DNA from: an uncultured archaeon
GTDB taxonomy: Archaea > Nanobdellota > Nanobdellia > Pacearchaeales > GW2011-AR1
Direction of reading: 5' to 3'
Assembly: GCA_902385635.1 (NCBI GenBank)
Contig: CABMGN010000008.1
Location: forward strand, 130,894-194,893
DNA: 64,000 nucleotides
The position numbers and the translations under genes were made by a program. Every line of letters starts with the position of its first letter. Within the stretch, counting starts at the first letter, position 1. The notes below the pieces were generated by a model, which saw nothing but the letters and a program-made list of their open reading frames with translations, was not told the origin of the DNA and did not search any database. Positions 1-64,000 of the stretch are shown in pieces.

Positions 1-592
1 CAGGTAAATAATAAGTAACTTGGCCGATTCCAAAAGCATTTTGTATATCATAATTTAGTGTAGCAGTCAAATTTCCACTGACAAAATCAGGCATTGAACT
101 CTCATTTTTATTTTGTTTTAGTACAACAACAACATATCCAATATTTTCTAAGATAGGAGAATTAAGAAGAGTCTCACTATTTGTTTTCAAAGCAGCTCTT
201 GCGGGGTGATAACCGATTCCCGCTACAGAATCAGGATACTTTCCAGAGAAAGTAATTGAACTAATTGCATTAACATCAATCAACGGATTTACTTTTGTCG
301 CAGAGATAGAACAAAAGACAGGATAATTTTGTTCTTCAAGTATATCACTTCTAACAACAGTTGGACTACACCCCAGCGGACTAACTTGTAAAATAAAATC
401 CTGACCTGTATTACAAACATTTGCATCAAAACCAGAAGATAAAGAGATTCCCTGATTAGCTAAATACCCTGCCGAAGTAGTTCGGGGAGAAGTGTACTGA
501 GATCCAGTAGAATAAAAATAAGATTGTACATTAAAGCTAAAGAATAAAATTCCAACTAGTAAAATTACAAAAATTAGCTTTTTACTTTTCAT
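1..592 (-). CDS. Secreted hypothetical protein, partial (C-terminus lies beyond the window edge)
   Basis: ATG at 592..590 is read open on the minus strand to position 1. The N-terminus MKSKKLIFVILLVGILFFSFNV looks like a Sec signal peptide. The start lies 1 nt after the stop of the upstream ORF 594..2489. It is absent from the ORF track because it is truncated. Confidence 0.45.
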   Translation of the reverse strand, partial: MKSKKLIFVILLVGILFFSFNVQSYFYSTGSQYTSPRTTSAGYLANQGISLSSGFDANVCNTGQDFILQVSPLGCSPTVVRSDILEEQNYPVFCSISATKVNPLIDVNAISSITFSGKYPDSVAGIGYHPARAALKTNSETLLNSPILENIGYVVVVLKQNKNESSMPDFVSGNLTATLNYDIQNAFGIGQVTYYLP

Positions 593-593
593 T

Positions 594-2489
594 TTATCCA
601 AAAGTTATATCTGCTCCACTATTTTCAAATAAATTATAATTTCTTTCTAAGTCCGCAATGCTGCCTGGAGCGGGGAGGCTGTGTACATTTATCTTTATCT
701 CCTTAGAATTTTTAAGTTGAGATTCCAAGATATAATAACTCTGCTTTCCGCCTCCAGCTAAAACACTTGTAACTGTCTGGTCTGGAATTTCTATATCAAA
801 ACATTTTTCTCGAGTAAATCCAAACATTCCAAGCACCCCTGCTTGCGGCACATCTGTACACTGATTTGTTTTTGTTCCGGGAATAGTAAATGAACCCTCC
901 TTGAAAATTTGAACCTGAACCTCATACTGACCTTCACTAAGTTGTATTTCTCTTTGCGAAGGGTAACTAATTGAATTTGAATTTTCTTCAGAAGCAAAGC
1001 TTACAAGAGCACTTCCAGAAAAAGAGCTTCCATCAACAGTAATAGAAACTGTTTGATTGTAAAGTTTATTCAAGAAAATATTCACGCTTCCAGAATCTAC
1101 TGTTGAAGCCATATATTTTGCATCAGAGAATCCAGGGGAATTAACTAAAATAAATCCATTTGCGCACTGAGGGAACTTTCCATTAAGAGCCCCACTAGAA
1201 GTTTGACCCATATCACATTTCTGGCCTAAGCAAGAGTAAGAAACAAAACCATCTACTGGATTGAATTCAGAATCGTAAACATGAACTTGCATCTCTGTAT
1301 TTTGATAAGCGCATAATTCTGGTGGTGCAACAGCAGAACCACTTACATCCTGGGCTTTTCGTGGTTTATTTCCTTCTAAAACAACTGCGAAAGGAAACTG
1401 GAAAACTTCCTCTCCTTCCATAACTTGAACCATCACAGGGTATCTAACATTATAGACGTAATGATACGGAACATAACAGAAACCAAGTATTCCTAATCCA
1501 GTTTGAGTCCCTATAGGTTTAGCTACAAGTAAACTTCCTTCCGAAGGATTCACTTCGAAAGAAGAAGGCCAAGATTTAGAATTTAAGAAACTCACAGACT
1601 GATCTACACTCAAATCAAGAACAAAATATTTTTCTTCCTTATTCTTAAGATCGTAATTATTTGATTTTAATTTTATAGCTGCAGTATTTGCTTCTATTGC
1701 ATCCTGTAGATGACTAAAAACCTCTTGAGCGTTCCAAATTTTTGGAGCACAAGAAATGTCAACACCATCTACTGGTGCGTAAAGTCTTAGAGTATCGACA
1801 GCGTAATTCTCTAGGAACATATTCTTTTGTTCATAATCATAAACTTTCTTAGCAGAATTGTATAATGCACCAAGATAAGATTTAACAGTCACCTCGTGTT
1901 TTCTTATAACAACACTTTTTTCTTTGTAAGTTATATTCATTGGCATAGTAACTACGATTCCAACAGCCGGGTCAGATATTTTCGTTGTAACATTAGGGGC
2001 GCCTAGAGAAAAAACAAAACCTTGCTCTCGGTAAGAATCAAGGTTACAACCCGGAACATTCTCTTCAATAAATTGGGAAAGTTGTCTTTGCATTTCTTCT
2101 TTAGTTGGTACTTGTTCTTTTTCTAAATTTGAAGCAGAACGATAATACCAATACGGAACAGGATTGCCAAAAAAGTCCATCTGAGAAGAGAACGGGTCGT
2201 ACCTAGATCCGGGTTCAAATTCTGGAGGGTAAATATAACCTCCCTGCGTTTCTAATACAGAAATCCCGTTTGAAGTTGTTTGTTTTATACAATCAAGCAG
2301 AGCATTGTGAAGGGGTTCAAACTCAGTAGGAATAATTTCTCCAGAAATAGGACCAGTAATTTTATCTTTGAAAATAAAAAATAATGATAGTGCGGCTATG
2401 ATTAAAATTCCAACTATAATAAAAATTGTAACCTGCCCACGATTCGATTTTCCATTAGAAACAACACACAAAAACACTCTTTTTATCAT
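594..2489 (-). CDS. Large extracellular protein with a class III (type IV pilin-like) signal peptide
   Basis: 631 aa. The N-terminus ...NGKSNRGQ|VTIFIIVGILIIAALSLFFIF is a basic leader, G-Q, then a ~20-residue hydrophobic helix. No other family motif was recognised. Confidence 0.5.
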   Translation of the reverse strand: MIKRVFLCVVSNGKSNRGQVTIFIIVGILIIAALSLFFIFKDKITGPISGEIIPTEFEPLHNALLDCIKQTTSNGISVLETQGGYIYPPEFEPGSRYDPFSSQMDFFGNPVPYWYYRSASNLEKEQVPTKEEMQRQLSQFIEENVPGCNLDSYREQGFVFSLGAPNVTTKISDPAVGIVVTMPMNITYKEKSVVIRKHEVTVKSYLGALYNSAKKVYDYEQKNMFLENYAVDTLRLYAPVDGVDISCAPKIWNAQEVFSHLQDAIEANTAAIKLKSNNYDLKNKEEKYFVLDLSVDQSVSFLNSKSWPSSFEVNPSEGSLLVAKPIGTQTGLGILGFCYVPYHYVYNVRYPVMVQVMEGEEVFQFPFAVVLEGNKPRKAQDVSGSAVAPPELCAYQNTEMQVHVYDSEFNPVDGFVSYSCLGQKCDMGQTSSGALNGKFPQCANGFILVNSPGFSDAKYMASTVDSGSVNIFLNKLYNQTVSITVDGSSFSGSALVSFASEENSNSISYPSQREIQLSEGQYEVQVQIFKEGSFTIPGTKTNQCTDVPQAGVLGMFGFTREKCFDIEIPDQTVTSVLAGGGKQSYYILESQLKNSKEIKINVHSLPAPGSIADLERNYNLFENSGADITFG

Positions 2490-2542
2490 TACAATTAAAG
2501 ACTGAAAATATGTATATAAACTTTATTGAGATCAGAGAAAAA

Positions 2543-2800
2543 TTAGTAAACTCTTGGCTTAATTCCAGCCATTAATCCTAGGACAATTAAAAGAACACCA
2601 ACAACCCCATTAAAGTAAGGTCCTAACGCTGTTGAGACACTTTCAGATATTTTAATCCACTGAAAAGAAAGGTTAAGAAAGTATAAACCGAAAATAACTC
2701 CTAAGATTAAAAGAATAGTTCTGCCACTTCCACTTCTTCTTGGAGGCATTCCACCATAACCCCCACCATACGCTGGCGGACCACGATTAAAGAAACTCAT
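2543..2800 (-). CDS. Small membrane protein (Gly-rich N-terminus, two TM helices)
   Basis: 85 aa with two clear hydrophobic helices and a basic C-terminus. No recognisable family. Confidence 0.4.
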   Translation of the reverse strand: MSFFNRGPPAYGGGYGGMPPRRSGSGRTILLILGVIFGLYFLNLSFQWIKISESVSTALGPYFNGVVGVLLIVLGLMAGIKPRVY

Positions 2801-2852
2801 ACATAAAAGAAAAGAAGAATATATTTAAACATTTCTAACCGCAAAAAAGTAC

Positions 2853-2924
2853 GGCCTTGTAGTCCAACGGCTAAGACATTTCCTTGACGTGGAAAGGACC
2901 GAGGTTCAACTCCTCGCAGGGCCA
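2853..2924 (+). tRNA. tRNA-Val (anticodon GAC)
   Basis: Hand-folded cloverleaf. Acceptor GGCCTTG/CAGGGCC, anticodon stem TTTCC/GGAAA with loop TTGACGT, T arm CGAGG-TTCAACT-CCTCG, discriminator A. No intron and no encoded CCA. TTTAAA sits 29 nt upstream. Confidence 0.9.
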
Positions 2925-2957
2925 TAAATATAAAAACAAAAAACTTCTTACAAGAAT

Positions 2958-3224
2958 ATGTTAAGAAAACAACACGAAGATAAGTTAGATAAAAAAATTC
3001 AAAACGATTTGGCTGCCGGAGTTGTTGGGGGAGTTGGGGGTGGTTTGATTCTATCATCAAAAGTACTAACTGGCGCAGCAACAGCAAACAGTATGAGGCC
3101 AACAGCATATTTGGGAATAATTTTGCTTGTCATCGGAGTTTTAGCAGGATTTCTGTACATAAAAAGAGAGAAGAAAAAACTAAAAGTTAAAGTCAAAAAA
3201 ACTTCTAAGAAAAAGAGGAAATAG
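2958..3224 (+). CDS. Small membrane protein with a C-terminal TM-hairpin module and Lys-rich tail
   Basis: 88 aa. TM1 (AAGVVGGVGGGLILS), loop SKVLTGAATANSMRPTA, TM2 (YLGIILLVIGVLAGFLYI), then KREKKKLKVKVKK. Preferred over the antisense ORF 2999..3196. Confidence 0.4.
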   Translation: MLRKQHEDKLDKKIQNDLAAGVVGGVGGGLILSSKVLTGAATANSMRPTAYLGIILLVIGVLAGFLYIKREKKKLKVKVKKTSKKKRK

Positions 3225-3266
3225 CTTATGCAAAGCTTTTAAAAACCTCATTTTTTATCAATATTC

Positions 3267-3578
3267 ATGAAATATCCTAAAGCAACAAAAAGATACTGCC
3301 CATACTGTAAGAAGAAAACAGACCAAAAAGTAAAGCTAGTATCTACCGGTGCACAAAGAGGATCACTTAGAAGAGGAGGTATCCCAAGAGCAAAACTTAG
3401 GGGAAGAGGAATTGGAATCGGAAATAAAGGAAAATGGGGATCAAAACCAGCTGTTTCAAAGTTTAAAAGAAAATCTAAAACAACAAAGAAAACAAATATA
3501 ATGTATACATGTAAAGTTTGTAATAAATCAAAATACCAGTACAAAGGAATAAGATCTGGTAAACAGGTACAAGAATAA
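3267..3578 (+). CDS. rpl44e: 50S ribosomal protein L44e (eL42)
   Basis: 103 aa and highly basic. N-terminal KRYCPYCKKKT plus C-terminal YTCKVCNKS form the CxxC...CxxC zinc ribbon and spacing typical of L44e. Confidence 0.9.
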   Translation: MKYPKATKRYCPYCKKKTDQKVKLVSTGAQRGSLRRGGIPRAKLRGRGIGIGNKGKWGSKPAVSKFKRKSKTTKKTNIMYTCKVCNKSKYQYKGIRSGKQVQE

Positions 3579-3579
3579 A

Positions 3580-4116
3580 ATGGCAGATGCAAAAAGAAAA
3601 AAAAGATTTTTTGAAGTAGACATCCCGGTAATTAACAAATCAACCTTCCTTCTTGGATATGATGTAGAAGAACTAGCCGGAAGACAGTTTACATACGATC
3701 TAACAAGAGTCCTAAGAGGAAAAAATGCCCTAGTTTCTCTAAAGGTAAAAGTAAAAGAAGGAAAAGCAGAAGCTAATGCTATTGGTTTAGAGTTAGTTCC
3801 TTCATATATAAGAAGAATGGTTAGGAAAGGAACAAATTATGTTGAAGACTCATTCTCTACAGAAGCAAAAGATTCAGTAGTAAGAATAAAACCTTTCCTA
3901 GTTACAAGAAGAAAAGTATCTAGAGAAGTAAGAAAAGCCCTTCGAAACAAAGCAAAAGAAGAATTAGCAGCATATGTTAAAACAAAAACAGCAGAAGCAA
4001 TTGTAGAAGAATTGCTCCACGGATCATTACAAAAAACATTAAGCATAAAGCTAAAAAAAGTTTACCCGCTCTCTGTTTGTGAAATCAAAACATTCAAGGC
4101 AGAAAAGTTCAAATAA
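3580..4116 (+). CDS. rps3ae: 30S ribosomal protein S3Ae (eS1)
   Basis: 178 aa. KKRFFEVDIP..., SYIRRMVRKGTNYVEDSF and RIKPFLVTRRK match the conserved S3Ae layout. It starts 1 nt after the L44e stop. Confidence 0.85.
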   Translation: MADAKRKKRFFEVDIPVINKSTFLLGYDVEELAGRQFTYDLTRVLRGKNALVSLKVKVKEGKAEANAIGLELVPSYIRRMVRKGTNYVEDSFSTEAKDSVVRIKPFLVTRRKVSREVRKALRNKAKEELAAYVKTKTAEAIVEELLHGSLQKTLSIKLKKVYPLSVCEIKTFKAEKFK

Positions 4117-4179
4117 TTCTAATTAGTGACAAAAACAAAATCTTTTAAAGCGTTTTTTTCTAGGTTAAATATCCACTGC

Positions 4180-4251
4180 GCCTCCATAGCTCAGTGGCAG
4201 AGCGGCTGCCTTGTAAGCAGTAGGTCGGGGGTTCAAATCCCTCTGGAGGCT
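4180..4251 (+). tRNA. tRNA-Thr (anticodon UGU)
   Basis: Hand-folded. Acceptor GCCTCCA/TGGAGGC, D arm GCTC-AGTGGCA-GAGC, anticodon stem GCTGC/GCAGT with loop CTTGTAA, T arm GGGGG-TTCAAAT-CCCTC. Confidence 0.9.
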
Positions 4252-4290
4252 TTGAAAAAAAAGAAAAGAGCCAGGATTGTATCTTTATAG

Positions 4291-4851
4291 TTAATTAACC
4301 CGATCCAGGCTCTCAGCACTTCCGCTATCAATAAGAATTTTTGTGATCTCTTTAGGAATATTTGCAATCTGGCCCTTTTCATACGGCCCCATTTTGTTTC
4401 CATCAAGATCTAAGAATTCTTCAGTATCTGTTAAGAAAACAACCATTTCATTTTTAGTAGTTTCCTCTCTTTTTCCATTAAGAAGTTCGTTAAGCTTCTT
4501 ATCCGAACTATCAATACACTTCATCAAATCCTCAAACATTTCTTTTTCAAACTGGAGCATGTTATCAAAATCTTGTTTAGAAATACCTGTTTCAGCAGCA
4601 ATAAGAACCAGATTCAAAATTTTTTTTCTTCTTCTAATCATTAACTCTTTAAACAAAGTCAGAGCATTTTCCAATTGTTTCTTTGTCTTGATAATAACAT
4701 CAGAAAAAATATCATCTTGCTTTGAAGCAATTTCTCTTTTCTCTCTTAAATACTCTGCAACCTCTTTCACAAAATTCTTTGGTATTCCTTGTAATTGTTC
4801 GCTATACCTCTCTTTCCTACCTGCCTCATAAATATCATTATAGGTAATCAT
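4291..4851 (-). CDS. GINS subunit-like protein (Gins51/Sld5-like)
   Basis: 186 aa. An N-terminal helical region (YEAGRKERYSEQLQGIPKNFVKEVAEYLRE) and a C-terminal small domain (VVFLTDTEEFLDLDGNKMGPYEKGQIANIPKEITKILIDSGSA) follow the archaeal GINS51 pattern. Confidence 0.5.
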   Translation of the reverse strand: MITYNDIYEAGRKERYSEQLQGIPKNFVKEVAEYLREKREIASKQDDIFSDVIIKTKKQLENALTLFKELMIRRRKKILNLVLIAAETGISKQDFDNMLQFEKEMFEDLMKCIDSSDKKLNELLNGKREETTKNEMVVFLTDTEEFLDLDGNKMGPYEKGQIANIPKEITKILIDSGSAESLDRVN

Positions 4852-4906
4852 AAAATTAGAACAAAAGCCACATTTTTAACTATTATTATACCTGAAAAAG
4901 TGATTT

Positions 4907-6157
4907 TTACTTGTCAAATCCAACTTTTTTCAATAAGCTTCTACCGTTAAACTCTCCAAGTTCCCCCTTCAAGCAAGACTCTTCACAAAAATGAGTCTCT
5001 CCACCAATAGAAACAGAAGAAGGGTTAAAAAATAAAACCGGGACAGGATCAGCAGAATGATTTTTCACAACACACGGGGTTGCCTGATTAGCTGTAATTA
5101 AAAGAGAAACATTATTCTCCAAACAGAAAAGTCTCAAGTAAGAAAAAAGAGTTTTATCTAGATATTCTAACATCTTCACCCGATCAATTGGACGATTATC
5201 ATGACCTGGAAAGTCTGTCTCATTTATATGAATATAACAAAAATGGTATAAATCCTTATTTTCGTCTAAAACAAGTTCAGGCAGAGCACAAGCAGACTTA
5301 AGTCCCTCCTGGATATTTTCATATGCATCAAAATTGTCTAGTCTAGGATAATTAAAAGAAAAAACTTTCATACCAGAAGTCTTAGCAAATCCTTTTTCTA
5401 GCGGAGTATAAACAAGAGCCATCCAACGATGATAGTCTTTCATTTTAGGCATCTCGGTCCCGGCCCCCCTAAGTAAAAAATAATTTGCAGGAAGAAGTCC
5501 TTTTCTAACTCTCTCCAGATTAACCGGGTGATCTTCTAAAATAGCACAGGCTCTTTCAAGAAAAACATTAACAACATTAGCGGTATGAGTAGAATTATCA
5601 GAATCATCAAGAGCCTTACAAAAACTTATTTTGTCAACATCACTAATCTTTCCGTGAAAATATCCAGAGTCATTAGTAGAAATACTTTCAGAAAAACCCC
5701 CTTTAAGAACAAGAACAGCCCTATGCTGGGTTGTTGGTTTGAATAAAAAAGGGTAAGAAAACTTTATCTTACTAACCGCATTTGCAAGAGCATCTGCCTC
5801 AGAGGTTTTCAAAGACCTTCCGACTCTTCTATCTAAAATAATACCTGTTTTTTTATCAACACTTGCAAAATTAACTCTAAAGGAAATATCCCCCCTCTTC
5901 AAATCTAACCCACTACCAATAGCTTCAAGTTCCCCCCTAATACTCTTATTAAAATCATTTCCAAAAATACTCATTAAAGACTGATCAGATTCAGGAATAA
6001 ATCCTGGCTTTATCGGATACATTAAACCGAGTTTTGCACCACTTGAGATAAAAAAGTCTAAATTTGGGGTATTTGCTACATCTAAAGGGGTTTTTCCCTG
6101 AAGTTCTGGACACGGGCGGTCACAAACCCCATCTAATAAAACTAGGATACCTTTCAT
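4907..6157 (-). CDS. apgM: Cofactor-independent phosphoglycerate mutase, archaeal type
   Basis: 416 aa. The N-terminus MKGILVLLDGVCDRP...GKTPLDVANTPNLD, FRVNFASVD and HINETDFPGHD are typical of ApgM and the alkaline-phosphatase superfamily. Confidence 0.85.
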   Translation of the reverse strand: MKGILVLLDGVCDRPCPELQGKTPLDVANTPNLDFFISSGAKLGLMYPIKPGFIPESDQSLMSIFGNDFNKSIRGELEAIGSGLDLKRGDISFRVNFASVDKKTGIILDRRVGRSLKTSEADALANAVSKIKFSYPFLFKPTTQHRAVLVLKGGFSESISTNDSGYFHGKISDVDKISFCKALDDSDNSTHTANVVNVFLERACAILEDHPVNLERVRKGLLPANYFLLRGAGTEMPKMKDYHRWMALVYTPLEKGFAKTSGMKVFSFNYPRLDNFDAYENIQEGLKSACALPELVLDENKDLYHFCYIHINETDFPGHDNRPIDRVKMLEYLDKTLFSYLRLFCLENNVSLLITANQATPCVVKNHSADPVPVLFFNPSSVSIGGETHFCEESCLKGELGEFNGRSLLKKVGFDK

Positions 6158-6223
6158 TTTGAGTTTTAGGTAAAAACCATTTAAAAGAATTTGTGTAATA
6201 AACTTGGATTTAAAACAGAAGGG

Positions 6224-6231
6224 TTATAAAT
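6224..6231 (+). promoter_or_regulatory. TATA-box-like element upstream of ftsY
   Basis: TTATAAAT begins 28 nt upstream of the ATG at 6252. The same spacing is seen at many genes in this window. Confidence 0.5.
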
Positions 6232-6251
6232 ATTAGAACATAAATAAGCAT

Positions 6252-7484
6252 ATGTTCAAGTTCCTAAAAGAAAAAATAAGCAGCTGGACCAAAAAGATTT
6301 CTGAAAGCAAAGCAAAAGAAGTAGAAGTTGAAGAAACAGAAGAAATTGAACTAAAGGAAGTAAAAGAAAAGCCCCAGAAAAAAGAGAAAAAGAAGAAGGA
6401 AAAGAAACCAAAAAAGGAGAAAAAGAGAAAAGAAGTCAAGGAAGAACCTGTAGAAGAACCATCTAAATTTAAAGAAGCTCAAAAAAGGCCAGAACAAAAA
6501 GAAGAAAGAGAGTTAGGAGAAAAAATCTGGGAAGATATTAAAGAAGACGCAGTAGAAGACTCAATAAAATTTCCCAACTTTGATAAAAAAGAAGAGAAAG
6601 AACCCGAGAAAAAGGGATTCTTTTCAAAACTGAAAGAAAAATTCACCAAAACAAAAATATCTGAAGAAGAATTTACACAGTACTCTGAAGATCTTTTAAT
6701 GATTCTAATAGAAAATAATGTGGCTTTTGAAGTAGCAGATAAGATAATTACAGAACTAAAAGAAAAAGTTGTAAATAAAGAGCTTTCAAGAAAAGATTTA
6801 GAAGAAGAAATTAAAAATTCATTAAAAGAAACAATTGAAACGATACTAGTTGAGCCGTTTGATATCATTAAGAGAATAAAAGAGAAAAAAGATCCGTACG
6901 TTATGCTATTTTGCGGGATTAACGGGACAGGCAAAACAACAACAATAGCAAAACTGGCAACATTACTAAAAAAAGAGGATATATCTTGTGTTATGGCTGC
7001 AGGGGATACTTTCAGAGCAGCTTCAATAGAGCAGCTAAAACTTCACGGAGAAAGAACAAATACAAAAGTAATAGCCCATGACTACGGATCAGATCCTGCC
7101 GCAGTAGGTTTTGATGCAATTCAGTACGCAAAGAAGAATAACATAAAAGTAGTTTTAATAGACACTGCAGGAAGGATGCATACTGCAAAAAATCTTCTAA
7201 AAGAAATAGAAAAGATTTCAAGTGTGTGTAAACCTGACGTAAAGATATTCGTAGGAGAATCTATTACAGGTAATGACGCGGTAGAACAGGTAAAGGCGTT
7301 TAATGAATCAATCGGGATTGATGGGATTATTCTAAGTAAAGCAGACATAGACGAAAAAGGCGGAACAGCCCTTTCTGTTGGGTATGTAACAGGCAAACCA
7401 ATTTTATTCTTAGGTATGGGCCAAGAGTATAAAGATCTCGAATTATTTAACAAAAAGAAATTCATTGAAAAACTTGGATTATAA
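6252..7484 (+). CDS. ftsY: Signal recognition particle receptor FtsY
   Basis: 410 aa. A K/E-rich acidic-basic N-terminal domain is followed by the SRP GTPase core: GINGTGKTTTIAKLA, DTAGR, SKADID. Confidence 0.9.
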   Translation: MFKFLKEKISSWTKKISESKAKEVEVEETEEIELKEVKEKPQKKEKKKKEKKPKKEKKRKEVKEEPVEEPSKFKEAQKRPEQKEERELGEKIWEDIKEDAVEDSIKFPNFDKKEEKEPEKKGFFSKLKEKFTKTKISEEEFTQYSEDLLMILIENNVAFEVADKIITELKEKVVNKELSRKDLEEEIKNSLKETIETILVEPFDIIKRIKEKKDPYVMLFCGINGTGKTTTIAKLATLLKKEDISCVMAAGDTFRAASIEQLKLHGERTNTKVIAHDYGSDPAAVGFDAIQYAKKNNIKVVLIDTAGRMHTAKNLLKEIEKISSVCKPDVKIFVGESITGNDAVEQVKAFNESIGIDGIILSKADIDEKGGTALSVGYVTGKPILFLGMGQEYKDLELFNKKKFIEKLGL

Positions 7485-7486
7485 AA

Positions 7487-8539
7487 ATGAATATTCTATA
7501 CGGAGTAACTGGTGAAGGCTTCGGCCATAGTTCAAGATCTCAGGAAATAATTCTACATTTACAAAAAGAAGGGCATAGAGTTTTAATTTTAACATACGGA
7601 CAAGCATATCCGGTACTAAAAGATTTTTTTAACAAAAAAGAGTACAAGAATAAAGTTGAAATCTATAGGGTAGAAGGGTTTCATATCTCTTTTGAGAAAG
7701 GAAAAGTTTCTGTTTCAGAGACGATATTAAAGAATATAGAACCAGCAGTTAAAAACATAAAAAACTGGGACAAAATAATAAAGAAAGTAAAAAGTTTTTC
7801 TCCAAAAGTTGCAATTACTGATTTTGAGCCTCTAACAGCAAATATATCTTACTACTTAGGTTTACCCTTAATAAGTATAGATAATCAGCATAGAATAACC
7901 CATATGAAAATAAAGGTTCCTGCAAAGTACCAAACAGATTTTTTTATCGCAAAGGGGTACGTATCACTCTGCCCACCCATTGCAACTAATTATATCACCC
8001 TATCCTTCACAAAGAGTAAACTTCATTCAAAAAAAGATTTTATTGTCTCGCCTGTTCTCAGAAAAGAAATAATAAATCTTAAAAAAAGAGAGGGTACAAG
8101 GATTTTAGTCTATCAAACACAAAAAGATTTAGAATTCTTAAAGGTTCTAAAAGAAATAAAAGAAAAGTTTATTGTTTACGGGTATAATAAAAACTTAGTT
8201 GATGGGAACATTCATTATAAAAAAGCCGGGAGAGAATTTCTCAAGGACCTTTCAGAATGCAAAGGGATCATAGCCACAGCAGGCTTTACTCTAATATCAG
8301 AAGCCCTTTACCTAAAAAAACCGTATTTTGCTGTTCCGCTACGAGGCCAGTTCGAACAAGTTCTTAATGCACTCTACCTTAAACAGTCAGGAATGGGAGA
8401 TTTTTCTGAAGAACCCACAAAAGATCAACTAGAAAAGTTTGTGAGTGACCTTCCCAGGTATAGAAAAAAATTCAAAGATTACAAGACAAATCCTGAAGAA
8501 GCAAATGAGGTTTTAGACAAAATTCTCAGAAAGTTATAG
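7487..8539 (+). CDS. Glycosyltransferase (MJ1255-like, GT-B fold)
   Basis: 350 aa. The N-terminus ILYGVTGEGFGHSSRSQEI and the C-terminal GIIATAGFTLISEALYLKKP resemble the MJ1255/GT28-like family. Confidence 0.6.
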   Translation: MNILYGVTGEGFGHSSRSQEIILHLQKEGHRVLILTYGQAYPVLKDFFNKKEYKNKVEIYRVEGFHISFEKGKVSVSETILKNIEPAVKNIKNWDKIIKKVKSFSPKVAITDFEPLTANISYYLGLPLISIDNQHRITHMKIKVPAKYQTDFFIAKGYVSLCPPIATNYITLSFTKSKLHSKKDFIVSPVLRKEIINLKKREGTRILVYQTQKDLEFLKVLKEIKEKFIVYGYNKNLVDGNIHYKKAGREFLKDLSECKGIIATAGFTLISEALYLKKPYFAVPLRGQFEQVLNALYLKQSGMGDFSEEPTKDQLEKFVSDLPRYRKKFKDYKTNPEEANEVLDKILRKL

Positions 8540-8869
8540 ATTAAAATATCTATTTATCTCTGCAATAAAGGCCAATCTCTCTCGCTTAGCATTTGGTTTT
8601 AAATACTTTGTATGAAGCCGTTCTTTAACTAGCCTTGCAACCTGTTCTGGGCAAAGAGGATCTAGATTTTCTAAACCATTTAACTCTAAAACACATCCTT
8701 CATTACGCGGAGCACCTTTTTTTCTTGGGAGATCCGAGTAGTTAGAAAATTCAATCAAAAAGTTTTGAACATAGGTTATTCTTTCTCTTTCACTAACACA
8801 ACTTGAAACAAAAGCAGAAAATAGTTGGGCCTCAAATCTCCCGACCTTACCAAATCTAGTTTCACCCAT
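8534..8869 (-). CDS. Hypothetical protein
   Basis: 111-aa ORF in an otherwise uncovered gap, convergent with the glycosyltransferase (6-nt overlap). No motif recognised. Confidence 0.35.
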   Translation of the reverse strand: MGETRFGKVGRFEAQLFSAFVSSCVSERERITYVQNFLIEFSNYSDLPRKKGAPRNEGCVLELNGLENLDPLCPEQVARLVKERLHTKYLKPNAKRERLAFIAEINRYFNL

Positions 8870-8981
8870 TAAAAAATAAAAAGCAGAACTTTCTTTAAAA
8901 AAGTGCTCAACAAAAAATAGTGTATATTAAAAAGCAATAATTATTTAATCTCAGATTTGCCTCTAATTATATATTTTAATT

Positions 8982-9533
8982 TTAAAACTTCTTCTTAGCA
9001 AAAAGATATATCCCCATTAAACCCAAGAAAAAAAGAGCTAAACCTATTATTCCAAGTTGTGATGAAGAAACACTAGCAATAGAGTTTCCCGTAAGAGCAC
9101 CAGTAGAAACAACACTCGCACCAACCAAGCTCACTAGACCAATAAACCCTGCCAATTTTTCCTGGAGAGTTGTTCTTTTAGAATGTTTTTTCTTTTCCTG
9201 TTCAACTCTTCTAACCTCAACATGACAACCAATCTTAGTAAATAAGTGTAAAGCCCGGTCAAAGTCCTCTCCCCTCTCCGCAAGTTTAGCAGCCATATAA
9301 TCTCTACCTGACTTTTCAGCTAGTTTAGAAGCTTCAGAATAATATCCTCCCTCAACTAAGATATTTATTGCTTTGTCATGTAAACCAAGTTTGTTAAAAA
9401 TCCGGGAAGAATTTAAAAAATCTCCAGTCTCCAGATAAGAATCTGCTGCAAGATTCAAAAGCCCCTTTTTTTCTAGTTCAACAGGAGATCTCTTTTTTTC
9501 TTCTCTTTTCAAATGCTCAAGACCAACAATCAT
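8982..9533 (-). CDS. Membrane-anchored protein: helical-repeat N-domain plus C-terminal TM-hairpin module
   Basis: 183 aa. A soluble TPR-like N-terminal half is followed by TM1 (FIGLVSLVGASVVSTGA), loop LTGNSIASVSSSQ, TM2 (LGIIGLALFFLGLMGIYLF) and the tail AKKKF. Confidence 0.45.
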   Translation of the reverse strand: MIVGLEHLKREEKKRSPVELEKKGLLNLAADSYLETGDFLNSSRIFNKLGLHDKAINILVEGGYYSEASKLAEKSGRDYMAAKLAERGEDFDRALHLFTKIGCHVEVRRVEQEKKKHSKRTTLQEKLAGFIGLVSLVGASVVSTGALTGNSIASVSSSQLGIIGLALFFLGLMGIYLFAKKKF

Positions 9534-9575
9534 ATTTTATTAAGGACAAACTAGATTTTAAATCTTTTTAGAGGA

Positions 9576-10073
9576 TTATCTTTTTCTCCACATAAAAATA
9601 CCAAAACAACCAACTAAGAAAAAGAGCAAACCAAAAAATTGCATAGGCGAAGAACTAGAAACACCAATTGCTGCAGCAGTCATAGATTGATTATACAAAA
9701 AACTTCCAATTGCTCCTCCGAAACCTATAATAGTTAAGGCAATTAGAGGAGAGGATCTTCTAGAAGGCTTATGACCCCCTAAGGAAATACGGTAGTTCTG
9801 GGCCATTCGGACTAAGTCCCATTTTGCTCCAGACTCTCTTAGGGTATCTCCCAAGATTCCAAATTGGTAATCTATATGTGTTCGTAGTTGAGATCTAGCG
9901 TCCGGGTCTCCTTTAGATTCGTGCAATGCTGCGGAATAATGAGTGCCAGCATCAGCAATATACCCTGAAATAGATTTTTCATCCCTCCGCACAAGGGCGC
10001 TCAAAGCAGACCTTACTGCAGCATTTCCAGCTCTTTCTTCTCTAACTGCGGGGATACCATTACCTCTTCTCAT
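9576..10073 (-). CDS. Membrane-anchored protein with C-terminal TM-hairpin module
   Basis: 165 aa. A soluble N-domain is followed by TM1 (LIALTIIGFGGAIGSFLY), loop NQSMTAAAIGVSSSSPMQ, TM2 (FFGLLFFLVGCFGIFMW) and the tail RKR. Two 60-nt lines counted by hand gave 48% GC, clearly above the window norm. Confidence 0.45.
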   Translation of the reverse strand: MRRGNGIPAVREERAGNAAVRSALSALVRRDEKSISGYIADAGTHYSAALHESKGDPDARSQLRTHIDYQFGILGDTLRESGAKWDLVRMAQNYRISLGGHKPSRRSSPLIALTIIGFGGAIGSFLYNQSMTAAAIGVSSSSPMQFFGLLFFLVGCFGIFMWRKR

Positions 10074-10151
10074 AAGAAATGATAAGGTCTCTTATTTATT
10101 AACTTTTCTTAAAACCACAAATTTATTAACCCTCTTTAGGCTTGGATTTCT

Positions 10152-11525
10152 ATGTTTGAAAAACTAAGCCAGTCTCTCAAAAAAGCAACAGATAAGATCA
10201 CAAATGCAATTTTCCTAGATAAAGATCTAGTTGAAGGTATAGTAAAAGATCTTCAAAGATCGCTAATTGAAGCAGATGTAAACATACTATTAGTAAAAAA
10301 ACTAAGTGATAAAATACGTCAGGAAGCCCTAGATGAAAGAGTAAAAGGCATAGACAAGAAAGAACATCTAATAAAACTCCTACATGAAGAACTTGTAAAA
10401 ATTCTAGGTAAGTACAAACCCCTTGAGTTACAAACAGGTCAGAATAGAATAATGCTTCTTGGTTTATACGGAGCAGGAAAAACAACAACAATAGCCAAGT
10501 TAGGTAATTACTTTGCAAAGAGGGGAAAGAAAGTAGCACTAATCGGACTAGATGTCCACAGACCGGCAGCAAAAGAACAGTTAAAACAACTTGCAGAAAA
10601 AAACAAACTAAACTACTTTATTGACGAAAAAGAAACAAATGCACTAAAAACCTGGAAAAGTTTTGAGCCAAAACTTAAAGGTTACGATTTAATCCTAATT
10701 GATACTGCGGGAAGACACACCTTAGATGAAGAGTTAGTTAAGGAGATTAAAACACTTGGCAAAGAAATCAAACCAACAGAAACTATTCTAGTAATGCCGG
10801 CAGATATAGGACAAGCAGCAAAAAAACAAGCATCTGAATTTCAAGATGCACTAAAAATTTCAGGAGTCATTATCACAAGAATGGATTCAACAGCAAAGGG
10901 GGGTGGAGCTCTGACTGCTTGCGCAGAAACAAACGCAGGAGTTTATTTTATAACAACTGGAGAAAAAATAAATGATTTGGAAACATTCAATCCACAAACC
11001 TTCTTATCCCGCCTTCTTGGAATGGGAGATTTAGACGCACTTCTAGAGAAAATAAAGTTAGTAACCGATGAGGGCCAGCAGAAAAAAATGCAAGAGAAGT
11101 TACAGGGGGGAAAACTGACCCTTGAAGATGTTGTTGAACAAGTAAAATCAATGAATAAAATTGGTGGGTTCGGAAAGATAAAATCAATGATTCCGGGTTT
11201 AGGAAATGCAAAGATCTCTGATGAACTACTAGAAGGGCAGCAAGAAAAAATAGCAAAATGGGAGCACATAATCAAGTCAATGACTAAAGAAGAAAGAGAA
11301 AACCCCGACGTCTTTAACAAAACACCCTCAAGAATTTCTCGTGTTGCGGCAGGTGCAGGAGTAAATAATTCAGAAATTAAAGCTCTACTAAAGCAATACA
11401 AAATACTTAATGATATGATAAAAGAAAGTTCAGGATTAGAAATGGATGAATCAGGAACACTCTCACAAAAGCAGATGATGAAACTTGCGAAGAAATTTGG
11501 TAAAGTAAAAAAGATGAGGTTCTAG
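10152..11525 (+). CDS. srp54: Signal recognition particle protein SRP54
   Basis: 457 aa. N domain, then G domain (GLYGAGKTTTIAKLG, DTAGRH, TRMDSTAKGG), then a Met-rich M domain. Confidence 0.92.
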   Translation: MFEKLSQSLKKATDKITNAIFLDKDLVEGIVKDLQRSLIEADVNILLVKKLSDKIRQEALDERVKGIDKKEHLIKLLHEELVKILGKYKPLELQTGQNRIMLLGLYGAGKTTTIAKLGNYFAKRGKKVALIGLDVHRPAAKEQLKQLAEKNKLNYFIDEKETNALKTWKSFEPKLKGYDLILIDTAGRHTLDEELVKEIKTLGKEIKPTETILVMPADIGQAAKKQASEFQDALKISGVIITRMDSTAKGGGALTACAETNAGVYFITTGEKINDLETFNPQTFLSRLLGMGDLDALLEKIKLVTDEGQQKKMQEKLQGGKLTLEDVVEQVKSMNKIGGFGKIKSMIPGLGNAKISDELLEGQQEKIAKWEHIIKSMTKEERENPDVFNKTPSRISRVAAGAGVNNSEIKALLKQYKILNDMIKESSGLEMDESGTLSQKQMMKLAKKFGKVKKMRF

Positions 11526-11527
11526 AA

Positions 11528-12133
11528 ATGAAAAAAGTTATTCTAATCGGTGGGCCACCAACAGTAGGTAAGAGTTATACTGCAAATAAAATTGCCAAAG
11601 AATTAAAACTTTCTTGGATTTCAACAGATACTATCCGGGGACAGATGAGAAAGATTGTAAGAAAAGAGGACTATCCAAAACTATTCTTACATGAAAATGC
11701 AAATTCAAACATGGCTATAGAATTCTTATCAAAGAAATCTCCAAAAGAGATAGTTCAACACCAAAATGATGAAAGTGAAGAAGTATGGGCTGGAGTTAAA
11801 GCACTAATTGAAACAGATTATCCTTGGGACTCATTTATTATAGAAGGCATAGCAATTTTACCTCATTTAATAAAAAATTTAAAAAGTCATAAGGAAGTTA
11901 AAGTGCTCTTTTTAGTTGATGAAAATAAAGAACGAATAAGAAAAACTATTTTTACACGAGGTTTGTGGGATGATGCAGACAAATATCCCGATAGCGTTAA
12001 AGAAAAAGAAGTAGATTGGGTAGTAGAATTTAATAAATATATAAAAGAAGAAGCAAAAAAGTATAATCTCCCCATAGTAGAAATAAAAGATCAAAAAGGA
12101 TATCTAAAAGAAGTTAAAAAATTAATAAAATGA
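11528..12133 (+). CDS. P-loop kinase, 2-phosphoglycerate-kinase-like
   Basis: 201 aa. Walker A ILIGGPPTVGKSY followed by ISTDTIRGQMRK, as in 2-PGK/AAA_33 kinases. Confidence 0.55.
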   Translation: MKKVILIGGPPTVGKSYTANKIAKELKLSWISTDTIRGQMRKIVRKEDYPKLFLHENANSNMAIEFLSKKSPKEIVQHQNDESEEVWAGVKALIETDYPWDSFIIEGIAILPHLIKNLKSHKEVKVLFLVDENKERIRKTIFTRGLWDDADKYPDSVKEKEVDWVVEFNKYIKEEAKKYNLPIVEIKDQKGYLKEVKKLIK

Positions 12134-12747
12134 CTCCAAAAAAGATTCTAGGACGTGGTGCAGAAGCAATAATTTTTCTAGAAAAGGGATTTGTTATAAA
12201 AGACAGAATAAAAAAAGCATATAGAATTCCCGAGCTAGACGATCAGATAAGAAAGCTCAGAACACGTGCAGAAGGAAAAAGTTTAGAAAAAGCAGGGAAA
12301 GTAATCTCAGTTCCAAAAGTTTTCAAAGCAGATGAAAAAGAAAAAAAGCTAACAATAGAGTTTATCAAAGGAAAAAAACTTTCAGACTCACTTGATTCTT
12401 TTTCATTAAAAGAACAAAAAGAGATTTGTAAGAAGATAGGGAATAGTACTGGAAAACTCCATGATTCCGGAATAGTGCACGGAGATCTAACAACAAGTAA
12501 TATGATTCTAAAAAATAAAAAAGTTTACTTCATTGACTTCGGCTTATCATTTAATAGCCCAAAGTATGAAGATCGGGCAGTAGATTTACATCTTTTAAAG
12601 CAAGCGCTAGAAGCCAAACATTTTCAGCACTGGGAAGTTCTGTTCAAAGAAGTAAGTTCAGAGTACAAAAAAGCATCAAAAGAAGCAGAAAAAACACTAG
12701 TGCAGTTTAAGGAAGTTGAAAAACGCGGAAGATACAAAGAGCACTAA
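12130..12747 (+). CDS. bud32: Kae1-associated kinase Bud32 (KEOPS subunit)
   Basis: 205 aa. GRGAEAII, RTRAEGKSLEKA, HGDLTTSNMIL and YFIDFGLS are characteristic of the RIO-like Bud32 mini-kinase. It overlaps the upstream gene by 4 nt. Confidence 0.8.
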   Translation: MTPKKILGRGAEAIIFLEKGFVIKDRIKKAYRIPELDDQIRKLRTRAEGKSLEKAGKVISVPKVFKADEKEKKLTIEFIKGKKLSDSLDSFSLKEQKEICKKIGNSTGKLHDSGIVHGDLTTSNMILKNKKVYFIDFGLSFNSPKYEDRAVDLHLLKQALEAKHFQHWEVLFKEVSSEYKKASKEAEKTLVQFKEVEKRGRYKEH

Positions 12748-13232
12748 TATTTAGAAAAGTTTCCAAACACAACACCTAAATTAGTAAGTAAAACTTTCAA
12801 ATCTTCAGTCTTTACTTTAACTGAATGGGTTCTTAGCCCAATATTAAAAGCACTCATCTGATTATCAAATACGCCCTCATCTACAAATATTTGAATCTCC
12901 TCTTTATGCCCAAATGGAGGTACACTACCAATTTCACAACCAGTTTTTTCAAAAACTTCTTCAGGAGTAGCCATTCTTATTTTACTTTTACTCCAACTTA
13001 AAAATTCCGCAATAATCTTCTGATTAACTTGTCTATCTGCAGGGACATCTGCAATAGCCCACCCATCAGACTGATTGGTAAAAAGAATAGCTTTAACCCC
13101 TTGCTTTAATTCAAATCCGCGTTGTTTAGCAGCATCTTCTGAAGTCAAAACAGGCTCATGTACAAGATATTCAACATTAATTTGATTGTCAGAAAATATT
13201 TGTTTTATCCGTTCTACTTCTTCTATTCCCAT
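12744..13232 (-). CDS. YbaK/ProX-type aminoacyl-tRNA deacylase
   Basis: 162 aa. GVKAILF, TGCEIGSVPPFGH and SAFNIGLRTHSV fit the YbaK/EbsC editing-domain pattern. Confidence 0.65.
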   Translation of the reverse strand: MGIEEVERIKQIFSDNQINVEYLVHEPVLTSEDAAKQRGFELKQGVKAILFTNQSDGWAIADVPADRQVNQKIIAEFLSWSKSKIRMATPEEVFEKTGCEIGSVPPFGHKEEIQIFVDEGVFDNQMSAFNIGLRTHSVKVKTEDLKVLLTNLGVVFGNFSKY

Positions 13233-13237
13233 TTTTA

Positions 13238-13310
13238 TAGCCCCACCCGGATTCGAACCGGGGTCACAGCCTCCAAAGGGCTGTATACTTGACCGCTGTA
13301 CTATGGGGCT
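13238..13310 (-). tRNA. tRNA-Gln (anticodon UUG)
   Basis: The reverse complement folds as a cloverleaf. Acceptor AGCCCCA/TGGGGCT, anticodon stem CAGCC/GGCTG with loop CTTTGGA, T arm CCCGG-TTCGAAT-CCGGG, discriminator A. Confidence 0.9.
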
Positions 13311-13373
13311 CTACGTCTGAAAACTTAGAGTAATTTATAAGGGTTTTGGAGCCCAAAAAGAAGAAAAAAATCT

Positions 13374-14168
13374 TTACTGAAAAACACTTTCATAGAATAT
13401 TTCTCTATTAACATCCTGCAGAGTTGGTGTAAATCTAAACAAACCCTTTAAATCAAAACTCTTACACTTTTCACCAAGTAACGAAGCGGCAAGTTTTCTA
13501 AATTCCCTACTGCCCTCAGAATATGCTTTGTACTCTGTATATGGCTTATACTGAGATAAAGCCCTAAGCATGTTTATATCATGAGGAATAACTGCTAAAA
13601 CAGGAACCCCCGAATTCTTTTCTATCTGTCTCAAAGGAATTTCAAATCTTTTGTTATGAACTTTATTCACAATTAATCCAGCAATAGGTGTATCTCTTTG
13701 TTTAGCAATATTAACTGCTTTGATGGTCATTTCAAGAGTAGGTAAATCTGGGGTCGTAACAACAAGAAGTTCATCAGCAGCAAGAATAACTGCGAGAGTT
13801 TCCTCATTCAGAGAAGGTGAACCATCAATAAGAATAAAATCATAATCATGTTTAATGTAATTAAGTTTATCTCGCAGTTTAAGAGGATTTGTCTTAGATT
13901 TATTGAGTATAGATGCCGGCAAAACATCCAGGCCCCCAATATCAGTAATAGCGTCTCTTATGTTAGCTTCTCCACGTAAAACATGGTGCAAAGTTAGTTC
14001 AGGATGATGAATATTTAAGTGTAAACCAAGATTGGGCGCAGAAAGATTCCCATCAACAAGCAAAACCTTTCTTCCAAGTTCAGAAATAGCACTACCTAAA
14101 GCAACAGAAGTAGAAGTTTTACCAACACCCCCCTTTAAGCTCAAAATTCCTATAGTTTTAGCTACCAT
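13374..14168 (-). CDS. MinD/ParA-family P-loop ATPase
   Basis: 264 aa. Deviant Walker A LKGGVGKTSTSVALG, then LLVDGNL and a DFILIDGSPS switch region. Confidence 0.8.
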   Translation of the reverse strand: MVAKTIGILSLKGGVGKTSTSVALGSAISELGRKVLLVDGNLSAPNLGLHLNIHHPELTLHHVLRGEANIRDAITDIGGLDVLPASILNKSKTNPLKLRDKLNYIKHDYDFILIDGSPSLNEETLAVILAADELLVVTTPDLPTLEMTIKAVNIAKQRDTPIAGLIVNKVHNKRFEIPLRQIEKNSGVPVLAVIPHDINMLRALSQYKPYTEYKAYSEGSREFRKLAASLLGEKCKSFDLKGLFRFTPTLQDVNREIFYESVFQ

Positions 14169-14239
14169 TTTCCCCTTTTTACTAAGATGAAAAGTAGAAA
14201 ATCATTTATAAACATTTCCGAAAGAGCGCCACAGGAAGG

Positions 14240-14247
14240 TTTAAAAA
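14240..14247 (+). promoter_or_regulatory. TATA-box-like element upstream of the S15 gene
   Basis: TTTAAAAA begins 29 nt upstream of the ATG at 14269. Confidence 0.5.
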
Positions 14248-14268
14248 AGTAGGTTACGATTTTTTAAA

Positions 14269-14670
14269 ATGCCTGAAGAAAAAGAAGAAAAAATAACTGA
14301 AGAGAAGCCAACAAAGAAGACTTCTAAGAAACCGACTAAAGCAAAGAAACCAGAAAAGAAGAAGCTTACAGAAGCAGAGTTTGAGAAGAAAGTGCTAGAA
14401 CTAGCAAAAACCGGACTTACTTCAGAAAAGATTGGAGAAAAACTAAGAAAAGAAGGTATACACACAAAAGAGCACGGGATAAAAATCTCTAAAATTCTTA
14501 AAAAAAATAAATTATGGGTGAACCCAGATTTAAAAAACGTTTCTGAAAAACTTGAAAGGATAACTACGCACTACTCAAAAAACAAGCAAGATAAAAGAGC
14601 TATGCGTGAAAAAGATAGGTTTTTTTCACACAAAAGAAAGCTAGGCATCTATTATAGCAAGAAAGAATAA
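14269..14670 (+). CDS. rps15: 30S ribosomal protein S15 (uS15/S13e-type)
   Basis: 133 aa. A Lys-rich N-terminus is followed by LAKTGLTSEKIGEKLRKEGI, NPDLKNVSEKLERITTHYSKNKQDKRA and the C-terminal YYSK typical of archaeal S15. Confidence 0.8.
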   Translation: MPEEKEEKITEEKPTKKTSKKPTKAKKPEKKKLTEAEFEKKVLELAKTGLTSEKIGEKLRKEGIHTKEHGIKISKILKKNKLWVNPDLKNVSEKLERITTHYSKNKQDKRAMREKDRFFSHKRKLGIYYSKKE

Positions 14671-14701
14671 GATCATACTTTTAATTAAAAAGAGGTTTTA
14701 A

Positions 14702-16048
14702 ATGGAAAATTCTTTAGAGTCACAAATAAAAAACATATCCCAGAAGTTCGTTGATCTAATAAAAGAGAGTGGTAAAGAAATTCTGGTAGTAAGCCACTTT
14801 GATACAGATGGGATAAGTTCAGCGGCAATTCTTGTTCAAACACTAAAAAGGCTTGATAAAAAGTTCTCACTTAAAATTCTCAAAGGACTAGAAAAAAACT
14901 TTACAAAAACCCTCCCAGAAGACAGAATAATCTTCTTCCTAGATCTAGGCTCAGGGGTTCTAGACGAGCTTGGCCGAGTCTTTAATGATAATATTTTCGT
15001 AATAGATCATCACGAAGTCCACCAAAAGATTCCAAAAAATGTTCTAATAATAAATACAGAGTTACACGAGAATAAACAAAAAATTTCTGCTTCGGGATTA
15101 ACCTACTTATTTTGTAGAGAAATAAATGAAAAAAACAAAGATCTAGCGAAGTTATCTGTTCTGGGTATGATTGGAGACTTACTAGAGAAAGAGATAGATA
15201 AGCTAAACCACTCTATACTAGAAGATTCTGAAGTAAAAAGAAAAAGAGGGTTGTTAGTGTATCCTGCAACACGGCCGCTAAACATAACATTAGAGTTTTC
15301 ATCAAATCCCTTCATACCTGGAGTAACCGGAGATCAAAAAGGAGTTCTTGAATTACTTAGAGATGCAGAACTAACAACAGAAGACGGAAAGTACAAGTCA
15401 CTCTTAGAGTTAAAAGAAGAGGAAATGGAAAGGTTGGTTACTTCAATAAGCCTAAGGAACCCTTCTATGAAACACGAAGAACTACTCGGAGATATATTCT
15501 TAGTAAAAATGTTTAACAAGTTAGAAGATGCAAGAGAGCTAAGTGCAAAGATAAATGCTTGTTCTAGAATGGGTGAGCCTGAAATAGCACTACAAATGTG
15601 TCTAGAATCAACAAAAGCGAAAAAGCGCGCAGATGCTATACACATAAAGTATAAACAAGAAATCCTATCTGGAATGCGTTTCGTAGCAGAAACACAAAAA
15701 ATTTCTGGGGAGGGATTTGTAATAATAAACGCCCAGGATAATATTAAAGAAACAATAGTTGGCACAATTGCAAGCATTATTTCAAACTCATCGACATACT
15801 CGAGAGGCACAGCTATTTTTACCATGGCTTACGATCAGGAAAATATACAGAAAATAAAAGTTTCGGCTAGAGCTGTTGGAAGAGAAGGCAAAAATGTTAG
15901 ACAGATTCTAAGCAAAGTTATAGACCTTACTGGTGGAGAAGTTGGGGGCCACGAATTTGCAGCAGGTTGTGTTATCTCGAGAGAAAAAGAAAATGAATTT
16001 ATAGACTGCCTAAAAAAGAACTTTGAAATTGAGCTAGTAAAGATTTAA
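14702..16048 (+). CDS. RecJ/Cdc45-like DHH phosphoesterase (GAN-like)
   Basis: 448 aa. SHFDTDGISSAAIL (DHH motif I/II region), VIDHH, and GGHEFAAG in the C-terminal DHHA1 region. It sits directly downstream of S15, a neighbourhood I recall as conserved in archaea. Confidence 0.75.
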   Translation: MENSLESQIKNISQKFVDLIKESGKEILVVSHFDTDGISSAAILVQTLKRLDKKFSLKILKGLEKNFTKTLPEDRIIFFLDLGSGVLDELGRVFNDNIFVIDHHEVHQKIPKNVLIINTELHENKQKISASGLTYLFCREINEKNKDLAKLSVLGMIGDLLEKEIDKLNHSILEDSEVKRKRGLLVYPATRPLNITLEFSSNPFIPGVTGDQKGVLELLRDAELTTEDGKYKSLLELKEEEMERLVTSISLRNPSMKHEELLGDIFLVKMFNKLEDARELSAKINACSRMGEPEIALQMCLESTKAKKRADAIHIKYKQEILSGMRFVAETQKISGEGFVIINAQDNIKETIVGTIASIISNSSTYSRGTAIFTMAYDQENIQKIKVSARAVGREGKNVRQILSKVIDLTGGEVGGHEFAAGCVISREKENEFIDCLKKNFEIELVKI

Positions 16049-16072
16049 AATCCCCTCGTTTCTAGATATTTT

Positions 16073-16771
16073 ATGACACTACAAGAAGGAGATATTGTCT
16101 GGACCACAGTAGATAGAATCATGGGAACAGTAGTTTTCATGAAAATAGACGGAGATGGTGAAGGCACAGTAATAGAAAGCGAAATTGCCCCCGGAAGAGT
16201 AAAAAACATCAGAGATTATGTTGTTCCTAAAAAAAGAGTAGTTTGTAAGGTAATAAGAATAAATGGTGACAGAGTAGATTTATCAATGAGGAGGGTTTCT
16301 GCAAAAGAACAAAAAGAAGCGAAAGAAGACGAGGAAAAAGAAAGAAATTATAAGAGCATTCTAAGAACAATTCTAAAAGAGAAACTACCCGAGACAGTAA
16401 ATAAAATAGAATCAGACAAAAGAAAAGTCTCAGAGTTATTAGAAGAAGCTAAAGCAAACCCAAAAATTCTTGAAAAATATCTAACAAAAGAGGAATCTGC
16501 AAAAATAGTAGAAATACTCGGTAATCAAAAGCAAAAAAAAGCAGAAGTAAAAAAGGAAATAGCTCTAACAACAATAAAACCTAACGGAATTTCTCTAATA
16601 AAAGAAATTTTAAAAGGATTTAATGCCAAATATATTGCAGCAGGAAAGTACCTAATTTCTTCGGAGTCAACAGATCTTAAATCAGCAGATAACCAGTTAA
16701 AGAAAAATCTTGAAGAAATTGAATCAAGATCTAAAAAAAGAGATGTTGAATTTAGTATAAAAGAAAAATGA
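16073..16771 (+). CDS. eif2a: Translation initiation factor aIF-2 alpha subunit (short form)
   Basis: 232 aa. N-terminal S1/OB domain (EGDIVWTTVDRIMGTVVFMKIDG...VDLSMRRVS), a helical middle, and a C-terminal alpha/beta domain (AKYIAAGKYLISSESTDLKSADNQL). It lies in the same operon as Nop10. Confidence 0.6.
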   Translation: MTLQEGDIVWTTVDRIMGTVVFMKIDGDGEGTVIESEIAPGRVKNIRDYVVPKKRVVCKVIRINGDRVDLSMRRVSAKEQKEAKEDEEKERNYKSILRTILKEKLPETVNKIESDKRKVSELLEEAKANPKILEKYLTKEESAKIVEILGNQKQKKAEVKKEIALTTIKPNGISLIKEILKGFNAKYIAAGKYLISSESTDLKSADNQLKKNLEEIESRSKKRDVEFSIKEK

Positions 16772-17694
16772 AAGACCTAGGCAAGAAAGCAGAAGGCATA
16801 AGAAGGTTAAAAGAAAGGGGCCTATTCACTAGGAGGTTATTATTCTTTACAGAACTCCCTTCAGAAGAAGATTTCAAAAAAAGATTAGGGCAAGAGGGTT
16901 TTAAGGACGGCGATCATATAGCAGTAAGATTCTCTTCTCCAAAAGAAGCGATTCATTTACCTAGAAGTGTTTTAATAGAATCTATAGACAGAGCATACAA
17001 GTTTCTAAAAGAAAATATGGGGGAAGATTTAGTTGCAATTATTCATGATTTTATTACTCCCGAGTTTAGCGGAGCAATTTTTATGAAAGGAAAAAAGATT
17101 TATGTTAATCTTCTTCCGGGAGCGTGGGAATCTCTACATGCCAAGAGCTGTGATCAAATTTTATTCGAGGGGAATTCAGCTACAGCGTGGTTTTCTCCAA
17201 ATAAAAAAGAGGCGTTGTTTGTAGACGGAGAAAGATTGATAAAAAAAGAGGTTGAAATCCCTAGAGAAAAGTTCTTAGAACTAATTAGTTTTATTTATGA
17301 TCGAATAAAAAACCTTAATCTAGAGGAAAAAACATTATATGAGTTCATGTTAACTAAAGATAAAGAACTTCAAGTGGTTGAAGCAAAAAGTAAAGACGAT
17401 TTTGATTTCTCAGAATTTGGGGGAAAAGAAGAGGTTCATGAAGTATCAACACCTGGAGATATAGAAAAGTGGAATAATAAACAAGAAATATTACTCTCTG
17501 TTCCTTTAGATAGACATGACGACTTAGTACTTCATCAATTAATAGAGAAAATCAAGCCACACAAAGACAAGGTATATGTTAGATATGGTATCTGCTCACA
17601 CCCCTGCATTGTTCTTAGAGAATTTGGGATAAAAACAATCCCCTATAATGAAGATATCGAAGTTTTAGAGGTAGACTTAAATGATAGTAGTTGA
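16768..17694 (+). CDS. PEP-utilising-enzyme-like protein (PPDK_N-type ATP-grasp plus swivel phosphohistidine-like domain, no TIM-barrel domain)
   Basis: 308 aa. LGKKAEGIRRLKERGL, IAVRFSSPKE and LVAIIHDFITPEFSGAIFM parallel the PEP synthase/PPDK N-terminal nucleotide-binding domain. The C-terminal YGICSHPCIVLREFGIKTIPY parallels the GG.TSHAAIVARELGIP mobile-His motif. Confidence 0.45.
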   Translation: MKDLGKKAEGIRRLKERGLFTRRLLFFTELPSEEDFKKRLGQEGFKDGDHIAVRFSSPKEAIHLPRSVLIESIDRAYKFLKENMGEDLVAIIHDFITPEFSGAIFMKGKKIYVNLLPGAWESLHAKSCDQILFEGNSATAWFSPNKKEALFVDGERLIKKEVEIPREKFLELISFIYDRIKNLNLEEKTLYEFMLTKDKELQVVEAKSKDDFDFSEFGGKEEVHEVSTPGDIEKWNNKQEILLSVPLDRHDDLVLHQLIEKIKPHKDKVYVRYGICSHPCIVLREFGIKTIPYNEDIEVLEVDLNDSS

Positions 17695-18292
17695 TCTAGA
17701 AATGTCTGGTACGGACCCAGAAAAATGTGGAATAGTCGAAATAGGTGCAGTAGAACTGGAAAGCCCTAAAAACATCTTTTCTCAAGAAGCTAAACTAGAA
17801 AAAGAAGAAATAATATACAATGATCCAACCTGTCAAAAAACCGTGCTAGAAGTATTAAATAAAACAGAAGAAGAACTAAGAAAACCCAAAAGACAAACAC
17901 AAAAAGAATTGTTGGTAAATTTCTTTGAATGGATAAGTAAAACCCCGGATAAAGTATTCGTCTGTCAGAACTATTTGGACATCTTATTTATAAGGCTTAA
18001 GTGCAAGAAGTACTCTCTAGCTCCCCCGCCAGTGATGTTCATAGACATAGGTTCGGTGGCTCAGACAAAGTATTACGCCCTCTATAAAAAGCCTCTAATA
18101 AATGCTGAAGGGTTTAATGATATGACTTTAAAGAAGGTTTCAGAATTTTGTGGGATGTTAGATGAAAGGAAAAGTCACACGGCCTTAGAAGATGTTAAGT
18201 TTGAAGCAGAATTAATATCAAGATTATTAAATGGAAAAAATCTGTTTAAAGAGTATAAACAGTTTAAAATTCCCCCACACCTTTTGAAATGA
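17681..18292 (+). CDS. DEDDh 3'-5' exonuclease (DnaQ/RNase T-like)
   Basis: 203 aa. ExoI VVDLEMSG, ExoII-like CQNYLDILFI, ExoIII HTALEDVKFEAEL. It overlaps the upstream gene by 14 nt. Confidence 0.7.
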   Translation: MIVVDLEMSGTDPEKCGIVEIGAVELESPKNIFSQEAKLEKEEIIYNDPTCQKTVLEVLNKTEEELRKPKRQTQKELLVNFFEWISKTPDKVFVCQNYLDILFIRLKCKKYSLAPPPVMFIDIGSVAQTKYYALYKKPLINAEGFNDMTLKKVSEFCGMLDERKSHTALEDVKFEAELISRLLNGKNLFKEYKQFKIPPHLLK

Positions 18293-18780
18293 AATTAAAG
18301 ATTCCTTTTTTTAAACAAAGGACTGGTTTCTATTGTGGTCCAGCCTCGCTAGAAATGGTTCTTGCATTCTTTAAGAAATACAAAACACAAAAGGAATTAG
18401 CAAAAGAAGCCAGAACAAAAAAAGATGGAACAACTCATGAAGAAATGATTAAAGTTGCGAGAAGGGAAGGTTTCTACTGCTATGTTCATAATAATTCAAC
18501 TATTGAAGAAATAAAACATTTTATCAAACAAGGACTTCCAGTCATAATTAATTATAAAGAGCCCTCCTCAGAAGAAGGACATTATGCAGTAATCTCCGGA
18601 TATAAAAAAAGCAGACTGATCTTAAATGACCCTTGGAATGGAAATAATTTCAAAATAAAGGAAAAAGAATTCTTAAGGAGATGGCATGACTATCATAAAA
18701 AACACGAATACAAAAATTGGATTTTAGTGCTCTCTAGGAAGAATTTAAATCTCGGTAAGTTATTTCTCCCTACGAAATGA
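18289..18780 (+). CDS. Peptidase C39-like (papain-fold cysteine peptidase, C39_2 type)
   Basis: 163 aa. FFKQRTGFYCGPASLEMVL supplies the oxyanion Q and catalytic C. EEGHYAVISGY supplies the catalytic H, followed by LNDPWNG. Confidence 0.65.
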   Translation: MKLKIPFFKQRTGFYCGPASLEMVLAFFKKYKTQKELAKEARTKKDGTTHEEMIKVARREGFYCYVHNNSTIEEIKHFIKQGLPVIINYKEPSSEEGHYAVISGYKKSRLILNDPWNGNNFKIKEKEFLRRWHDYHKKHEYKNWILVLSRKNLNLGKLFLPTK

Positions 18781-18914
18781 AACTTCGCAAATGCCCAAAA
18801 TGTAAAGAATACTCTTTAAAAGAAAATTGTAAAAAATGTAAATTACCAACAGAAGACGCGCATTACAAATTTATAAAATTAAGAGACGAAGCAGAGATTC
18901 ATCCACGAGATTAG
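18777..18914 (+). CDS. nop10: H/ACA RNP component Nop10
   Basis: 45-aa ORF absent from the track: MKLRKCPKCKEYSLKENCKKCKLPTEDAHYKFIKLRDEAEIHPRD. It has the CxxC...CxxC zinc ribbon followed by an AH-x-x-F segment, as in archaeal Nop10. Its ATG overlaps the upstream TGA (ATGA). Confidence 0.7.
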   Translation: MKLRKCPKCKEYSLKENCKKCKLPTEDAHYKFIKLRDEAEIHPRD

Positions 18915-20200
18915 GAGGTAAGCTTTTTTTGAATTAAGTTATTTTTTCTCTCTAATTTTTTCTTTTCAGCTTCAAAGTCAGAAGTTGTTTTAAGGTTGCT
19001 AGGCAATTCCAAAACTCCGTACGCTCCGTCGTAACCAGGCTTAACATACAGCTTTCCATCCCTATTAAGTATAATCAATTCAACTAATCTATCATTAAAT
19101 CCTTCTTTAGATAATTCTTCTTTAGAAATATGTAACAAAACATTAAATTCGTTTTCAAACTTTTCGATAAACCTATTATAAACTTCCCAAGTTTTATTAG
19201 AAGCTAAAGGACTTCCCAAATCAAGAGCGATAAGTTCATGTAGGGGAAGAAGTTTGAAAAAAGGTTTTCTATTAGGGTAATTTTCAATTTTTTGACTAGT
19301 CAAATCTACAACCCTATTCGCAACACCAATAGTCATCATCTTACCGCAAATAGGACAAATACCTTTCAGTTTCTGAGTCTCTTCCGGAGAAGCTGAAAAA
19401 CCGTGATCTTTATGGCCTGAAAAATGGTAGATACCATAAGAGGGATCCGTTTCCACAGTTCCAATAAAGTCATTCTCCCTAATTTGTCTTATTAACTCCG
19501 AGTAAGAATCAAGTTTCTTAAAAATAGTTGCCTCCCGGCCCATTCTCCACGGCCAAAAAGAGTGCGAATCTGAAAAACTAATAATTGATTTAGTATTTAA
19601 TTCAGAAATGGCCCAGTTCATTTCTGGGTCAGACGACATTCCAGTCTCTATTGCATGAATATTTTTTATCTGCTCGCCAAATGCTTCTTTTAGAGAATCA
19701 AACCCGCTCTTGCTTCCAAAAACTCCAAAATAAGGGGTCCAGACATGTGCGGGGATTACTTCTATTTCAGGAGAGATAGAAAACATTTCTCGAGTAAATT
19801 CTTCACAAGAAATCTTGAAGATAGGCCTACCGTCATAATCACGTCTCCCCTTCGTATCAAGATAACTGTTTATCTTGTCGACCACTTCAAAAGAAGGAGC
19901 TAAAAGAACAAGGTGAATTCTTCTTCCTCTCCCTTGAGTATACATTAAACTAATCTCACCAGAAAGAATAAATCTGAAACCAGTCTTTGAAGTTAAAATT
20001 CCTCTCTCTTCTTTAAGATTCTGTTTTAATTCATCCAACCAAACAGGATGTGTAAAATCACTAGTACCAAGAAGATCAAGGCCTTTCATTCTACCATACT
20101 TTTCCATTTTGTCTAAAGTAATATCTTTGCTACAAGCCCTTGAAAATCTAGAATGAAGATGTAAGTCTGCAATTACTCCTTCTTCTTTATAGTCTACCAT
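18911..20200 (-). CDS. endoQ: Endonuclease Q-like PHP-domain nuclease
   Basis: 429 aa. The N-terminal PHP motif ADLHLHSRFSRACSKD, GLDLLGTSDFTHP, and the C-terminal zinc finger CPICGKMMTIGVANRV match my recollection of archaeal EndoQ. Confidence 0.6.
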   Translation of the reverse strand: MVDYKEEGVIADLHLHSRFSRACSKDITLDKMEKYGRMKGLDLLGTSDFTHPVWLDELKQNLKEERGILTSKTGFRFILSGEISLMYTQGRGRRIHLVLLAPSFEVVDKINSYLDTKGRRDYDGRPIFKISCEEFTREMFSISPEIEVIPAHVWTPYFGVFGSKSGFDSLKEAFGEQIKNIHAIETGMSSDPEMNWAISELNTKSIISFSDSHSFWPWRMGREATIFKKLDSYSELIRQIRENDFIGTVETDPSYGIYHFSGHKDHGFSASPEETQKLKGICPICGKMMTIGVANRVVDLTSQKIENYPNRKPFFKLLPLHELIALDLGSPLASNKTWEVYNRFIEKFENEFNVLLHISKEELSKEGFNDRLVELIILNRDGKLYVKPGYDGAYGVLELPSNLKTTSDFEAEKKKLERKNNLIQKKLTS

Positions 20201-20257
20201 AAAAAAAAGAGATCTAGCCTATTAAAAAACATTCCTGTACTTTTCTTTACAGAAGAA

Positions 20258-20265
20258 TTTAAAAA
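20258..20265 (+). promoter_or_regulatory. TATA-box-like element upstream of ndk
   Basis: TTTAAAAA begins 29 nt upstream of the ATG at 20287. Confidence 0.5.
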
Positions 20266-20286
20266 CTACCTTCAAGGGTTTTATAT

Positions 20287-20856
20287 ATGACTACAGAAAA
20301 AACACTTGTTTTGATTAAACCAGATGCAGTATTAAGAGGATTAGTTGGAGAGATTATTCAAAGATTTGAACGTGTTGGGATGAAGATCTCTGCAATTAAA
20401 ATGATTAAAGCTCCACGAAAGATTTTAGAGAAGCATTATTACAAAGATGAAAAGTGGTTAAGAGAGAAAGGGGAGCTATACAAAAAAAAGTTAAACCTTC
20501 CCGAAAATACAGATCCAATTCCCGTAGGACAAAGCATTGTCGAGGGCTTAATCAAAGATATGCAATTTTCTCCTATAATAGCTATGGTTCTTGAAGGGCA
20601 TAATGCAGTTCATACAGTAAAAAGGTTGAATGGACCGACAAACATTGATCAAGCACAACCTGGAACAATAAGAGGAGATTACTCTCACGACACATTTGGT
20701 TTAGCAAACAAGTCAAACAGACCAAACATAACAATTATTCATGCAACAGACAATCCAGCTGTGGCTCAAAATGAAATTGATTTCTGGTTCTCTCCAGATG
20801 AAATCCACGAGTACAAAAAACCAGAAGAAGATGTTCACTATCGAAGAATAGACTAA
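20287..20856 (+). CDS. ndk: Nucleoside diphosphate kinase (with internal insertion)
   Basis: 189 aa. TLVLIKPDAV, RFERVGMKISAIKM, GTIRGDYS and NITIIHATD (active-site His). It has a ~40-aa insert relative to canonical ~150-aa Ndk. Confidence 0.85.
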   Translation: MTTEKTLVLIKPDAVLRGLVGEIIQRFERVGMKISAIKMIKAPRKILEKHYYKDEKWLREKGELYKKKLNLPENTDPIPVGQSIVEGLIKDMQFSPIIAMVLEGHNAVHTVKRLNGPTNIDQAQPGTIRGDYSHDTFGLANKSNRPNITIIHATDNPAVAQNEIDFWFSPDEIHEYKKPEEDVHYRRID

Positions 20857-20857
20857 A

Positions 20858-20929
20858 CGCCCCCACGAGGAATTGAACCTCGACCTTCTCGACCGCAACG
20901 AGAAATTCTATCCGTTAAACTATAAGGGC
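20858..20929 (-). tRNA. tRNA-Arg (anticodon GCG)
   Basis: The reverse complement folds. Acceptor GCCCTTA/TGGGGGC (with G-U pairs), anticodon stem TCTCG/CGAGA with loop TTGCGGT, T arm CGAGG-TTCAATT-CCTCG, discriminator G. Confidence 0.88.
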
Positions 20930-20977
20930 ATTAATTTAGCTAAGAAAAAATACTTATTAATCTATCGGAGAATAAAA

Positions 20978-22012
20978 TTATTCCTCGTCAACAACTCCAC
21001 CGTCTGTAACCCAAAAGACACATTCGTTATCTGGCAAATTTGGAGAGTCTATTAATTTCGCAACTCTACTTCCCGCTTTTCCTCTTCGTAGATACATTCT
21101 ATAAGTTGAAGCGTGGCCAACAATATTTCCCCCAATAGCTGTTGTTGGATCCCCAAACATCATTGCAGGATTCGCCATAACTTGATTTGTAACGTAAACA
21201 GCGAGATTATGTGTTTCTGCTAACTTCATTAAATCGTGCAGATATCTATTCAGTTTCTGTTGCCTATCTGCAAGTTGGCCTCTTCCAGCAAATTCTGCCC
21301 TAAAATGAGCAGTCAAAGAGTCGATGATAACCATTTTAATTGGTTCTCCATTTTTAATCATCTCAGCAACTTTCTCCAAGAGTAAAATTTGGTGATCAGA
21401 GTTAAATGCCCTAGCAACTAAGATATTTTTTAAAACAGTCTCGGGATTCAAACCAAGTTTGTCTGCAATCTGTTTTATTCTTTGTGGTCTAAAAGTTCCT
21501 TCAGTATCAATAAAAACAGTTTTTCCGTTTGCCCCCCCTTTTTCTATAGGCAATTGAACATTAACAGCTAGTGTAAGTCCTAGCTGAGTTTTACCACTTC
21601 CAAAAGCGCCATAGGCTTCTGTAATTGCCCGAGACTCAACACCTCTTCCCCCCAGGAGATCATTCAAAGATTTGCTTCCAGTAGTAACATAAGTGACGTT
21701 CTGTCTTTTTTTAGCAAACTCCATTCCATCTGTAAAACCAAGATCAAGTAAATTTCTAGCAGCTTGTATAGCTTTTCTTGCAACAGCAGCGCCAACACCC
21801 GCAATATCCCCAAGAGTTGTCGGAGACATAACAGCAAGAGACATTAAATCATAAATTCCTGCAGATTCTAATTTAGCTGCAACGGCTGGACCAATTCCCG
21901 GAAGATCTGTTAAAGAAGGCTCTTCTTTTACTTCATCATCTACCTTCTTTCTTTTCTTCTTAGAATCATCATCAATAGCCTCTTTTATCTCCTCAATATC
22001 CTTCTTAGCCAT
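20978..22012 (-). CDS. radA: DNA repair and recombination protein RadA
   Basis: N-terminal HhH (LTDLPGIGPAVAAKLESAGI), Walker A GAFGSGKTQL, Walker B VIIDSL. The start is set at MAKKDIEE (22012) because a palindromic TTTATAAA sits at 22034..22041, the window-typical spacing. The 17-aa extension in the track is probably not translated. Confidence 0.92.
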   Translation of the reverse strand: MAKKDIEEIKEAIDDDSKKKRKKVDDEVKEEPSLTDLPGIGPAVAAKLESAGIYDLMSLAVMSPTTLGDIAGVGAAVARKAIQAARNLLDLGFTDGMEFAKKRQNVTYVTTGSKSLNDLLGGRGVESRAITEAYGAFGSGKTQLGLTLAVNVQLPIEKGGANGKTVFIDTEGTFRPQRIKQIADKLGLNPETVLKNILVARAFNSDHQILLLEKVAEMIKNGEPIKMVIIDSLTAHFRAEFAGRGQLADRQQKLNRYLHDLMKLAETHNLAVYVTNQVMANPAMMFGDPTTAIGGNIVGHASTYRMYLRRGKAGSRVAKLIDSPNLPDNECVFWVTDGGVVDEE

Positions 22013-22033
22013 TATATACAAAAATAGAGGCTG

Positions 22034-22041
22034 TTTATAAA
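22034..22041 (-). promoter_or_regulatory. TATA-box-like element upstream of radA
   Basis: TTTATAAA lies 22-29 nt upstream of the ATG at 22012. Confidence 0.5.
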
Positions 22042-22099
22042 CATTATTTGCATTTTGAAACATGTGTTCAAAATTGTATTATCACTCAAAAAGAAAAAA

Positions 22100-22558
22100 T
22101 TAAGCAAGACTAGCAAACTTTATCCCTATAAAGATAACATCTAAAATAAGGAAGAAAAAGAATAAAGATGTTTCAAAATGGCCCCCCGCTTCAATCTTCC
22201 CACTAACTTTTTTCTTAAATGGCCAGAAAGGAGCAATTCCTTGCACAGTAAAACAGTCAGCAAAGAGATGAAAGCTATAACCAACAAAAAAAGCGAAGGC
22301 TATTTGTGGGATAAACAAGGAAAAAAGGATAGTGATCAGTAATAAGAAAGTAAAACTATGAAGAAATCCTCTATGTTTTGTAAAAAAATTTATTAGTCTA
22401 GAAAGTTTTTTTCTACCGATTACAGAAAGAGGAGTATCAATATCTGGAAGAATAGTAGCAAATAAAACAATGCAAGCAAAAAGTATTGCATGAGAAGAAT
22501 AACTAATAAAAGCTAAAATAACTAAAAGACCAATCGCGAGATGTGTTCGAACTAACAT
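22100..22558 (-). CDS. Membrane-bound metal-dependent hydrolase (YdjM/DUF457-like)
   Basis: 152 aa. MLVRTHLAIGLL..., ILPDIDTP, RGFLHS and HLFADCFT are His/Asp motifs embedded in 4 TM helices. Confidence 0.55.
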   Translation of the reverse strand: MLVRTHLAIGLLVILAFISYSSHAILFACIVLFATILPDIDTPLSVIGRKKLSRLINFFTKHRGFLHSFTFLLLITILFSLFIPQIAFAFFVGYSFHLFADCFTVQGIAPFWPFKKKVSGKIEAGGHFETSLFFFFLILDVIFIGIKFASLA

Positions 22559-22585
22559 CTAATAGGAATGAAAAGATAGTTTAAA

Positions 22586-25228
22586 TTATTTCCTTCTAAA
22601 CAGATTACTAAACCAGGTAGAAATACTCTGTACTAAAGATCTTTTCTGAACAGAAGATGTTTGTGGAGAGGCTTGTGAATTAATTCCTTCAGATCCAGAA
22701 GAACTTCTTCCCCCACTACTTGCAGCACCTTCTCCTTGTTGAGACTCCGGACCTTCTCTCCCTGTACCTTGTCGTTCTTGTTGTTGGGGCGCAGGTGATC
22801 CGCCTCCACCGCCACCAAGAGGATTAACACAAGCAGCATCAAGAAGATAAACATTAGCATAAACTTCGCCACCATGATATTCCACATTAGCAGAATAAGT
22901 ATTGCTATTCGTTTTATCCCAAATTACCTTTGTAGCTAGAGGGGTTTTCATATAAGTTTCCCATACTTTCGATCCAGAACTTGTTTCCTGGAAAGTAGAA
23001 GCAGTATTAACAGAGCTAACCGTAACCTCATGCGCTCCATTTATTCCACCAGTACCATCAATAGTCATATTAAAGATTTCACGATCAAGACTTCCGTATT
23101 TATCAGCTTCGCCAAACTTGAGTAAAGCCCCACCAGTAGAGGGATAAGGAGGTAAAGATAATTTGAGTCCATCTTTGGTATAAAAAGTATTGAAAGAACC
23201 ACCCGAATTGATTATAGCGGTAACCCATCTGTCTGTAGAATTGTAACCAATATACACAACAGTTAAAGTGATGCTCCCAACATTACAAGTTTGCCCCGCA
23301 TAAAGTCCCTCACAAAGTGTAACACTCTCTCCGCCAATTGGTGGAACAGTAACCAAACTAGCCTCATTTCTCCCAGCATCAATATTTGCGGTTATTCCTA
23401 CAAATCTTAAATAGTAAGATTCAGCATCTCTTCCATTATTCCAGGAGGCTACAAATCCTCGATCATAATTATCTCCAAACTTAAGACCATAATAAGTAAG
23501 AGTTTGTGTATCAGAGGTAGCCAGTCGTTCTGTAGATGATTTTCCAGAGCCCAAGATAGAACCCGAAGATGGATCTATATATAGAAAAGGAATTAGATAT
23601 TCATTATCGTCCTTAAGAATTGTGTTAATCGAAGCGTAATCACCAGTTGATTCTATCTTAGTCATTTCTCGGTCAGGGATTGTAACATCTGCCATAGATA
23701 ACTTAATTGATCCAAAACCCGGCATGATTAATTCTGATGCTGGAGCTAAAAATAATTTATCCGATGATTTCCACTCAAGAGTTATCCATCTAAGGTTTCC
23801 TGTTGCAACTAAAAAGCTAGAACTTAAATCGGAGATGATTTGGTCATTGAACTTAACATTACCGGCATAAGGATATAACTCAAAAACATCTCCAGTAAGA
23901 ACATCGCTTAAAACCAACTTGTCAGTTGCTGCACTAGTAACTAAATATTTTTTGCCCAAGATTTCTATATCAGTTCCAGGCATCTTAGCTAAAGAAGGAT
24001 AGTCAGTAAAACTTAAGGTATAATTAAGTATATTCTGATTTGCACTAATTTTGAATCCTAAAACTGGAACATTATTATTAAAGTCTGGGTCCCTAAAGTG
24101 AGAGAAAGGTGCAGTTCCCTGCTGAATACTCTGGAGGTAGAAAAAAGATTGGGAATCGCTATCTACATAATTTTGAGATGCTAAAATTCTAGGCATAGAA
24201 GAGTCATTAATAGGCTTCAACCACACACTCCTAAGATTTTCTCGAAGATTTAATTTTTTGTCTGGACTTTCAAACTTAAAAGAATCGTCACATTGATTAT
24301 TTGATTGAACTAAGGCACCATCTATACACGAAGCGTTATATTCTATATATCCGTAATACTCCCCCTGGCAAACAAATTCTCTAAGATGATCTCCTTCCGG
24401 AACAACAAGTCCAGAGTCATCATAACAAAAATCAGTATAATCATTTCTTGCAGAGTCCAAGACCCTTCCCTTTATGTAAGGTTTGTCTCCACCATCAGAA
24501 TCTGTACAATTAGAACCAATACAAAAGCCATTTTGACAACCAGAAGAACAGGAATGACAATATCCTCCTCCGCTAAATGCAGCACATCTTGAAGAAGGAG
24601 TTCCGGGATTCTCACATCGATAGTTAGTAGTATTACCACAAGCAGAACCATTTTGACAGAATATTAAAGTTTGTGGAGGACAACCGGCATCATCATAACA
24701 AGTGATTGTTTGATTTGGAGGCTGTTCTACGCAAGCGCCACTTCTACAAGTATGTTGACAAGTGTACTGTCTAGTGGCAGGTCTAGAACCGTTACAAAAA
24801 TTTTCAGTCAAAACATTTAGTGCGACTCCACACATATCAGAGTAACTTTTTCCCCCGTATACAACTGTACCAAAGGTAAAGGGTTTGTCTCCACCATCAG
24901 AATCTGTACAAGAAAAAACCCCCGGAGTAATGCTTGTTGAATTAGTTGAAGGTCTAACAATAGTTGTATTTGGTTTTGTTGTGGTAGAAACTGTGGGTTT
25001 TACAGTAACAGTAGTTGTAGTAGATGTAGGATAATAAGTAGATGTTGTTGAAGAGGCAGAAGTATTGCTCTTAAGAGTGGTGGAACCGGCCGTTACTGAA
25101 GATGCTGGACTAATACTTATTACGTGTCCAGTTAAACCAGAATAAAGATCCGAAAAAAGTCCTGCACTTACAAAAGATAAAACTAAGATAAATACTAAAG
25201 AACCACAAACAATCCCCTTATTCACCAT
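22586..25228 (-). CDS. Giant secreted surface (S-layer-like) protein with Thr/Ser-rich linker and Cys-rich C[TS]D[ST]DGG modules
   Basis: 880 aa. Signal anchor plus the SAGLFSDLYSGLTGH leader, a T/S-rich stretch, two CTDSDGGDKP modules, a large beta-rich region, and a G/S/Q-rich basic C-terminus. Confidence 0.6.
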   Translation of the reverse strand: MVNKGIVCGSLVFILVLSFVSAGLFSDLYSGLTGHVISISPASSVTAGSTTLKSNTSASSTTSTYYPTSTTTTVTVKPTVSTTTKPNTTIVRPSTNSTSITPGVFSCTDSDGGDKPFTFGTVVYGGKSYSDMCGVALNVLTENFCNGSRPATRQYTCQHTCRSGACVEQPPNQTITCYDDAGCPPQTLIFCQNGSACGNTTNYRCENPGTPSSRCAAFSGGGYCHSCSSGCQNGFCIGSNCTDSDGGDKPYIKGRVLDSARNDYTDFCYDDSGLVVPEGDHLREFVCQGEYYGYIEYNASCIDGALVQSNNQCDDSFKFESPDKKLNLRENLRSVWLKPINDSSMPRILASQNYVDSDSQSFFYLQSIQQGTAPFSHFRDPDFNNNVPVLGFKISANQNILNYTLSFTDYPSLAKMPGTDIEILGKKYLVTSAATDKLVLSDVLTGDVFELYPYAGNVKFNDQIISDLSSSFLVATGNLRWITLEWKSSDKLFLAPASELIMPGFGSIKLSMADVTIPDREMTKIESTGDYASINTILKDDNEYLIPFLYIDPSSGSILGSGKSSTERLATSDTQTLTYYGLKFGDNYDRGFVASWNNGRDAESYYLRFVGITANIDAGRNEASLVTVPPIGGESVTLCEGLYAGQTCNVGSITLTVVYIGYNSTDRWVTAIINSGGSFNTFYTKDGLKLSLPPYPSTGGALLKFGEADKYGSLDREIFNMTIDGTGGINGAHEVTVSSVNTASTFQETSSGSKVWETYMKTPLATKVIWDKTNSNTYSANVEYHGGEVYANVYLLDAACVNPLGGGGGGSPAPQQQERQGTGREGPESQQGEGAASSGGRSSSGSEGINSQASPQTSSVQKRSLVQSISTWFSNLFRRK
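24480..24509. repeat. 30-nt perfect direct repeat, copy 1 (partner at 24882..24911)
   Basis: GGTTTGTCTCCACCATCAGAATCTGTACAA is present identically at both positions. Each copy encodes (minus strand) the CTDSDGGDKP core of a duplicated Cys-rich module. Confidence 0.85.
24882..24911. repeat. 30-nt perfect direct repeat, copy 2 (partner at 24480..24509)
   Basis: Same 30-mer as copy 1. Confidence 0.85.
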
Positions 25229-25274
25229 CTTTTATAACAAATCTAAATAAAACTAGTTTAAAAATATTCTTATT

Positions 25275-26216
25275 CTACTTGTCTAATTTTTTTAGGAGAG
25301 CGTCTAGGTCAACATCATCTATACTTTCTATAGAAAATTCAGGATTATTGAAGTAAGAATTCATTTTAACATTTCCCGTAAAAATAAGCTCTTTGCCTAA
25401 AAGATTCTGTCTTTGTTGAGATAATAATTCTAAGTTTTCGAAATCAGTTAAGCCAAGTTTAGGAAGCACATCATTAAATGCAACAGACCTAATTGTACCA
25501 GACCCGTCGTCTAAGATAACATTCATCAAAGCTCTTTTTTCTGGAGAGACTTTCCCGTGTTCAACGCAGAAAAATCCTTCAACATTTTGTGAAGCCTTCT
25601 TTTTGCACTCAGGACAAACATAAAAAAATTTAGGTTCAAAAACCTGAACAATAAATGCACGCACCTTTGCGCTATCCCCAATATTCAAAGAACCCACTGT
25701 TTTATCTCTAGAAACTTTTTCTTTTACTAAGTTAGAGAAAATTTCGCTACTAGGTTTAAACTCAGAAAAGCTACCAAGATGTACCTCTCCCATTCGCATA
25801 CTCCCATTAACTATTTCTACAACACTTCCTTCAGAAAGAGTCCCGCTTTCAATAAGGCCAATATGATTAGTATCCCAAAGAACAACTTTTATATTAGAAG
25901 TATCATCGGCAATAATTATATTTGCAACCCTTCCTTCCTCTCCTTTCTTTGTTGTGAAATTTCTAATAGGGAAAAGCTTGATTATCTGGCCAGTAATGTT
26001 TACCTTCTTTAAGCCAGGAACAAGTTCATCAATTTTAAATTTTTCATTATCAAAATTTATCCCAAGTTCCGCAGCAATAACCTGCAAAGCACCTTCTTTG
26101 CTGATTAACCCTGAAAGTTTGGCCTGTTTAGCGTTAACTCTTCGATCAATCTCCTCTTTTTCTAAACCAGAAACTCTTGAAACTCTATCCAAAAGTTTCT
26201 CATAATTTCCATCCAT
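25275..26216 (-). CDS. rpa: Replication protein A (ssDNA-binding, OB folds plus zinc finger)
   Basis: 313 aa. N-terminal helical domain, then the OB-fold signature (VNITGQIIKLFPIRNFTTKKGEEGRVANIIIADDTSNIKVVLWD), and a second OB fold interrupted by CPECKKK...CVEHG. Confidence 0.75.
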   Translation of the reverse strand: MDGNYEKLLDRVSRVSGLEKEEIDRRVNAKQAKLSGLISKEGALQVIAAELGINFDNEKFKIDELVPGLKKVNITGQIIKLFPIRNFTTKKGEEGRVANIIIADDTSNIKVVLWDTNHIGLIESGTLSEGSVVEIVNGSMRMGEVHLGSFSEFKPSSEIFSNLVKEKVSRDKTVGSLNIGDSAKVRAFIVQVFEPKFFYVCPECKKKASQNVEGFFCVEHGKVSPEKRALMNVILDDGSGTIRSVAFNDVLPKLGLTDFENLELLSQQRQNLLGKELIFTGNVKMNSYFNNPEFSIESIDDVDLDALLKKLDK

Positions 26217-26275
26217 TAAAGAGCAAAAGAGTTTTCCTTTAAAAGGATTTATGCTTTTTCAAAAGATACAAAACA

Positions 26276-26283
26276 CTTATAAA
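26276..26283 (+). promoter_or_regulatory. TATA-box-like element upstream of the aEF-1beta gene
   Basis: CTTATAAA lies 22-29 nt upstream of the ATG at 26305. This supports the shorter start. Confidence 0.5.
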
Positions 26284-26304
26284 CCAACATTACAAAAACT
26301 TACC

Positions 26305-26580
26305 ATGGTTGGAACAGTTTTAATAAAAACAAAAGTAATGCCAGAATCACCCGAGATAAACCTGGAAGAACTAAAAGAAAAAATTTCTAAGGTTATAACC
26401 GGGAATCAAGGAAAAAATCCAAGATATGAAGAAGAAGAGGTAGCATTCGGATTGAAAGCTCTAATTACTTACTTCACATTAAAAGAAGATCTTCCTTTAG
26501 AACCAATTGAAAATGCAATAAGTGAAGTAGAGGGTGTTAGCTCTATGCAAATGTTAGATATGAGAAGAGCTGTTGAATAA
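26305..26580 (+). CDS. ef1b: Translation elongation factor aEF-1 beta
   Basis: 91 aa from MVGTVLIKTKVMPESPEINLEELKEKI...VAFGLKALITYF...VEGVSSMQMLDMRR, the canonical aEF-1beta pattern. The start was moved from 26251 on promoter spacing and family length. Confidence 0.8.
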   Translation: MVGTVLIKTKVMPESPEINLEELKEKISKVITGNQGKNPRYEEEEVAFGLKALITYFTLKEDLPLEPIENAISEVEGVSSMQMLDMRRAVE

Positions 26581-26624
26581 ATTTCTACAATAAAGTATAT
26601 TAATTATCTTTCTTTACAAAAGTT

Positions 26625-27269
26625 ATGACCTTAACACCAGAGCAAGTTAAAAAAGTAAAGGAACAACTTCTAGGGCAGATAGAACAAAATTTTCCTGCTG
26701 AGAATAAAGAGTCTGCACGAGAACAGATTTCCGCGATGAATCCTCAAGAACTTGAAGATTTCCTCGTTCAAAATAACTTACTGAACTTTTCAGAAGAAAA
26801 CGAAACTCCGGAATCAAGATGTATCATGTGTATGGTGGTAGCAGGGAAAGTAAAAGCATACAAAATAGATGAGAACGAAGAAGCAATAGCTACACTAGAA
26901 ATAAAGCCAATATCCAAGGGGCACTCCCTAGTTATTCCCAAAAAACATATAACAGATGCTAAGGATATCCCAAAGTCAATCTTTGAATTTGCTGAGAAGA
27001 TTTCAGCGAAACTAGAAAAAATCCTAGAACCAAAACAAATAATGGTTTATACCACGAATGTTCTTGGTCATGAACTAGTAAACATTCTCCCAATTTATAA
27101 AACAGAAACCCCAGAGTCAGAAAGAAAAAATCTTCCCCCAGAAGAACTAGAGCAAGTCCAAAAAGAAATAGTTGAGTTTAAGGAAAAGCCTAAAAAAGAA
27201 GTTAAAGAAGAAAAGAAAGAAGAGGCAGTTGATTACTCGAAATGGTGGCTTCCACTAAGATTGCCCTAG
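26625..27269 (+). CDS. HIT-family protein with N-terminal extension
   Basis: 214 aa. CIMCMVVAGKVKAYKIDENEEAIATLEIKPISKGHSLVIPKKH is a typical HIT N-terminal core. The histidine-triad region (LGHELVNILP) is degenerate. Confidence 0.55.
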   Translation: MTLTPEQVKKVKEQLLGQIEQNFPAENKESAREQISAMNPQELEDFLVQNNLLNFSEENETPESRCIMCMVVAGKVKAYKIDENEEAIATLEIKPISKGHSLVIPKKHITDAKDIPKSIFEFAEKISAKLEKILEPKQIMVYTTNVLGHELVNILPIYKTETPESERKNLPPEELEQVQKEIVEFKEKPKKEVKEEKKEEAVDYSKWWLPLRLP

Positions 27270-28111
27270 AAAAAAGAAAAAATAATTTCTAAAATACCTG
27301 TAAAGAATAAAATAAAGAAAAGAACAAAACTGATTAGAAAAACTGGTGCAAAGGGTATGCCCTCTTTAATTTTTATTTTTTGATTAGACTTTTTAAGAAC
27401 TTTAATCTGATCTAAGGTTAAACCTTCCCAAGAAGTTTTCATGATTTTCCTGCCGATCCTAACATCTTTAAGAAGCCAGTCACCTTCCTGAAGTTTATTT
27501 GAAGAAATACTCTTGACTAAACAACTTCTTTCTAAAGTCTTAGCATAGATAAAAAGATATGGCATAATAAAAATTAAAAGGCCTAAATAAAAGAATAATT
27601 CCGATATAAACCCAAGAACCCCCAGTATAATAGCAAAGAGTAAGAAGAGTAGTATAACTGTTTTGTTTCTTTTAATAGACAAAGAAAAATTCTTTCTAAA
27701 ATTATTAAAATTTTTACCAACCAAAAAGAAGCTATATACCAATCCGTAAAATGCGCCTATAAATAAGAAGAGGATTAAGAAAAAGACAAAAGAAGTGAGA
27801 TTACTAGTAAAGCTAGAGAAGATTGGAAGAATAGCCCCCAAAGAAATTAAAAGTTTAGCATCTCCCCCCGCAAAAATGCGTGTGTAATAAAAGATATTCC
27901 CCAATACAAAAAATATTCCTAAACCAATTAATCCTTGGAAGAGAAAATTCCAATTAGAAGAAAATAAACTGTAGAAGAACCTGAAGCCAATAGCAAAAAT
28001 AGCAAGAGAAAAATTAAGCCAGTTTGAAATCTCTCTCGTCTTGGCATCTTGAACCGTCGCGAATATAATCCAGATTAAACCCAAAACAAAAAGGAAGACT
28101 ATTTCAAACAT
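27266..28111 (-). CDS. A24-family prepilin/preflagellin (class III signal) peptidase
   Basis: 281 aa and polytopic. First catalytic Asp context ATVQDAKTREISNW, second in IFAGGDAKLLISLG, plus an extra C-terminal soluble domain and TM. It is the last gene of the pilin-rich operon. Confidence 0.75.
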   Translation of the reverse strand: MFEIVFLFVLGLIWIIFATVQDAKTREISNWLNFSLAIFAIGFRFFYSLFSSNWNFLFQGLIGLGIFFVLGNIFYYTRIFAGGDAKLLISLGAILPIFSSFTSNLTSFVFFLILFLFIGAFYGLVYSFFLVGKNFNNFRKNFSLSIKRNKTVILLFLLFAIILGVLGFISELFFYLGLLIFIMPYLFIYAKTLERSCLVKSISSNKLQEGDWLLKDVRIGRKIMKTSWEGLTLDQIKVLKKSNQKIKIKEGIPFAPVFLISFVLFFILFFTGILEIIFSFF

Positions 28112-28148
28112 CTTAAATCAAAGAGAGTATAAGAATTTATAAAATAAA

Positions 28149-28265
28149 CTAATTTTTAATTTCAGTAGATCTATATTTTCCACCACGGTTATAAGGGTGT
28201 TTCTTTTTCTCTTTTCTCTTATCTTTAGACTTATTTCTTTTTTCAGCGCAGCAGTAGTCTGACAT
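28149..28265 (-). CDS. Possible small basic protein (38 aa)
   Basis: MSDYCCAEKRNKSKDKRKEKKKHPYNRGGKYRSTEIKN fills the gap between the last pilin-like gene and the peptidase. There is no family match or own promoter, so it is speculative. Confidence 0.2.
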   Translation of the reverse strand: MSDYCCAEKRNKSKDKRKEKKKHPYNRGGKYRSTEIKN

Positions 28266-28277
28266 TATTATTTAGAA

Positions 28278-28877
28278 TTAAAGCTTTACATCTGTGTCAG
28301 TACAAGTATACTGACTAGGAGCAGAGGAACTAGGAGAATCTAAGCAGAATATTTTATCTTGAGATTTTTTTCCAGAACATAAATTTTTAGCCACTAAAGG
28401 ATCTCCCCCAGTAACAGGACAAGCAGGATAGTTACAAAGGTAATTCTTTAGTACGCCCTTATCTAAGTAATAAACCTGAACTTGCTTTCCAACATTTTGG
28501 TTATCTGCACAAGCAGCAGTTAGAGCAGCAGGATCTGTACTTGAAACAAACATAAATTCAGGACAGGTTATAGAAGCACAACCCGCAACCGCGTAAGTAG
28601 GTCTCTGTTTATTCAAAAAGTCACAAGTAACCTGACTAAGCTTTTCAGTATCTGAAACTAAAGTTCTTTGAGCAGAACAGAAATCATACTGGCTATTTGT
28701 ACTACATGCAATCTCACAATTTGATACAACATCCTTAACATTATTCTTAGAGAAGTAACTAGAAAATTTATCCCATCCAGCAGAGAAACCAATAATCAAA
28801 AAGACCAAGATTACAATTCCCAATATCAAAAGAATAATTGTGCTAATAGGCAAACCTTGACCCCTTTTATTATCCAT
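28278..28877 (-). CDS. Type IV pilin-like protein (class III signal peptide), Cys-rich
   Basis: 199 aa. MDNKRG|QGLPISTIILLILGIVILVFLII, then a Cys-rich globular part (12 Cys). Confidence 0.6.
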   Translation of the reverse strand: MDNKRGQGLPISTIILLILGIVILVFLIIGFSAGWDKFSSYFSKNNVKDVVSNCEIACSTNSQYDFCSAQRTLVSDTEKLSQVTCDFLNKQRPTYAVAGCASITCPEFMFVSSTDPAALTAACADNQNVGKQVQVYYLDKGVLKNYLCNYPACPVTGGDPLVAKNLCSGKKSQDKIFCLDSPSSSAPSQYTCTDTDVKL

Positions 28878-28925
28878 GAATTACCTAGCCTTCTTTTGTT
28901 TAAAAAGCTTTTTATGATGTAAGGT

Positions 28926-29354
28926 CTATGGGTGATATGGGTACTGAACGTAAAGAACTTCCTTTTCATAAGGAATAACAAAAAACTTATACTCGGTAGA
29001 AGTATAGGTTCCAGTAATAACATACTCTTCAGAAGGTTTCTCTACAAAAAAAGATGAAGACTGTAAGTTGAAATTAACCGCCCCAGATTTTTTAAGGAAT
29101 GAGACCTTTTTATACATAGAATTAACGCTAGCTAAAATATTTTGTTCGTCTAAGGTTTTAGAGTTAATCAAAACAGAATAAAGGAGAAATTTATCTGAGA
29201 TTAAATCTACGGTTTGTATAACAAAAATCTGGGAGAAAGTTCCCTGAACTTTTTGTTCAGAAGAATAAAAACTAAGAAGTGTTAAAGAGCACACAGCAAG
29301 AACCCCTAAAACCAGAAGAGTTATTGGAATATTAGCTTTTTTTGATTTAATCAT
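28926..29354 (-). CDS. Type IV pilin-like protein
   Basis: 142 aa. MIKSKKA|NIPITLLVLGVLAVCSLTLL. Its start overlaps the upstream stop by 4 nt. Confidence 0.5.
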   Translation of the reverse strand: MIKSKKANIPITLLVLGVLAVCSLTLLSFYSSEQKVQGTFSQIFVIQTVDLISDKFLLYSVLINSKTLDEQNILASVNSMYKKVSFLKKSGAVNFNLQSSSFFVEKPSEEYVITGTYTSTEYKFFVIPYEKEVLYVQYPYHP

Positions 29355-29830
29355 TTTGAAAAAGCAAAGTCTAACCTCCGATCATTGTTTATTCTTAGAG
29401 TATCACAGTAGAAAGTATAGCCGAACCACTGGATATTACAAACGGTAACTGATTCAAAATAAGGATTTTTCAATTGCTCTACTTTATTATTGTTATTATA
29501 AGAAATAATGAAGGAGGACTTAGTGTAGATTGATTCTAGATTGTTAACAAAAATTTTAACAGCTAAACTCCCAGTATTCTGATCCAAGTTTCCAAAATTA
29601 GCAATCTGAGAGAAAACAAAAGAACCAGACAGAGGAGTAGCTAAATAACTCATAACTTCTTTATTTTTTATTAAATCCCAAGAAAAAGGATTGATAACCT
29701 TTCTCGTTTGAGAACCCCCCCACAAGATAGAAGGCGCAAGTATTGATAAAAAAAGAATAACTATAATAATAATTGTTGCGATAAACCATGTAAGGGTATC
29801 CCCGATTTGTCCTTTCTTAGAGTTTAGCAT
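29351..29830 (-). CDS. Type IV pilin-like protein
   Basis: 159 aa. MLNSKKG|QIGDTLTWFIATIIIIVILFLSIL. Confidence 0.6.
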   Translation of the reverse strand: MLNSKKGQIGDTLTWFIATIIIIVILFLSILAPSILWGGSQTRKVINPFSWDLIKNKEVMSYLATPLSGSFVFSQIANFGNLDQNTGSLAVKIFVNNLESIYTKSSFIISYNNNNKVEQLKNPYFESVTVCNIQWFGYTFYCDTLRINNDRRLDFAFSK

Positions 29831-30308
29831 TTTTTTCTCCTTTATTTATAGCAACATCCATATTCACAAAGTACTGAGTACCCTCACTGTCAACAGCGTA
29901 AACTTTTCTGCTCAGACAGTATGGAAGATTTTTTTGATGTCCATTTTTTTGGAGGTCGCAAAAGTCATTCAGCGAAGGGCTTCCTGTTTGATTGCTAAAA
30001 ATAACAGATCCAGTAGAAAAATCAGAGACAACAACAGAAACAAAAAACTGACTGTCATTTTCCCACTTAGCATACTTCTCAGTTTCAAAAGTAAGTTTAC
30101 AATAAGAGAAAAAATCTGGAGCATTAAAAGCATCCATTTTTAGATATAGTTCCGGAATTAAACAGTTAGAAATTTGATAAACAAGGGCGTTTGATTCAAC
30201 TTCACGTATATCATAAGGTTCACCATAAAAATTAGAAACCATATAGACTATTGCACCTGCGACTATAAAGATAATTGCAAACCAATAAACAGACATTACC
30301 TTTTCCAT
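29817..30308 (-). CDS. N-terminally anchored pilus-locus protein
   Basis: 163 aa. MEKVMSVYWFAIIFIVAGAIVYMV has no basic-G leader but is a single N-terminal helix, followed by a Cys-containing globular part. It overlaps both neighbours. Confidence 0.45.
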   Translation of the reverse strand: MEKVMSVYWFAIIFIVAGAIVYMVSNFYGEPYDIREVESNALVYQISNCLIPELYLKMDAFNAPDFFSYCKLTFETEKYAKWENDSQFFVSVVVSDFSTGSVIFSNQTGSPSLNDFCDLQKNGHQKNLPYCLSRKVYAVDSEGTQYFVNMDVAINKGEKNAKL

Positions 30309-30709
30309 TATTCTTTAGTAGTTATTCGCAAGACTAATTTATTTTCTTCAAGATATTTATCAATATTAATCTGTTTAGCATCTCTAAAAAAGGAGTAATC
30401 ATATCCCTTACGCCCGGCGATATTAACATTAACAACATTATTTGTAATAGTAACTACATTCTCGATAGGAACTCCGTTACTTTTCGCTTTTGAAAAGGCC
30501 TCTTCCATATCAAGCTTAATTAGCATCGGAGTTTTAGAGTAATCAACCAAGAGAGCTATCTGTTTAGAATACTGTTCTTCCATTAAAGCCGGACCAGACA
30601 TTTTTGAATAAATAAACAATATTAGAATACTCAAAAAAACCAGATTCAGAATAATAAAAATAAGATTTTCGGTAAGAATTTGTCCGTTTTTATCCCTCAA
30701 TTTCAGCAT
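30308..30709 (-). CDS. Type IV pilin-like protein
   Basis: 133 aa. MLKLRDKNG|QILTENLIFIILNLVFLSILILF. Confidence 0.6.
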   Translation of the reverse strand: MLKLRDKNGQILTENLIFIILNLVFLSILILFIYSKMSGPALMEEQYSKQIALLVDYSKTPMLIKLDMEEAFSKAKSNGVPIENVVTITNNVVNVNIAGRKGYDYSFFRDAKQINIDKYLEENKLVLRITTKE

Positions 30710-30754
30710 ACAAACAAAAGAAGAAGAATATTAATAAACTTTTAGAAAACAAAG

Positions 30755-31498
30755 TTAACCTTTAGTAACATCAAAAAGGTCACAAACCCCGGGGGTAGAA
30801 GGAATATCTTCTACCGCTATAATTGAAGGATGAACTGGAGAAGACTTTTGAAAACCAAACCATTCTAAGTCAGGATTTATTCCGGTTATTATTGCGTATT
30901 TCTTCTTTAAATCCAAGTCAGGGATTGGGTACATTCTACCCTTAGAAGAAAGAGCGTCTTCAACAGTGTTAGTAGAATATAAATAAGAAGCATACGTTTG
31001 AGAAGCATCTTTCTTTTCAAGCTCAAGATAAAGAGTTAGGTCATCTTTAGTTATTGAAATCGAGTTGAGAGAGTCTCCAAATTTAATAATAGAACAAACC
31101 GCACAGTGATAAGAATAACTACCCGAAACACTATTCTGAACATACTTAACATTTCCCTCACCAAACATCATCCAACAATCTGAAAGTTCATTAGCAAGAG
31201 CGCTAAGTATTTGTTTCCGCTCATCTCCGGGGAGTATTTTAATTGTTTCATCTGCCTTAATATCTGTACAAGCCTCACCGCGAGTTATACAAACGTAATT
31301 TGTTTCACAGTTTGGATTTTTACTCACAGGATCTTTTCCTGAGAGGATTACTGATGCCTTGCAGATTTCTCTTTTTGAGTCTTCCTGGAGATTTAAACGA
31401 GAGAGAAAAATAATTATTACTGCAAAACTTAAAACCAAAATGATAAGTGCAACTATCTGAGCAGTAGTTAATTCCCCTTTTTGATTTCTTTTAAACAT
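30755..31498 (-). CDS. Type IV pilin-like protein, Cys-rich
   Basis: 247 aa. MFKRNQKG|ELTTAQIVALIILVLSFAVIIIF, then a globular domain with 9 Cys. Confidence 0.6.
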   Translation of the reverse strand: MFKRNQKGELTTAQIVALIILVLSFAVIIIFLSRLNLQEDSKREICKASVILSGKDPVSKNPNCETNYVCITRGEACTDIKADETIKILPGDERKQILSALANELSDCWMMFGEGNVKYVQNSVSGSYSYHCAVCSIIKFGDSLNSISITKDDLTLYLELEKKDASQTYASYLYSTNTVEDALSSKGRMYPIPDLDLKKKYAIITGINPDLEWFGFQKSSPVHPSIIAVEDIPSTPGVCDLFDVTKG

Positions 31499-31499
31499 T

Positions 31500-31601
31500 T
31501 TAGATTATTGAAAGAGCTTTTAATAAACTGTATAAACCAAATAAAGCAATCATAAAAAATACAACCCAGATTATATATTTTATGAACTCATCAAAATTCA
31601 T
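31500..31601 (-). CDS. Micro-ORF: 33-aa single-TM protein
   Basis: MNFDEFIKYIIWVVFFMIALFGLYSLLKALSII. Its ATG overlaps the upstream TGA (ATGA) and its stop is 1 nt from the next ATG. It is below the ORF-track size cutoff. Confidence 0.35.
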   Translation of the reverse strand: MNFDEFIKYIIWVVFFMIALFGLYSLLKALSII

Positions 31602-32137
31602 TTTTTAGAAACCCCCACAAAAGTTGGATCAGAGTAATCCATCTGTAAATAAGTTGGGGAAGATTTTAGTTCCTCAAACAGATTATACAAAAAGACTTTC
31701 TCTTTATTTTCAGTACAAGACCACTTCGGACATTCTTCTAAAAGATTATCCTGGACATCTGTCCTAAAAATAGGGATAATATTTCCTAGGAGGTCTTTTA
31801 TTCCAAGACTATAAGAAGTTCTACAAATACAAACACAACTTGCCCAACCAACATTAGAGCAACTAGTTGGAAGAGGCCCACCTTCAGCCCAAGCAACAAG
31901 ATAGAATTTATTCAGAGATCCAGAAGTTGGATTAAAAACATCGAAAGTTTCGTGCTTTAAAGAAACTGCTTCATTAAACTTAGAGAGAGTTGACTTTGCC
32001 ATTTCTGCTTCTCTATTTGTAGTATAACTATTATAAATACCGAGAAGGAGGGAGACCAAGAAAATTATGCAAATTACTGCAATAACTATCTTTAAAGTTT
32101 CTTCAGAAAGTAAATTTCCTCTCTTATTGTTCAACAT
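31598..32137 (-). CDS. Type IV pilin-like protein
   Basis: 179 aa. MLNNKRG|NLLSEETLKIVIAVICIIFLVSLLLGI, with a Cys-containing C-terminal domain. Confidence 0.6.
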   Translation of the reverse strand: MLNNKRGNLLSEETLKIVIAVICIIFLVSLLLGIYNSYTTNREAEMAKSTLSKFNEAVSLKHETFDVFNPTSGSLNKFYLVAWAEGGPLPTSCSNVGWASCVCICRTSYSLGIKDLLGNIIPIFRTDVQDNLLEECPKWSCTENKEKVFLYNLFEELKSSPTYLQMDYSDPTFVGVSKK

Positions 32138-32138
32138 G

Positions 32139-32303
32139 TTAAATCAAACTTAAAAAGAATTTACTAACATTTCCTGAAGGCAGACCTTTAATGAAATCTA
32201 TATAATAGTTTTTAAAGAGAAAACTTACACCAATAACAACCAGTACAACAACAAGTATAGCTAGAATCGTTTTAACAAGTTGGCTGACAGTTAATTCACT
32301 CAT
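32139..32303 (-). CDS. Micro-ORF: 54-aa single-TM protein
   Basis: MSELTVSQLVKTILAILVVVLVVIGVSFLFKNYYIDFIKGLPSGNVSKFFLSLI. Its stop is 1 nt from the next ATG, and its start is 1 nt after the upstream stop. Confidence 0.4.
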   Translation of the reverse strand: MSELTVSQLVKTILAILVVVLVVIGVSFLFKNYYIDFIKGLPSGNVSKFFLSLI

Positions 32304-32304
32304 G

Positions 32305-32460
32305 CTAATGCCCCCCAGATTTAAATAAATTTTTAATCATATCTATAGCCGCAATTCCACGGTCCTTACTCAAAGCAATCCCAATAACTAAAATAGTCAA
32401 GACTACAAGAGCAATAATAATCCACGGAAGATAATCCATAACAATCCCTCTTTTCCTCAT
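32305..32460 (-). CDS. Micro-ORF: 51-aa minimal pilin-like protein
   Basis: MRKRG|IVMDYLPWIIIALVVLTILVIGIALSKDRGIAAIDMIKNLFKSGGH is a basic-G leader plus a hydrophobic helix. It is the first gene after the platform protein. Confidence 0.4.
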   Translation of the reverse strand: MRKRGIVMDYLPWIIIALVVLTILVIGIALSKDRGIAAIDMIKNLFKSGGH

Positions 32461-32495
32461 GTAGTTAGTTAAGAAAAAGAATTAATAAATTTAAC

Positions 32496-34724
32496 TTAAG
32501 AACCAAAACCCGTAAGGACAACGGAGGTTAGTACAAATAAGGCGATTGTTGCAAAGAAAGCAACAATAAAGTAAAGAGCAACTCCTGCCTGTAAATTTTT
32601 ACCTGTTTTGTTTACTTTTTCTAATTTATCCTCTCCAGAGTCTACAGCAACAAGGGTATCAGTTAAAATAAAGATTATTTCAATTAGGTAGATACCAACT
32701 ATAATCTGCAAAAAGTATGGTGGGATCATAGACTCCATCTTAAAAATATCTAAGATAGAACTTAAATTCCCTAAACCACTTGCGCCACTTGAGTCAAGTT
32801 GAGAAAGATTTAGCTTTCCAAGTATTGCGGTGATCATAGCTGCAAGACCAACAACAACTCCCGAAAGGAGCGGGGCTAAGAAAGTCATATTGCTCTTCAT
32901 ATCAGAAACAATTTCTGCGAGCATATCTCTAAGTCTAGCGCTTATCTTCTGAATATTTTTAACATACTCTGAAATGCTCATTAAAGAAATAGCCGCAACA
33001 TCTAATCCTTTTTTAGAAGATTCTATAAGAACCCTCATACTTGTCGCGATTAGTTCTGAAGGATAGTAAATTATTGCGCCGCGATTAGGATCAAAGATAG
33101 CTTTCTCTACACTCATACCCAACTGACGGATATTGTAATTGACTCTTCTAAAAAAATCCTCGGTCTTCAGACCCTTAGTAGACTCTGCAACATTTGCGAA
33201 GACTAACTCAGGAGGAACACCATTACCAATTCTGTTTCCTAACTGGAATAAAGAGCTATTAAATTCAGCTTCTAATTCTTTTGTTTTCTCCCTCTCAACA
33301 ATCAATTCTTTTGTTTTCCATCTATACGAAAGAGCAAAAAACAAACCCAGCCCAAGAGGAACAAACATTCCCATCAGAACAGAACCTATACCAAAAGGAC
33401 CAGCATAACTTCCATTAGCTAATTTAATGAAACCAAAAAGTTTCTCAGCACCCAAAGATTCCATTCCAGTTATGTCTCCTAATGATGGGTCATAAGGTTG
33501 TCCTGCGGAAGATAATCCTAACCAATGAGGTAGTGGGGTATAACCCATTAACAAGGGGAGAAACCCTATAATTAACAAAGGAAGACAGATTAAGAAAGCT
33601 TTCAGATAAGGTTTATTATCTTTATATTTGTAATAAAGAGGATTTTTTTCTAAAAGCGAGGACTCTCCATACCCCCCAGGTCTCAGGCTCATGACTTTAT
33701 CTGTTAAGAAGAAAACAAAAAAAGGAATCAGTAAATTAAATCCAACAAAAACAATAACCCAATTAATCATTCCCCCCAGCATTGCAGAAGCAAGAGGAAG
33801 CAAAGCAAGCCCCAGTGTTGGAAGGACAACCCCCAGCATGTAAACATTTGTAAGTGGACTTCGAACATTATGAGTAAACTTAAGCATTTTATCATAAACA
33901 CCATCTAAAACAACCTGCAAAGATTTTTCTAGGGTAGTAATTCTACGACCGTTATCTGGCTCAAACAAACTACTCTCGATTAAATGAAATGCCTCTATAA
34001 ACTCTGAAGAATAATCTCTCCAAGTTTCAAGATAGTTATCAAGACTATCCTTGATAGTAGAAAATTTTCCAATTTCAACATTGTAGAAAACTTTTTTGAA
34101 ATCTAAAGAAAGGGGATACTGTAAATGTTGTGAAGCAAAAGCAATCGCTTTCTCTAAATTAGGTGTATGCCTCATATAAACAACAATGTAAAGAATTGCT
34201 GGAACCATCTGAGAACTTGCTTTAAGTCTCCATTTATTTGCAAGTCTTCGCGGATATTCATTCACAAAGTAAAATAAAAATAAAGAAAAGATTAAGATAA
34301 GGAAGAAGAGTAAAAAAGGAAAAGCAGATATTAAATTTCCCAAAAAATCTCCAGTCAGGTTACTTGCTTGAATTATTGCAATCGCTAAACAAATCAAGGT
34401 TCCTACAAAGAAGACTCCAATGAAACTCATAACACCAAGGGTCAGAGCTTGCCAGGGTTCTAAATCAATATGGGCTATCTCTAAATTTTTCTTGACTTTA
34501 TCTTCATCTTTTGCAGAAACTTTTAATTTTATAACACTCCCTAAACTTCTCCCCCATCTTTCGTAACGAGAGAGTTCTGGAGCCATTTCTTCTTTGAATG
34601 TTGTATATTCTCTACTCCAGCCAGAAGAGCTACTAACTGCGTCTGTTTTTATCTGGCCTTCAATCTTAGCCCCATACTTGTTAAGAATATCCCTCACCTC
34701 TGGTTTTTTTTCATCACTAGACAT
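32496..34724 (-). CDS. Polytopic pilus platform protein (T2SS-F / FlaJ / TadC-like), enlarged
   Basis: 742 aa. A cytoplasmic N-domain is followed by at least 9 predicted TM helices in two clusters separated by soluble helical regions. Its position next to the secretion ATPase is typical for the platform subunit. Confidence 0.6.
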   Translation of the reverse strand: MSSDEKKPEVRDILNKYGAKIEGQIKTDAVSSSSGWSREYTTFKEEMAPELSRYERWGRSLGSVIKLKVSAKDEDKVKKNLEIAHIDLEPWQALTLGVMSFIGVFFVGTLICLAIAIIQASNLTGDFLGNLISAFPFLLFFLILIFSLFLFYFVNEYPRRLANKWRLKASSQMVPAILYIVVYMRHTPNLEKAIAFASQHLQYPLSLDFKKVFYNVEIGKFSTIKDSLDNYLETWRDYSSEFIEAFHLIESSLFEPDNGRRITTLEKSLQVVLDGVYDKMLKFTHNVRSPLTNVYMLGVVLPTLGLALLPLASAMLGGMINWVIVFVGFNLLIPFFVFFLTDKVMSLRPGGYGESSLLEKNPLYYKYKDNKPYLKAFLICLPLLIIGFLPLLMGYTPLPHWLGLSSAGQPYDPSLGDITGMESLGAEKLFGFIKLANGSYAGPFGIGSVLMGMFVPLGLGLFFALSYRWKTKELIVEREKTKELEAEFNSSLFQLGNRIGNGVPPELVFANVAESTKGLKTEDFFRRVNYNIRQLGMSVEKAIFDPNRGAIIYYPSELIATSMRVLIESSKKGLDVAAISLMSISEYVKNIQKISARLRDMLAEIVSDMKSNMTFLAPLLSGVVVGLAAMITAILGKLNLSQLDSSGASGLGNLSSILDIFKMESMIPPYFLQIIVGIYLIEIIFILTDTLVAVDSGEDKLEKVNKTGKNLQAGVALYFIVAFFATIALFVLTSVVLTGFGS

Positions 34725-34790
34725 AATAAATCACCACTGATATCTACGATAAAATAAGAACTTTTGATTAATAAACCTTCTTTTTTAGAA

Positions 34791-35540
34791 TTACTTTATC
34801 TTAAAGGTTGCACTTACTCTTGCGCTAACATCCTGGTCAGAAGGAGTTAAATTAGAAACAGCATCTTTAGCAACAGTTGCTTCAGCAGTCATTGCTCCCC
34901 CCATATTAGTATAAAGATTTCTTGGGGCATAATAATACTCATCAACAGAAACAGAAACTAACTTCCCAACCTGCTTTCCGAATCCTTCTGCAAGGGCCTG
35001 GGCTTTATTCTGAGCATCATCAGAAGCAAGTTTTATCGCTTGAGACTTATACTCTGATTGTTTTGTAGGACTCAACTCAAAGTTAATGGAGTTTATCTGT
35101 GCGCCAGCAGCTACTCCAGAATCTATTGCTTCACTAACTTTGTCAAAATTTTCTGAAGGTAATTCTAATTGAAGTGTATGCGTAGCTTTAAATCCATTTT
35201 TAGTGCTCTTTCCGTTTATCCACTCGATATTTTCATATATACTAAAAGACTGTGTTTGTAATTTATCAGAAGAAATTCCAACTTTATCCAGCTCTGCTTT
35301 CAATTTATCAAAAACCAAGTCATTCTTATCTTTTGCATCTTGACTAGTTGTTCCTTGAGTCTCGATACTATAATAGATTGTGATTAAGTCGGGAACAGCC
35401 TTAACAACCCCCGAACCCTGAACATTAACCGTATCAGAATAATTCTGGGGAGCAAATTGATTAAATGCGAAATATCCCAGAATAGCTACGATTAAAATCG
35501 TTGCACAAATTAACAAGGTAATCTTCACGCCTTTTTCCAT
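34791..35540 (-). CDS. SIMPL (DUF541) domain protein, N-terminally anchored
   Basis: 249 aa. A TM anchor, then VNVQGSGVVKAVPDLITIYYSIETQGTTSQDAKDKN... and the C-terminal VSARVSATFKI, which is the SIMPL/26-kDa periplasmic-antigen-like pattern. Confidence 0.7.
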   Translation of the reverse strand: MEKGVKITLLICATILIVAILGYFAFNQFAPQNYSDTVNVQGSGVVKAVPDLITIYYSIETQGTTSQDAKDKNDLVFDKLKAELDKVGISSDKLQTQSFSIYENIEWINGKSTKNGFKATHTLQLELPSENFDKVSEAIDSGVAAGAQINSINFELSPTKQSEYKSQAIKLASDDAQNKAQALAEGFGKQVGKLVSVSVDEYYYAPRNLYTNMGGAMTAEATVAKDAVSNLTPSDQDVSARVSATFKIK

Positions 35541-35574
35541 AGGTAGTAAAATAAGGCTAGGTTTTTAATTATTT

Positions 35575-37863
35575 CTACAGTTTTCTCTTTTTAACTTCTT
35601 GATTTAACCACTTCTGCCATTCAGGAAAGACCCTTTCCCCGGTAGGTAAACCTATGTCTTCCATTACACTCTCAGAAATTTGATGGAAAGCGTTATTTGA
35701 CAAAGCATTAAATTCAGACTCAAGTATTTTTTCATTTCCAAGCTTCTTAGAGATATCTACAATCTCTTTTTTTATTTTTGCCCTTAGAAGAATGTTATCA
35801 TAAACCGCATCCCAGTTTCCAGCCCAACCTTTAACATTAGAAGCTATATCTTTTACAATTTCAGAGTCTCCATTAATCAAATCGTCTGTTGGTTCTAGCT
35901 CATCTTTCTCAACATTATATTTTACGAGGTCGACAAAACCCTGTTCTGCTACAGGATCTTCTTTCCAGTGTTTCCTGATCTCAGATATTTGCAAAAGTCT
36001 TCTCATAAATTTCAATCCGTCAGGGGTTTTAATTGGATTTGCAACAGCAATAATATCTGTCGCTTTGAAACTTGTAGCTGGAACATTGAGATCATTTACA
36101 ACTCTGTCAAAAACACCATACGGGCTTGCACCGTGAATCGTACCTGCAACAACATTTGCTAGGGCACCAACCCTCATGGCCTCGTAAAGCGCTTTTGCTT
36201 CCTCACTTCTTACTTCACCAATAATTAAAGAGGAATCACCTAAACGCAAGCTTGTTCTGATCCCATCCTCTGCAGAAACCTCATTTGAAGTTTTAACCAT
36301 GGCAGATCTAACTTTCATCCTAACAATATTATAATTTAACTTCCTCAAGCTCTCAACAGGCAATTCTGGAGTATCCTCAATAACAACCATCCTATACTTC
36401 GGGATAATTTCTAACATCAAACTTCCCAGAAGGGAAGTTTTACCCGAAGACCTCGTACCAGCAACAAGCAAAGTTCTAGACCCGTCAATTAAAAAACTAA
36501 AGAGCCCTGCCCCGAACGGGTTCAACATTTTATTTTTAATAAAAAGAGGTAAAGTCCACGGATCCTCCCTATGTCTTCTGACTGCATAAGAAAGACCATC
36601 CATCGAAAGAGGTCTCTGGATAATTGCTATTCTTGCTCTCAAAGTTCCTATTTCTAGTTGAGTATCTAAGATTGGATTCGCTTCATCAAGCGGCCTTCCA
36701 GAGATCATTCTAAATTTAGCTGCCCAAGAATCAGTATCTTCCTGACTAGGAAGAATATTTGTTGTACACTCCCCATAATCGCCGTGTCTTAAAAAAATAT
36801 TTGTCTGAGGAATGGGGGCATTCAAATAAATATCCTGTAATTTTTTGTCTTGAAGAAGAACCTCAACAACACCAAAGCCAATAGTATGTCTAACTAAAAT
36901 AGTCGCAAGCTTATTTAGTCCAGCATAATCAAGATCAATGTTTTTCGTCTGAGCTAAGTCTTGAAGGAGATCTTTAGAGATATTAAAAAAAACTTGCCTA
37001 GTCCTCTCGGTGTCAGTAAACTCCTCTGCCTTGGGTTGATGCTCCATCAAAACAACTCGGGCCAAGTTTAGTAACAAGGTATAATCCTCCTCAAGAGTAT
37101 TTTCTGGAGGCGTAAGATGATAAATATATTTAGATTCGCTCTTCTTCTTCAAAATAGTTACTAAAGATTCATCAAAACTTTCTTGAGCAATTTTATACTG
37201 GTCAATAATCTCAGAATCATCTGGCAAGTCTAAAACAAGACGAGTAAAAGTAAAGTTAGGTATTGTATCTGCTTTGAAAATTTTATCATAAATTTCTCTA
37301 CTCCCCCGTTTGTAATCTCCAAGATACTGGAAAAGGTCACGAAGGATTTTAGTAGACTCCATTAGCTCAAAAGTCTTCATTAACAAATGCAAGTAACCAA
37401 CCTCATCTACCTTCCTTTTTTCAGGAAGTTTATCAATAAAGATTCTTTCTTCAATAAGAAGTTTTTTCAAATCATGATATGCTGCTACGGGGTCCTGCTT
37501 TAAGAGGAAAAGAAAAGAAAAGACATCATTATACCTTCTAGCAAAATCCTCATCACTTGTTGCAAATAAAGACTGCCTAGAAAGAATTTTTTCCTGTTTA
37601 ATTAAATAAACATAAATTTGAGCAAGCTCAATGAGATAGTTTGTTTCTTGTTTGTCATAATTATAATTTTTCTGTTGCACAAAGACAATTCTTGAAACAT
37701 TTGGATTCTCTATAAGAGCATCCACAGTTTTAGCCATAACATCAGCAGATTCTGCTATGTTTGGAACAAATGAAGCCCCCAGGTAATTAACATATAAAAT
37801 ATCTTCCCCCCCTTCCCTTTCAACCTGATGGGCATAAAGTGGAGACCCCTCTTTAAATTCCAT
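35575..37863 (-). CDS. Type II/IV secretion-family ATPase (FlaI/PilB/VirB11-like) with ~430-aa N-terminal and ~150-aa C-terminal extensions
   Basis: 762 aa. Walker A LLVAGTRSSGKTSLLGSL, Asp box VVIEDTPEL, Walker B LIIGEVRSEEA, His box AGTIHGASP. Confidence 0.85.
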   Translation of the reverse strand: MEFKEGSPLYAHQVEREGGEDILYVNYLGASFVPNIAESADVMAKTVDALIENPNVSRIVFVQQKNYNYDKQETNYLIELAQIYVYLIKQEKILSRQSLFATSDEDFARRYNDVFSFLFLLKQDPVAAYHDLKKLLIEERIFIDKLPEKRKVDEVGYLHLLMKTFELMESTKILRDLFQYLGDYKRGSREIYDKIFKADTIPNFTFTRLVLDLPDDSEIIDQYKIAQESFDESLVTILKKKSESKYIYHLTPPENTLEEDYTLLLNLARVVLMEHQPKAEEFTDTERTRQVFFNISKDLLQDLAQTKNIDLDYAGLNKLATILVRHTIGFGVVEVLLQDKKLQDIYLNAPIPQTNIFLRHGDYGECTTNILPSQEDTDSWAAKFRMISGRPLDEANPILDTQLEIGTLRARIAIIQRPLSMDGLSYAVRRHREDPWTLPLFIKNKMLNPFGAGLFSFLIDGSRTLLVAGTRSSGKTSLLGSLMLEIIPKYRMVVIEDTPELPVESLRKLNYNIVRMKVRSAMVKTSNEVSAEDGIRTSLRLGDSSLIIGEVRSEEAKALYEAMRVGALANVVAGTIHGASPYGVFDRVVNDLNVPATSFKATDIIAVANPIKTPDGLKFMRRLLQISEIRKHWKEDPVAEQGFVDLVKYNVEKDELEPTDDLINGDSEIVKDIASNVKGWAGNWDAVYDNILLRAKIKKEIVDISKKLGNEKILESEFNALSNNAFHQISESVMEDIGLPTGERVFPEWQKWLNQEVKKRKL

Positions 37864-37884
37864 GGCTCTTCAAAGTGAAATAAG

Positions 37885-37892
37885 TTTAAAAT
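37885..37892 (-). promoter_or_regulatory. TATA-box-like element for the pilus-locus operon
   Basis: The minus-strand ATTTTAAA lies 22-29 nt upstream of the ATPase ATG (37863). Confidence 0.5.
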
Positions 37893-37923
37893 CCTTTATA
37901 TGTTTAAGAATATTGCAAACAAA

Positions 37924-37930
37924 TTTAAAC
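37924..37930 (+). promoter_or_regulatory. TATA-box-like element for the divergent coiled-coil gene pair
   Basis: TTTAAAC begins 27 nt upstream of the ATG at 37951. No such element sits at the right distance from the alternative ATG at 37900. Confidence 0.45.
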
Positions 37931-37950
37931 TACTTTGGATTTGTTTATTC

Positions 37951-38301
37951 ATGGCTGAAGAGGTGGTGTATCAAGATCAGGGAGTAGCAGATTTAACATA
38001 TAAAGTTAGAGATTTAGAAGAAAAACAAAGAATTCTAAAGGATAGGCTTTTACTTATAGGTCAAAATTTAGTTGAGTTAAAAGAAGAAACAACCACAAAA
38101 AACCTAGAAATAAAAAAAGAACTAGAGGAAATAAAACAAGTGATAGAAAGGACAAAATCTTTCTTGGAATCCGCTTCCGATGAATTTACAAAATTTGCAA
38201 GAAAAGAAGATCTAGAAATACTTCAAAAACAAGCCAAACTCTTCCAACCGCTAGAATTTGTAAGAAAAAAAGATTTAAAAGAAATGATGGGCTCTAAATA
38301 A
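37951..38301 (+). CDS. Coiled-coil protein
   Basis: 116 aa from MAEEVVYQDQ. It shows heptad-like E/K/L periodicity throughout. The start was chosen by promoter spacing (the track gives 37900). Confidence 0.5.
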   Translation: MAEEVVYQDQGVADLTYKVRDLEEKQRILKDRLLLIGQNLVELKEETTTKNLEIKKELEEIKQVIERTKSFLESASDEFTKFARKEDLEILQKQAKLFQPLEFVRKKDLKEMMGSK

Positions 38302-38310
38302 TAAGAAAAG

Positions 38311-39030
38311 ATGGGAATAATTGATCAGATTCAACAAATGAAATCTCAGGGAATTCCAGATGATCAAATCGTGGAAAATTTAAAACAGCAGGGGGTTTCT
38401 CCAAAAGAAATAAATGATGCCCTCAATCAAGCTCAGATAAAAAACGCCGTAATGGGGGATCAACAAATGCAGAATCAAAATTACCCCCCAGAGTATCCTC
38501 AACAAGACCCCTATGCCGGACAGCAACAATACTATCAAGAAGGAGCTTACCCTCAACAGTACACAAGTGATCCTTACTCACAACAGCAAATGCCTGTTTC
38601 TAGCGGAATTGATGCTAATACAGTTATGGAAATAGCAGAAAAAGTTTTTGAAGAAAAAATTAAAAAAATAGAAAAACAGGTTTCAGAATTTTCTGAATTT
38701 AAAACACTCTCACAAACAAAACTAGATAATCTCTCTGAAAGATTAAAAAGGATGGAATCTCTGATGGACCAACTTCAAATAAAAATACTTGAAAAGATAT
38801 CCTCATACGGACAAAATTTAGAAGAGATAAAAGGTGAAATGTCTATGATGGAAGATTCCTTCCAAAAAATGACTAACCCTCTTTTAGATAAATCAAATTC
38901 TTCTCAGGAGAGATCACCCAAATCATTTGCTAGGCAAGATCAAACAGTAGAATCAAGTCTACAATCTCCAGGAGAAACAAGTTCAGCAGTAGATGAAATT
39001 TTAAGAAGAAGTCTTAACAAGAAAAAATAA
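38311..39030 (+). CDS. Q/P/Y-rich low-complexity plus coiled-coil protein
   Basis: 239 aa. A small N-terminal helical domain (QGIPDDQIVENLKQQGVSPKEINDALNQAQ), then a Q/Y/P-rich linker, then a coiled coil (KIEKQVSEFSEF...MESLMDQLQIKILEK). Confidence 0.5.
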   Translation: MGIIDQIQQMKSQGIPDDQIVENLKQQGVSPKEINDALNQAQIKNAVMGDQQMQNQNYPPEYPQQDPYAGQQQYYQEGAYPQQYTSDPYSQQQMPVSSGIDANTVMEIAEKVFEEKIKKIEKQVSEFSEFKTLSQTKLDNLSERLKRMESLMDQLQIKILEKISSYGQNLEEIKGEMSMMEDSFQKMTNPLLDKSNSSQERSPKSFARQDQTVESSLQSPGETSSAVDEILRRSLNKKK

Positions 39031-39038
39031 TTCTAAAT

Positions 39039-39617
39039 TTAATGAGCTGGCGCTCCACCATAATTAAGAGTCCTTGCTAGAGGTGAAGAAGTATCGATAC
39101 GATGGCCTTCGGCGTCTGGCCTTCTCGCCATTATTGCTATCAAGATAATAACAAAGACAAGGAGCAATAATCCAGCATTACCCAAAAGATCTATTTCCTG
39201 TCCCCATCCTAGAGCTCCAAAACCCTTTAGAACAACAAATGCAAAAGCAACAATCCCCATAACCAACCAGATCCAATTAGTATTTCTTCCAATAAAAAGA
39301 CCCATCATAATTACTCCTACAAGAACAACTGCAATACCTATTCCAAACCTAGGAAATAGTTCTGCAAAAAATTGTGAAACAAAACCAAATTGAAGAGAAA
39401 TTAAACCAACAGCAAGGCCAATTATCGCACTTACAGATCTATTCTCTTCTCCAAAAAGATTTAGCTTAATTAAAATACCGAAGACAAATGCGAAGATTAT
39501 TAAGAAAGGAAGTATATACGCAAATAGTCCGTACTGTTCCCACTGAGCTAATAAATCTCCGAAACTAACATTTTGTATTGGACCTATAGATACCAACGTC
39601 ACCAACTTTTCTAACAT
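39039..39617 (-). CDS. Integral membrane protein (paralogue of 39655..40167)
   Basis: 192 aa with ~5 TM helices. It shares YILPFLIIFAFVFGILIKLNLFGEENRSVSAIIGLAVGLI with FVLPFLLMFFVVFAVLEKTKVLGDKKQINALVSFVIGLI of its neighbour. Confidence 0.5.
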   Translation of the reverse strand: MLEKLVTLVSIGPIQNVSFGDLLAQWEQYGLFAYILPFLIIFAFVFGILIKLNLFGEENRSVSAIIGLAVGLISLQFGFVSQFFAELFPRFGIGIAVVLVGVIMMGLFIGRNTNWIWLVMGIVAFAFVVLKGFGALGWGQEIDLLGNAGLLLLVFVIILIAIMARRPDAEGHRIDTSSPLARTLNYGGAPAH

Positions 39618-39654
39618 CTTGAAGTTATAATGAAAGAATTATTTAAATATGTTT

Positions 39655-40167
39655 CTAACCCTTAACTTTTGACCCTGTCCAAAGTACAACTGCAAGAGCA
39701 ATTGCGATTATCAAAACAAAAACCGCATTGGTCCAGAAACCGCCACTCCAGCCACTATCAAATAGGAAGTTGAAAGTATCCGAAACACCCTGCCACTGAA
39801 TTCCCGCAGCCCATAAAGTTGCAATAATTACAGCAATAATAGCAACAACCACAATTGCGACTTTAACACTACTTTTTTCAGGAATTTTTATTTCTCCCTG
39901 GAAAGCAAATCCGATCAGTACGTATAACACAAAGATAACAATTACCGCGACAGTTAAGAATAGGATAAGATTTGTAGTCATTCCCCTCTGATAAGCTGCA
40001 CCAACAAAGATTAAACCAATGACAAATGAAACTAAAGCATTAATTTGTTTCTTATCTCCAAGAACTTTTGTTTTCTCTAAAACTGCGAAGACAACAAAAA
40101 ACATTAAGAGAAAAGGAAGTACAAACTGAGAGAATATCCAATGTTGTAGAATTGTCTCTTGCGCCAT
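39655..40167 (-). CDS. Integral membrane protein (paralogue of 39039..39617)
   Basis: 170 aa with ~5 TM helices. See the neighbour for the shared N-terminal motif. Confidence 0.5.
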   Translation of the reverse strand: MAQETILQHWIFSQFVLPFLLMFFVVFAVLEKTKVLGDKKQINALVSFVIGLIFVGAAYQRGMTTNLILFLTVAVIVIFVLYVLIGFAFQGEIKIPEKSSVKVAIVVVAIIAVIIATLWAAGIQWQGVSDTFNFLFDSGWSGGFWTNAVFVLIIAIALAVVLWTGSKVKG

Positions 40168-40431
40168 CTTCTTTATTAATAATAAAAGAGAGAAACTAAT
40201 TTAAATATGTTTCGAATTAATGGGGTTAAGGAAGTAAGTAGTTATTAGGTACAAAATTATTCTTTCGCATCCAAGGAAATATACTCAAGATTAAATTTAT
40301 CGGAATGTAACACCCACAGAGATCAAGGAATAATCCTTTCGTTTTAGAATGTGTATATTTGACAAATAAATTTTCAAATACTCTAAGAAAAAATACTCCA
40401 CGTCTTTTTAAGGTTAAAAATTAAAGGTAAA

Positions 40432-40707
40432 TTAAAATTCTGCTTCTTCAACGCCCATCTCAGCTCCGCCGCTTGGTAAAGCGCCTCGGCTTATAATGAA
40501 AACATCTGTGATAGCCTTAACAAAGTGATGAGGGATTATTACTCCTCTCGCACCGCTAATCATAGGAGACATTCCGCCAGTCACCCTGATTCTCCAGCCA
40601 TCAATTCTGTTCTCGTGAAGGTTACATTCTTCAACCTCTCCGAAGAATTCTCCAGAATCGGTGTATACCTTTTTTCTCAAAACCTCACTTATTCTTCTAA
40701 CTTTCAT
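40432..40707 (-). CDS. PRC-barrel domain protein
   Basis: 91 aa from MKVRRISEVLRKKVYTDSGEFFGEVEECNLHENRIDGWRIRV...VIIPHHFVKAITDVFII. The start is set at 40707 because ATTTAAAT lies at 40729..40736. Confidence 0.65.
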   Translation of the reverse strand: MKVRRISEVLRKKVYTDSGEFFGEVEECNLHENRIDGWRIRVTGGMSPMISGARGVIIPHHFVKAITDVFIISRGALPSGGAEMGVEEAEF

Positions 40708-40760
40708 GGTATAAAAACAACTAAACTTATTTAAATACTTTTCCATTCACTACAATAACC

Positions 40761-40768
40761 TTTATAAA
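40761..40768 (+). promoter_or_regulatory. TATA-box-like element
   Basis: TTTATAAA begins 29 nt upstream of the ATG at 40790. Confidence 0.5.
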
Positions 40769-40789
40769 AAATACTTTCGAGGATATATT

Positions 40790-41416
40790 ATGTTCAATCA
40801 AAAAGAAGTTGGAGTAGTAATATTAGTAACAATAATTCTAGCACTAATAATAAGCTCCGTACAAACTTGGGATAAATTTTTGTATCTCCTTCCAGTAGTA
40901 TTCTTAGTAATTGCAGTAAATGTTATCGCAAAAAAAGTTGCAAGTTTTTATTTAGACTCTGAAGTAGAAATAAAGCTGTGGGAAATTGAAAGATACGGAT
41001 TTAAATCGCACCATAGATTCAACAAAGCAATTCCGGCAGGAGTAATCATGCCAATACTTCTGAAGGTTCTTTCATTTGGATATCTAAATTGGTTAGCCGT
41101 CACTAGTTTTGATGTAAAACCAAAAACATACCGGGCTGCAAAGAGATTTGGTTTATACTCTTTTTCAGAGGTAAGTGAATTTCATATAGGAATAATCGCT
41201 GCCGCAGGAGTAGTTGCGAATTTATTTTTTGCTATTGTTGCTTACCTACTAAATATCCCAGATTTTGCTAGAATAAGCATATTCTACACATTCTTTAATA
41301 TGATTCCAATATCAGACCTAGACGGAAATAAAATCTTCTTTGGAAGTTTGATTTTATGGGCTTTCTTAGCTTCCCTAGTTGTAATTGGAATGTTCTTTGC
41401 TTTATTTGTGATTTAA
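40790..41416 (+). CDS. Site-2-protease (M50)-like membrane protein lacking the HExxH motif
   Basis: 208 aa. It retains the C-terminal FNMIPISDLDGNKIF (the NxxPxxxLDG motif). Where HExxH is expected, the first TM region reads VIAVNVIAKKVASFYLD. Confidence 0.4.
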   Translation: MFNQKEVGVVILVTIILALIISSVQTWDKFLYLLPVVFLVIAVNVIAKKVASFYLDSEVEIKLWEIERYGFKSHHRFNKAIPAGVIMPILLKVLSFGYLNWLAVTSFDVKPKTYRAAKRFGLYSFSEVSEFHIGIIAAAGVVANLFFAIVAYLLNIPDFARISIFYTFFNMIPISDLDGNKIFFGSLILWAFLASLVVIGMFFALFVI

Positions 41417-41417
41417 G

Positions 41418-41645
41418 ATGAAACAGAAAAATAAGAAAAAACAAGAATCTTTTTTCAAAAAAAAGAAAGTTATCTCAGTATTTGCAATTATCTCGCTAGT
41501 TGCAGGGGTTGGATTTCTGAATAAAACAATGACTGGAAATGCGGTTTTAAACCAATCAGCAAGTATACAGTTTACCCCTTTAATTGGTATAGCACTAATA
41601 ATCTGCTCCGGAATTCTAAGTGCATATATTATATTCAGGAGGTAA
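41418..41645 (+). CDS. Small membrane protein consisting of the TM-hairpin module
   Basis: 75 aa. A basic N-terminus, TM1 (VISVFAIISLVAGVGFL), loop NKTMTGNAVLNQSASIQ, TM2 (FTPLIGIALIICSGILSAYIIF), then RR. Confidence 0.45.
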   Translation: MKQKNKKKQESFFKKKKVISVFAIISLVAGVGFLNKTMTGNAVLNQSASIQFTPLIGIALIICSGILSAYIIFRR

Positions 41646-41653
41646 GTTTTCTC

Positions 41654-43237
41654 ATGGAAGAAATTTTTACTAAGATAAAACCTAGAGAATACCAGGAAAA
41701 AATATTTTTAACCTGTCTAGAGAGAAATACATTAATTGTTCTACCCACCGGTTTAGGAAAAACTTTGATTGCATTAATGGTAACGGTTCAAAGAATGAAA
41801 GATTTTCCGGGGAAAAAGGTAGTTTTTCTCGCACCAACAAGACCTTTAGCTGAACAACACTTAAATTACTTCAAAAAAAATCTTCCAGAATTATTTGCAT
41901 CAATGGAACTTTTCACCGGAAAGGTAAACCCCCCAGAAAGAAGAAAAATTTGGCAAACTGCAGATATAATTTTTTCAACACCCCAATGCGTTGCTAATGA
42001 TCTAAAGAATAGATTGTACAATCTTAATGACGTTTGTCTTCTAATAGAAGATGAAGCACATAGATGTGTTAAGAATTATGATTATACTTACATTGCAGCT
42101 AGCTATAAACAGCAAGCCCCAACAGGAATCCAAAGAATAATAGGAATGACTGCCTCTCCTGGAAGCGAAGCTCAAAAAATAAAAGAAATTTGTAAAAATC
42201 TTTCAATAGAAGAAGTAGAATTAAGAAGCAGAATAAGCCCAGATGTTAAAGGATACTTACAAGAACTAGAATTTGAAAAAATAATTGTTGATTTTCCAGA
42301 AGATTTTAATAAAATTAGATTAGCTCTCCAGAAAATAATCGATAACTATATAGAAGAATTAAGAGCGAGAAATGTTCTTTTTGGGGCAGTAAACAAAATA
42401 AAATTAATAGAATTACAAAGAAGCATGATGGCTTCAATTTCTAGAGGAAATCAAAATTTCGGGTATTTTTCAGCAGTAAGTGCGTGTTCGCAAGCAATAA
42501 AACTCCAACACGCGCTAGAGTTATTAGAAACTCAAACACTAGACGGAGTTAATAAGTATCTAAAAGGTTTATTTGACCAGGCATCAAAGAAAAAATCTAA
42601 GGGAGTAGTAAAATTAGTGGCGAGTACAGAATTTAATTTTATATTCGAAGGAGTAACCGAACTGATAGCCAAAGGGAGAGAACACCCCAAAGTAGAACAA
42701 ATATTAGAGATTGTTAAAAGAGAGAAACAGGAGAATAAAAACGTAAAACTAATAGTCTTTACCCAATTTAGAGAAACTGCGGGGCATTTATCAAAAAAGA
42801 TAAATGAAATTTCTGGGGTAACTTCTAAAGTGTTTATCGGTCAAGCAAAAAAATCAAATTCAAAGGGGGAACAAACTGGCCTGAGTCAAAAAGAACAAAA
42901 AAATATAATAGAAGACTTTTCTAATGGAAAAATAAATGTTATCTGCGCAACATCTATTGCAGAGGAAGGGTTGGACATCCCAGAAGTAAACGCAGTTATT
43001 TTTTATGAAACAATTCCCTCGGCAATAAGAGCGATTCAAAGAACAGGACGTACAGCTAGATTAAAAAAAGGTAAATTAATCTTGTTAATAACAAAAAAAA
43101 CAAGAGACGAATCAAATTATTATGTATCAAGAAGTCGAGAAAAGAAAATGACTTCTGCAATTGAAACTGTAAAAAAAGATTTAATAAACAACTCTAGGGG
43201 GTTATCTGAAAAAAATCCCCAAAAGAAATTATTTTAG
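41654..43237 (+). CDS. hef: Hef/FANCM-like SF2 helicase (helicase part only)
   Basis: 527 aa. Motif I LPTGLGKTLIA, motif II IEDEAHR, an inserted helical domain, and motif VI IQRTGRTAR. Confidence 0.8.
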   Translation: MEEIFTKIKPREYQEKIFLTCLERNTLIVLPTGLGKTLIALMVTVQRMKDFPGKKVVFLAPTRPLAEQHLNYFKKNLPELFASMELFTGKVNPPERRKIWQTADIIFSTPQCVANDLKNRLYNLNDVCLLIEDEAHRCVKNYDYTYIAASYKQQAPTGIQRIIGMTASPGSEAQKIKEICKNLSIEEVELRSRISPDVKGYLQELEFEKIIVDFPEDFNKIRLALQKIIDNYIEELRARNVLFGAVNKIKLIELQRSMMASISRGNQNFGYFSAVSACSQAIKLQHALELLETQTLDGVNKYLKGLFDQASKKKSKGVVKLVASTEFNFIFEGVTELIAKGREHPKVEQILEIVKREKQENKNVKLIVFTQFRETAGHLSKKINEISGVTSKVFIGQAKKSNSKGEQTGLSQKEQKNIIEDFSNGKINVICATSIAEEGLDIPEVNAVIFYETIPSAIRAIQRTGRTARLKKGKLILLITKKTRDESNYYVSRSREKKMTSAIETVKKDLINNSRGLSEKNPQKKLF

Positions 43238-43240
43238 AAA

Positions 43241-43936
43241 ATGACAGAAAAGAAGAAAGAAGAAGTATTTGATATATTTTCCAGAAAAAATCCCCTAATC
43301 AAAGAAGAAAGTAAAATAAAAATAATCATAGACCATCGAGAAAAAAATTCTCTAGTTATTCAAGAATTAGTTAAAATGGGTTTTGAAATAGAGTACCAAC
43401 AAATGAAAGTCGGAGATTATCTAGTTAAAGATGTTATAATAGAAAGAAAGACTGTTAGGGATTTTCTCTCATCCATGCTAAATAGAAGATTGGTTCAACA
43501 ATTACAAGAGCTACAACAGTATCCAAACAAACTTCTTTTAATAGAAGGGATAAACAAAGAAGAATTGTATAGCGAAAAAAAAGAAGGCATTAATCCAAAT
43601 GCGATTAGAGGTTTTCTTATTTCAATTTTACTTAAGTTTAAAATTCCAATTATTTTTACAAAAGACTACGAAGATACCGCAAAGTTTATTTCAGTTATAG
43701 CAAAGAAGAAACAGAGATCAGAACTCCCGTTAAATGTAAAGAAAAAAGTATTTAATAAAAAAGAGCAGATGCAGTATATCTTAGAGTCTTTTCCCGGAAT
43801 AGGCCCAGCAACAGCAAAAAAACTTCTTGAAAAGCACAGGACCCTTAAAAAAATATTTAGCCTTTCTAAAGAAAAACTTGAAAAAGACCTTGGGAAAAAA
43901 GCAGGAACATTTGGAATTATCAAAGAAGAGTATTAA
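43241..43936 (+). CDS. xpf: ERCC4/XPF-type nuclease with C-terminal (HhH)2
   Basis: 231 aa. IIIDHREKNS, KVGDYLV...IIERKTVRDFLSS (ERK motif), and FPGIGPATAKKLLEKH (HhH). It is in the same frame as the helicase gene, separated only by TAG-AAA. Confidence 0.8.
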   Translation: MTEKKKEEVFDIFSRKNPLIKEESKIKIIIDHREKNSLVIQELVKMGFEIEYQQMKVGDYLVKDVIIERKTVRDFLSSMLNRRLVQQLQELQQYPNKLLLIEGINKEELYSEKKEGINPNAIRGFLISILLKFKIPIIFTKDYEDTAKFISVIAKKKQRSELPLNVKKKVFNKKEQMQYILESFPGIGPATAKKLLEKHRTLKKIFSLSKEKLEKDLGKKAGTFGIIKEEY

Positions 43937-44751
43937 ATAAACTCGGCCAAAGCTTTTGCAGAAAGCTTAACTGTCTTATGTTCTGTGTCTTTTTTCTCGT
44001 TTACTTCCACTATATCAACACCCTTAAGATTTTTCATTTTACTAATCCTGCTAAGAATGTACAAAAATTCTCTAGAGGTTAGTCCTCCAGGTTCTAAATA
44101 CCCTGTAGCTGGAGCAAAAACAGGATCAACAACATCTATATCAAGACTAAGGTATAACTCTTTTTTATCTGCAAACTCCATGATTAACTCACAAGTTTCC
44201 TCGAGATTCTCTTGGAGTTGATTCATAGTTATAACCCGAATTTTTTTTTCTTTAATTACCCTTAATTCTTCCTTGTCCGAATTTCTAATCCCAACTAAAA
44301 GAATATTTGGGGGGGAAATAAGTTTTTTATCAAGTAAACCCCTAAGCCACTCTTCATGTGTCGGAAAATCCTCGGCATTCTTTACCGGAGGCATTAAATC
44401 TGGATGAGCATCAAAAACAATCAAACAAGGCTCTTTTTTTATTGACTTACAATAAGAAACAAAGCCTTTTACAAGGTTATAAGAAATAGAGTGATCACCC
44501 CCAAGAAAAATAACCTTCTCCTGGTTTTGAAAAGCTTCTAGACTATTTCTATAAACTAACTCACTAGTAATCTCTAGATTAGAATTATCGAGATGTATCT
44601 CTTCCAGATCAAGTTTGCTAAATTCTATCTCTTTCTGGGCACTATTGCTAAAAATTTCATCTTTAAGACAAGATAAGATAACATTACCAGCTCTTTCACA
44701 TCCGCTTGTTTTTCCTAAACCGTTTATTCCAGGAACTTTAATTATTTGCAT
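43933..44751 (-). CDS. speB: Agmatinase/arginase-family ureohydrolase
   Basis: 272 aa. FLGGDHSISY, VFDAHPDLM and SLDIDVVDPVFAPATG are the Mn-binding motifs of the family. Confidence 0.8.
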   Translation of the reverse strand: MQIIKVPGINGLGKTSGCERAGNVILSCLKDEIFSNSAQKEIEFSKLDLEEIHLDNSNLEITSELVYRNSLEAFQNQEKVIFLGGDHSISYNLVKGFVSYCKSIKKEPCLIVFDAHPDLMPPVKNAEDFPTHEEWLRGLLDKKLISPPNILLVGIRNSDKEELRVIKEKKIRVITMNQLQENLEETCELIMEFADKKELYLSLDIDVVDPVFAPATGYLEPGGLTSREFLYILSRISKMKNLKGVDIVEVNEKKDTEHKTVKLSAKALAEFI

Positions 44752-44781
44752 AATTTAAATAGAAAAAAAGTATTTTTAAAG

Positions 44782-45459
44782 CTAATAGTTGACTCGCCCC
44801 AAATGAATAGTAGCGTTCTTTAGAGCAGGTAACTTATTTTTATATATTGAAAAAATAACGAAGTTTCTTCCAAGAGATGAGGTATAGACGGGGGGAGTTA
44901 TATCGCTCCGAAGAGTATAAGAAGGAATAGCTGAAGGATTATAAGTAGAAACAGGTAATTCTATAAAAACGATCTTAAACATTTCCTGGTTGATAAAAGA
45001 ATTCTTCAATCCAACTTTCTTTCCATTAATATTCATACTAACAAGGTTATTGGAGATAGCGTCCATAGAGAGATCTATACCCTCATAGGTTAATTTCTCA
45101 GACTCGTAAAGTTTACAAACATTTGCGATACATCTAGATACATTCAAATCTAAAACCTTAGCTACTTGCGTATTTATTTTAAGTGGAACATTCTGGGCCG
45201 GGGTTTTACAAGTGTTTAAGCAAAGATTATAGTTTTTAGAAGTACAGATTTTTTTAGAGAATCCCTCTAAAGAGGAAGGACAAGCGTTAAGTGTGCAGGT
45301 TTTAACACAATCCCCCAGTATATCTGCCTTATCAACAACGGCATTTCCACTAATCTTCCCCCAAGCACCAGTTAGCCACGAAGCAGAAACCATAGAAAAT
45401 GAAAGTAAAACTACTAAAATAAGAATAGAAGATAAAACCACCTTTTTCATACTAACCAA
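44782..45459 (-). CDS. Secreted Cys-rich protein
   Basis: 225 aa. A signal anchor followed by SWLTGAWGKISGNAVV (the same xTG/SGNAV motif as other surface proteins here), then 11 Cys in the next ~100 aa. Confidence 0.45.
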   Translation of the reverse strand: MVSMKKVVLSSILILVVLLSFSMVSASWLTGAWGKISGNAVVDKADILGDCVKTCTLNACPSSLEGFSKKICTSKNYNLCLNTCKTPAQNVPLKINTQVAKVLDLNVSRCIANVCKLYESEKLTYEGIDLSMDAISNNLVSMNINGKKVGLKNSFINQEMFKIVFIELPVSTYNPSAIPSYTLRSDITPPVYTSSLGRNFVIFSIYKNKLPALKNATIHLGRVNY

Positions 45460-45486
45460 AGGAGAAGACTATTTATAAATTTTTAT

Positions 45487-46698
45487 CTATTTAGGGACAA
45501 GAGCTAGAAAACTGTATTTTTTCAAAGCCAAAGAGGCTATTTTTTTTATATCATTAAGCTTAACAGCCCGTATATTTTTTTCAAAATCGTAAAAATCTTT
45601 AGCATTACCATTTAACTCATATGTAAGAAGATTTGTCATTTGGCTCTGGGAGTCTTCCATTGAAATCTGATAAGTCCCAATAACCTGCTCCTTAACATGT
45701 TCCAAATCCTCAATAGAAAGCGTATTTGCAACTTTTTTTATTTCTTCAAGAATCAAACTCTTGACAACAGAAACATTCTCTTTAGTAGTTCCTACGTAGA
45801 TCATGTTGTATGCAAACTCCAAATTGATATTTGCTTGTCCAGAAACAACATAAGCTAAATTCCTCTTTTCCCGAATTTCATTAAAAAGTCTAGAAGACTG
45901 CCCTTCACAAAGCAAGGAATTAAGAAGATATGCCGCATAAGACAGTTTAGAATTAGCTAAAGGAACATGATAAGCTAAAACTAAGTTAGCCTGATCTATC
46001 CCTTTACGGTATTCAATCTTAGAATAATTCTTTTCTACAATTTTAATCTTTTTTACTTTTTTCTTTGATTTAGTAAAATGTTTTTCAGCAAATCTTACCA
46101 CTTTATCAAAAGAGGTATTTCCAACAACAAGAAAAATTAAGTTATCTGAGGTATAAGAATCATTAAATCTAGAAAGTATTTGCGACCTAGTTATAGAATT
46201 CATTGTTTTTTCTGTCCCAATAAGGTTTAGTCCTACTGGACTCTCATAAAGAAATTGATGGATCTTGTCTAGAACATAAACTCTTGGTGTATCTTTTCTC
46301 ATTTTCATTTCTTCAAAAATGATCTTTCTCTCTTTTTCGATCTCTTCCGGGTCAAAAAGAGGGTTCTGTATCATCTCTTCTAGTATGTTTAAGGCTAGAT
46401 CAAAATGTTTTGAAGGGATTTTACAATAGAAAGCAGTGACATTTTCAGAAGTGAAACCATTAAGATCTCCCCCATTACGTTCTATTTCACTTACAATTTC
46501 CATACGTGTTCTTTTCTTAGTACCCTTATACATCATATGCTCAATAAAATGAGATATTCCTTTTTCCTCTGCAGATTCAAATAGCCCGCCAGATTTAACA
46601 GCAAATGTGAAACTAACCACCGGAAGATCTCTTTTTTCTAGAATAACAGTCACACCATTTTTCAAAACCTTTCTATAAAACTTCACACTCTTTAACAT
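45487..46698 (-). CDS. M16-family (pitrilysin/insulinase-like) zinc peptidase
   Basis: 403 aa. The inverted zinc motif GISHFIEHMMYKGT (HxxEH) and the downstream E in NGGDLNGFTSENVT. Confidence 0.8.
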   Translation of the reverse strand: MLKSVKFYRKVLKNGVTVILEKRDLPVVSFTFAVKSGGLFESAEEKGISHFIEHMMYKGTKKRTRMEIVSEIERNGGDLNGFTSENVTAFYCKIPSKHFDLALNILEEMIQNPLFDPEEIEKERKIIFEEMKMRKDTPRVYVLDKIHQFLYESPVGLNLIGTEKTMNSITRSQILSRFNDSYTSDNLIFLVVGNTSFDKVVRFAEKHFTKSKKKVKKIKIVEKNYSKIEYRKGIDQANLVLAYHVPLANSKLSYAAYLLNSLLCEGQSSRLFNEIREKRNLAYVVSGQANINLEFAYNMIYVGTTKENVSVVKSLILEEIKKVANTLSIEDLEHVKEQVIGTYQISMEDSQSQMTNLLTYELNGNAKDFYDFEKNIRAVKLNDIKKIASLALKKYSFLALVPK

Positions 46699-46738
46699 AG
46701 GTTAAATAATTTTTCTTAGTATAAAAATCTGTGCAAAT

Positions 46739-49441
46739 TTATCTAGTTGGGAAAGCACTTCCACCAGAAGGCCTAGACTGCCAAGTTTGAGATGCTTTAG
46801 CGGCGTTCCTCTTTTTGACTATTCTTATTATAAGAATAGCTCCAACAATAATAAGAATGACCAATACTCCAATTAGAACCCAAATTAGAATAGCCCCAAG
46901 TTTAGAAGGTTCAGTAGTAGTAGTTGGCTCTGCAGGGGGTTCTTCATTAGTTGTAGTCATAATACAAAGGGTTTTATCATAAGTTTTACAGTTAGAAGAA
47001 CAACTTAACTCACCAGAATCAAAACCCTGAGTTTTACATGTTGCATCATTAAGAAGAGCGCCATCACAGACCTCGCCAGAGTCAATTTTTCCATTTCCAC
47101 AAGTATCAGTAGTAGACCCAACAATTAGAGACCAAGAACGACTTATCGAATTAAGTCCGTCAGAAACCCAGATTACAATGGTATACGCCCCAGAAGAAGA
47201 GGAGGAAAAATTAAAAGAAGAGCCATAACCAGTCTTTAGATTGGAAGAATTTCCAGACTTAGTAGCAGTCCAAGTTAGTTGCAAAGGATCCCCATCTAGA
47301 TCAGAAGCATTGATAGAGTAAAATTCTGGCTCATTCACATCTACATTGGTTATATTTTCTATAGGAGAGTAAGAGTTAATTGTGGGGTTATGATTACTAG
47401 CGCTTATAGTAAGATACAACACCCCTTGGAGGGGAGCATTAAAACCGTCACTTGCGTTTATGCTAAGATTCCTCTGCCCTATGAAATTTGAAGGAGAACC
47501 ACTTAAGTTAAGAGTATGGTTGTTTATTACCTGCAGAGTAATATTCTCTGCACCACTCCAATTGTAAAAAACATAACCCCCATCAGGATCATAAAAAAAG
47601 TTATTCAGATCTATAACCGTACTCTGGCCTAAAGCCCACTGAACAGTTGAATTTGCTTGGATTGGAGGAAAATTAAAGGGTTGGACCGTTACCTTAAGAG
47701 CTTTCATCTCAACAGAAGAACTTCCGTTAGAGGTTGCATTAAAAGTAATATTTGTAATACCATTCCAATAAGCAACTTTTGTAGTTAGATCTATAGAGGT
47801 TCTAGATAAAAAATTTACATTTAAATCAGGAGATACCGCAGAGTAAACGATACTACTTTTATCATTAATGAGCTTTCCACCGACTATAAGAGTAAAATAA
47901 TTATCAAAAGTAGGATAAACCGAAAAGGAAAGATTGCCATTTTCAACAAAAACCCTTTCACCAATCATACCGCCGTTATAAATGAGTGTAGCATTTGACT
48001 TAGCAATATAAAACGCTCTTTCGGTAGAATTTATTGTCGTTGAAGAAAGTTTACCAACACATTTCATTTGGTAAATTCCATCAGGGTAAATAACATTAGG
48101 GGTAACCTCTCCGCCTTGCCCATAAGTACCCCAAGAAGTATCCCCAAATCCAGATTTTTTACCAGAAGCAAAAGAATAAACTTTAACCGTAGAATTAGAA
48201 TAAGAGGGAGTACTATTTTTTGCAAGCATAACTAAAGCCCCATTAAGAGTAGTATAAACTTGCATTTCAACAAGGGGAGTTGAAGAATTTGTAGAACAAG
48301 CAAAGACTACATGTGAAGAGTTAAATACATAGTTTGAAGGTGGAAAAGAAACCCAAGCGCTATACCCACTATAACTTGGGGCAGAATTACACTTCCCATT
48401 AACACAACCATTTGAGCAAGGAGTGCTCTCGGGTAAAGCAACTCCCCCCGTAGGAGATTCACAACTATACTGCAAGACATTATTTCCGTTAGTAGAACAT
48501 TCGTCATAAACAACACAAGTCCCAGAAGGAGAATCGCAAGGAACCTGATAAGGCACAGAACCAAAACCCCACTTATAAGTGCTATAAGTTATATTCCCTT
48601 TTACAAGAGGGTCATCACTAGGATCAGTATCGCTGCAAAAACTAGTAGGTACAATAATAAAATCTCCTCCTTGTGCTACTTGAGCTTCCGCCCCACTTTT
48701 AGGAGTACAAGAACCCGCATGGGTTTGCGCTCCGGTAACACAAAGACCAGAACAATCATAAGTCTGATTTTTAACGACTGTTCCACTACAGTAATATTCT
48801 ATTAATTTATTCCCTGAAATGCAAGCATCTGTTTTAGAACCAGAAGAAACAGCATGGCCTGTAATTAAAGGAGTCTGTATCGTTCGTTGAACAACAACAC
48901 CTTGTTGAGTATTAATTTTGGTATTCAAATTAAGAGTATTCCCCTTAACATTTAAATTTGCTCCAACTTTTTTAGTAATTTGTTTAATTCCAAATAATCC
49001 CCCAATAAAATTTCTAATCTTATCTGCAGTAGTAAGGGGGACCGTTTCTTCTACATTTGGCCCGCCAACAACTAACTGATCTTTATCAACAACGAGAGTA
49101 TCGTCGACATTAGCGGTAAGCTGCCCAACTTCGCCAGGATTTAAGGTTTGGCCCCCAACATTAACGGTATTGGTTGCATCTTGTATATTTCCTACTTGAC
49201 CGACCGCAGTATTAACTGCAGGGCCAGAGCTATAACCAAATGTTGTTGTCCCGCCGTGAGTTGGATCATTTCCACCATCAGTTTCAGTACATGTGGCAGC
49301 GATCATTACTGCATTACCCGTAATACTATGCCCAGTCATTCCAGAATATAAATCAGAAAATATTCCCGCAGATAAGAGAGAAAAAGTTAAAACTAAAACC
49401 AAAGAAAATCCAATTAAAAGTGAAACCTCTTTTCTAACCAT
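46739..49441 (-). CDS. Giant surface protein with N-terminal leader, Cys-rich modules, Ig/cadherin-like repeats and a C-terminal TM anchor
   Basis: 900 aa from MVRKEVSLLIGF. It has the leader SAGIFSDLYSGMTGHSITGNAV, CTETDGGNDP and FCSDTDPSDDP modules, repeated beta-rich regions (DPDGG, SDLDGDPL), a T/P/E-rich stalk, the TM LGAILIWVLIGVLVILIIVGAILII, and a basic tail. The start is supported by TTTATAAA at 49464..49471. Confidence 0.6.
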   Translation of the reverse strand: MVRKEVSLLIGFSLVLVLTFSLLSAGIFSDLYSGMTGHSITGNAVMIAATCTETDGGNDPTHGGTTTFGYSSGPAVNTAVGQVGNIQDATNTVNVGGQTLNPGEVGQLTANVDDTLVVDKDQLVVGGPNVEETVPLTTADKIRNFIGGLFGIKQITKKVGANLNVKGNTLNLNTKINTQQGVVVQRTIQTPLITGHAVSSGSKTDACISGNKLIEYYCSGTVVKNQTYDCSGLCVTGAQTHAGSCTPKSGAEAQVAQGGDFIIVPTSFCSDTDPSDDPLVKGNITYSTYKWGFGSVPYQVPCDSPSGTCVVYDECSTNGNNVLQYSCESPTGGVALPESTPCSNGCVNGKCNSAPSYSGYSAWVSFPPSNYVFNSSHVVFACSTNSSTPLVEMQVYTTLNGALVMLAKNSTPSYSNSTVKVYSFASGKKSGFGDTSWGTYGQGGEVTPNVIYPDGIYQMKCVGKLSSTTINSTERAFYIAKSNATLIYNGGMIGERVFVENGNLSFSVYPTFDNYFTLIVGGKLINDKSSIVYSAVSPDLNVNFLSRTSIDLTTKVAYWNGITNITFNATSNGSSSVEMKALKVTVQPFNFPPIQANSTVQWALGQSTVIDLNNFFYDPDGGYVFYNWSGAENITLQVINNHTLNLSGSPSNFIGQRNLSINASDGFNAPLQGVLYLTISASNHNPTINSYSPIENITNVDVNEPEFYSINASDLDGDPLQLTWTATKSGNSSNLKTGYGSSFNFSSSSSGAYTIVIWVSDGLNSISRSWSLIVGSTTDTCGNGKIDSGEVCDGALLNDATCKTQGFDSGELSCSSNCKTYDKTLCIMTTTNEEPPAEPTTTTEPSKLGAILIWVLIGVLVILIIVGAILIIRIVKKRNAAKASQTWQSRPSGGSAFPTR

Positions 49442-49463
49442 TAGATAATAATAGCTAAAACCA

Positions 49464-49471
49464 TTTATAAA
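49464..49471 (-). promoter_or_regulatory. TATA-box-like element for the giant surface-protein gene
   Basis: TTTATAAA lies 23-30 nt upstream of the ATG at 49441, directly after the stop of the upstream methyltransferase gene. Confidence 0.5.
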
Positions 49472-49472
49472 T

Positions 49473-50264
49473 TTACTTATATTTGTTTTCAATTATAAGG
49501 TATCTCTCTCCACCAAGCTCAAAATCATCCACGAGATTAAAATTTTCATTAATGAAATCTAAAATCCATTTTCGGCTAACAAAAAACTTCTTTCTAGAAA
49601 CAAGACTTCGTGTTGCAAAACTTAAAACAAGACGAGTACAAAAAGGAACAATCTCTTTCAAAAGCTTCTTAGAATAATCTCTGTCGAGCATTTCTAGAGA
49701 GTCTATCACCTTAAAAAGAAAAATAATTCTTGGTTTCTTTTGTTTTTGAATCAGGTTGGAAAGCTCGGAAAGATCAAACAAACTCATCTTAATTGCAGAA
49801 GCTGAATTAATTTTCTTAATACTAAAATAAGAATTCATCAGAGCATCTAACTGCCCAACACCCTCAACTGCAAGGTACTTTATTTTCTTCTCTTTAGGGA
49901 AAAAGTTAAAAGATAGCCCATTAATTCCTGCACCCAAATCTATTATAGAAATCTCTTTTTCATTAATTCCTTGAAAAATTTTAGTGTAAACCTCTTCATA
50001 AAAGGGAAATCTTTCTTTTGTAGAAAGATGTTTCTTAAGAATCCATTCTTCATCTCTTTTATTTAAGTGATTTAAAGAGAAAGTTTTATTGCTAGCAAAA
50101 ACAGAAAAAGTTTTTCTAAGTAAATCCCGAGTTAATTTAATTTTTTCCTCGTCACTTGTTTGTCTCCTTTCAAACTTAGAAAAAGCTAGTTCTACATCCT
50201 TTTCAGGAAGTTGTGAAAATTCAGACTTTTGGGTAATTTTAGATATTATTTCAGATTTATCCAT
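49473..50264 (-). CDS. FmrO/Rmt-ArmA-like SAM-dependent 16S rRNA (m7G1405-type) methyltransferase homologue
   Basis: 263 aa. An N-terminal helical domain, then HLSTKERFPFYEEVYTKIF, IIDLGAGINGLSF (SAM motif I), LFKVIDSLEMLDRDYSKKLL and RLVLSFATRSLVSRKK. These are collinear with my recollection of the Rmt/ArmA family. Confidence 0.55.
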   Translation of the reverse strand: MDKSEIISKITQKSEFSQLPEKDVELAFSKFERRQTSDEEKIKLTRDLLRKTFSVFASNKTFSLNHLNKRDEEWILKKHLSTKERFPFYEEVYTKIFQGINEKEISIIDLGAGINGLSFNFFPKEKKIKYLAVEGVGQLDALMNSYFSIKKINSASAIKMSLFDLSELSNLIQKQKKPRIIFLFKVIDSLEMLDRDYSKKLLKEIVPFCTRLVLSFATRSLVSRKKFFVSRKWILDFINENFNLVDDFELGGERYLIIENKYK

Positions 50265-50265
50265 C

Positions 50266-50634
50266 TTACTCCGAAGCGTGATTCATTTTTACATCTCTAA
50301 AACCAAGGCCCGTTTCTTCAACAACTTGATTTTTTACAGAGATTCTTTTTTTGTTCAACTCACGAATAGCTATAGCCCTTCTTCCAACTTCTTCCAAACC
50401 TAACTCATTTTCTTTACCACGCCTAACATCAGATTCTAAATCCCAGATCTTTCCATTTATTTCATGTAAGGTTTTAATCCAGGCAGGATCTATTTTAACA
50501 CCCTTAGATTCAAATTCTTCCAAAGCTTTTTCATACTCAGACATTTCTAATTTTAAATGAGGCTCGCCGATTCTTTCAATTTTCAATTTAAGGATACTCA
50601 TTCTATCAAGAATCTCGGGTAAAGGCATTTCCAT
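50266..50634 (-). CDS. Helical hypothetical protein (DUF4254-like pattern)
   Basis: 122 aa. LHEINGKIWDLESDVRRGKENELGLEEVGRRAIAIRELNKKRISVKNQV resembles the H-x-N-x-x-W-x-x-E-D-x-R helix pattern. The family call is weak. Confidence 0.35.
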   Translation of the reverse strand: MEMPLPEILDRMSILKLKIERIGEPHLKLEMSEYEKALEEFESKGVKIDPAWIKTLHEINGKIWDLESDVRRGKENELGLEEVGRRAIAIRELNKKRISVKNQVVEETGLGFRDVKMNHASE

Positions 50635-50675
50635 GAAATAACAAAAGTTATAAGTGTTTTAAACTTAATTGTATT

Positions 50676-51575
50676 ATGTGTCCAGTTAATGTTTCACCAG
50701 AATACGCCCATGCCGAAAAAGAGCACTTAGAAGCAAAAACAGTAGAAGATAAAATAAAGACCCTTGAAAGACTAATTTCTGTAGCACCATCACATAAAGG
50801 AGCTGAGAATCTTCGGGCACAGTTAAAAACAAGGTATAAAACACTTATTGAAAAATTAGAAAAAAAGAAGAAAGCCGCAAAAGCCTCCAGCAAACCTGGA
50901 ATAAAAAAAGAAGATATGCAAGCAATCCTAGTTGGTTTTGAAAATTCTGGAAAGTCAACACTTCTTTCAACTATAACAAGTACACAAATTAGTTACATAA
51001 AAAATCAGCCTGTAATAAGAATGATGTCTTACCTAGACTCTCAAATACAAATCATAGAAAACCCTTCAATAGATTCCGAAAGTTACGACAAGGGGTTAAC
51101 GAATGGGGCAGATACAGTATTAATTACTGTAGAAAAAGTAGAAGATATCGAGAAAATTTTTTCTAAAATAGTTATGGCTGAAGGCGAAAGAATAGTTATC
51201 TTAACAAAAACAGATTTGCTTACTGAAGAAGAGAAGAGAAAAGTATCCTCTAAACTACAAAGCAAAAAATACAACTTTATTTTAGTTTCTTCTTATACCG
51301 GAGAGGGAATTCGGGACCTCAAAAAAAAATTATTTGAAACATTTAAGATAATAAGGATTTACACCAAAGAACCGGGAAAAGAAAAGTCACAAAAGCCGAT
51401 TATCATGAAGCCCGGGTCTACTGTAAAAGATGTTGCAGAAAAAATAGCAAAAGGTTTTTCTAGTAAGGTAGTTGAAACAAAAATTTGGGGCCCTAGTAGC
51501 AAATTTGGGGGACAAAAAGTCGGGCTAAAACATAAACTTCTGAACCTAGATATTGTAGAATTTAAGACTAAATAG
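50676..51575 (+). CDS. DRG/Obg-like GTP-binding protein with C-terminal TGS domain
   Basis: 299 aa. An archaeal DRG-type N-terminus (VNVSPEYAHAEKEHLEAKTVEDKIKTLERLISVAPSHKGAENLRAQLK), the P-loop GFENSGKSTL, TKTD (G4) and a TGS-like C-terminus (IRIYTKEPGKE...IVEF). Confidence 0.7.
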   Translation: MCPVNVSPEYAHAEKEHLEAKTVEDKIKTLERLISVAPSHKGAENLRAQLKTRYKTLIEKLEKKKKAAKASSKPGIKKEDMQAILVGFENSGKSTLLSTITSTQISYIKNQPVIRMMSYLDSQIQIIENPSIDSESYDKGLTNGADTVLITVEKVEDIEKIFSKIVMAEGERIVILTKTDLLTEEEKRKVSSKLQSKKYNFILVSSYTGEGIRDLKKKLFETFKIIRIYTKEPGKEKSQKPIIMKPGSTVKDVAEKIAKGFSSKVVETKIWGPSSKFGGQKVGLKHKLLNLDIVEFKTK

Positions 51576-52634
51576 TTAAAAAAATCTTTTTATCTTCTCA
51601 AAGATTAATTCCAAAACTTTTATTGCAGAAGATCTTCTTCTCCAATCACTAAAAGAGAATGGCTGTGAGTGGGTAAGAGTTTCTTCAAAGTGATCTTTAA
51701 GGGCAAGAGAAATGTCTTTATTACGGCCAAGAAGATTTATTTCGAAATTATGAATAAGGCTTCTATAATCTAAATTGCTAGATCCAAGAATAAAAAAAGA
51801 ACCATCCACTATGAGAAGTTTAGAGTGAAGCATACCGGGTTTGTAATAGTAGATCTGAGCACCAACATTATTCAAAAAGCCGAGATACCTATTTCTAAGA
51901 ACATCTACAATTCTCCAATTAGATCTATACGGGAGAATAATTTTAATCTTAACTTTTCTTTTCACAGCATTCAAAAAAGCCCTTCTTATCCTAAAAGAAG
52001 GAATAAAATAAGGGGTCTCTATCAAAATTTCTTTCTTAGCTTTCTTGATAAGATGGACATACTTCTCCTCAGTATATCTTTTCAGGTCGGAGGGGATATC
52101 CTGAATTATCTCAAACTCTTCGTGAATAAACCTGAAAACTTTTTTAAGAGTAATCTGACCGTAGTTTCTCCACGTACTATTAAACGCTCTGACAAAATCA
52201 AAAGTTATATCTCCCTCAAGTCTTAAAACAAGTTCCCGCCAGTCAATAAAATCTTTAGTAATATTTATAGAACCGATATAGGATATTTTATTATCTATTA
52301 AAAGTAATTTCCTATGATCTCGTTCATGATTTTTGCTCACAATTCTCCAAGTATACTGAATTTCTCTAAAAAATCTGACTTCCCCCCCTACTTTAGTAAG
52401 TTCTCTAAAAAATCTTTCATCAACCCACGAGCCATAAGAGTCCAAGAGTATTTTTATCTTAACACCTTCTCTAGCTTTTTTCGTCAGAGCTTCTCTAAAT
52501 TCTCGGCCAACTTCATCATTTCGATATATATAATTCTCCAAGAAAATAAATTTCTTAGCCCCTCGAATATCTTCTAGCATCCGTCGGTAAATCTTAATAG
52601 GGTTTGAGAGAACCTCAAAGTTTTTAGCCACCAT
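51576..52634 (-). CDS. Phospholipase D-family enzyme (cardiolipin-synthase-like, two HKD motifs)
   Basis: 352 aa. HKD1 is DHRKLLLIDNKISYIGSINI and HKD2 is LHSKLLIVDGSFFILGSSNLD. There are no N-terminal TM helices. Confidence 0.75.
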   Translation of the reverse strand: MVAKNFEVLSNPIKIYRRMLEDIRGAKKFIFLENYIYRNDEVGREFREALTKKAREGVKIKILLDSYGSWVDERFFRELTKVGGEVRFFREIQYTWRIVSKNHERDHRKLLLIDNKISYIGSINITKDFIDWRELVLRLEGDITFDFVRAFNSTWRNYGQITLKKVFRFIHEEFEIIQDIPSDLKRYTEEKYVHLIKKAKKEILIETPYFIPSFRIRRAFLNAVKRKVKIKIILPYRSNWRIVDVLRNRYLGFLNNVGAQIYYYKPGMLHSKLLIVDGSFFILGSSNLDYRSLIHNFEINLLGRNKDISLALKDHFEETLTHSQPFSFSDWRRRSSAIKVLELIFEKIKRFF

Positions 52635-52671
52635 AGATAAAGCAATAGAAAAGGATATTAAAATTTATCAC

Positions 52672-53733
52672 TTAGTTATTTTTAGGATAAGCTTCATCAA
52701 TTAATTTTCTCTGTTTTTCTAACTTAGAACGAAGGGGGGATATAAATAAAATTATTTCTTCCGCAATACCCTGCTTTAGATCAATCGAAGATAACTTCTT
52801 ACTAGAAAAGGCTTTTTCAACTTCAAGGTAACTCTTAAATTCTATTTTTCCCCCGTATTTATCCGGGCGATTAATCACAAAGGGCCTATTCTTTTTTTCT
52901 AATTCTCTAAAAAGGATATATTTAAGGATTGCAAGTAAACCATTTCCTTCAACGATTCCATCAACACAGTAAGCTTTGTTTATTTTCTGTCTAATCACCT
53001 GATCTGAGTCCTCGAAATCTATTTTAGAATTTGGCTCAGAAGAGCTCATTTTTCCAGATTCGCTTAAACCCGGAATTAGTGGATTCATAAGATGAATCCT
53101 TTTCTCATAACCAACTGCAGGTAAAAATTCTCTCGCAAACATAAAAATCTTTCTCTGATCAACCCCCCCAAATTGAGCATCAACTTTAAGGTATACTTCA
53201 TCAAGTGCTTGGAGTATAGGATACAAAAGTCCGCTCATCTTAGGGTTTTCAAGTTGTTTAACAACTTCCGCCCCTGCTTTTTGTGTATCTTTTGTGGTAG
53301 CCAAGGCAGACATTTTGTAAACATCTAAAGTATACTTTTCAGAAAGCTGGAAATCTGTACCTTTCACAAATTTAAGCTTAGTTAAAGGAACCCCTGCAGA
53401 AGAAAGCATTTCTTTGATGAGAAATTCGTAATATTTTGTCCTCTTGTCTAATAAGTCCCAGGAAGTTTTCATATTATCAAGATATGCGTGAATGTTGGCA
53501 AAAAGAATGGTAACATCACAACCTGCTTCTAAAAAATCAGCAATCTTATACATCGGAACAAAATATCCCAGGTGGGGTTTTCCAGTTGGGGCAGTACCCC
53601 AGTATATAGAAAAACTTTTTTGTGACTTCAATTTTTTGTTTAAATCTTCTAAACCAACAACCTCTTGAAGATTCTTTGTTATAAGACTAGATTTTTCTTC
53701 AGTATTCAATTCTTTCTTTACAGGTTTACTCAT
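52672..53733 (-). CDS. tyrS: Tyrosyl-tRNA synthetase (archaeal/eukaryotic type)
   Basis: 353 aa. YWGTAPTGKPHLGY (HIGH-type motif), QFGGVDQRKI and KMSSS (KMSKS motif). Confidence 0.9.
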   Translation of the reverse strand: MSKPVKKELNTEEKSSLITKNLQEVVGLEDLNKKLKSQKSFSIYWGTAPTGKPHLGYFVPMYKIADFLEAGCDVTILFANIHAYLDNMKTSWDLLDKRTKYYEFLIKEMLSSAGVPLTKLKFVKGTDFQLSEKYTLDVYKMSALATTKDTQKAGAEVVKQLENPKMSGLLYPILQALDEVYLKVDAQFGGVDQRKIFMFAREFLPAVGYEKRIHLMNPLIPGLSESGKMSSSEPNSKIDFEDSDQVIRQKINKAYCVDGIVEGNGLLAILKYILFRELEKKNRPFVINRPDKYGGKIEFKSYLEVEKAFSSKKLSSIDLKQGIAEEIILFISPLRSKLEKQRKLIDEAYPKNN

Positions 53734-53771
53734 ATTCTAGCCAGCAGAAGGCAATATTAAAATGTTTTGAC

Positions 53772-54800
53772 TCATTCAGCAAGCATAACCCTATTTCTAC
53801 CAGATTCTTTAGCTTTGTAAAGTGCGCTATCCACTCTTTTAATAAAAGATTCTACATTTTCTTCTTGTTTTATTTCTCCAACACCCAAACTAACAGTAAC
53901 CTGTCTCTTAGCTTTTTCCGGATAAAATGTTTCAACAGCTTGTCTAAAAGTTTCAGCAGTAGTTATAGCTTCTTCTAAACTATTTTCCAAAATAAAAGCA
54001 AATTCTTCCCCCCCGTACCTACAAGCCCTAACCTTTCTAAACTCTGTAGAAATAAGTTGACCTAAATTTCTAAGAAGATTATCCCCTTCGACATGTCCGT
54101 AAGTGTCGTTATAACTCTTAAAGAAATCCAAATCCAACATAACTAAAAATATTTTATTTCCTTTTTCATACTCAGAATTTATAAGTTCAGTAAAATACCG
54201 TTTATTAAAGAGTCCAGTAAGAGCGTCTGTTACAGCTTTCTTGGCTTCCTTATCGTATAATTTATTATATAACTGAGTGATTGTTTGCTCCTTCAAACTT
54301 ACGGCTTGCTTAAGTTTTAAGTGATCAACCAGAGAAGCAGTTTGATTTGCGATTGTTCCAAGGAGCTTAGAAGAAGAATATGAAAAATTATAATCTCTAT
54401 TCATGACAACAATACAACCAATACATCCAGTATAAGTCATAAGCGGGGCGCTAATAAAACTTTTTATTCCAAAAAGTGAAGCCACGGTCCCGTATCTTGT
54501 TTCTTCTATAAGAAGAGGAGAAGCACTCAAGACAGTGTCATTCGCAATTGTTTGAACTAAATCATAAAAACCCGGTTCAAGAGAGTATACCCCCTCAAAA
54601 TTCCTCGCACGAAGACCTTCCTGATCTTTTAAAAAAATAAAAACATAATGGGTATTAAACTCACCAATAAGAATTTTTGCGATTTTATTTAGAGTAACAT
54701 CAATATTCTCAGTAGAGCTAGAAATTTCCTGAATAATTTTGATGATGCGAAGCTCTCTAGAGGTATAAACTAATTTTTTAAGAACATCTTCGTCAGGCAT
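53772..54800 (-). CDS. GAF-GGDEF diguanylate cyclase
   Basis: 342 aa. An N-terminal GAF-like sensor is followed by the canonical GGDEF domain: DALTGLFNKRYF, LVMLDLDFFKSYNDTYGHVEGDNLL, ACRYGGEEFAFIL and VSLGVG. No RxxD I-site is present 5 residues upstream of GGEEF. Confidence 0.8.
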   Translation of the reverse strand: MPDEDVLKKLVYTSRELRIIKIIQEISSSTENIDVTLNKIAKILIGEFNTHYVFIFLKDQEGLRARNFEGVYSLEPGFYDLVQTIANDTVLSASPLLIEETRYGTVASLFGIKSFISAPLMTYTGCIGCIVVMNRDYNFSYSSSKLLGTIANQTASLVDHLKLKQAVSLKEQTITQLYNKLYDKEAKKAVTDALTGLFNKRYFTELINSEYEKGNKIFLVMLDLDFFKSYNDTYGHVEGDNLLRNLGQLISTEFRKVRACRYGGEEFAFILENSLEEAITTAETFRQAVETFYPEKAKRQVTVSLGVGEIKQEENVESFIKRVDSALYKAKESGRNRVMLAE

Positions 54801-54865
54801 AAAGATCCATCAAAGAAACTCTTTTTAAGCATTGTCAAATTTTAGTATACAGATAGGATTAATCT

Positions 54866-57800
54866 CTAAAACCACTTCTGTAACCCTTCTTGTTTTTCTA
54901 TCTCTTTACCAAAAATGCTATCAATAGCTTCTTTAGTTAATTCTACGCTCTGCTTAATATACGGAGAAAGATTATATTTCTTAATTAAATCAAGAGCAGG
55001 ATCTAAATATTTTCTTATCCCCCCCTCGTGAATTGTGAAAATAATTTTACCCTTACACTTTGGACAAACACCCGAAAGGGGGGGTCTCCTCATAATCTCA
55101 TTACAATCAACACATCTAAAACCCTGCATTGAAAACTTTCTTAAATTACCCCTCATATCCGAGATAAAATGCCTCTCAATAACAAGTCTTGCAACATCAC
55201 TCTCAGTAACTGCTCTAATCTTTTCTACAAGTTCCATCTGGTGTTTTAATTTATCCTGCATGGTTGCAAGAGTTTTATAACTAGAACATAGAACACCATC
55301 ATTAAAATTAGAAGTATCATGAGTAAACCCGAAACCAACGAACGGATTTTTTCCTTCTTTCAAAATCTGCTTAACATTGTAAATCTTTACTTTAGAAGAG
55401 TGCTCCCTTGTTTCAGCCAAGCGATACATTTCAAGAGGATAATGTCCATCTTTAATAAACTCGAAATCTAAAATCTGATCATCAACTTCCCCAGCATCAA
55501 TTTTAGCATTTAAAACAAGAGGGGCGTCTTGAGTTCCACCCCTATGCCCCGGTAGAAATTCTCTAGAAAAATTAAGCAGAACATCTCCTAAAAGCATGAT
55601 AGCTGCCTCGTCACCATCACAATCTCTCCTCACAGCCGCATGCATAAAGGGGCTTGCAAATAAACCGAGAGTGTTAGAAAATCCTATAAATCTACAAACA
55701 ACTCCCGCGCAGTTATGGGGGGCCATGCATACCCCAAGATGGCCTATCAAGTCCTCCTTCTTTTTTATGTTATAAAAAGGTTGTAACCCATAGAACTTAA
55801 CTAAGAGGTCATCAATAAAATCACACACTTTATGAAAAACATCATCAGCCCTTTCATCCGGGGTATCGGTACAACTAGGCAAAAGAACATCATGAGGCAT
55901 CAATTCCAGAATTTGGTTCTCATCAACTAACTCTTTATCATAAATATCTAAGTCATACCCTAGTTCTCGAAGTTTTTTAACACTAACACCAATTTCCTTA
56001 GGTTTAAATGAAACTATAGGTAACTCCGTAGCATCAAATCTAACTGTTCCGTCCTTGTTTACCTGAAGATCATACTTTGCACGAAGGATACCCTTTTCTA
56101 AATGTTCAGTAGCGTGAGAATCTGAGGAAGTTCCTCTAATCCCTTTTATTAATGGAGGCAATTCTTCCCGCCTCATATTCAATTTCTTTAAAGCAGTTTG
56201 AAGATAATAATTAATATCCAAATTTTGTGAGCAATAGCAGCTACCTTCCTTTTCACATTCCGAAATATTTTTTTCAGAAGATTTTCTTCCAAGTTCATAA
56301 AAGTAATATTGTTTTTTTGCTGGAAACCCACAAGTTTCACAAGAAGGAAAAATAGTTTCTTTACTACATTTTTCACAGAAATAAAGAGGGAAATCTCCTT
56401 TGACAAAACCCTTCTCACACGCCGTATTCAAACTCCTTAATTTTCCACCCTCCCAACCCACGGGGAAGAGAGTATTTGGACTACCAGTAAGTTTTCTAAG
56501 TTTAGCCTTTTCCGGACGGCCCATCCTAGTTCCGATGAAATCTCCAGATTTGTCCTTAATAAAAAACTTAGAAAAAGAATTAACAACTTCTAAAATAGAC
56601 TTATCCTCAGTAAAGGCCGCCTCAAACAAATTCTTATCAAAAAGTTCAGAAAGAAAAAAGTCTACTCTGCTAGAAACAAGGTTAAAGTCCAAACCAAGAT
56701 TAGAAAAAAGAATCTTGGCTGCAGGCTCTCCAACAATAACATGTTCTAAAGAAAGATCGTGTTCAAGTCCTAACAGTTCTAAGGCTCTTTTACCTTCCTT
56801 AAATTTTTCTTGCTCTGCTTTATTGAAAGGCAAAATTATTTTTCCAGAAATTCTTGAGTATGAAAGCCAAGAGATAAGATTCAAAAATTGATCCTTAGAA
56901 ATTTCAGACCAATAAATAATAAATTTAGGGTTCAAAGGAATTTCATATTTCAAACTTATATCTGCGGCCTCTTCTAAACTAACTGAAAAAGGATTAATAA
57001 TTTTAGAGAACTCCAGGTCCTTCTCTGCCAGGTCTAGGTGCCACCACTCCTCAACATAACCTGGCTTAATTAGCGCGTGATTCCTATTTGCAAGATCGCT
57101 AAATGGAAAGAGGATATCCCCTAAGTAAATTATTTCTTCTATGTCTGAATAAACCTTTCTAGCCTCTTCAAGACTTTTCAATTTTCTTACATTTCCATTA
57201 AACAATTTTACAATCGGCCCGTCAACAACGTCTGAACTAGTGATAGCACAGCCCTTTGTTGGTTTCTCAATCTTCAATTGTGTTCCAATAGCAATAAAGT
57301 CGTCTGTAACTGCCATAGTGGCGGGATGTAACGAAGCAGCAGAAAATCCAGAAGTCCTTCCCCGGCCATACCTAAACCTAAACGCTCCCGAACGAGAAGG
57401 GTGTCCAAATACCGGTCTTCCAGCTACGAGATCTTTAATATAAGTAGGGCTAGAATCAGTTTTTCCAGTATCTCTCTTTTTGTGCAATTCAACATAATCC
57501 TTCAAAAAATCCCAATCAGTTAACTTAAATCCCTTCTCTCTTACAGAAGTAATATATCTCTGAATTTTTGGGGCTTTCTGCGCTAGACCCTCCCCAATAA
57601 CAAGGCAAAAACCACCACGAATAAAATTTGTTTCTATTCTGCTAAGATTTTTGTAATTTGAAACTTCTAATTTTTCAGAAGGTTCCCCATTTACTTGTAA
57701 AGGAATATTTCTAGCTAAAAAAAGGCACTCTTCTTCCGTCGGCATATACTGCAAGTTAGTAATTCTCTCGTGATAGTCCGCAAGTTCTGTTGCAGTTCTC

Positions 57801-58366
57801 TTAATTTCTTCTTCAGTAGGGTCATATTTTACAAAACCAAAAACTTCTCTAAGATGGTCTAGTATTACAAGAGAAAACGCTGCACCAGTACCTCCTGCGC
57901 TTCTAACCGGGCCAGAGTAGTAAGCGGAAAGGTATTCTTTTCCTTCCCTAGTTTTCATTATTTTAACTTCAGTTAGACCCTCGATAGGGCTAGAAACTAC
58001 TCCTAGAGTAATATATGCAAAAGCGATTCTTGTTCCCGCATCTATAGCCTGGATCAAGCTATCAAACTTACAAAACTTTTGCTTAGCTACTTCTTCAGCA
58101 ATCTGCAAACAAATTGCAGGGTCTAATTTCCCCCACTGCTTCTCAAGCTCGGTAATTCTCTCAGCAATACCCGCGCCCATCATCTGGGGATAAATAGTAG
58201 AAATTAAACCAACAACTTTCTCCGCCATAGACATAGCTAGAGGAATTTCAACTTTGCTTTTAGGATCTAGATTCTTACTTCTAGCTTCTTCAGCAATAAG
58301 ATAAACTCTATCAACGTCGGATTTCAAGTTTTTGAAATATTGTTCTGTGTTCATTTTATTGCTCAA
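54866..58366 (-). CDS. dp2: DNA polymerase II (PolD) large subunit DP2
   Basis: 1166 aa. The conserved N-terminus (YF..L...VDRVYLIAEEARSKNLDP...AMSMAEKVVGL), internal zinc fingers (CEKCSKETIFPSCETCG; CVDCNEIMRRPPLSGVCPKCKG) and DCDGDE. The contiguous length gives no sign of an intein. Confidence 0.92.
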   Translation of the reverse strand: MSNKMNTEQYFKNLKSDVDRVYLIAEEARSKNLDPKSKVEIPLAMSMAEKVVGLISTIYPQMMGAGIAERITELEKQWGKLDPAICLQIAEEVAKQKFCKFDSLIQAIDAGTRIAFAYITLGVVSSPIEGLTEVKIMKTREGKEYLSAYYSGPVRSAGGTGAAFSLVILDHLREVFGFVKYDPTEEEIKRTATELADYHERITNLQYMPTEEECLFLARNIPLQVNGEPSEKLEVSNYKNLSRIETNFIRGGFCLVIGEGLAQKAPKIQRYITSVREKGFKLTDWDFLKDYVELHKKRDTGKTDSSPTYIKDLVAGRPVFGHPSRSGAFRFRYGRGRTSGFSAASLHPATMAVTDDFIAIGTQLKIEKPTKGCAITSSDVVDGPIVKLFNGNVRKLKSLEEARKVYSDIEEIIYLGDILFPFSDLANRNHALIKPGYVEEWWHLDLAEKDLEFSKIINPFSVSLEEAADISLKYEIPLNPKFIIYWSEISKDQFLNLISWLSYSRISGKIILPFNKAEQEKFKEGKRALELLGLEHDLSLEHVIVGEPAAKILFSNLGLDFNLVSSRVDFFLSELFDKNLFEAAFTEDKSILEVVNSFSKFFIKDKSGDFIGTRMGRPEKAKLRKLTGSPNTLFPVGWEGGKLRSLNTACEKGFVKGDFPLYFCEKCSKETIFPSCETCGFPAKKQYYFYELGRKSSEKNISECEKEGSCYCSQNLDINYYLQTALKKLNMRREELPPLIKGIRGTSSDSHATEHLEKGILRAKYDLQVNKDGTVRFDATELPIVSFKPKEIGVSVKKLRELGYDLDIYDKELVDENQILELMPHDVLLPSCTDTPDERADDVFHKVCDFIDDLLVKFYGLQPFYNIKKKEDLIGHLGVCMAPHNCAGVVCRFIGFSNTLGLFASPFMHAAVRRDCDGDEAAIMLLGDVLLNFSREFLPGHRGGTQDAPLVLNAKIDAGEVDDQILDFEFIKDGHYPLEMYRLAETREHSSKVKIYNVKQILKEGKNPFVGFGFTHDTSNFNDGVLCSSYKTLATMQDKLKHQMELVEKIRAVTESDVARLVIERHFISDMRGNLRKFSMQGFRCVDCNEIMRRPPLSGVCPKCKGKIIFTIHEGGIRKYLDPALDLIKKYNLSPYIKQSVELTKEAIDSIFGKEIEKQEGLQKWF

Positions 58367-59915
58367 AGTCTAAAATTTTAATTGCACCTGTTTTAAGATT
58401 CAAAATAGGGACTTTACAAAAATCTGGAATAGCTCCCCTCTTTTCCTGATAAGCAGTCATTGATTCCCAAGAAGACACAGAAATAACTAATATGTTATTG
58501 TAATAAGTTATACCCGACTTATGGGTATGTCCCGCAAGAAATATATCCGGCACTGTTCGAATTATATGAGAATCTTTTTCTTGAGGAAAATACTGAGTAG
58601 AAGAGTGTGTAGGGCAAAGGTGCCTATTCTTAAGAAGATAAGTCATTACTAACTCCGGAGCATGCGCAGCTTTCTGCTTAATTAGGCTAGGTATATTATC
58701 TACGTAATGGAAAAAAGAGAATCCGTGATACGTCAAAGCATTAAATCCAGAAAAACCTTTTTTTGCAGCAAAATTAACTAAGGACGGATTTGTTGTAAAA
58801 ATTACATTTTTTAAATTATAGAGTGGCCAAGCATACTTTTCACTTATCATTGGTTGAGGTTCCATTAAACGTACTCCGTCGTGATTTCCGCTTGAGATAA
58901 TAATTTTAATGTCGGGTCTTATTTTTCCCAGAAGTTCTGCGGCTTTTTCAAAATGACTTTCTAAATCCGGAAGGCAAATTTGTTTTTCTTGATTGGGATA
59001 ATTACCAACACCCGTGATTACGTCCCCAATAACAAAGAGATATTTTATTTTTTGGACCTCGGGCGTATTTGGAACCTTACCATTGAGGTATTCTATAAAC
59101 TTTAGGAATTGTTCTTCCATAAAAAGTTTACTCCCAATATGCATATCCCCAATAAATACAGCATACTCTTCAACAGGGGATCTTTTCCGTTCAGGAAGTG
59201 ACGCTTCTGGAAGAATAACCTCATTAACAAAAAAGATCTCTCTGCTTCCAGCGCCCTTAAAACCAACAACACTATCTAAAGCGAGGTCTTCTGCTTTAGC
59301 ATAAAGCTCTTTTTTGTCTTTGTTTATTAAAACTTTTATTTTCCCAGTAAGATCCTCAACTTCTAACATAAGATTTTTGTTTTTAGTTACTTTTTTGTCT
59401 GCAATCAGACCAATTATAGAAATCCCCTGGCGGTCGTTAGAAATTTTATTTATTGAAACAAGGTTAGTAAGCTCTGAATGCTCTTGTAGGATGTTTCTTA
59501 ATTCAACGAATCTTCCTTTAAAGTACCCAACAAAATCAGAGACCGTTAGTTTTTTGCTAACAGGCTCAAAATTAGACAAAACCCTAACACTAGAAACTTC
59601 TTCAGGAGAAGTAGAAACCGCAGTAGAAGAAACTTCCTTACAAATTTCTATACTCAAACCAAGATTGATCCGAAGTTTTTCAAAATCTTGTCTGTATTGG
59701 GCTGGAAGAATTTCTAAGATTTGATTTACTTGTTCCCTATTCTCCAAAAGTATATGTTTTGTTAGAATTTTACTTGTTGGATTAGACTCTCTTACCTTCT
59801 CAATAATAAGCTTAGCCGACTCAAAGTCTTGGGTTTCACTAAACAGGCTAAGAACTTCTTTATCAACAAGCAAACCTTTCTTTAAGCAGTATGCTAGAAC
59901 TTCTTTTGTCTCCAC
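58356..59915 (-). CDS. dp1: DNA polymerase II (PolD) small subunit DP1 (3'-5' exonuclease)
   Basis: 519 aa. An OB fold plus calcineurin-like phosphoesterase motifs FIGDMHIGS, VIGDV, SGNHD and AGHTH. It overlaps DP2 by 11 nt. Confidence 0.88.
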   Translation of the reverse strand: METKEVLAYCLKKGLLVDKEVLSLFSETQDFESAKLIIEKVRESNPTSKILTKHILLENREQVNQILEILPAQYRQDFEKLRINLGLSIEICKEVSSTAVSTSPEEVSSVRVLSNFEPVSKKLTVSDFVGYFKGRFVELRNILQEHSELTNLVSINKISNDRQGISIIGLIADKKVTKNKNLMLEVEDLTGKIKVLINKDKKELYAKAEDLALDSVVGFKGAGSREIFFVNEVILPEASLPERKRSPVEEYAVFIGDMHIGSKLFMEEQFLKFIEYLNGKVPNTPEVQKIKYLFVIGDVITGVGNYPNQEKQICLPDLESHFEKAAELLGKIRPDIKIIISSGNHDGVRLMEPQPMISEKYAWPLYNLKNVIFTTNPSLVNFAAKKGFSGFNALTYHGFSFFHYVDNIPSLIKQKAAHAPELVMTYLLKNRHLCPTHSSTQYFPQEKDSHIIRTVPDIFLAGHTHKSGITYYNNILVISVSSWESMTAYQEKRGAIPDFCKVPILNLKTGAIKILDFEQ

Positions 59916-59964
59916 TCTTTGTTTTCCTCCAGATATTTAGTTTGTGAAAGTGAAGCTTAAATAA

Positions 59965-61224
59965 TTACTTATAGTCTAGTGAGTCCTCTATAATCCCTTT
60001 AACTTTCTCCATTACATTTTTTGATATCGCGAGCTTTATCTCTCTCATTCTTCCCCCACGCCCCTTAGAGATTACATTAACATTAATTATACCCAACATG
60101 TCAAATTCCTGAACAATATCAGAAACCCTTCTTTGAGTAAGGACCTCACACTTATTTGACTGACAGAGCTCCTGATAGACATTATAAAGATCTCCAGTAA
60201 ATATAGGTTCCGATTTAGCAGTTTTAAACCCGTTAGGATCTAAAGTATTCTGGATTACACCAGTTCTCTTCTCAGATAGTTTAATGATGGAGTATAAAAC
60301 TAGCTGAAACTGTTTGGGTTCTGTTCGTACTATATCTAAAATTTTATCCTTCTCAATCTTAGAGTTAGATTCGTCTATGTGAGAAAGGGAAATTTTTTTA
60401 GAATTATCTCTTTCCGCTAATTCCCCAGCCACCCGCAAGAGGTCTAAGGCTCTACGAGCATCCCCATGCTCCCTTGCTGCAAATGCAGCACATTTAGCAA
60501 TAACCCCTTCCTCAACAACCCCTTCTTTAAATGCTAATTTTGATCTTTTATTCAAAATCTCTTGCAACTGAACAGCGTTATATGGTGGGAAAATAAGCTC
60601 TTCTTCAGACAAACTACTTCTAACTCGAGGATCAAGTTCGTCTAAGAAGGTAAGATTATTACTAATACCAACTATACAAATCTGGCTTTTAGATAACTCA
60701 GAGTTAAGTCTTGTTAAATTATAAAGGAAGTCACTTGAAATTTTCTTAACAGCCTGATCTATTTCATCAAGGATTAACACAACCAATTGTTTCTTTGAAT
60801 CAATTAGCTCCAAAAATTTTGTATAAACTGCTTCTGTAGGTAAACCAGTAGTTGGGATTTCTCCCCCTAATTTTTTAATAAGTTCTGCGAGTATTCTATA
60901 CTCAGTGTCAGCAACTTTCTTAAGTTTACAATTAAGGTACTCTATTTTTAAAACAAAACCAGCATTCTTCTGCATTCTACTTATTAATTCGTCCTTCACA
61001 TAGAGAATTGACAGGGTTTTCCCAGTACCAGTCTTCCCGTAAAGAAAAAGGTTACTTGGTTTGTCTCCCCTAAGAACTGGCGCTAGAATAGAAGCTATCT
61101 GCCTTATTTGCTCGTCCCGATAAGAAACCTCTTCTGGTCTGTATGTGTGTTGTAAAATATTTTTATCTTTGAAAATATTATTCTGACTAAAAGAATCAAA
61201 AAGATTATCTAATTTGTTAACCAT
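59965..61224 (-). CDS. cdc6: Orc1/Cdc6 replication initiator
   Basis: 419 aa. YRDEQIRQIASIL, Walker A LFLYGKTGTGKT, Walker B LILDEID, sensor motifs (GDARRALDLLR) and a C-terminal winged helix. Confidence 0.92.
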   Translation of the reverse strand: MVNKLDNLFDSFSQNNIFKDKNILQHTYRPEEVSYRDEQIRQIASILAPVLRGDKPSNLFLYGKTGTGKTLSILYVKDELISRMQKNAGFVLKIEYLNCKLKKVADTEYRILAELIKKLGGEIPTTGLPTEAVYTKFLELIDSKKQLVVLILDEIDQAVKKISSDFLYNLTRLNSELSKSQICIVGISNNLTFLDELDPRVRSSLSEEELIFPPYNAVQLQEILNKRSKLAFKEGVVEEGVIAKCAAFAAREHGDARRALDLLRVAGELAERDNSKKISLSHIDESNSKIEKDKILDIVRTEPKQFQLVLYSIIKLSEKRTGVIQNTLDPNGFKTAKSEPIFTGDLYNVYQELCQSNKCEVLTQRRVSDIVQEFDMLGIINVNVISKGRGGRMREIKLAISKNVMEKVKGIIEDSLDYK

Positions 61225-61245
61225 CTCTTTTAATAAATTTCCTGT

Positions 61246-61253
61246 ATTTAATA
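61246..61253 (-). promoter_or_regulatory. TATA-box-like element upstream of orc1/cdc6
   Basis: The minus-strand TATTAAAT lies 22-29 nt upstream of the ATG at 61224. Confidence 0.45.
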
Positions 61254-61280
61254 GTTTATGTGAATGAAGGAAGTATAGAG

Positions 61281-61505
61281 ACTCACACCCTCATTGCTAG
61301 TGGAATTATTATCTATACTACTAACTTTTTTATAAGTATTTATTTATTATTATAAAGAAGAAAATAATTAATAAAAAATTAAGTTAAAATTTAATATAAT
61401 ATATAATATATAATATAAATATTTATAATATAATAATAAACAATTCATTTTTATTTTTTATTAATAAACATTTCTATTGGAAATGGGGGGGTGTGGGGGT
61501 TTTGG
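61281..61505. promoter_or_regulatory. Probable replication origin (oriC): AT-rich unwinding element flanked by inverted ORB-like boxes
   Basis: 61321..61470 contains only 9 G/C in 150 nt (hand count) and carries TAATATA-type tandem repeats. The left box is CACACCCTCAT...GCTAGTGGAAT (61284..61308). The right box is TTGGAAATGGGGGGGTGTGGGGG (61477..61499). ATGAGGGTGTG (reverse complement of the left box) and ATGGGGGGGTGTG (right box) form an imperfect inverted pair. The region is adjacent to orc1/cdc6. Confidence 0.6.
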
Positions 61506-61565
61506 TCTAAACCCTTTTTGTCGATGAAGTATATCTTTTCAACTCTATCTTTTTTTACAGAAAAG

Positions 61566-61573
61566 TTTATAAA
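61566..61573 (+). promoter_or_regulatory. TATA-box-like element
   Basis: TTTATAAA begins 29 nt upstream of the ATG at 61595. Confidence 0.5.
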
Positions 61574-61594
61574 GAAATCTCTTTTGATTTAATC

Positions 61595-61855
61595 ATGCAA
61601 GCAGAAAAAAACACATACGGTTCTCTCGTAGGAAAGATGGTTGTTACAAAAGAAGGTAAAAGACTTGGATTTGTTAGAGATATTACTTTCGAGACTGCTA
61701 CAGGTGAATTAATAAGCCTAGTCTTAAAAGACAGTACTTCTTACGCAAATAATCTTAACTTAGAGAGAGTTGGTTCAAACGATGGTTTAATTCCTTACAA
61801 TGCAATTATTGCTATTGGGGATTTCATAATCGTTTCTGAAGAAGACTTAATTTAA
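61595..61855 (+). CDS. PRC-barrel domain protein
   Basis: 86 aa. LVGKMVVTKEGKRLGFVRDITFETATGELISLVL...IPYNAIIAIGDFIIV is a typical single-domain archaeal PRC barrel. Confidence 0.65.
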   Translation: MQAEKNTYGSLVGKMVVTKEGKRLGFVRDITFETATGELISLVLKDSTSYANNLNLERVGSNDGLIPYNAIIAIGDFIIVSEEDLI

Positions 61856-61951
61856 GCAAATTCTTTTTAATATTCTTTCTTATTTGAAAATCTCTTTCTT
61901 ATTCTAAATTACTAACCAAATCTTTAAAAACAAACTAAGAGTTCATCTCCT

Positions 61952-62356
61952 ATGAAAATACTTGCTTTCAATTTTGAGAAGCTTTCTGCAGAACGCCTTT
62001 CAAATACTAAAGACAATATAAAAGTGGGAACCCATGTTGATATCTCAGACATTTCTGAGGTAAAAGCAGAACTTCTTTCTCCGTCTGGGCTTATTCTTGG
62101 AGTTAAATTTAAGTTCTCTTTAGATTACGCTCCAAACTTTGCTAAAGTAGAGATTGCAGGCCATTTCCTTGTTGAAGTGGATAAGTCTCTTGGAGAAAAA
62201 ACCTTAAAAGAATGGAAAAATAAAAAGTTAACAGACGAGATACAGTATTCTTTAATTAATGTGATTTTAGAGAAGTCAACCCTTAAGGCTCTTGATTTGG
62301 AAGAGCAGATAGGCATTCCCTTACACTTCCCTATGCCTTCTTATAAGAAAGAGTAA
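61952..62356 (+). CDS. Hypothetical protein
   Basis: 134-aa ORF with a correctly spaced CTTTAAAAA at 61922..61930. No family motif recognised. Confidence 0.4.
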   Translation: MKILAFNFEKLSAERLSNTKDNIKVGTHVDISDISEVKAELLSPSGLILGVKFKFSLDYAPNFAKVEIAGHFLVEVDKSLGEKTLKEWKNKKLTDEIQYSLINVILEKSTLKALDLEEQIGIPLHFPMPSYKKE

Positions 62357-62400
62357 GTTTATACCGAATAACTTTTATACCTCTTATTTCTTACATATTA

Positions 62401-62712
62401 ATGAAAATTTCTAAACTAAAGCGAGATAAGATTGCTGAGCAAATTTTAGCACATCTTTATACCTTATCCCCCTCCTCAGTATTTACCTCTTACATTGCCA
62501 AAGAGCTTGCTAGAGATGAAGAATTTACAAAAAAGATATTAACTGACTTGAAAAAGAAGAAGTTGGTATTAGAGATAAAGAAAAATCCTAACGGAGTAGA
62601 TTACCTTCGAAGATCTCGTTGGAAATTAACTCCCGACGTTTTTGAAGTTTATAAAAAGAAACAGGCTATTTCAAAGTCTACTGAAAGTCATTCTGAGGAT
62701 TTGTTATATTAG
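62401..62712 (+). CDS. Small winged-helix DNA-binding protein
   Basis: 103 aa. IAEQILAHLYTLSPSSVFTSYIAKELARDEEFTKKILTDLKKKKLVLEIKK is a wHTH-like pattern. TTTTATAC at 62373..62380 gives the standard promoter spacing. Confidence 0.5.
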   Translation: MKISKLKRDKIAEQILAHLYTLSPSSVFTSYIAKELARDEEFTKKILTDLKKKKLVLEIKKNPNGVDYLRRSRWKLTPDVFEVYKKKQAISKSTESHSEDLLY

Positions 62713-62754
62713 ACTAGCTAGCATCTTTTTATAGCCCGACACCCTATTGTCTTA

Positions 62755-63414
62755 ATGGGTGAGATAAAAGAGGATATACTGGATTTACAGAATCAAATAG
62801 ATTTTCTGAAGAGGGAATTACTTCATTTAAAAAGGGAAATCTCTTCCCTAAAAGACTTACTCTTAAATTATTCTTCAAAAACTGATCCGCAGAAGGGGGG
62901 TCTTTCACCAGCAATTGTTGATTTTAGCCAGACAGACAGACAAAGAGCACCAATCAATAATAGCCTTTTTAAGCCGTTAAAAGCCAAGATTCTTGGTATC
63001 TCCATAGGAAATGGGGGGGTTCCAGCAGACAGAAAGACAGACCAGCAGACAGATAAATTAGGGGTATTTGACCAGAGAGACCCCCTAAAGGAAGCTCCAA
63101 AGTTATTAGAATCCCTCGACGATCTCCGTCGGGAAATACGCCTTAAATTTAAACAACTTACAGAACAGGAGTTCCTAGTTTTTTCAGCTATATACCAATT
63201 GGAGGAAGAGCGTGGATCCTGTGATTATAGGCTTCTGGCTACCCACTTAAACCTAACTGAGAGTTCTATACGAGATTATGTTGTTAAACTAATCAAGAAG
63301 GGAATTCCCGTCGAGAAAACAAAATTAAATAATAAATCAGTTACGCTCTCTATATCAAAAAATTTAAAAGTAATTTCTACTCTCCCGACGATATTTCAGT
63401 TAAGAAACTTATAG
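62755..63414 (+). CDS. Coiled-coil plus C-terminal winged-helix DNA-binding protein
   Basis: 219 aa. An N-terminal coiled coil (LDLQNQIDFLKRELLHLKREISSLKDLL), a central GNGGVPADRKTDQQTDK segment, and a C-terminal HTH (LTEQEFLVFSAIYQLEE...YRLLATHLNLTESSIRDYVVKLIKKGIPV). TTTTTATA lies at 62726..62733. Confidence 0.5.
   Translation: MGEIKEDILDLQNQIDFLKRELLHLKREISSLKDLLLNYSSKTDPQKGGLSPAIVDFSQTDRQRAPINNSLFKPLKAKILGISIGNGGVPADRKTDQQTDKLGVFDQRDPLKEAPKLLESLDDLRREIRLKFKQLTEQEFLVFSAIYQLEEERGSCDYRLLATHLNLTESSIRDYVVKLIKKGIPVEKTKLNNKSVTLSISKNLKVISTLPTIFQLRNL
63007..63020 (+). repeat. Second copy of the origin G-string box GGAAATGGGGGGGT
   Basis: The 14-mer is identical to 61479..61492 in the oriC right box. 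It is followed by two copies of CCAGCAGACAGA (63022..63033 and 63042..63053) spaced 20 nt apart. Confidence 0.7.
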
Positions 63415-63711
63415 AAAGCTTCTTCTAAGTAGTTATTCTGTTTAACGAATATCTAATTCTCTCTTTTCACCCGTGTTTTTGCCCAGATCAAAGCTCTTTT
63501 ATTCTATCTTTAACTTTCTCAAATTCTTTGGTAATTTCAAACAAATCTTCACTTTTTCTCTGCTTTTTATAAAAAAAGGACATATTTTCTTTAATTATAA
63601 CTCTCATTTTTTATGTTTACCCCCAAAAAGCTCACTTTTTATCTTTTAGGCTGATCTTTTTGTTAGTTTTTTAGTATTTTTTAATTAGCTTAACTCTCAC
63701 TTTCGGTCTTT

Positions 63712-63933
63712 TTACCTCTTTTTTGGTCGTTTTTGGCCATTTTCTCTCATTTTTGCTCTTTTTAGTAGTTTTTCTTTGATTTCTTCAGGGATAAATACCC
63801 TCTTTTTCCCATTTCTTTCAATTACTTCCTCTACAATACCCGGGCTTTTTTGTCTAATGGTATTTATCTGTCCGCGGATAGTTGATCTTTCCTTTCCCAT
63901 CATTGCAGCAAGGTCATCATAACTTAGTTTCAT
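63712..63933 (-). CDS. Small HTH DNA-binding protein with a basic tail
   Basis: 73 aa. SYDDLAAMMGKERSTIRGQINTIRQKSPGIVEEV resembles the HTH of 62755..63414 (LNLTESSIRDYVVKLIKKGIPVE). The C-terminal tail is K/R-rich. Confidence 0.45.
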   Translation of the reverse strand: MKLSYDDLAAMMGKERSTIRGQINTIRQKSPGIVEEVIERNGKKRVFIPEEIKEKLLKRAKMRENGQKRPKKR

Positions 63934-64000
63934 GTCTGAGTTAAGGATTATCCAGATAACGGCTCTTTCTGTTACTGAGAATTGTTCTAAATTGGGAGAT

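Follow-up and report, generated by a model that had tools for sequence, protein, structure and literature searches.

The 370-nt gap at positions 61225-61594 of the window (the whole analysed stretch of 64,000 nucleotides), located upstream of the orc1/cdc6 gene, is very probably the chromosomal replication origin of this Pacearchaeota (DPANN) archaeon, an Orc1-dependent origin of the oriC1 type with ORB boxes. The sequence anatomy of the gap is unique in the genome and conserved across the clade, and a sharp break in strand composition coincides with it. The origin is ordinary in kind, belonging to a known archaeal type; its strand-composition footprint is oddly one-sided. The designation of this gap as a probable oriC in the initial annotation is supported by the ORBs, by the inverted ORB/AT tract/ORB layout that recurs in the relatives, by the presence of a single gene of the Orc1-1 type and by the linkage to the genes for both PolD subunits. 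The features of the locus, from left to right, are the following.

54866-58366, minus strand: gene for PolD DP2 (Pfam PolC_DP2_N, central and catalytic domains).
58356-59915, minus strand: gene for PolD DP1 (Pfam DNA_pol_E_B and Metallophos).
59965-61224, minus strand: orc1/cdc6 gene, 419 aa, Orc1-1 type (Pfam Cdc6_lid, 6.7e-26; Cdc6_C, 1.4e-23; AAA).
61245-61253, minus strand: candidate orc1 TATA box, TATTAAATA, identified from the sequence, about 25 nt before the ATG.
61280-61307, minus strand: orc1-proximal ORB, AATTCCACTAGCAATGAGGGTGTGAGTC (15.2 bits, genome rank 3), with the dyad half towards the AT tract and the G-string towards orc1.
61326-61468, no strand: AT tract of 143 nt, about 95% A+T, the putative duplex unwinding element.
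61394-61438, no strand: 7-nt periodic array of ATATAAT, 6.1 copies (Tandem Repeats Finder score 58, 82% matches).
61470-61500, plus strand: orc1-distal ORB, ATTTCTATTGGAAATGGGGGGGTGTGGG(GG) (28-nt box at 61470-61497; 35.6 bits, genome rank 1), with the dyad half towards the AT tract and the G-string outward.
61566-61573, plus strand: candidate TATA-like box, TTTATAAA, likewise identified from the sequence, about 25 nt ahead of the PRC-barrel ATG.
61595-61855, plus strand: PRC-barrel gene (Pfam PRC, 5.7e-10), the first gene diverging from the origin.
62755-63414, plus strand: gene whose 219-aa product combines a coiled coil with a winged helix-turn-helix; the linker-coding part of the gene hosts the far ORB.
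62998-63025, plus strand: far ORB, ATCTCCATAGGAAATGGGGGGGTTCCAG (15.6 bits, genome rank 2), within coding sequence and oriented like the distal ORB.
63026-63055, plus strand: tetranucleotide repeat of the CAGA type, immediately following the far ORB; relatives have (CAGA)6-8.

The product of orc1/cdc6 scores 404.5 bits against TIGR02928 (cut-off 181.3), and its best PDB matches, 2qby_A (Sulfolobus Orc1-1, 1.3e-99) and 2v1u_A (Aeropyrum ORC1, 5.6e-87), place it nearest to the two Orc1 proteins that have been crystallised on ORB DNA. The gene is single-copy, with one Cdc6_C match genome-wide in the 594-kb assembly, which is 78.6% complete and has an estimated contamination of 0.14%. The DP1 and DP2 genes lie directly downstream of orc1 (block 54866-59915); the reading of this neighborhood as a cdc6-DP1-DP2 array beside oriC, as in Pyrococcus, is borne out by the Pfam matches of the three genes, and the linkage itself is documented for Thermococcales (PMC5663688). 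The proposed divergence of transcription from the gap also stands: the minus-strand block at 51.6-61.2 kb consists of six ORFs (51576-61224), all on the minus strand, and the plus-strand block at 61.6-63.4 kb of four ORFs (61595-63414), all on the plus strand. A search for RNA genes within 60900-63500 yielded no Rfam match at E-values up to 1.

The 150-nt window with the lowest G+C count in the 594-kb genome is located at the AT tract (8 G/C, versus 26 at the next-lowest locus). Within the 150-bp stretch 61321-61470, for which 9 G/C had been reported, exactly 9 were counted. The accompanying description of this stretch as built from TAATATA-like repeats is accurate for about a third of the tract, namely the array at 61394-61438. 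In nearly all relatives, orc1 is preceded by an equivalent AT tract, the length of which varies from 42 to 733 nt.

The tract is flanked by CACACCCTCATTGCTAGTGGAAT at 61285-61307 and by TTGGAAATGGGGGGGTGTGGGGG at 61478-61500, which, read on opposite strands, give ATGAGGGTGTG and ATGGGGGGGTGTG, in agreement with the inverted arrangement that had been noticed originally. These boxes, initially described as reminiscent of ORB or mini-ORB elements, are genuine ORBs by sequence: the distal box agrees at 18 of 22 positions with the ORB consensus GTTCCAGTGGAAATGG-AGGGGT, a consensus derived from another archaeal group, the Methanomassiliicoccales, and tabulated in Table 2 of the respective study (PMC4153887). 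The ORB motif search that had been suggested as a check was performed over the entire 594-kb genome with a position weight matrix made from 88 boxes of the relatives only. Seven matches exceeded 8 bits, and the top three, i.e., the distal, far and proximal boxes, all fall within 1.75 kb around the AT tract. Apart from the two flanking boxes, there is no further box above 8 bits in 61150-61650 that would form a mini-ORB array; the far box is the third. The clade ORB consensus, ATTTCCATAAGAAATAAAGGGGTGAGGG, has two elements in common with the published Archaea consensus CTTCCAGTGGAAACGAAAGGGGT (PMC4153887), namely the TTCCA..GGAAA dyad and the GGGGT string. Unlike the Methanomassiliicoccales and pan-archaeal ORBs (Pelve et al., in PMC4153887), the clade consensus carries an extended GTGNGNG tail, and the dyad of the flanking boxes in this clade is more A/T-rich (TTTCCATAAGAAA).

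The far ORB is embedded in the gene for the 219-aa protein, which occupies the same position in 53 relatives, and (A/T)TTTCCACTGGAAATGAAGGGGTTCCAA is found at the homologous place in about 40 relatives. The synonymous third bases of the far ORB are 98% identical, versus 59% in the conserved winged helix-turn-helix domain encoded by the same gene. The far ORB of the relatives (TTTCCACTGGAAATGAAGGGGT) agrees at 19 of 22 positions with ORB3 of 'Ca. M. alvus' (PMC4153887). The host protein family matches HTH_36 in all 20 aligned homologues (best E-value 3.4e-07) and DnaD_N in 16 of the 20; these are generic winged-helix matches, and searches for a solved relative gave none below E = 0.01. Besides the repeat that follows the far ORB, there is a second CAGA patch at 62929-62940, and these two, both within the gene for the 219-aa protein, are the only such patches in the genome.

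The layout of ORB, AT tract, one or more ORBs and orc1-DP1-DP2 was identified in about 75 of 80 related Pacearchaeota and Woesearchaeota loci. The order in the relatives is stereotyped, with the distal ORB (-) followed by the AT tract, the proximal ORB (+) and orc1; the position and orientation of the proximal ORB are occupied by one or two boxes (when two, often about 98 nt apart), and those of the distal ORB are filled in most relatives. In 813 kb of related loci, 196 matches reach 12 bits or more; with about five exceptions they belong to the three expected clusters, and none is found downstream of the orc1 start. The gene context is also stable: in all 67 relatives with enough sequence, the next gene after orc1 on the same strand is DP1, a PRC-barrel gene is located upstream of orc1 in all 54 relatives with at least 2.5 kb of upstream sequence (with a single exception among the 45 loci listed, on the opposite strand to orc1), and the four genes to the right of the origin keep their order and position in 53-63 relatives. 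On the strength of this conserved order, the possibility that the right side is an integrated or plasmid-derived segment was rejected.

The origins to which this locus can be compared suggest how it may function. In Sulfolobus, oriC1 is defined by inverted ORBs that flank an AT-rich unwinding element and direct MCM loading, with one Orc1 monomer bound per ORB in a defined polarity (PMC12141716; PMC6742236). By analogy with this origin and with Pyrococcus oriC, Orc1/Cdc6 produced from the adjoining gene would bind as monomers to the inverted ORBs at 61280-61307 (minus strand) and 61470-61497 (plus strand), such that the dyad halves would look onto the 143-nt, approximately 95% A+T unwinding element and the G-strings would point outward. 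The two opposed Orc1 molecules would then load MCM onto the AT tract, which would melt. The third ORB, 1.5 kb away inside the winged-helix gene, may serve as an accessory Orc1 site. Given that the proximal box is located 56-83 nt upstream of the orc1 ATG (the start of the gene is 56 nt from the box), Orc1 bound there probably also regulates its own promoter.

As in Sulfolobus (Saccharolobus) oriC1, an inverted ORB pair surrounds an AT-rich element and a further, distant ORB is present. Unlike in Sulfolobus, which has three origins, there is one initiator gene and apparently one origin here; the third ORB occupies part of a coding sequence, with a CAGA repeat behind it, and the AT tract is far more extreme. 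The single origin and the single Cdc6 are shared with Pyrococcus and Thermococcus, where cdc6 is likewise followed by both PolD subunit genes and the ORB-bearing origin is immediately upstream (PMC5663688). However, in Thermococcales, long ORBs and several mini-ORBs are spread over about 640-900 bp, as opposed to two flanking and one far ORB in the present case. A search of the 594 kb (78.6% complete assembly) for a second origin detected neither another ORB cluster nor an AT tract comparable to this one.

Anatomy by itself does not prove that an origin is used, because T. kodakarensis has an equally canonical origin beside cdc6 that it neither needs nor uses (PMC5663688). The analysis of GC and AT skew that had been proposed for this site gave a split outcome: the AT skew turns at the gap, as expected from the initial annotation, whereas the cumulative GC skew passes through it without a turn. 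Among the Z-curve components, calculated for all large contigs, the AT and amino/keto components turn at the site. Since the GC skew has no turning point, the analysis was moved to codon-position-resolved and four-fold-site asymmetry. Across the 288 genes of the 263-kb contig (C8), the best single change point of the four-fold-site A/T asymmetry is exactly this gap, where the value goes from +0.31 to -0.05 (+0.29 to +0.33 on the left, with s.e. of about 0.015, and -0.03 to -0.07 on the right). To the left of the gap, the asymmetry is uniform over 192 kb. The AT footprint is one-sided, with an asymmetry of about 0.3 on the arm carrying orc1 against about 0.05 on the opposite arm. The four-fold GC asymmetry keeps its sign on both sides of the gap and also across a diffuse AT transition on another contig (C2). 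The arc of strong AT asymmetry, composed of the left part of C8, contig C6 and the start of C2, amounts to about 320 kb, approximately half of the estimated genome size. The local transcription majority was considered as a cause of the GC bias and rejected, given that the polarity is unchanged where the majority gene strand flips (positions 1-70 versus 70-192 kb of C8). The polarity, an excess of T and G on the strand that leaves through orc1, is the one that the bacterial and Pyrococcus rule predicts for an origin. A composition break of this strength speaks for use of the origin over long periods, whereas the origin of T. kodakarensis is dispensable. In another DPANN archaeon, Candidatus Forterrea (Diapherotrites), the origin has also been placed beside cdc6 from strand composition (PMC5905446); there, however, the cumulative GC skew shows a classical peak, whereas here the GC skew runs through, only the A/T asymmetry breaks and only one arm is strongly skewed.

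Comparable footprints are detectable in the relatives. A one-sided AT step, in which the orc1 arm exceeds the other arm 2- to 10-fold, is present in 9 of the 11 genomes in which both arms are sampled. In the near-complete genome G002 (a 511-kb contig), the asymmetry reverses its sign at the homologous site for AT as well as for GC. When the two measures were fitted independently with two change points, one boundary fell 2-5 kb from this site and the other about half a circle away in each case, which yields arcs of about 246 and 265 kb. In G003, GC asymmetry has one sign around the whole 457-kb contig. Like this genome and G002, the relatives G010 and G011 are strongly skewed. Three genomes, G001, G004 and G005, lack AT asymmetry, and G001 has a GC step of the opposite polarity. 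Genes on both sides of the origin are mostly on the orc1 strand (49-78% of the coding length); in the relatives, the arm opposite to orc1, where this strand runs towards the origin, has a share of 49-70%, with 9 of 10 at 57% or above.

These observations bear on whether the composition break is real. An assembly artefact, in which two unrelated pieces were joined at the low-complexity AT tract, would be in keeping with the tendency of assemblers to fail at such AT-rich tracts, and about 15 of the 80 related contigs do end 80-460 nt upstream of orc1. Nevertheless, genomes that were assembled independently show the one-sided step at their homologous sites and the contamination estimate is 0.14%, which makes this explanation hardly credible. 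A chimeric contig was rejected, given that the gene order across the gap is identical in 54 of the 54 relatives with enough sequence. It is also highly improbable that replication ends at this site, or that the site is a fork trap bound by Orc1, in archaea with reversed skew polarity. This possibility derives from the opposite GC step at the same module in G001; it is at odds with the unwinding element, the inward-facing ORB dyads and the initiator gene alongside, and the usual leading-strand G/T rule is obeyed by both the AT and the GC step of G002 and by the AT step of this genome and eight others.

The boxes could, alternatively, be merely Orc1 operators in a divergent AT-rich promoter region, with replication starting elsewhere or being recombination-dependent as in Thermococcus kodakarensis. 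The proximal box does directly precede the orc1 promoter, TATA-like boxes for both divergent genes occur in the gap, the precedent of T. kodakarensis indicates that a canonical cdc6-adjacent origin may go unused, and three relatives have no skew. A promoter, however, leaves unexplained the sharp four-fold A/T break at the gap and its uniformity over 192 kb, as well as the paired sign switches of G002; moreover, the AT tract goes well past the needs of a promoter and is unique in the genome, and the 594 kb offer no alternative ORB cluster or comparable AT tract. We accordingly consider a purely regulatory role of the boxes improbable.

With the gap taken as a genuine Orc1-dependent origin, the one-sidedness of its footprint could be explained by strongly asymmetric firing, such that most of the chromosome is copied by the fork on the orc1 side, while its counterpart comes late, moves slowly or frequently aborts, with one-way replication as the extreme. 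Asymmetric firing would account for the one-sided A/T footprint (the stronger orc1 arm in 9 of 11 genomes), for the constant GC sign across the origin on C8, across the AT transition on C2 and around the G003 contig, and for the predominance of the orc1 strand among genes on both sides. On the other hand, the sign changes of both AT and GC in G002, at the origin and about half a circle away, are a two-way pattern, and the strong AT arc here covers about half of the estimated genome. A mixture of one-way and two-way rounds predicts equal attenuation of AT and GC, a prediction that fails here (two-way share of about 0.6 from AT and about 0.2 from GC) and in G003. On balance, asymmetric firing is an unlikely, although conceivable, explanation. 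Two simpler forms of the model were rejected: pure one-way replication as a general scheme by the paired sign switches of G002, and a simple mixture of one-way and two-way rounds, which fits G002 (two-way share of about 0.68 from both measures), by the disagreement between AT and GC attenuation in the other two genomes. The extension of this idea to the Pacearchaeota as a group, namely that a canonical Orc1/ORB origin is fired asymmetrically, with the orc1-side fork dominant or earlier, the opposite fork delayed, slower or often lost, and the deeply conserved far ORB together with the CAGA repeat as a possible polar element that restrains this second fork, is a speculation that we regard as rather doubtful.

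To our knowledge, no DPANN archaeon of this group has been cultured, and therefore origins defined by sequence are the sole handle on chromosome copying in these ultra-small cells. The module described here provides a fixed point for genome coordinates and for growth rates estimated from read depth, yields an ORB consensus for the entire clade, and offers a small soluble Orc1 that can be tested on three defined boxes. The strong one-arm A/T break with GC bias running through recurs in most relatives examined and may go beyond the routine; if it reflected unequal use of the two forks at an otherwise canonical origin, it would represent a new mode of replication for cellular chromosomes in Archaea.

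The gap upstream of orc1/cdc6 (61225-61594), with its flanking genes, is very probably best explained as a functional replication origin, because of its anatomy, its uniqueness in the genome, its conservation, the single initiator of the Orc1-1 type and an A/T break that falls exactly in the gap; the same evidence bears out the probable oriC proposed here in the initial annotation. The components of the module are as follows.

Features of the origin module (ORB, origin recognition box; bits and ranks from the genome-wide ORB scan)
54866-58366, minus strand, PolD subunit gene DP2 (Pfam)
58356-59915, minus strand, PolD subunit gene DP1 (Pfam)
59965-61224, minus strand, orc1/cdc6 (Pfam)
61280-61307, minus strand, proximal ORB (15.2 bits, third-best in the genome)
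61394-61438, 7-nt periodic array ATATAAT (6.1 copies)
61470-61497, plus strand, distal ORB (35.6 bits, best in the genome)
62929-62940, second CAGA patch
62998-63025, plus strand, far ORB (15.6 bits, second-best in the genome)
62998-63055, canonical far ORB with the CAGA tetranucleotide repeat that follows it

The Pfam matches agree with the earlier identification of the orc1/cdc6-DP1-DP2 genes. The Orc1 protein scores 404.5 bits against TIGR02928, and among solved structures it comes closest to Sulfolobus Orc1-1 (2qby_A, 1.3e-99) and Aeropyrum ORC1 (2v1u_A, 5.6e-87), the two Orc1 proteins crystallised in complex with ORB DNA; Cdc6_C has one match in the assembly (78.6% complete, 0.14% contamination). 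Of the 80 orc1 loci from relatives, which share 65-75% amino-acid identity over their best aligned segment, nearly all bear the label of Pace-, Woese- or Nanoarchaeota MAGs, i.e., DPANN, and a few are labelled otherwise.

As previously described, transcription diverges from the gap, with all six ORFs at 51576-61224 on the minus strand and all four at 61595-63414 on the plus strand. The gene order (219-aa winged helix-turn-helix (wHTH) protein, 103-aa, 134-aa, PRC-barrel / origin / orc1, DP1, DP2) is conserved in relatives: the PRC-barrel gene lies upstream of orc1 in every one of the 54 relatives whose upstream sequence reaches 2.5 kb or more, 44 of the 45 loci listed have it on the opposite strand, and DP1 is present in all 67 with enough downstream sequence. 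This conservation, which extends across the gap and to the right-hand genes, rules out a chimeric contig join at the gap and an integrated element to the right of the origin, respectively. Between 53 and 63 relatives share the order of the four small diverging genes, which encode the PRC-barrel protein, a 134-aa protein without a family match, an HTH-like protein of 103 aa and the 219-aa coiled-coil/wHTH protein; rather than an island, these form a conserved set of DNA-binding proteins flanking the origin. No Rfam family matched within 60900-63500.

The 150-nt stretch at 61321-61470 indeed contains 9 G/C, as claimed, and the window starting at 61326, with 8, has the lowest G+C of all 150-nt windows in the genome (594 kb, 9 contigs), the next locus having 26. 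In about 15 of the 80 related loci the contig stops 80-460 nt upstream of orc1 (L011, L013, L019, L021, L041, L049, L052, L056, L057, L060, L063, L066, L073, L079 and L080), so that short-read assemblies are evidently prone to breaking at the AT tract.

The boxes described as flanking this tract were found as quoted. A consensus derived from 88 boxes of relatives, ATTTCCATAAGAAATAAAGGGGTGAGGG, resembles the published consensus sequences for Archaea, CTTCCAGTGGAAACGAAAGGGGT, and Methanomassiliicoccales, GTTCCAGTGGAAATGG-AGGGGT (PMC4153887 Table 2), in sharing the TTCCA..GGAAA dyad and the GGGGT string. When both strands of the whole genome were scanned with a matrix built solely from the relatives' boxes, 7 matches exceeded 8 bits, and the top three all fall inside 1.75 kb. 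The inverted, ORB-like character of the flanking boxes is thereby upheld: they are on opposite strands, with the dyad halves toward the AT tract and the G-strings outward, and are among the top matches. A profile search recovered boxes in 75 of the 80 related loci; with tract edges aligned in 64 relatives, a box occupies the orc1-distal edge, often mirrored by an inverted copy on the proximal one. In orc1 orientation the layout is fixed (one minus-strand distal box at the far tract edge, the tract, one or two plus-strand boxes, orc1), paired proximal boxes being ~98 nt apart. Across 813 kb of related loci, almost all of the 196 matches of at least 12 bits belong to the proximal, distal and far clusters, and none lies downstream of the orc1 start. 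Most of the related loci have two proximal ORBs at this spacing, 30-250 nt upstream of orc1; the window has a single one, and just 101 nt separate the AT tract from orc1. In many relatives (L002, L005, L008, L022, L027, L035, L037 and others) a TATA-like motif, CTTTTTAAA / CTTTATAAA, adjoins the distal ORB on the AT-tract side, 3-4 bases ahead of the dyad; the window has TTATTAATAAACA at this position (61457-61469).

Strand composition was analysed with our own longest-ORF calls (93% coding). On C8, the contig carrying the module (its positions 130894-194893 make up the window), third-position A/T asymmetry with gene orientation removed is ~+0.25 in 24 of 24 bins (8 kb each) to the left of the origin; to its right, nearly every bin is at ~-0.06. 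Of all single change points that the 288 genes allow, the orc1/PRC-barrel gap is the best. A/T asymmetry at four-fold sites measures +0.29 to +0.33 (s.e. 0.015) left of the gap and -0.03 to -0.07 right of it, and GC asymmetry is negative throughout (-0.15 to -0.06). Cumulative GC skew falls monotonically, without a turn at 192.2 kb. A skew inflection elsewhere had been named as evidence against an origin; for AT skew the best change point is in the gap, whereas GC skew has no inflection anywhere on C8, and the GC-skew criterion is therefore inapplicable. The polarity, with T and G in excess on the strand leading away through orc1, is the one that the usual rule predicts for an origin. Contig C6 resembles the strong (orc1) arm in composition; on C2 (1-147363), A/T asymmetry dies away smoothly (-0.26 to +0.04 across ~110 kb) with GC remaining at +0.14 to +0.22, which looks like a diffuse terminus in the A/T signal only.

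Strand asymmetry in relatives' genomes, in orc1 orientation (other arm, non-orc1 side)
G002 (511 kb, whole-arc means): A/T other arm +0.085, orc1 arm -0.19; GC other arm -0.07, orc1 arm +0.26
G003 (457 kb): A/T other arm -0.05, orc1 arm -0.10; GC other arm +0.06, orc1 arm +0.13
G006-G011 (six genomes): A/T other arm -0.08 to +0.06, orc1 arm -0.05 to -0.25; GC other arm mostly positive, orc1 arm positive
G001: A/T other arm -0.03, orc1 arm +0.01; GC other arm +0.17, orc1 arm -0.01
G004: A/T other arm +0.02, orc1 arm +0.01; GC other arm +0.10, orc1 arm +0.07

In G002 both asymmetries reverse at the module, in a classical two-way pattern whose arcs measure ~246 and ~265 kb: independent circular two-change-point fits place the boundaries at 312.7 and 47.7 kb (AT) and 310.4 and 53.6 kb (GC), with the orc1 start at 315.1 kb, and the orc1 arc is 2-4x stronger in asymmetry. 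In G003, AT and GC asymmetry each keep one sign all round, with a maximum just past the origin on the orc1 side. Of the 11 genomes sampled on both sides of the origin, 9 have the greater four-fold-site A/T skew on the orc1 arm, the only arm where it is strong, and GC asymmetry mostly has the same sign on both arms (studied genome, G002, G003 and G006-G011). A mixture of two-way and one-way rounds of replication fits G002, with a two-way share of ~0.68 from both AT and GC, but misfits G003 and the studied genome, where the share is ~0.6 from AT and ~0.2 from GC. Local transcription as the cause of the GC polarity is ruled out because the polarity is constant where the majority gene strand flips. 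Genes on both sides are mostly on the orc1 strand; in relatives, this strand carries 49-70% of coding length on the other side (at least 57% in 9 of 10) and 52-78% on the orc1 side. A/T asymmetry is absent in G001 (loci L082-L091, L152-L161), G004 (L112-L120) and G005 (L121, L202-L218; orc1-side arc only), and in G001 the GC step at the module is of reverse polarity. The Orc1 proteins of these three genomes are 76-77% identical to the studied one, yet the A/T signal is missing; mutational asymmetry thus varies strongly between close lineages.

The far ORB is part of the sequence coding for the 219-aa protein, which has an N-terminal coiled coil and a C-terminal winged helix; the box encodes ISTGNEGVPTDRQTDRQTD, the only conserved peptide of an otherwise variable linker. 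At the homologous place, ~40 relatives have (A/T)TTTCCACTGGAAATGAAGGGGTTCCAA followed by (CAGA)6-8, the element being conserved at all three codon positions; the two patches in this gene are the genome's only CAGA runs. Where the amino acid of a column is conserved, 98% of sequences have the most frequent synonymous third base in the far ORB stretch (12 columns), vs 59% for the gene's conserved winged-helix domain (48 columns); the constraint therefore acts on the DNA. On a plain reading the far ORB would be an accessory Orc1 site; on a bold one, it might be a polar fork barrier.

The module belongs to the Orc1/ORB class of origins. Its flanking ORBs have the same opposed-polarity arrangement as in Sulfolobus oriC1, where this polarity is considered to guide the loading of MCM between them (PMC12141716; PMC6742236). 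The comparison with Pyrococcus made initially is apt in that the cdc6-DP1-DP2 linkage is common to the module and Thermococcales (PMC5663688), although the mini-ORB arrays of the latter are missing from the module in the ORB matrix scan. By analogy with characterised homologues, Orc1 would bind the ORBs, the AT tract would melt and MCM would be loaded at the origin. Among DPANN, an origin adjoining cdc6 is known for Forterrea from GC skew (PMC5905446; PMC7111523); our literature search brought up no publication about origins in Pace- or Woesearchaeota. The asymmetric footprint and the ORB embedded in a coding sequence are the aspects of this origin that merit specialist attention.
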